A DNA stretch of 14,670 bases, taken from contig NW_021825698.1 in NCBI RefSeq assembly GCF_006345805.1, forward strand, positions 1 to 14,670, given 5' to 3'. Both the position numbers and the translations under genes were made by a program. Below the pieces are notes generated by a model. The model made no database searches, was not told where the DNA came from, and saw only the letters and a list, made by a program, of their open reading frames with translations. Below are positions 1-14,670 of this stretch, piece after piece; positions within the stretch are counted from its first letter, which is position 1; every line of letters begins with the position of its first letter. The stretch comes from Octopus sinensis. Taxonomy: Eukaryota.

Positions 1-870
1 GCCTGTATCACGCTGGTTCTGCTGGAAAATTACATTAAGCGCTTGGCCCTGCTCGATATCTTTCAAAGAAAGAAAGAAGACTTTTCTTCGTATCTTTATA
101 CAAAGAGATATAAGCTTTAAATTTCAAGCACCTTTCTGTGTCATTGATTTCCAGTTAGGAAGGGTAGTAATCCCAGTTCTGAATTACTAACCTTAGCCTG
201 CAGCTCTCTGACCGGTATTCATTCATCAGTGAAGCAGTGAAGATTTTTGAAAGTTTTTGATGCATTGTTCAGGTAATGCATTATATATTGAAAAAAGAGT
301 TGACGTCAAAAATAATTCAAATATTCGTGATACTTTTATATATTTCTGATATGGCACATTTTTCGACGCGATTACTTGTCAATAACAAACCTGCAGTTTG
401 TATCAGACAGTCGCCAATGTACAATAAAATTTATTGAGTAAAGAATGCATGTGAATGAATGCAGAGGAAGCAAATATAAAACTCCTGCGCAATCGAACAA
501 AGATATTTATTTAAAGAAAAAAAAAACGTCTGACTACAAGCAACAAATAAAATGCTAATGTTAACAAATTGAATAAATACACAAATAAAATAATAGCAAA
601 TGCTTACAAACTGTTACTGTAGTGAATGAAAATGTCTTCAATGAAATATCTAAGAGTTCAGATTGTTGGAATGTTGAGAGTAAAAGCAATGCACAAAAAT
701 AAAATAGCGGGTAAATGACCTTGTTAACAAAGAATGCATAGGTTTAAAAATGTGTATGGTATGTTTGCAAGAAACTATCTGATCAGTGGAGGCGTTACGT
801 CGTATGACCTGAGTTGCTAGTTAAGCAGATATACGAGAGAACAATGCTATCAACAATGAAGGTAAGTTTA

Positions 871-982
871 GGCGACAAACTGGCTGAATTGTTAAGTACG
901 CCAGGCAAAATACACATTTTGAGTTCAAATTCCACCGAGGCCAACTTTGGCTTTAGTCCTTTCAGAATCGATAAAATAAATA
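871..982 (+). mobile_element. SINE family B fragment (tRNA-like head plus Meta/MESC-like central domain), internally deleted and 3'-truncated
   Basis: A-box-like TGGCTGAATTG (881-891), B-box-like GAGTTCAAAT (921-930), then TCCACCGAGGCCAACTTTGGCTTTAGTCCTTTCAGAATCGATAAAATAAA, colinear with the copy at 2903-2960. The domain name comes from memory of MetaSINE-type sequences. Confidence 0.7.
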
Positions 983-986
983 GCAA

Positions 987-1149
987 GGCGCAGGAGTGGC
1001 TGTGTGGTAAGTAGCTTGTTTACCAACCACATGGTTCCGGGTTCAGTCCCACTGCGTGGCATCTTGGGCAAGTGTCTTCTGCTATAGCCCCGGGCCGACC
1101 AATGCCTTGTGAGTGGATTTGGTAGACGGAAACTGAAAGAAGCCTGTCG

Positions 1150-1194
<45 letters not shown>

Positions 1195-1399
1195 TTGTGT
1201 GTCTGTGTTTGTCCCCCTAGCATTGCTTGACAACCGATACTGGTGTGTTTACGTCGCCGTTACTTAGCGGTTCGGCAAAAGAGACCGATAGAATAAGTAC
1301 TTGGCTTACAAAAAGAATAAGTCCTGGGCTCGATTTGTTCGACTGTAGGCGGTGCTCCAGCATGGCCGCAGTCAAATGATTGAAACAAGTAAAAGAATA
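987..1399 (+). mobile_element. SINE family A copy 1 (tRNA-derived, CORE-like, bipartite with internal TA/TG microsatellite; resembles octopus OR-type SINEs)
   Basis: Head GGCGCAGGAGTGGCTGTGTGG (A box) and GGTTCAGTCCC (B box), CORE-like CTTGGGCAAGTGTCTT, internal microsatellite ~1150-1200, 3' half ending CCAGCATGGCCGCAGTCAAATGATTGAAACAAGTAAAAGA. Near-identical to 3070-3475, 5010-5398 and 12992-13432. Confidence 0.92.
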
Positions 1400-1989
1400 C
1401 GTATGAATATTCGATTTTTCCAATTGGAGATAATGTTGCAAAAACTTTACATAATGAAAGTTGTTAATGAGAGTGTGAGGATGTAAAGAAAGATGCCAAA
1501 AGAAAGGATAATAAGCTTATATTTATCGGTCCGAAGGTGCTATGCAACGTTGATTACTTTTCATATGTACAATACATTGAAGTTAATGATTCACTCGTTA
1601 TTCTACATTATGTTATTTTCAACAATAAATGCGCTATCTAATTCCACACAAATTATGCACGTATATGTAACTTCAAAAGAATTGTTCGGGTCTCTTATAA
1701 ATGTTGCGACGCACTGTGAAAAATGAAAAATGAGTTGTTTATTTTGGAGCTTTTTCTAAGTACGGCAATATAATTTACGAGCAAAACCCCGCCCCCGTCC
1801 AATGGACGGTGCTGGGTTGTCAAACATTTAAACCAAATTTTCTCAAAATTACTTGTCCGACACTCTCTCTTTGAGAAACACTGATTTAACCTAAATTTGA
1901 GACACCAGCAAAAGAAGAAATAAAGATAGACTTTTTTCTATTCCAAGAAAAACGATTTTACAAATGCACGTTCCCACGGCTTTATCGAT

Positions 1990-2160
1990 CGCATTCTCAC
2001 CTGGAATCAATTTTTGTAATTTTTTCAAGACTTATACACGCCTTGATACCGTCGGTATCTACATATCAAATTTGAGCGCAATCGGATGGAGGATGCCCGA
2101 GATCCCAGAAGACACACACACACACACACACACACACAGAACGGATTTTATATAATAGAT
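1990..2160 (+). mobile_element. 3' part of a non-autonomous Helitron-like (DINE-1/Lep1/HINE-type) element; 5' end not located
   Basis: CAAATTTGAGCGCAATCGGATG...(CA)n...CAGAACGGATTTTATATAATAGAT, the same 3' architecture as 7022-7830 and 7901-8282; small hairpin GATACC-GTC-GGTATC. Confidence 0.55.
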
Positions 2161-2288
2161 AATACCAATGAAATACCAATGAAATATTTATTTTGTTTTA
2201 ATACAACAGTGTTATATATAGATACATAGAGCGTTTGGCATCTATGCTTAAAAATGCATGCGTGCAGTGCAATAAGTAAATAGAATGA

Positions 2289-2356
<68 letters not shown>

Positions 2357-2383
2357 CAGTAGTAGTAGTAGTAGTAGTAGTAG
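2289..2383. repeat. Compound trinucleotide microsatellite (GCA)n(GTA)n
   Basis: Read directly; it produces the poly-L and poly-T/A ORF artefacts. Confidence 0.97.
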
Positions 2384-2902
2384 GGCGGCATGCATTGCAA
2401 CAGTGCGTTGCTGCCCCCATTGCTTGTTGATGATTCCCCACTCTTGACGGATGACACCTTTTGCACAACTCAGGCGACGACCGTCTAATCCATGGGTGTA
2501 CTTGAATAGTCGCTGCTGGAGGGGATTAGATTTTACGAGGTCGGACTGCAAATCCTAGTTCAGCCTCTTTTATTCGCCTTTTAGGACCGGCAGATCAAAC
2601 GTTGGGTCTGTTCTTTGACATGCTGGCCCCCCACAAAGCAGCGCAAGTTAACTCTCAGTAAGCTAAATATAAAAGGTAATATTTGCAACGTACTGGAATA
2701 GAGGAAATAGAATAATTAATAGTGGAATAAGTATACATACTAATACATTTAGCGTATCAAATATATATCATAGCATACTATATATAAATATATTAATTAG
2801 ATTTATTAATGAGAATAAGGAGAAAATATACATATAGAGGGGGACAACTTCAACAATATGAAAGGGTTGGGTGTTACAAATCTCTCTCTCTATATATATA
2901 TA

Positions 2903-3058
2903 GTTCAAATTCCGCCGAGGTCGACTTTGCCTTTCATCCTTTCGGGGTCGATTAAATAAGTACCAGTTACACATTGGGGTCGATGTAATAGACTTAATCC
3001 GTTTGTCTGTCCTTGTTTGTCCCCTCTGTGTTTAGCCCCTTGTGGGTAGTAAAGAAAT
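2903..3058 (+). mobile_element. SINE family B copy, 5'-truncated, 3' end intact
   Basis: GTTCAAATTCCGCCGAGGTCGACTTTGCCTTTCATCCTTTCGGGGTCGATTAAATAAGTACCAG...GGGGTCGATG...GTGGGTAGTAAAGAAA; homologous to 921-982; flanked by (TA)n on both sides. Confidence 0.8.
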
Positions 3059-3069
3059 ATATATATATA

Positions 3070-3475
3070 GGCGTAGGAGTGGGTGTGTGGTAAGTAGCTT
3101 GCTTACCAACCACATGGTTCCGGGTTCAGTCCCACTGCGTGGCACCTGGGGCAAGTTTTTCTACTATAGCCTAGGGCCGACTAGTGCCTTGTGAGTGGAT
3201 TTGGTAGACGGAAACTGAAAGAAGCCCGTCGTATATATGTATATATATATACATATGTGCGTGTGTGTCTGTGTTTGTCCCCCTAGCATTGCTTGACAAC
3301 CGATGCTGGTGTGTTTATGTCCCCGTAACTTAGCGGTTCGGCAAAAGAGACCGATAGAATAAGTACTGGGCTTACAAAGAATAAGTCCCGGGGTCGAGTT
3401 GCTCGATTAGAGGTGGTGCTCCAGCATGGCCGCAGTCAAATGACTGAAACAAGTAAAAGAGTAAAAGGAAAAGAG
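3070..3475 (+). mobile_element. SINE family A copy 2, full length
   Basis: Colinear with copy 1; tail GAAACAAGTAAAAGAGTAAAAGGAAAAGAG; (TA)n on both flanks. Confidence 0.93.
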
Positions 3476-3918
3476 TATATATATATCACTACATTAGAGC
3501 TTTTTAGCTCTTATTTCTAATATAAGCGTTCTGACACCCTAGTCATATTTAGCGAGAATTATAGTTTTCCACGGCTGTCTATATTAATTATTTATATATA
3601 TATATATATATAATATATAGTTTCGAAAATTGAAAGAGAAGCAAGACACGGGAACAAACGGAAAATACACACACAAGATACAGGCGAGCTCATACCTCGA
3701 CAGTTGCCCCAAATTCCCTTACAATTTCACGCCTTTCTATACATATACACAAACATACACGCAGCGTATTATATATGCTGATAGATTGGCTTTCTTTATT
3801 AAATAGAGGAGTAAAGTAAGTTAATGCTGGAGTATTTATTAGGAAGAGTTAGATAAATAAATAAAAATGTACACGTGAAGTCCTCAATTATTGCTAGACA
3901 TGTTACGATCAAAATTGA

Positions 3919-4122
3919 ATAATCAATCAGAATCTTGTTTTTAACTTTCAATGCCGTGCATACCATAAGGTCTGCAAATTTAACGAAGGCCTCAAAAGAC
4001 ATTTTAAGATCCACAAAGATCAGAACTTACCTGAGGCTCTTGGTGGCCCAAATCAAATATGCAATATATGTGGGTGTCCCCGCGGAGTTGATCCCTCGCA
4101 AAGACATCGGAGAATCATTTGA
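3919..4122 (+). pseudogene. Degenerate C2H2 zinc-finger ORF remnant, probably the C-terminus of an RTE-like non-LTR retrotransposon ORF
   Basis: Frame +1 (no start codon, so absent from the ORF track) reads IINQNLVFNFQCRAYHKVCKFNEGLKRHFKIHKDQNLPEALGGPNQICNICGCPRGVDPSQRHRRII*. This gives C-x2-(Y; TAC is one change from TGC)-x3-C-x5-L-x2-H-x3-H, followed by a second CxxC. Upstream in-frame stops at 3916 and 3895. A short 3' UTR ends in (TA)5 at 4170-4179. No TGEKP linker. Confidence 0.55.
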
Positions 4123-4179
4123 GCGTTACTGTTTTCTCTACAGAGAATCTATGAATCTCATCTGTTGACTATATATATA

Positions 4180-4406
4180 AGTAGTTGAATGAATTATCTT
4201 ATTATGGATAATTATCGCTATGGGCTCCGTGTGGGCAGTCACCTTAAAGTTTTTGTTCATCTTGATGCTGACATAAGTTCCTTTTTTTCCTGATGAGAAG
4301 GCGGCATAATGCACCCCTTATTCCTTCGAAATTAGGAATATGCAGCCTTCGAAACATATGTCGAGAATAAGGAATTTTGTTAATTCGTCGTTCACTCCAT
4401 TCTTTC

Positions 4407-4413
<7 letters not shown>
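4180..4413 (+). mobile_element. ~234-bp hammerhead-containing element (solo retrozyme or PLE pseudo-LTR-like) inserted in (TA)n
   Basis: Unique-sequence block bounded by (TA)5 (4170-4179) and (TA)33 (4414-4479), containing a complete type I hammerhead motif. Boundaries are inferred from the TA flanks only. Confidence 0.6.
4275..4377 (+). ncRNA. Minimal type I hammerhead ribozyme
   Basis: Stem I: AAGTTCCTTTTTTTC (4275-4289) with GAGAATAAGGAATTT (4363-4377), 14 of 15 positions paired (2 G-U, 1 U-U). Core CTGATGA at 4290-4296. Stem II: GAAGGC (4297-4302) with GCCTTC (4345-4350). GAAA at 4351-4354. Stem III: C4355-G4360 closing the palindromic loop ATAT. Cleavage triplet GTC, with scission predicted after 4362. 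Confidence 0.88.

Positions 4414-4479
<66 letters not shown>
4414..4479. repeat. (TA)33 microsatellite
   Basis: Read directly. Confidence 0.98.
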
Positions 4480-4480
<1 letters not shown>

Positions 4481-4483
4481 CAC

Positions 4484-4940
4484 AGGGTAAAATTAATTAA
4501 TTAAGAAGTAATCATAATCTCATCAAGCAGAATTCGCATGAAAAAGACCATTTCATGGTAAGCTTAAGTAATACTTTATAAATAGGGTTCAGCAACGATT
4601 TGCTTCACCACATACCGAATTTTAGAAATAGCAGTCAAAAAATCTTAGCTATTCCTTCTACTTTAAAAGGGGATCCCAGAAAAACCAAAGTACTTGAAAA
4701 CAATCCACGCAGGCAAAAGGGAAAAATAACGAAAATCATTCTATATTAGGTTACCCACGTATGCGCGTTTCGGAATTAGATCGGTATAAAGCATAAATAA
4801 TAAATAATTATACCATACCCGACCATTTTCGGCTCTTCCTTTTAAAGTAGAAGGAATAGCTAAGATTTTTTTGACTGCTATTTCTAAAATTCGGTATGTG
4901 GTGAAGCAAATCGTTGCTGAACCCTATTTATAAGTGTATT
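4484..4940 (-). mobile_element. Fold-back element 1 (PLE pseudo-LTR-like, with inverted partial copy)
   Basis: Inverted arms ~4570-4670 and 4838-4940, identical over the core ~95 bp except a 1-nt indel in an A-run. Spacer of 167 bp. Unpaired ~86-bp extension 4484-4569 starting AGGGTAAAATTAATTAATT. Homologous to 8652-8923. (TA)n on both sides. Confidence 0.7.
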
Positions 4941-5009
4941 ATATATATATATATTATATATATATATATAATATTTTATTATATATATTATATATATATA
5001 TATATATGC

Positions 5010-5398
5010 TTTACTTGTTTCAGTCATTTGACTGCGGCCATGCTGGAGCAACCGCCTTTAGTCGAGCAAATCGACCCCGGGACTTATTCTTTGTAAAACC
5101 CCGTACTTATTCTATCGGTCTTTTTGCCGAACCGCTAAGTAACCGGGACATAAACACACCAGCATCGTTTGTCAAGCAATGCTAGGGGACAAACACAGAC
5201 ACACAACACACACATGTATATATACATATATACGACAGGCTTCTTTCAGTTTTCCATCTACCAATCCAACCACTCACAAGGCTTTGGTCGGCCCGAGGCT
5301 ATAGTAGAAGACACATGCCCAAGATGCCACGTAGTGGGACTGAGCCCGGAACCATGTGGTTGGTTACAAGCTACTTACCACACAGCCACTCCTGCGCC
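5010..5398 (-). mobile_element. SINE family A copy 3
   Basis: Reverse complement of copies 1 and 2 from TTACTTGTTTCAGTCATTTGAC to CCACTCCTGCGCC; embedded in TA-rich tracts (4941-5007, 5399-5750). Confidence 0.93.
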
Positions 5399-5487
5399 TA
5401 TATATATATGTTTTATATATAATATTATATTTATATTTTATATATATATGTATAATATACATATATATATATGTTTGTATATATATG

Positions 5488-5520
<33 letters not shown>

Positions 5521-5669
5521 AATATATATATGTTTGTATATATATGTATATACATATATTATATAATATATATAAATATATATATATATATGTTTGTAAT
5601 ATATATATATGTAATAATATATATATTATATATAATAGTATATTATATATACTATATATATATATATCT

Positions 5670-5700
<31 letters not shown>

Positions 5701-5750
5701 AATACATATACCCGCCCCTCATATATACATATATATATATATACATATCT
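5399..5750. repeat. Degenerate (TA)n/AT-rich low-complexity tract
   Basis: Read directly; source of the YI-rich ORF artefacts. Confidence 0.95.
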
Positions 5751-6190
5751 TTACTCACACAAAGACACATAATTTCTTCCTGGTTCTCACACTCATTCAT
5801 TTTCCCTAACAATAACGAAACCGGCAAACCCAGGTGTGAGCGAGCGAGGTGTAACACTAGATCGAACATCCCTTCCACGTTACATTGTGTTTAAGCTTTA
5901 AAAAAAAAAGAAAAAACTCCGACATAATAATAAACATACAAAACATTGGAAAGAACGTTTCCACTGTACAGTGCACCTTACTGTCTCTTTCTCTCTTTCT
6001 CTCTTTACTCTTTCATGTATTCATAGTCAATTAAACTGAAGTTATGTAACAAGGGGAGCGGTGCGTGTGTTCGCGGGAAAAAAATACTATTGTCAAGAAA
6101 ATCTGCCAGAATACATGCATATATAATGAATGTGTAGGCACTGAAAGGTAGAACACCTGTATACGATCCACTTATGCACGTATATATATC

Positions 6191-6232
<42 letters not shown>

Positions 6233-6254
6233 TATAAATATATATATAATATAT

Positions 6255-6586
6255 ATTTAAATTTAATAAGGGTAGAAATGATATTAATCAATTAAAACCA
6301 GTGGCCTAGCATATTAAAACAATCCGAAGATTAAGAATATATTTTACATACAAAATTTAAAGGACTGACCACTAAAAGTGGACGGTCAACATGCTAGATA
6401 TAGACGTCAAATCGCTATTTTCCACAGCGATTTGACGTCTATATCTAGCATGTTGACCGTCCACTTTTAGTGGTCAGTCCTTTAAATTTTGTATGTAAAA
6501 TATTTTAATCTTCGGATTTTTTTAATATGCTAGGCCACTGGTTTTAATTGATTAATATCAATTTCTACCCTTATTAAATTTTAAAT
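6255..6586. mobile_element. Fold-back element 2 (near-perfect ~330-bp palindrome; diverged relative of elements 1 and 3)
   Basis: Arms ~6255-6416 and 6426-6586 with 9-nt loop ATTTTCCAC. The inner ~78 bp are perfect; the outer part has one substitution and a few small indels. Both ends carry AAGGGTAGAAAT; flanked by (TA)n. Confidence 0.75.
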
Positions 6587-6623
6587 GTATATATATATAT
6601 ATATGTATACATATATATATATG

Positions 6624-6674
<51 letters not shown>

Positions 6675-6675
<1 letters not shown>

Positions 6676-6856
6676 GCAACCACCGTATAACTGGTGTTGA
6701 TGTGTTTCCGTCCCCGTTATCTAATGGTTCAGCAAAAGACTTCGATAAAATAAGTACTACCTTAAAAAAAAAGTACCAGTCGACTAAAAAGTCTTCAGAG
6801 CAGTACCCCAGCATGGTCGAAGTCTAATGACTGAAACAAGTAAAAGATAAAAGATA
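6675..6856 (+). mobile_element. Diverged, 5'-truncated SINE family A-related 3' half
   Basis: GTCCCCGTTATCTAATGGTTCAGCAAAAG..CGATAAAATAAGTAC..CCAGCATGG..TGACTGAAACAAGTAAAAGATAAAAGATA matches the 3' half of family A and follows (TG)n. Confidence 0.75.
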
Positions 6857-7021
6857 GATTATATGTATACATGATAACATTATATAGACAAGATGGTTAC
6901 GTGAGAGCATATGCATGTATGTATGCATAAATATTATGTTAATAGATAACTTTTGAGGGATTTAGAATAATTAATGCTGCTGGAGATTAACAATATAAAT
7001 TATATATATATATATATATAT

Positions 7022-7830
7022 ACTAGCAGCATAGCCCGGCGTTGCCCGGGTATGTAAGAGCCCCTAGTAGGCAACGACTAATCCCAATCTAGTCCTTTCC
7101 CTCTAGGGAACGAAGGCGCATGTGTAGGTTGCAATGTCTTCTCTTCACTCCCAAATAACTATCAAACAGCTATCGATAATTCAACCCAGCCAATTCCTAC
7201 CAGGAAGAAATTACATTCGAGACTTTACCCCCAACACCGTCACTTCTGCTAATAGCTGCTGCAGCCGCAAGTTATTCGAATACTGTTTTTGTTTACACTT
7301 TCTTTATAACTACCACCCCAAACGTTTTACCTTAAATTTTTGACGTACCCTAAGGGTCCTCGGACGCTACTTGCAAACTCTTGGTTTATTATAAACCGCT
7401 TTTGTCGTGTGCACCAAAAAACCTTTTCCATTCGTTTGTTCAGTTTTGTCACTTTTGACTTTTTCGTTGTTGTCACTCACATTGCTGCCCGCTTTTTTGC
7501 CGTTTTTGTACATTTTTATACATTTTGGGATAATTACCCCACGTGTTCCGAGAGTTAAAAAGGTCGAGTTGCGTCCCCTAGACAGTCTGTAGAAAATGTG
7601 TTGCATATAAAAAGCTTAGATTCTCGAGCCATGTCGAATTTATCGATTTTGTTTCAGAACTGGGGGAACTTTTCAAAATTTTCGCTGCGTTAGTTTTGAA
7701 TTATGACATTGGGCTATGTGTGTGTCAAGTTCCATCAGAATCGGTTGAAAGCCGTGGTCAGGGTGAGGGTACAACCTGACAGACACACAGACACACAGAC
7801 AGACAAACTGCCGTTTATATATAGAGAGAT
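7022..7830 (+). mobile_element. Non-autonomous Helitron-like element, long variant
   Basis: 5' ACTAGCAGCATAGCCCGGCGTTGCCCGGG (GC-rich subterminal motif). 3' CAAGTTCCATCAGAATCGGTTGAAAGCCGTG...GACAGACAAACTGCCGTTTATATATAGAGAGAT. Both ends are shared with 7901-8282. Confidence 0.72.
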
Positions 7831-7838
7831 ATGTATAT

Positions 7839-7883
<45 letters not shown>

Positions 7884-7900
7884 ACACACATATATATATG

Positions 7901-8282
7901 ACTAGCAGTATCGCCCGGCGTTGCTCAGGTTTGTAAGGGAAATAACTATAAAGCATTTTTAGAGAGTTATAGCCAAAAAACAGCAAAAAAATGGAAAAAA
8001 ATGATGGTAAATTTTTTTTTGATAGTTAAAAAGGTGGAGTTGCGTCCCCTAGACAGTCTGTGTTTGTGTTCCCTGATTCTCGACCCCATGTCGAATTTAT
8101 CGATTTTTTTCAGAACTGGGGAAACTTTTCAAAATTTTCGCTGCGTTAGTTTTGAATTATGACATTGGGCTATGTTGTGTCAAGTTCATCAGAATCGTTG
8201 AAAGCCGTGGTCAGGGTGAGGGTACAAGCAACAGACACACAGAAACACGCACAGACAAACTGCCGTTTATATAGAGAGAGAT
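7901..8282 (+). mobile_element. Non-autonomous Helitron-like element, short variant
   Basis: ACTAGCAGTATCGCCCGGCGTTGCTC start. 8026-8282 is colinear and highly similar to 7556-7830, with the same ...CAAACTGCCGTTTATATAGAGAGAGAT end. Confidence 0.72.
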
Positions 8283-8424
8283 ATACGGTATATTTATGTT
8301 TCATTCATCCCTTTCACTTCAGTCAAAATTTACTATTACTTTGTTATCGTTCTAATTAATCTCACTAACATCTTAATTTTATATCGAATACTTTTGGCTT
8401 TACATAACTGATATTTAGATGTGC

Positions 8425-8425
8425 C

Positions 8426-8482
<57 letters not shown>

Positions 8483-8545
8483 CCCCCCTACATGGCCTTG
8501 CTATTTGCTTTTGAGCCAAATTAACTAACTAACTAACTAACTAAA
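8425..8545. repeat. (CTAT)n and (CTAA)n microsatellites
   Basis: Read directly. Confidence 0.9.
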
Positions 8546-8651
8546 TATCTAGATGTGTGCGTGTTTGTGTGTGGCGTGTGTATACGTATGCATACAACTA
8601 TGTATACAAATATATGTGTATATATATGCATATATTTATCAATAATAATAT

Positions 8652-8923
8652 AGGGTGAAATTAATTAATTTGGAACAATCATTAATTTCACCAAGTAGAT
8701 TTCGGCATGTAAAAGCCCCATTCAAGGAAGGTTTAAGTAATACTAAGTAATTAAGGGTTTAGCAACGATTTGCCTCACCACACACCGAATTTAGAAATAG
8801 CAGACAAAGAGTTTTGGCTATTCTTTCTACTAGTAGAAAGAATAGCCAAAACTCTTTGTCTGCTATTTCTAAATTCGGTGTGTGGTGAGGCAAATCGTTG
8901 CTAAACCCTTAATTACTTAGTAT
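8652..8923 (-). mobile_element. Fold-back element 3 containing a perfect 184-bp zero-spacer palindrome
   Basis: 8740-8831 is the exact reverse complement of 8832-8923 (centre TTCTACT|AGTAGAA). Unpaired 88-bp extension 8652-8739 starting AGGGTGAAATTAATTAATT, colinear with 4484-4667. Possible 12-bp TSD TATGCATATATT at 8625-8636 and 8921-8932. Confidence 0.78.
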
Positions 8924-9407
8924 GCATATATTCGTATATACATATGTATCCATAGACACACACACATATATATATGTGTGTGTGCGTGTGTGTGTGTATG
9001 TTCTTGTGTGTGTGTGAGCACGAAATTACGTACAAGGTCAGTGCTATAGTTGAGTTGCTATAATTAATCGAAGTGTGATATAGCTTTCGCCGTTTATGTC
9101 CGGTGATTAACAGTTAATGATAAAGTAAGTTAATAACCTTTTTGATTTACAATTATGCTCTCTCTTTCTCTTTCTGTTACTCTCACTCTCTTTCACTTCT
9201 CTGTCTCTCACTTTCACTTCTCCCTCAATCTCTATTTTCACTTCTCTTTCACTCTCTCCCTCTCTCTCTCTCTCGCATACACACACATGCACACACATTC
9301 GCTCATCTATCTATCTACACACACGCACATATATATATATACATATATATGCGTTTATATATAAATATTTGTATGTATGTAAGTTTGTATTTATACATAT
9401 GTATATA

Positions 9408-9497
9408 GACAGACAGACAGACGGACGGACGGATGGATGGATGGATGGATGGATGGATGGATGGATGGATGGATGAATGGATGGATGGATGGATGGA

Positions 9498-9542
<45 letters not shown>

Positions 9543-9579
9543 GGACGGACGGACGGACGGACGAATGGATGGATGGATG

Positions 9580-9632
<53 letters not shown>

Positions 9633-9658
9633 GCAGACAGACAGACAGACAGACAGAC

Positions 9659-9710
<52 letters not shown>
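9408..9710. repeat. Compound tetranucleotide array GACA/GACG/GATG/GATA
   Basis: Read directly. Confidence 0.97.
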
Positions 9711-9711
<1 letters not shown>

Positions 9712-10639
9712 TTCGTATGCCTCTGTTTGTATGTTTACATATATTTCTGTAAAGAAAACAAAAGGATTCAGCCATGTCCCAAGCGTTCGCTTGTTTCGTT
9801 AGGTTCTTTGGTTGCGAACTGATGTATTCATCTATATCAACAGATAGAACACAAAATCTTCTCTGTTTACTGAACCTTTAGACCGGGACTGTATATATAA
9901 GTATTGCATGTGTGCGTATAGCGAAGGATATAAACATCGGCAAGTAAACTGAAATACAAGAACGTATGCCTTTTTCATATTCATTTCGGGTCGATTTAGG
10001 AATTACCTCGTGTTGCTCTGGAATATCCCGTGTATCGATGTTCCTTTCCTGTTGTCGTCTATTTGCAGTTACTTACGGAGAACATAACGCATCGAACTCA
10101 GATGATTAGATTAGCTTACTAATGTAGAGGACACAGTGTTTTCTATTAGATCAAAACCATTGAAAAACATGTCCTCCATTTCGAAGGAACGTCGGAACGG
10201 ACAATAAAGCTGAAAGAAAAGCAAAACTAAATAAAAAGAAAAGGAATGTCACACATAAAATACTGTTCCATGTCTTTAATGTAAAAGAAAAGAATGAAGG
10301 AAAATAAGTGTTCTGAAGATTGTTTAGCATTCTTAGTACAAAGCATTTCCACAAAAGGAATTAATTCTGTTGTAAATAATACCCTTAATGAATATCAGCA
10401 ATGTGTTATTGCCTTCACAGCACTCTTTTTCATTGAAGTTGTTTAAACATTGCCGAGTTACGTATCAGTATAAAGCGTTATTTGCTGCCGTAGAGTTCGG
10501 ATAAAGAGTTAACGGCAATTGACTGAGATACAGACGACTGGATTATTTGAATGACTGAGAACGTAAGTGGACAGAAGGAGGTAAAATGTAGAACGAGGAA
10601 GTAAAGGGTGTGAGGAATGTTTGGCAGATAAGGTACGAT

Positions 10640-11187
10640 GAAAAGATGAAAGAAGAAGAAGAAGAAGAAGAAGAAGAAGAAGAAGAAGAAGAAGAAGAAG
10701 AAGAAGAAGAAAGGGGATGAGGAGGAGGAAGAGGAAGAGGGGAGGAGGGGAAGAAGAAGGGAGGAGGTGGAAAAGGAGGCGGGGTGAGGGAGGAAAAGGA
10801 GGAGGTGGAGGGAGGGGAAGGAAATAAGTGGAAGTGAAAAAGAAGAAAGAAAAGGAAATTAGTAGTAGTAAAAGTAGTAGTGTAGGAGGGGAGGGAGGAG
10901 GAGAAGGAGAAGAAAGAGACTGAGAAGAATGAGAAAAGAAGAAGAAGAAGAGAAGAAGAGGAAGAAGAGGAAGAGAAGAGGAAAAGAGAGGAAGAGAAGA
11001 GGAAGAAAAAGGGAGAAGAGGAAGAAGAAGAGGAAGAAGAGGAAAGAAGAAGAGAGAAGAAGAAGAGGAAGAAGAAGAAGAGGAAGAAGGAAGGAGGAAA
11101 AAAAAAAAGAAGAAGAAGAAAGAAGAAAAAGAAGAAGAGGGAAGAAGATGATGATGATGATGATGAATGATGATGATGATGATGAGA
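10640..11187. repeat. Polypurine (GAA/GAG/GGA) tract followed by (GAT)n
   Basis: Pure (GAA)n at ~10648-10711, then a purine-dominated stretch to ~11145. It explains the poly-K/R/E and poly-F/S/L ORFs. Confidence 0.95.
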
Positions 11188-11858
11188 TGATAATATCGAG
11201 AAAAACTGACAAGTAGACAGACAGATAGACAGCCAGATAGATTTATTCATTCATTCATTGATAAAAGATGTCGAAGGGCTTACTTGTAACTCCATAAATG
11301 ATAAACAGAAACCACAGTTGAGTTGTAAAATATATATTCTTAATCAAACAGACTCAAGTGAGTATTTAACTAATTCAAATTTTGTAACACGTTTGTTAAA
11401 AACGTTTTGCACTCATTCTAACGTTAATTACCACTTTCGTGAAGTCAACACTCGAATAAACGAAATTCAGGCAAGAGCATTGCGATTATACGTGTGTTTA
11501 GGTTGACAATTATTTATAGCCTGTACGTTGCGTTATTTTGTAAGTAGGCATGTCAGCAGAGAAGAGATAGGACGAATACTGCCTTAGTCGCTAATTTCTT
11601 CTGTCGTGAAAGGCGAGAATTAAAACGATTTTGAAGAGGGAAGCTCAGCTTAAGTGAGATCTGGTTGTTATTGCTTGTTTATATGTCACTCAAATATAGG
11701 ATTCTGTCAGTGTTTATGCGTATGTTGATAGTATATGTGTATATGACTTGAATACGTGTATGTGTTTAGTGGTGTGAGCGTGTGGTGGTGTGGTCCAGAA
11801 GCTGATGCACGATTTACGAATTATTCTTCTTTAGCCCCTGGTCAACTGTGATCGATTA

Positions 11859-12239
11859 AAGGAGCACTCCGTCGGTTGCGACGATGAGGGTCCCAGCTGA
11901 TACGATCAACGGAACAGCTTGCTCGTGATATTAACGTGTAAGTGGCTGAGCACTCCACAGACACGTGTACCCTTAACGTAGTTCTCGAGGAGATTCAGCG
12001 TGACACAGATTGTGACAAGGCTGCCCTTTGAAATACAGGTACAACAGAACAGGAAGAAAGAGCGAGAGAAAGTTGTGTGCAAAGAGTACAAGAAGTGGTT
12101 CACCCACCATCCCCTGCCGAGTCTCGTGGAGCTTTAGGTGTTTTCGCTCAATAAACACTCATAATGCCGGTCTGGGAATCGAAACCGCGATCCTCCGATT
12201 GCGAGTCCGCTGCCCTAACCACTGGGCCATTGCGCCTCC
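11859..12239 (-). mobile_element. SINE family D, full length, with perfect 14-bp target-site duplication
   Basis: Minus-strand head GGAGGCGCAATGGCCCAGTGGTTAGGGCAGCGGACTCGCAATCGGAGGATCGCGGTTTCGATTCCCAGACCGGC (A box TGGCCCAGTGG, B box GGTTTCGATTCCC). TSD ACTGTGATCGATTA at 11845-11858 and 12240-12253. Confidence 0.92.
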
Positions 12240-12929
12240 ACTGTGATCGATTAGAGGTATAATCAAGAAATTCCCACTATGACCACCCGTTTTTTTTCTG
12301 TTTGTTGGTATTTCTTTTTTTCTAATATAAAGGACCCAGATCTAAAAATCTTTTGTGACTTAACCTGCCGCTCGAATTATCCACACCAACTGGTCTTTGG
12401 TCTCTACGTTCTTGGCTAAAAGCTTTCAGACCAAAACCCAGATCCCACCCAGCCGCAGGAAGACTATTTCCGTGCCACCCCGCAAGACTTGGAGACCCGA
12501 AGAAATAAGAGGATGCAAGTGCTACCCTTCTCTCAATCCATCTTTCTCTGGCACAGTGTAAGCTTTTGATTCACTGCGCATGCGTGGTGAATCAACACTA
12601 GCACATATACACAAACCTGTATGTATGTGCGTGTGTTTTTGTATGTGTATTATTATATTCACACACACACACACACACCACACACACCGTACACACATAT
12701 GTACACAGGCATGACAGGAGTAAATGGACACCCATAAAAAATCGTTTTATGTTTATTCTTTCTCTAACGCGGTTGAGAAAGACCCCAACCACTCTGCATG
12801 CAACACCAAGTGGCTTCATTTAAATGACTGAACCCAAAAAAGAGCCTGTTTTATAAATGTTATATTATGGATTATCTTGAGTGAGGGGAACTCACGATTA
12901 ATCAACGGATTCTATGCAGTTTAAAACTT

Positions 12930-13230
12930 TACGAGGAGTGGTGCGAAAAGTTCCTGACTTGAGTGAAAGAAAATATTGGAGGATCAGTTTATTCTTTTAT
13001 GCTGTTATTCTCATCTTTGTTTCAGTCATTTGACTGCGACAGGCTTGGAAGCACCGCCTTTAGTCGAACAAATCACTCAGAACTATTCTTTTGTAAGCCT
13101 AGTACTTATTCTAATATCGGTCTCTTTTGCCGAACTGCTAAGTTACGGGGACGGTACACGCCATCGGTTGTCAGCGATAGTGGGAGGGGAACAAACACAG
13201 ACACACAGACGCACACACACAAACCACAAC

Positions 13231-13270
<40 letters not shown>

Positions 13271-13600
13271 TATATATACGACGAGCTTCGTTCAGTTTCC
13301 GTCTCCTAAATCTATTCACAAGGCTTTGGTCGGCTATAGTAGAAGACACTTGCCAAGGTACCACGTAGTGGACTGAACCTAGAACCATGTGGTTGGGAAG
13401 CAAGCTGCTTACCACACAGCCACTCCTGCGCCTATAGTTAATCACAATTATATTGAACATATTTCCCTCTCAGATTCACACACTTATTGCAGCGGTGGTC
13501 CAGGTTTTCCAATCCCTGTAAAAGAACCCTTAAGGTTGGTCGTCCAACCAGGCCTTTCACGACACCTTTAAAGGCAGAAATTTTTCTGCATGCCCTCGTA
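12930..13600. mobile_element. Tc1/mariner-type MITE (~230 bp when empty) interrupted by SINE A copy 5
   Basis: Imperfect TIRs TA-CGAGGAGTGGTGCGAAAAGTTCCTGACTT (12930-12960) and AAGGCAGAAATTTTTCTGCATGCCCTCG-TA (13571-13600), with TA dinucleotides at both termini. Confidence 0.72.
12992..13432 (-). mobile_element. SINE family A copy 5
   Basis: Reverse complement of family A, ending CCACTCCTGCGCC; internal (TA)n at 13234-13278; tail somewhat decayed. Confidence 0.9.
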
Positions 13601-13869
13601 AATACACAAATGGAAACCAAAATTATAGGGATGTAGGAAAATTTGTCTGAAAACCTTAGTTATAAATACAAAATTGAAGTACAAATTTAGCATGGATTTA
13701 AATTACAATTATATGGTAAATATTAAAACTCATCAACAACTCATTAAAAAATTTTACGGAATCCCCACAATACATCACCTTCAGTATAGAATAAACTGCA
13801 ATAAACTATCAGAGAGAATATCATCGTACGGATTCTCTTCATCATCATCTCTGGCTGTAATTATAGGAT

Positions 13870-14135
13870 GAACATCATCATCATCATCATCGTCGTCGTT
13901 GTCGTCGTCGTCGTCATCGTCGTTGTCATCGTCGTCGTCGTCATCATGATCATCAATCATCATTTTCTTTTTTTTCTTCTCCATTTTTGTCCATCATCCT
14001 GCTCCTCCTTCACCTTCTCTTCATCATCATCATCATCACCCGCATCACAATCAACATCATTATCATCATTAATGTCGCATCATCATCATCATCATTATCG
14101 TCGTTGTCATTGCCGTCATCGTCATCATCACCATC
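13870..14135. repeat. Degenerate (CAT)n/(CGT)n trinucleotide tract
   Basis: Read directly; source of the poly-D/I/V/H/S ORFs. Confidence 0.93.
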
Positions 14136-14316
14136 ATCCCACAGATATCCCCCCCCCTACGATATCCATTGCATTCGAAGTGCAGCATTTCTTGAATGCT
14201 TTGATAATAATATCAGCTGTTATTTATTCGGGCTGAAAATTTTGGCATCGCTACGCTGTGAGTTATTTCCTCGGGCAACGAATATCCCAAGAGAAATATG
14301 CACAGACACTCAATAA

Positions 14317-14325
<9 letters not shown>

Positions 14326-14359
<34 letters not shown>
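14326..14359. repeat. (CA)n microsatellite
   Basis: Read directly. Confidence 0.95.
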
Positions 14360-14362
<3 letters not shown>

Positions 14363-14498
14363 ACCACAACTCACTTACGGGCGCTCAAACATGGTATTAT
14401 ATTGGAAATGCATACGATCTGTCTTATATAAGAAGCTATGGTGTGATGTGTTTATATCAGAACTATAATGCAATAACTGCAGTACTTCTTCAGTAATA

Positions 14499-14570
14499 GT
14501 TCCAAATTTTGGCACGGGGTCACAGCCATTTTTGAGGGCAGGGTGAAATCGAGTACATCGACTCCAGTAC
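14499..14570 (-). mobile_element. Old SINE 3' fragment sharing the GGGGTCGATGTA-TCGA module with family B
   Basis: AAATCGAGTACATCGACTCCAGT is the reverse complement of a degenerate ACTGGGGTCGATGTAATCGACTT (compare 2965-2995). Confidence 0.45.
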
Positions 14571-14670
14571 TTCTCAGTGGCCTAGTACAGCCGCAAATTG
14601 TGGAGACTATTCACATAGAATATATATATATATATATTATTTTATAGAAGGAGCTTCTACAGGACTAGAA

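What the first reader, a model, noticed from the sequence alone, without database searches (positions are those of the whole stretch)
4275..4377. Intact minimal type I hammerhead ribozyme with an unusually elaborate stem II
All catalytic core nucleotides are present (CUGAUGA, GAAA, GUC triplet). Stem I has 14 of 15 positions paired. Stem III is only the A-U and C-G pairs closing the palindromic loop AUAU, the hallmark of dimer-acting minimal hammerheads of PLEs and metazoan non-LTR retrozymes (established). Less usual: stem II is extended by a 42-nt insert (GCATA/TATGC plus a TTCCT/AGGAA hairpin), and the motif is a single copy here rather than a tandem. It would therefore need trans-dimerisation, or help from the insert, to cleave.
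Basis: partly seen in the sequence, partly recalled or inferred. Interest (0 to 1): 0.9.

Follow-up and report, generated by a model that had tools for sequence, protein, structure and literature searches.

The report
Solo retroelement-type hammerhead ribozyme motif
The window holds one complete, well-folded type I hammerhead ribozyme motif of the kind animal retroelements scatter through genomes; it is a single, probably stranded copy and a fairly ordinary find, apart from an unusually long second stem.

Summary
The motif is at 4275-4377 (+), exactly as described. It has CUGAUGA, GAAA, a G10.1-C11.1 pair, an A15.1-U16.1 pair and GUC, with the cut predicted after C4362. Helix I pairs 14 of 15 positions. 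Helix II has 6 bp enclosing 42 nt. Helix III is the 8-nt palindrome ACAUAUGU.

Chance is an unlikely source: 52 Mb of composition-matched random sequence gave nothing comparable. Rfam Hammerhead_1 matches end to end but below its gathering score (22.7 vs 34 bits), with 50 nt where the consensus has 10 in helix II.

Folding predicts stable helices I and II, a monomeric helix III formed about 1.5% of the time, and a favoured double-hammerhead homodimer.

No second copy, Penelope-like element (PLE) gene or tandem repeat lies in the window. Upstream is the decayed zinc-finger C-terminus of a LINE-like reverse-transcriptase ORF. The hammerhead sits in a ~230-nt non-coding stretch between (TA)5 and (TA)35.

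No related copy could be retrieved, so conservation, covariation and activity are untested.

Best reading: a solo copy of a dimer-dependent, retroelement-borne type I hammerhead, a new member of a known kind. Published surveys report single copies as common, so that feature is not unusual. The long helix II is the only atypical trait.

The parts
4275..4289 (+). Helix I, 5' strand (AAGUUCCUUUUUUUC)
   Evidence: Pairs with 4363-4377 at 14 of 15 positions. Pair probabilities are 0.93-1.0 for the inner 13 pairs.
4290..4296 (+). Catalytic box C3-A9 (CUGAUGA)
   Evidence: Read directly. Aligned to the Hammerhead_1 consensus CUGAcGA.
4297..4302 (+). Helix II base, 5' strand (GAAGGC), beginning with G10.1
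   Evidence: Pairs with 4345-4350. Pair probability is 0.99.
4303..4344 (+). 42-nt elaboration of helix II. It comprises a G4303.A4344 mismatch, GCAUA/UAUGC (4304-4308/4339-4343), a 12-nt internal loop, and the hairpin UUCCU-UCGAAAUU-AGGAA (4321-4338). It contains a second CCUUCGAAA box at 4322-4330.
   Evidence: MFE and centroid folds. Pair probabilities are 0.95 and 0.99. The second box surfaced as a weak nested descriptor hit.
4345..4350 (+). Helix II base, 3' strand (GCCUUC), ending with C11.1
4351..4354 (+). Catalytic box G12 A13 A14 A15.1 (GAAA)
4354..4361 (+). Helix III / dimerisation palindrome ACAUAUGU (A15.1-U16.1, C15.2-G16.2, loop AUAU)
   Evidence: Monomer pair probability is about 0.015. 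In the predicted homodimer it forms an 8-bp intermolecular helix. Rfam models these 8 positions as 4 nested pairs with no loop, and all 4 are matched here.
4362..4362 (+). C17: the predicted scissile phosphate is 3' of this base (between 4362 and 4363)
   Evidence: Position follows from hammerhead numbering applied to the sequence. Cleavage itself is not tested.
4363..4377 (+). Helix I, 3' strand (GAGAAUAAGGAAUUU)
4263..4273 (+). Outward continuation of helix I, 5' side (UGAUG, UGACA). It pairs with 4378-4390, so the motif sits at the tip of a ~128-nt imperfect hairpin.
   Evidence: MFE fold of 4240-4410 and 4180-4409.
4378..4390 (+). Outward continuation of helix I, 3' side (UGUUA ... CGUCG)
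4180..4409 (+). Putative hammerhead-bearing non-coding unit (~230 nt): 95-nt leader, 103-nt motif, 32-nt trailer. The boundaries are inferred, not shown.
   Evidence: It is bounded by (TA)5 and (TA)35. It has no ORF with a family match and no similarity elsewhere in the window.
4170..4179 (.). (TA)5, 47 nt after the stop codon of the upstream ORF remnant. This is the possible microsatellite tail of the LINE-like fragment and the left edge of the insertion.
   Evidence: Relatives of the ORF have a microsatellite starting about 50-80 nt after the stop. About 10% of window positions have such a run 30-90 nt downstream by chance.
4410..4479 (.). (TA)35 microsatellite directly downstream of the unit
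   Evidence: Tandem Repeats Finder.
3934..4122 (+). Decayed C2H2 zinc-finger C-terminus of a LINE-like reverse-transcriptase ORF, with its stop codon TGA at 4120-4122
   Evidence: phmmer hits P0002 (E = 1e-7) and P0004, P0005, P0007, P0008. tblastn gives 58% identity over 45 aa to P0002. In locus L009 the same tail follows an RVT_1 domain.

Best explanation
This is a genuine, evolutionarily derived type I hammerhead ribozyme of the metazoan retroelement-associated class, the kind carried by Penelope-like-element pseudo-LTRs and non-LTR retrozymes. Here it is a solo copy inside a ~230-nt non-coding unit. That unit lies in a TA microsatellite just downstream of a decayed LINE-like ORF fragment.

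Proposed mechanism: once transcribed, the RNA forms long helix I and extended helix II on its own (modelled). The two-pair helix III is too weak to hold the core together in a monomer (modelled). Two RNAs, or two tandem copies in a source element, pair through the 8-nt palindrome ACAUAUGU to build a double hammerhead. In it, the core of each copy cuts the other after C17, here C4362 (inferred from the classical newt/viroid and PLE cases). The products would carry a 2',3'-cyclic phosphate and a 5'-OH.

At this locus there is no partner in cis and no recognisable promoter. The copy is therefore most likely a stranded offspring of an active element elsewhere, and at best cleaves inefficiently in trans.

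The 42-nt helix II elaboration is most simply a tolerated lineage-specific insertion at a position where hammerheads accept variable length.
For: - Core and helices are complete.
- Chance expectation is negligible.
- Helices I and II have pair probabilities of 0.93-0.99, whereas monomer helix III has about 0.015. The predicted homodimer (-66.6 vs 2 x -29.6 kcal/mol) is the double hammerhead with an 8-bp helix III.
- Literature: metazoan type I hammerheads have a 1-2 bp helix III with a small palindromic loop and work as dimers. PLE hammerheads have a larger helix II, G10.1-C11.1 and palindromic 15.2-16.2. Most are found as single motifs (PMC4209133). Solo retrozyme monomers are reported (10.64898/2026.07.22.740005). 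PLE hammerheads lie near element 3' ends, and several PLE clades favour (TA)n targets (PMC8557442).
- Context is a nest of retroelement debris: the LINE-like ORF tail at 3934-4122, the flanking TA repeats, and SINE-like and foldback repeats around it.
Against: - No related copy was found anywhere I could search. Family membership, conservation and covariation are therefore untested.
- No PLE reverse transcriptase or GIY-YIG remnant and no tandem repeat lie in the window.
- The motif lacks the extra nucleotide between A9 and G10.1 that is typical of PLE min-HHRs.
- It lacks the 6-bp/4-bp helices with loop-loop contacts typical of retrozyme hammerheads (compared with PMC4209133).
- The Rfam score is below the gathering threshold.
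- The (TA)5 left boundary has about a 10% chance of being coincidental.
Confidence: 0.62

Rival explanations
1. The hammerhead is an integral part of the 3' UTR of the LINE-like element whose zinc-finger ORF tail lies just upstream. Alternatively, it belongs to a SINE-like partner that shares the LINE's (TA)n tail and is mobilised by it. Either would be a hammerhead-LINE association rather than a PLE or retrozyme one.
For: The motif is on the same strand as the ORF remnant, 153 nt after its stop, and is followed by (TA)35. Relatives of this ORF end in a microsatellite tail. No PLE gene is present. Schistosome SINE-like elements with hammerheads are a precedent for hammerhead-bearing non-autonomous elements (PMC6765202).
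Against: Five related loci (L004-L009) have only about 50-80 nt between the stop and the microsatellite, and none has a hammerhead. Their downstream sequence is short, however, and their nucleotide similarity to the window ends before the stop. A cut 47 nt upstream of the 3' tail would remove the end that target-primed reverse transcription needs (inference). The (TA)5 at 4170-4179 fits the LINE fragment ending there.
Confidence: 0.15
2. The motif cleaves efficiently as a monomer. The long helix I and the elaborated helix II, with its U.U and G.A non-canonical pairs at matching distance from the core, would supply tertiary contacts or stacking that compensate for the weak helix III.
For: The U4284.U4368 mismatch is the 6th position of helix I, and G4303.A4344 is the 7th of helix II. 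These are roughly where loop-loop contacts sit in natural hammerheads (geometry from established structures; positions). Hammerheads in invertebrate retrozymes are reported to self-cleave efficiently. An axolotl hammerhead with a 2-bp helix III and a tetraloop, described as similar to the invertebrate ones, cleaved 22% in one hour as a monomer (PMC7229834).
Against: No recognised tertiary-contact motif is present. The monomer helix III is predicted to be almost never formed. Comparable PLE motifs showed no detectable monomer activity (PMC4209133).
Confidence: 0.12
3. It is a host-domesticated hammerhead acting on a cellular transcript, for example in an intron or UTR, like the conserved intronic hammerheads of amniotes.
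For: The motif is remarkably undecayed, whereas the neighbouring ORF remnant is badly degraded.
Against: No exon or gene was recognisable in the window. The surroundings are microsatellites and transposon debris. No orthologous copy could be retrieved to test conservation.
Confidence: 0.05
4. It is a chance look-alike: an AT-rich inverted repeat that happens to carry the core boxes and has no ribozyme ancestry.
For: The Rfam score is below threshold. Helix I is low-complexity (U-rich against A/G-rich). The window is full of inverted repeats.
Against: 52 Mb of matched random sequence produced nothing close. All 13 conserved positions are correct together: G10.1-C11.1, the palindromic helix III and the three-way junction geometry.
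Confidence: 0.05

Closest known systems
Canonical metazoan type I hammerheads (Rfam RF00163: newt satellite 2, schistosome Sm-alpha, non-LTR retrozyme hammerheads)
   Same: It is type I, with helix I open. The core is identical, including G10.1-C11.1. Helix III is reduced to 2 bp with a palindromic tetraloop, which implies a double-hammerhead mode of action. The full-length match to the Rfam model includes the four 'pairs' of the palindrome (PMC4209133, PMC7229834).
   Different: Helix II encloses 42 nt beyond a 6-bp base, where a 4-bp stem plus a small loop is usual. Helix I is a 15-bp near-perfect duplex (about 25 bp with its extension) rather than 6 bp plus loop 1. No recognisable loop 1/loop 2 contact is present. 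It is not in a 170-400-bp tandem array. The score is below Rfam's gathering threshold.
Minimal hammerheads of Penelope-like elements (Cervera & de la Pena 2014; Lunse, Weinberg & Breaker 2017)
   Same: Helix II is larger than usual, G10.1-C11.1 is present, 15.2-16.2 and loop 3 are palindromic, dimer dependence is predicted, it occurs as a dispersed single motif, and it sits next to a (TA)n tract.
   Different: There is no unpaired nucleotide between A9 and G10.1. Helix I is long rather than 4-5 bp. A real, if tiny, helix III loop is present. No pseudo-LTR, reverse transcriptase or GIY-YIG endonuclease remnant lies in the window.
Schistosome Sm-alpha / Sj-alpha SINE-like hammerhead elements
   Same: A short non-coding dispersed unit carries one type I hammerhead in a retrotransposon-rich context.
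   Different: No tRNA-like or pol III promoter part was detected, and no copy family could be shown here.

Membership tests
Hammerhead ribozyme, type I (RF00163) | Conserved core: C3 U4 G5 A6 N7 G8 A9, G12 A13 A14, A15.1-U16.1, H17 | tested here: met
   CUGAUGA at 4290-4296, GAAA at 4351-4354, U4361, C4362.
Hammerhead ribozyme, type I (RF00163) | Three helices around the core, with helix I open-ended and helices II and III closed | tested here: met
   Helices I and II are in the MFE and centroid folds with probability 0.93-0.99. Helix III exists only as 2 bp, or as an 8-bp dimer helix.
Hammerhead ribozyme, type I (RF00163) | Score at or above Rfam's curated gathering threshold | tested here: not met
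   22.7 bits against 34. The sequence has 50 nt where the model shows 10 in helix II. There is no hit in whole-window scans. This is an operational threshold rather than a structural requirement.
Hammerhead ribozyme, type I (RF00163) | Conservation of the core and compensatory changes in the helices among homologues | not testable with these tools
   No homologous copy was retrievable. The source genome is not searchable here.
Hammerhead ribozyme, type I (RF00163) | Site-specific self-cleavage 3' of position 17 | not testable with these tools
   Needs in vitro transcription or RNA end mapping.
PLE minimal hammerhead (Cervera & de la Pena 2014) | Located in a pseudo-LTR flanking an RT plus GIY-YIG ORF | tested here: not met
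   The six-frame ORF list and a Pfam scan of the ORFs flanking the motif show no RT or GIY-YIG. The only nearby coding remnant is a C2H2 tail of a LINE-like ORF. Truncated solo copies would also look like this.
PLE minimal hammerhead (Cervera & de la Pena 2014) | Unpaired nucleotide between A9 and G10.1 | tested here: not met
   A9 (4296) is followed directly by G4297, which pairs with C4350.
PLE minimal hammerhead (Cervera & de la Pena 2014) | Enlarged helix II (6-8 bp) with G10.1-C11.1, and palindromic 15.2-16.2 / loop 3 | tested here: met
   6 bp plus a 5-bp extension, and the palindrome ACAUAUGU.
PLE minimal hammerhead (Cervera & de la Pena 2014) | Short helix I (4-5 bp) | tested here: not met
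   Helix I is 15 positions, 14 of them paired, and extends further outward.
Metazoan non-LTR retrozyme | Tandem repeats of 170-400 bp, each with a type I hammerhead | tested here: not met
   There is one motif only and no tandem array of that period. Solo monomers are described for retrozyme families (10.64898/2026.07.22.740005). The unit size of about 230 nt is compatible.
Metazoan non-LTR retrozyme | Linear and circular RNAs of unit length in transcriptomes | not testable with these tools
   No RNA-seq access.

The most novel reading that the evidence does not exclude
The ~230-nt unit is a hammerhead-bearing, (TA)n-tailed non-autonomous retroelement that is mobilised by the (TA)n-tailed LINE-like element next to it, or forms part of that element's 3' UTR, rather than by a Penelope-like element. 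The helix II insert, with its second CCUUCGAAA box, would then act as a functional module, for example a reverse-transcriptase recognition hairpin or a conformational switch. That would be a new ribozyme-retrotransposon partnership.
Probability: 0.1. Interest if true: 0.6.

Novelty: new member of a known kind. Interest (0 to 1): 0.3.

Why it matters
If the reading is right, the locus adds one more dispersed retroelement-type hammerhead to the very large number already catalogued in animal genomes, so its general importance is modest.

Two points give it some value. First, the helix II elaboration and the very long helix I fall outside the descriptors and the Rfam threshold usually used for genome surveys. 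Motifs like this one are therefore systematically missed. Second, it sits right after a LINE-like ORF tail inside a TA microsatellite. Once the source genome can be searched, that context allows a cheap test of which retrotransposon machinery spreads such hammerheads.

Tried and rejected
1. Rfam at gathering threshold and at E<=10 over the whole window gave no hammerhead. Only simple-repeat and palindrome 'miRNA' look-alikes appeared. The hammerhead match shows up only in a local scan.
2. I looked for family copies through spurious ORFs. The 54-aa minus-strand ORF covering the motif is not on record and has no homologue. The word-indexed search also missed P0002 for the 67-aa query, despite an 11-residue identical run. 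These negatives are therefore weak.
3. DNA pattern scans:
   - The family-specific pattern gave 0 hits in metagenomes.
   - The general long-helix-II pattern gave 3 metagenome hits, all one unrelated sequence without a helix II, so chance.
   - There were 0 hits in viral contigs and 0 in prokaryotic genomes.
4. I tested whether upstream ORFs were a PLE GIY-YIG endonuclease. Pfam gave nothing, and exhaustive phmmer showed instead a C2H2 zinc-finger tail of LINE-like ORFs.
5. I tested whether relatives of that ORF carry a hammerhead in their 3' UTR. None did in L004-L009, and a search with P0002 found only P0002 itself.
6. I tried to identify the organism by looking up window ORFs and by searching for the SRA run number in papers. 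Nothing came back. My impression that the SINE-like repeats resemble octopus SINEs is memory only and unverified.
7. A tRNA-like head or promoter for the unit was not found (the promoter scan is bacterial-type and not informative here).
8. I considered that the helix II insert arose by tandem duplication of the 3' half (4309-4339 vs 4340-4375). The alignment is weak and is confounded by shared pairing constraints, so this stays a hint only.
9. An alternative register uses the first CCUUCGAAA box, and an alternative pairing joins 4316-4323 with 4365-4372. Both have a predicted probability of about 0.

Full report
OBSERVATION.

- Helix I pairs 4275-4289 with 4363-4377 at 14 of 15 positions. Two of these are G.U pairs, and there is one U.U mismatch at 4284/4368.
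- The core boxes are CUGAUGA (4290-4296) and GAAA (4351-4354).
- Helix II starts with the canonical G10.1-C11.1 pair (G4297-C4350) and runs 6 bp (GAAGGC/GCCUUC).
- Helix II encloses 42 nt (4303-4344). They fold into a G.A mismatch, a 5-bp GCAUA/UAUGC segment, a 12-nt internal loop and a UUCCU/AGGAA hairpin.
- Helix III consists only of A4354-U4361 and C4355-G4360 around AUAU. The eight bases ACAUAUGU form a perfect palindrome.
- C17 is C4362, so the predicted cut lies between 4362 and 4363.

The minimum-free-energy fold of the + strand reproduces helices I and II (-29.6 kcal/mol, z = -3.9 against 200 shuffles). The opposite strand folds less well (z = -2.2) and carries no core.

IS IT MORE THAN CHANCE? 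Rfam at its curated thresholds reports nothing in the window. A permissive whole-window scan also misses the motif. A local scan of 4255-4395 aligns the complete Hammerhead_1 model (positions 1-45 of 45) at 22.7 bits, E = 0.0013 for that search, against a gathering score of 34. Helix II holds 50 nt where the consensus has 10.

Rfam models helix III as four nested pairs with no loop, that is, as the dimerisation palindrome. All four are matched here.

I also wrote a descriptor: exact core, helix II inward, helix I outward. I ran it on 52 Mb of second-order-Markov sequence trained on the window.
- 48 hits had helices of at least 3 bp.
- One hit had helix I of at least 5 bp together with helix II of at least 6 bp.
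- No hit had helix I of at least 8 bp with one mismatch allowed.
- The real motif has 14 bp in helix I, 6 bp in helix II (11 with one mismatch) and the palindrome.

Extrapolating the fall-off per extra base pair (my estimate), a chance motif this good is expected far less than once in a genome of a few gigabases.

FOLDING AND LIKELY MODE OF ACTION. Partition-function calculations were run on three transcript lengths.
- Pair probabilities are 0.99 for helix II, 0.93-1.0 for most of helix I and 0.95-0.99 for the insert helices.
- Monomeric helix III reaches only about 0.015.
- The homodimer minimum-energy structure (-66.6 kcal/mol against 2 x -29.6) is the classical double hammerhead. The two palindromes form an 8-bp intermolecular helix III, and helix I forms between the 5' strand of one molecule and the 3' strand of the other.

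This matches the published behaviour of metazoan type I and PLE hammerheads. Their short palindromic helix III prevents efficient monomer cleavage, and activity appears in dimeric constructs (PMC4209133, PMC7229834, PMC6765202).

Helix I continues outward (4263-4273 with 4378-4390). The motif therefore sits at the tip of a hairpin of about 128 nt.

The insert contains a second CCUUCGAAA box (4322-4330) that could pair with GAAGG in another register. It also contains an 8-mer (4316-4323) perfectly complementary to 4365-4372. Both alternatives have a predicted probability of about zero.

The segments 4309-4339 and 4340-4375 abut and share their ends. This hints weakly that the insert arose by a partial tandem duplication of the 3' half. 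I do not rely on it.

SURROUNDINGS. The window looks eukaryotic.
- It has dozens of microsatellites.
- It has five copies of a SINE-like repeat of about 430 bp, and two foldback families.
- It has no tRNA gene and no convincing coding gene.
- It has no second hammerhead, no tandem array of retrozyme period and no other copy of the 3621-4409 region.

The only coding remnant nearby is an ORF fragment on the same strand at 3934-4119, with its stop at 4120-4122. An exhaustive phmmer search found relatives. These are P0002 (58% identity over 45 aa by tblastn) and several C2H2 zinc-finger tails (P0004, P0005, P0007, P0008).

In locus L009 a tail of this kind sits at the end of an ORF series. That series has an RVT_1 reverse-transcriptase domain, a YADD box and an 'RLRWVGHV' segment. 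From general knowledge this is the architecture of a LINE-type ORF2, not of a canonical PLE, which ends in a GIY-YIG endonuclease.

In the related loci where it could be seen (L004/L005, L007, L009), the stop codon is followed after about 50-80 nt by a TA/TG-rich microsatellite. None of the related loci L004-L009 has a hammerhead.

In the window the stop is followed after 47 nt by (TA)5 (4170-4179). Then come 95 nt of unique sequence, the 103-nt motif and 32 nt more, and then (TA)35 (4410-4479). A foldback element starts immediately after that microsatellite.

The simplest reading is that the LINE-like fragment ends in its TA tail, and that a hammerhead-bearing unit of about 230 nt (4180-4409) sits inside that tail. 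The support is only moderate. About 10% of window positions have a (TA)5+ run 30-90 nt downstream by chance. No empty site or second copy is available to fix the boundaries.

RELATED COPIES. I could not retrieve any.
- The ORF overlapping the motif is not on record and has no homologue.
- Family-specific and general patterns gave nothing in metagenomes, apart from one chance sequence seen three times.
- Nothing was found in viral contigs or in prokaryotic genomes.
- The collections at hand do not include the source genome, and the word-indexed protein search demonstrably misses relatives.

These negatives therefore say little about copy number. Conservation, covariation and activity remain untested.

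COMPARISON WITH KNOWN FAMILIES. The motif works like the dimer-dependent type I hammerheads of animal retroelements. As to membership:
- It meets the structural definition of a type I hammerhead: core, three helices, G10.1-C11.1 and A15.1-U16.1. It falls short of Rfam's operational score because of the helix II insert.
- It shares the enlarged helix II and palindromic helix III of PLE minimal hammerheads. It lacks their extra nucleotide after A9, their short helix I and any PLE gene context (PMC4209133).
- It shares unit size and hammerhead type with non-LTR retrozymes. It is not in a tandem array and lacks their 6-bp/4-bp helices with loop-loop contacts (PMC7229834).

Solo copies are common for both groups (PMC4209133; 10.64898/2026.07.22.740005), so single-copy status is not a peculiarity. 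PLE hammerheads lie near element 3' ends, and several PLE clades prefer (TA)n targets (PMC8557442). This is compatible with the context here but is not proof.

VERDICT. The best explanation (confidence about 0.6) is a stranded solo copy of a retroelement-borne, dimer-dependent type I hammerhead.

The main rival (about 0.15) is that it belongs to the 3' end of the adjacent LINE-like element or to a SINE-like partner of it, which would be a new association. A monomer-active variant (about 0.12), a domesticated host ribozyme (about 0.05) and a chance look-alike (about 0.05) are less likely.

It is a new member of a known kind, and its one atypical trait is the long helix II. Interest is modest (0.3). 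The decisive work is a search of the source genome followed by a simple cleavage assay.

Noticed in passing
window 4484-4943 and 8652-8923: Two copies (81-87% identical) of a foldback/MITE-like element. The first has arms at 4569-4670 and 4838-4941, 97% complementary over 104 nt, with a perfect 67-nt core at 4576-4642 / 4867-4933. The second is a perfect 92-nt palindrome with no spacer (8740-8831 / 8832-8923). Both start right next to TA-rich microsatellites. A perfect palindrome with no spacer could also be an assembly artefact.
   Followed up: partly
window 6240-6602: A different foldback, 93% self-complementary over about 360 nt, with inner arms 6336-6416 / 6426-6506 at 99%. It is flanked by (TA)n on both sides. 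Its tip scores as 'mir-559' at 64.5 bits, below the gathering score of 95, which is a look-alike caused by the long hairpin.
   Followed up: partly
window 973-1399, 3040-3470, 5010-5413 (-), 13017-13436 (-), 6616-6853 (partial): A SINE-like interspersed repeat of about 430 bp in five copies (71-90% identical to the copy at 3040-3470), each with an internal TA/TG microsatellite. ARAGORN finds no tRNA-like head. From memory it resembles cephalopod SINEs; this is unverified.
   Followed up: partly
window 4322-4330 vs 4346-4354; 4309-4339 vs 4340-4375: The box CCUUCGAAA occurs twice within the motif. The helix II insert abuts a segment with similar ends (ATGCA...AGGAAU). This gives a weak nested hammerhead-like register and hints at a partial tandem duplication. 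The alternative folds have a predicted probability of about 0.
   Followed up: partly
window 3934-4122 (+); loci L004, L006-L009: A decayed C2H2 zinc-finger C-terminus of a LINE-like RT ORF. In several relatives from other assemblies the stop is followed by about 50-80 nt and a TA/TG microsatellite, which suggests a microsatellite-tailed LINE clade.
   Followed up: partly
window 9432-9711 and 10650-11190: A 280-nt compound tetranucleotide array (GATA/GACA/GGAT/GGAC) and a purine-only tract of about 540 nt ((GAA)n, (GGA)n, (GAT)n) with extreme GC and AT skew. These create long spurious ORFs on both strands.
   Followed up: no
tool behaviour, vs 33: The word-indexed protein search reported no candidate for the 67-aa query. 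The exhaustive search found P0002, which shares an 11-residue identical run with that query. Negative results from the indexed search should therefore be read cautiously.
   Followed up: yes

What the first reader, a model, noticed from the sequence alone, without database searches (positions are those of the whole stretch)
4180..8923. Candidate system: TA-targeting, hammerhead-associated fold-back retroelements (PLE/retrozyme-like) clustered in one locus
Seen in sequence: (i) a solo 234-bp element with an intact minimal hammerhead; (ii) three related fold-back elements sharing the terminus AGGGT(A/G)(A/G)AA..ATTAAT(T/C)AATT and the inner motif TAGA(A/T)ATAG..GTCAAA..GCTATT, each embedded in TA-rich repeats; (iii) in elements 1 and 3 the inverted arm stops at the same homologous point (ATAC) and leaves an unpaired 86-88 bp extension; (iv) the fold points in elements 2 and 3, and the arm end in element 1, lie at or within ~25 nt of the GCTATT motif; (v) element 1 has a hammerhead-like remnant cut at its junction. 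Established: Penelope-like elements carry minimal type I hammerheads in pseudo-LTRs, often have inverted partial pLTR copies with a tail extension present on only one copy, and some lineages insert in microsatellites. Inference: these are non-autonomous PLE derivatives whose insertion mechanism repeatedly creates hairpin DNA at defined positions. I do not know of this family being described in cephalopods, but I cannot check.
Basis: partly seen in the sequence, partly recalled or inferred. Interest (0 to 1): 0.85.

Follow-up and report, generated by a model that had tools for sequence, protein, structure and literature searches.

The report
Fold-back repeats in TA microsatellites, plus hammerhead
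Three short non-coding mobile-element copies, each folded back on itself into a near-perfect DNA hairpin inside TA repeats, sit beside an unrelated 234-bp element with a complete hammerhead ribozyme; the layout matches what is already described for Penelope-like retroelements, so it is probably ordinary, though family membership could not be tested here.

Summary
The solo element (4180-4413) carries a complete type I hammerhead (4278-4374); a standard descriptor finds it once and in 0 of 2000 shuffles, but Rfam does not call it. The three fold-backs are real:
- el3 has 92-nt arms, 100% complementary, with no loop.
- el2 is a near-complete palindrome with a 9-nt loop.
- el1 has about 100-nt arms around a 167-nt spacer.

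el1 and el3 are 81-84% identical. Every difference between them is mirrored in each copy's own inverted arm. Both inverted arms stop at the same ATAC, leaving an 87-88 nt one-sided extension. el2 is probably a distant relative (block-wise p about 0.01; whole-length p about 0.05).

Two claims fail. The "hammerhead remnant" in el1 is at chance level, and no fold-back contains a hammerhead or resembles the solo element. The hammerhead link is adjacency only.

The architecture is head-to-head inverted copies, a palindromic junction, a one-sided tail and AT-rich simple targets. This matches published endonuclease-containing Penelope-like elements. The best reading is therefore non-autonomous Penelope-type insertions made by self-priming or template switching. 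No reverse transcriptase or endonuclease ORF is in the window, and no cephalopod sequence was reachable, so membership is untested. Interest is modest.

The parts
4170..4179 (.). (TA)5 left flank of the solo element
   Evidence: read directly
4180..4413 (+). Solo 234-bp non-coding element carrying a hammerhead; no similarity to el1-3
   Evidence: bounded by TA runs on both sides; no BLAST or alignment similarity to the fold-backs
4278..4374 (+). Type I hammerhead ribozyme motif. Stem I 4278-4289/4363-4374; CUGAUGA 4290-4296; helix II 4297-4350; GAAA 4351-4354; 2-bp helix III with AUAU loop; predicted cleavage after C4362
   Evidence: descriptor search gives 1 hit and 0/2000 shuffles; fold; not called by Rfam
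4410..4479 (.). (TA)35 between the solo element and el1
   Evidence: TRF
4484..4570 (.). el1 one-sided extension ('tail', 87 nt), starting AGGGTAAAATTAATTAATT
   Evidence: 81% identical to 8652-8739; no inverted partner
4571..4670 (.). el1 left arm, from ATAC to ...TTCTACTTTAAAAGG
   Evidence: inverted repeat with 4838-4939
4671..4837 (.). el1 spacer (167 nt), unique in the window; contains the chance-level CGAAAATGGTC
   Evidence: no other match in the window; motif statistics
4838..4939 (.). el1 right (inverted) arm, ending ...GTAT and abutting TA-rich repeats 4940-5007
6269..6416 (.). el2 left arm, AGGGTAGAAAT ... GTCAAATCGCT
6417..6425 (.). el2 hairpin loop ATTTTCCAC (the unit ends ...GCTATTTTCCAC)
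   Evidence: read directly
6426..6571 (.). el2 right (inverted) arm. The palindrome continues about 20 nt into both flanks (6249-6268 / 6572-6590)
   Evidence: (I2, I5)
8652..8739 (.). el3 one-sided extension (88 nt), AGGGTGAAATTAATTAATT...; begins with a 39-nt near-hairpin at 8654-8692
8740..8831 (.). el3 left arm, ATAC ... TTCTACT
   Evidence: I1
8832..8923 (.). el3 right (inverted) arm, 100% complementary, zero loop, ending GTAT
   Evidence: (I1)

Best explanation
el1, el3 and probably el2 are copies of a short non-coding retroelement unit of about 180 nt, running from AGGGTRRAA to TTCYAC. It was most likely mobilised in trans by a Penelope-like element (PLE). It inserted into TA-rich simple repeats.

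Inferred mechanism: DNA synthesis reaches the inner end of the template and then turns back on the new strand, by self-priming (snap-back) or template switching. This makes a head-to-head inverted copy at each insertion. In el1 and el3 the return strand is joined to the target at a fixed TA-rich internal site (ATAC), which leaves an 87-88 nt 'tail' on one side only. In el2 the return strand ran through the whole unit and into the target flank.

The neighbouring 234-bp element is a separate hammerhead-bearing pseudo-LTR (pLTR) fragment or solo retrozyme monomer that used the same TA tract.

Shown: the anatomy, the mirrored differences, the shared end points, the TA-rich context, and an intact hammerhead motif. 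Inferred: an RNA intermediate, the PLE partner, the sense strand, and the self-priming step.
For: - Arms within a copy are 99-100% identical, while el1 and el3 differ by about 13 substitutions plus indels over the same 92 nt. All of these differences are mirrored in each copy's own inverted arm. The inverted arm is therefore remade or homogenised per copy.
- The outer arm end is the same nucleotide (ATAC) in el1 and el3, although their flanks are unrelated.
- The units end within a few nt of each other in homologous coordinates: el2 ...TTCCAC, el3 ...TTCTACT, el1 ...TTCTAC+9. This fits a turn-round at the template end.
- In el2 the palindrome extends past the AGGGT terminus into the flank (I5), as expected if copying ran back into the priming target DNA.
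- There is no TIR for the AGGGT terminus in el1 or el3.
- Seven of the eight flanks of these elements are TA-rich.
- Published PLE features match: head-to-head inverted pLTRs with palindromes at the junction, interpreted as self-priming; a tail on one inverted pLTR; AT-rich simple targets; pLTRs sufficient for mobilisation in trans (PMC3846280). Naiad PLEs prefer (TA)n and lack hammerheads (PMC8557442). PLEs are abundant and recently active in octopus (PMC13282606).
- The hammerhead in the solo element has the metazoan/PLE form, with a 2-bp helix III and a palindromic loop (PMC4209133).
Against: - There is no RT or GIY-YIG ORF and no Pfam domain in the window.
- There is no direct pLTR pair.
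- There is no hammerhead in el1-3.
- The tail is 87-88 nt, against the 30-40 nt reported.
- There are only three copies and no genome-wide data, so homology to any PLE is untested.
- Identical arms could also come from gene conversion.
- Cephalopod Naiads are reported as old remnants (PMC8557442).
- SINEs and another repeat family in the same window also abut TA repeats, so the TA context is not specific.
Confidence: 0.45

Rival explanations
1. They are MITE or foldback-type DNA transposons (for example Tc1/mariner-derived, TA-targeting, or like the rice (TA)n-targeting 'Micron'). In this reading the hairpin is the element itself and moves by cut-and-paste.
For: - el2 is an almost complete palindrome flanked by TA-rich sequence.
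- The paired cores of el1 and el3 can be read as TA|C...G|TA.
- Tc1-Mariner elements and MITEs are numerous in octopus (PMC13282606).
- Palindromic MITEs are known elsewhere (PMC5625713, frog Harbinger).
- Micron is cited from my own knowledge.
Against: - el1 and el3 carry a conserved 87-88 nt extension on one side only. It ends in the same AGGGT terminus as both ends of el2, so the mobile unit is not TIR-bounded.
- About 13 differences between copies are all mirrored between arms. This is not expected for independently decaying TIRs.
- No clear TSD can be read in el3.
Confidence: 0.2
2. They are SINE-like units mobilised by a simple-repeat-targeting non-LTR retrotransposon (such as the Dong/R4 clade, abundant in octopus). 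The same snap-back or two-strand priming artefact occurs at integration.
For: - There is a defined terminus next to a simple repeat, and the inner end varies slightly.
- Dong-R4 is the most recently active LINE group in O. vulgaris (PMC13282606).
- el3's flank next to AGGGT is (AAT)3.
- Dong's (TAA)n preference is from my own knowledge.
Against: - Head-to-head duplicated copies with a one-sided tail are described for PLEs, not for LINE-driven SINEs.
- Classical twin priming inverts a segment without duplicating it.
- There is no tRNA, 5S or other Pol III-type head.
- No LINE 3' end is available for comparison.
Confidence: 0.15
3. The fold-backs formed after insertion by DNA repair or replication. 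A break or fork stall in the hairpin-prone (TA)n next to a simple insertion led to fold-back priming and inverted duplication, and arm identity was then kept by gene conversion.
For: - The fold centres lie at the unit end, where a TA tract would have abutted. The el3 centre is ...CTAC-TA-GTAG....
- (TA)n is self-complementary.
- The el2 palindrome includes its flank.
Against: - The same unusual event would have to happen in three of three copies.
- The return arm would have to stop at the same ATAC in el1 and el3.
- No TA run remains at any fold centre.
Confidence: 0.12
4. They are assembly or sequencing artefacts: chimeric fold-back reads around TA repeats.
For: Perfect, zero-loop palindromes are typical of read chimeras and are unstable in vivo.
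Against: - There are three homologous cases with shared end points.
- Each is followed by unique downstream sequence.
- el1 has a 167-nt unique spacer, and the outer arms of el2 have diverged.
Confidence: 0.05

Closest known systems
Endonuclease-containing Penelope-like elements: inverted pseudo-LTR (pLTR) structures (Arkhipova et al. 2013, PMC3846280; Craig et al. 2021, PMC8557442)
   Same: Head-to-head inverted copies with a palindromic junction; an optional extension ('tail') on only one inverted copy; insertion in AT-rich simple sequence or (TA)n; captured unrelated DNA between pLTRs (compare the el1 spacer); no hammerhead in the Naiad clade.
   Different: No RT/GIY-YIG ORF, no direct pLTR pair and no demonstrated homology to any PLE. 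The tail is 87-88 nt rather than 30-40 nt. The whole insertion is only 270-460 bp.
Metazoan type I hammerheads in PLE pLTRs and non-LTR retrozymes (Cervera & de la Pena 2014, PMC4209133; 2020, PMC7229834; Li et al. 2026 preprint, 10.64898/2026.07.22.740005)
   Same: For the solo element: a full conserved core, the G10.1-C11.1 pair, a 2-bp helix III with a 4-nt palindromic loop (expected to act as a dimer), low GC, a size of about 230 bp, and occurrence as a 'solo' monomer.
   Different: Single copy, not a tandem array. Helix II is unusually long (6 bp plus an imperfect extension of about 36 nt). Rfam does not recognise it. Activity is untested.
Palindromic MITEs and foldback elements (for example the frog Harbinger-derived palindromic repeat, PMC5625713)
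   Same: Short, AT-rich and non-coding; able to fold into a tight hairpin. el2 is nearly fully palindromic.
   Different: el1 and el3 have an unpaired conserved terminus. The arms covary between copies. No transposase relative or TSD was shown.
L1 5' inversion by twin priming (from my own knowledge)
   Same: An inverted segment is created during target-primed reverse transcription, using both target strands.
   Different: Twin priming inverts the 5' part without duplicating it. Here the same segment is present in both orientations.

Membership tests
Penelope-like element (autonomous, or a non-autonomous derivative) | RT plus GIY-YIG endonuclease ORF, or sequence homology of the short element to the pLTR or 3' end of such an element | not testable with these tools
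   There is no ORF with a Pfam domain in the window. No cephalopod genome could be searched.
Penelope-like element (autonomous, or a non-autonomous derivative) | Direct pseudo-LTRs from partial tandem insertion | tested here: not met
   No direct repeat of the unit occurs within or beside el1-3.
Penelope-like element (autonomous, or a non-autonomous derivative) | Adjacent inverted, truncated copy (head-to-head) with a palindromic junction | tested here: met
   el3 has zero loop, el2 a 9-nt loop, and el1 a 167-nt spacer. This is the feature described in PMC3846280.
Penelope-like element (autonomous, or a non-autonomous derivative) | Short extension ('tail') on one end only | tested here: met
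   The extension is 87 nt (el1) and 88 nt (el3), homologous between the two and on one side only. It is longer than the published 30-40 nt. el2 has it on both sides.
Penelope-like element (autonomous, or a non-autonomous derivative) | Hammerhead motif in the pLTR (canonical clades; absent in Naiad/Chlamys) | tested here: not met
   There is no CUGAUGA and no descriptor hit in el1-3. The 'remnant' is at chance level. The feature is met only by the unrelated solo element.
Penelope-like element (autonomous, or a non-autonomous derivative) | Preference for AT-rich simple sequence or (TA)n targets | tested here: met
   The flanks are TA-rich. This is not specific, because SINE and other repeats in the window also abut TA runs.
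Hammerhead ribozyme, type I | Conserved core (CUGAUGA, GAAA, UH) with helices I, II and III in type I topology | tested here: met
   4278-4374, + strand; 0/2000 shuffles match the descriptor; fold.
Hammerhead ribozyme, type I | Match to the curated Rfam hammerhead covariance models | tested here: not met
   There is no hammerhead hit at E <= 1 over the window or E <= 10 over 4150-4950.
Hammerhead ribozyme, type I | Self-cleavage | not testable with these tools
   This needs in vitro transcription of monomer and dimer constructs.
Non-LTR retrozyme | Tandem repeats of about 170-400 bp monomers, each with a type I hammerhead; circular RNA | tested here: not met
   There is a single copy only. Solo monomers are reported as derivatives (10.64898/2026.07.22.740005). 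Circular RNA cannot be tested here.
MITE (TIR DNA transposon derivative) | Terminal inverted repeats at both ends of the mobile unit | tested here: not met
   The feature is met by el2. In el1 and el3 the AGGGT terminus has no inverted partner.
MITE (TIR DNA transposon derivative) | Fixed-length target-site duplication | tested here: inconclusive
   The flanks are TA-rich and partly palindromic, so a TA duplication can be neither seen nor excluded. None is evident in el3.
SINE (Pol III-derived head) | tRNA, 5S or 7SL-related 5' region | tested here: not met
   There are no tRNA genes and no Rfam match other than sub-threshold hairpin-shaped miRNA models.

The most novel reading that the evidence does not exclude
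A family of very short, hammerhead-less, non-autonomous retroelements whose integration always ends in a self-primed turn-round at the template end, with the return strand resolved at one fixed internal site. Every new copy would then be born as a perfect hairpin. This would give direct genomic footprints of the still-unproven self-priming step in Penelope-type retrotransposition. It would also point to a dedicated source of the unusually abundant near-perfect dsRNA-forming loci in octopus, which are substrates for A-to-I editing and small-RNA production.
Probability: 0.2. Interest if true: 0.6.

Novelty: new member of a known kind. Interest (0 to 1): 0.35.

Why it matters
If a genome-wide survey confirms this, these copies would be a compact natural record of how Penelope-type elements build their inverted repeats. 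That record includes the fold point at the template end, the fixed resolution site and the one-sided tail. The published literature leaves this mechanism open (PMC3846280, PMC8557442). Elements born as perfect hairpins could also help explain why octopus genomes hold so many loci that form long, near-perfect dsRNA (PMC5625713). As it stands, the locus is best seen as a transposable-element nest in a TA microsatellite, with features already described for a known class.

Tried and rejected
These were: the el1/el3 core and the window's very abundant roughly 390-bp SINE-like repeat against metagenome contigs, prokaryote genome contigs and viral contigs; a 55-aa stop-free translation of el1 against the protein collection; and an exact look-up of a window ORF.
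- Rfam gave no hammerhead call. It gave only sub-threshold miRNA-model hits on the hairpins (mir-559, 64.5 bits against a gathering score of 95, on el2; mir-5681, 48 against 88, on el3). I take these as shape artefacts of perfect hairpins.
- tRNA scan: none.
- Pfam on 10 ORFs, and on the three + frames of 1-4180 upstream of the hammerhead: nothing. There is therefore no decayed RT/EN next to the solo element on the strand of the hammerhead.
- Similarity between the solo element and the fold-backs: none, whether global, local or terminal.
- Helitron and piggyBac/PIF-type readings of the termini were rejected on reading the ends. The termini are not 5'-TC...CTRR-3'. The ends read GGG...CCC inward, not CCC...GGG. 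No direct TAA/TTA duplication is present.
- A fourth AGGGTGAAA at 14540 is unrelated sequence.

Full report
**Context.** The window is non-coding, repeat-dense eukaryotic DNA with 30-45% GC. It has many TA, CA, GATA and purine microsatellites. No ORF has a Pfam domain and there are no tRNA genes. A SINE-like repeat of about 390 bp occurs five times. I could not confirm the species.

**The hammerhead element (4180-4413).**
- It lies between (TA)5 and (TA)35.
- Read directly, it contains a complete type I hammerhead on the + strand:
  - stem I: UUCCUUUUUUUC (4278-4289) pairs with GAGAAUAAGGAA (4363-4374)
  - core: CUGAUGA (4290-4296)
  - helix II: GAAGGC/GCCUUC (4297-4302 / 4345-4350), with a long imperfect extension
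  - then GAAA (4351-4354), C, AUAU, G, U and C4362
- A descriptor requires stem I of at least 5 bp, helix II of at least 4 bp, the 15.2-16.2 pair and UH. It finds this site only, and nothing in 2000 dinucleotide shuffles of the window.
- The minimum-free-energy fold recovers stems I and II (z = -3.0).
- The 2-bp helix III with a 4-nt palindromic loop is the usual metazoan/PLE form, thought to act as a dimer (PMC4209133).
- Rfam's models do not report it, so 'intact' means intact by motif only.
- The element is single-copy in the window.
- It fits a solo retrozyme monomer or a PLE pseudo-LTR (pLTR) fragment (PMC7229834; 10.64898/2026.07.22.740005).

**The fold-backs.**
- el3 is AGGGTGAAATT... 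(8652), with 88 unpaired nt followed by a perfect 92+92 nt palindrome (8740-8831 / 8832-8923) with no loop.
- el1 is AGGGTAAAATT... (4484), with 87 unpaired nt. Its arms are 4571-4670 and 4838-4939, which differ at 2-3 positions, around a 167-nt spacer that is unique in the window.
- el2 (6269-6571) is palindromic over its whole length with a 9-nt loop (6417-6425). Its inner 81 nt are 99% paired. The outer part has 5-6 differences. The palindrome runs on about 20 nt into both flanks (I2 and I5).

**Relationships between the copies.**
- el1 and el3 are 81-84% identical along the extension and the arm, with unrelated flanks. They are therefore separate insertions.
- The roughly 13 substitutions and the indels that separate their arms are all mirrored in each copy's own inverted arm.
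- Both inverted arms end at the same ATAC (4571 and 8740).
- el2 shares four features with el1/el3 at similar offsets:
  - AGGGTRRAA at its ends (5 hits in the window against 0.53 expected)
  - ATTAATYAATT
  - an AAGNTTAAG block
  - TAGAWATAG..GNCAAA..GCTATT..TTCYAC
- Whole-length alignment of el2 to el1/el3 is only marginal (z about 2). Position-matched blocks give p of 0.007-0.05. I treat el2 as a probable distant relative.
- In homologous coordinates the three units end at ...TTCCAC (el2), ...TTCTACT (el3) and ...TTCTAC+9 (el1). The fold therefore sits at a defined unit end, not at a random truncation point.
- In el2 the drop in arm identity begins at the block homologous to the ATAC point.

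**What fails.**
- No fold-back has CUGAUGA or a descriptor hit.
- The claimed remnant, CGAAAATGGTC, is a pattern that occurs as often as chance predicts: 3 hits against 1.76 expected.
- The solo element shares no similarity with el1-3.
- The hammerhead association is therefore adjacency within one TA tract. TA-rich flanks also border a SINE copy and another repeat family here.

**Interpretation.**
- The mirrored differences mean one of two things. Either the inverted arm is made afresh at each insertion, or it is homogenised afterwards.
- Several features together match published endonuclease-containing PLE anatomy. These are a defined outer terminus, a fold at the unit's inner end, a fixed stop for the return arm, a one-sided tail, and (in el2) copying into the flank.
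- That published anatomy is as follows:
  - inverted pLTRs head-to-head with palindromes at the junction, read by those authors as self-priming
  - an optional tail on one inverted pLTR
  - AT-rich simple targets
  - pLTRs sufficient for mobilisation in trans, with captured spacers (PMC3846280)
  - a (TA)n preference and no hammerhead in Naiads (PMC8557442)
- PLEs are abundant and recently active in octopus (PMC13282606, PMC8967140).
- I therefore favour non-autonomous PLE-type insertions formed by self-priming or template switching (confidence 0.45).
- The rivals and their confidences are:
  - a palindromic MITE (0.2). The unpaired conserved terminus and the arm covariation count against it.
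  - a LINE-driven SINE with the same snap-back (0.15)
  - post-insertion fold-back repair at fragile (TA)n plus gene conversion (0.12)
  - an assembly artefact (0.05)

**Limits.**
- All attempts to reach further copies failed.
- Family membership, copy number, the autonomous partner, the sense strand and the age of the copies remain untested.
- The finding is a well-observed but probably ordinary example of a known class.
- It has one possible upside. If the fold and stop points prove constant genome-wide, they would give a natural record of the PLE self-priming step. They would also point to a source of the perfect hairpins that are unusually common in octopus (PMC5625713).

Noticed in passing
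window 986-1393 (-), 3068-3457 (-), 5008-5400 (+), 13017-13434 (+), fragment about 6808-6844 (-): There are five copies (80-89% identical) of a SINE-like repeat of about 390 bp, with an internal CA/TA microsatellite. The copy at 5008-5400 sits in the same TA tract as el1.
   Followed up: partly
window 7022-7832 and 7901-8284: Two copies of another repeat family start with ACTAGCAG(C/T)AT(A/C)GCCCGGCGTTGC directly after a TA run and end with CTGCCGTTTATATA..GAGAGATAT. The second copy lacks about 480 bp of internal sequence. The family is unclassified.
   Followed up: partly
window 6377-6465 (-), 8806-8857 (both strands): Rfam miRNA models (mir-559 at 64.5 bits, mir-5681 at 48 bits) match the centres of el2 and el3, well below their gathering scores. 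These are most likely shape matches to perfect hairpins, though such hairpins could yield small RNAs if transcribed.
   Followed up: no
window 8654-8692: The one-sided extension of el3 begins with a 39-nt near-palindrome (GGTGAAATTAAT...ATTAATTTCACC). It is less perfect in el1. PLE pLTRs with terminal palindromes of 18-38 bp are reported (PMC3846280).
   Followed up: no
window 10540-11200: There is a strongly purine-skewed low-complexity tract of (AAG)n, (GGA)n, (AGA)n and (GAT)n, with GC skew up to 0.87.
   Followed up: no
window 9432-9711 and 8425-8545: There is a long (GATA)70 array. There is also a (CTAT)14 array followed by (TAAC)n just upstream of el3.
   Followed up: no
window 14540-14548: AGGGTGAAA recurs here, but in unrelated sequence that is not next to TA repeats. 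It is a chance match to the terminus motif.
   Followed up: yes
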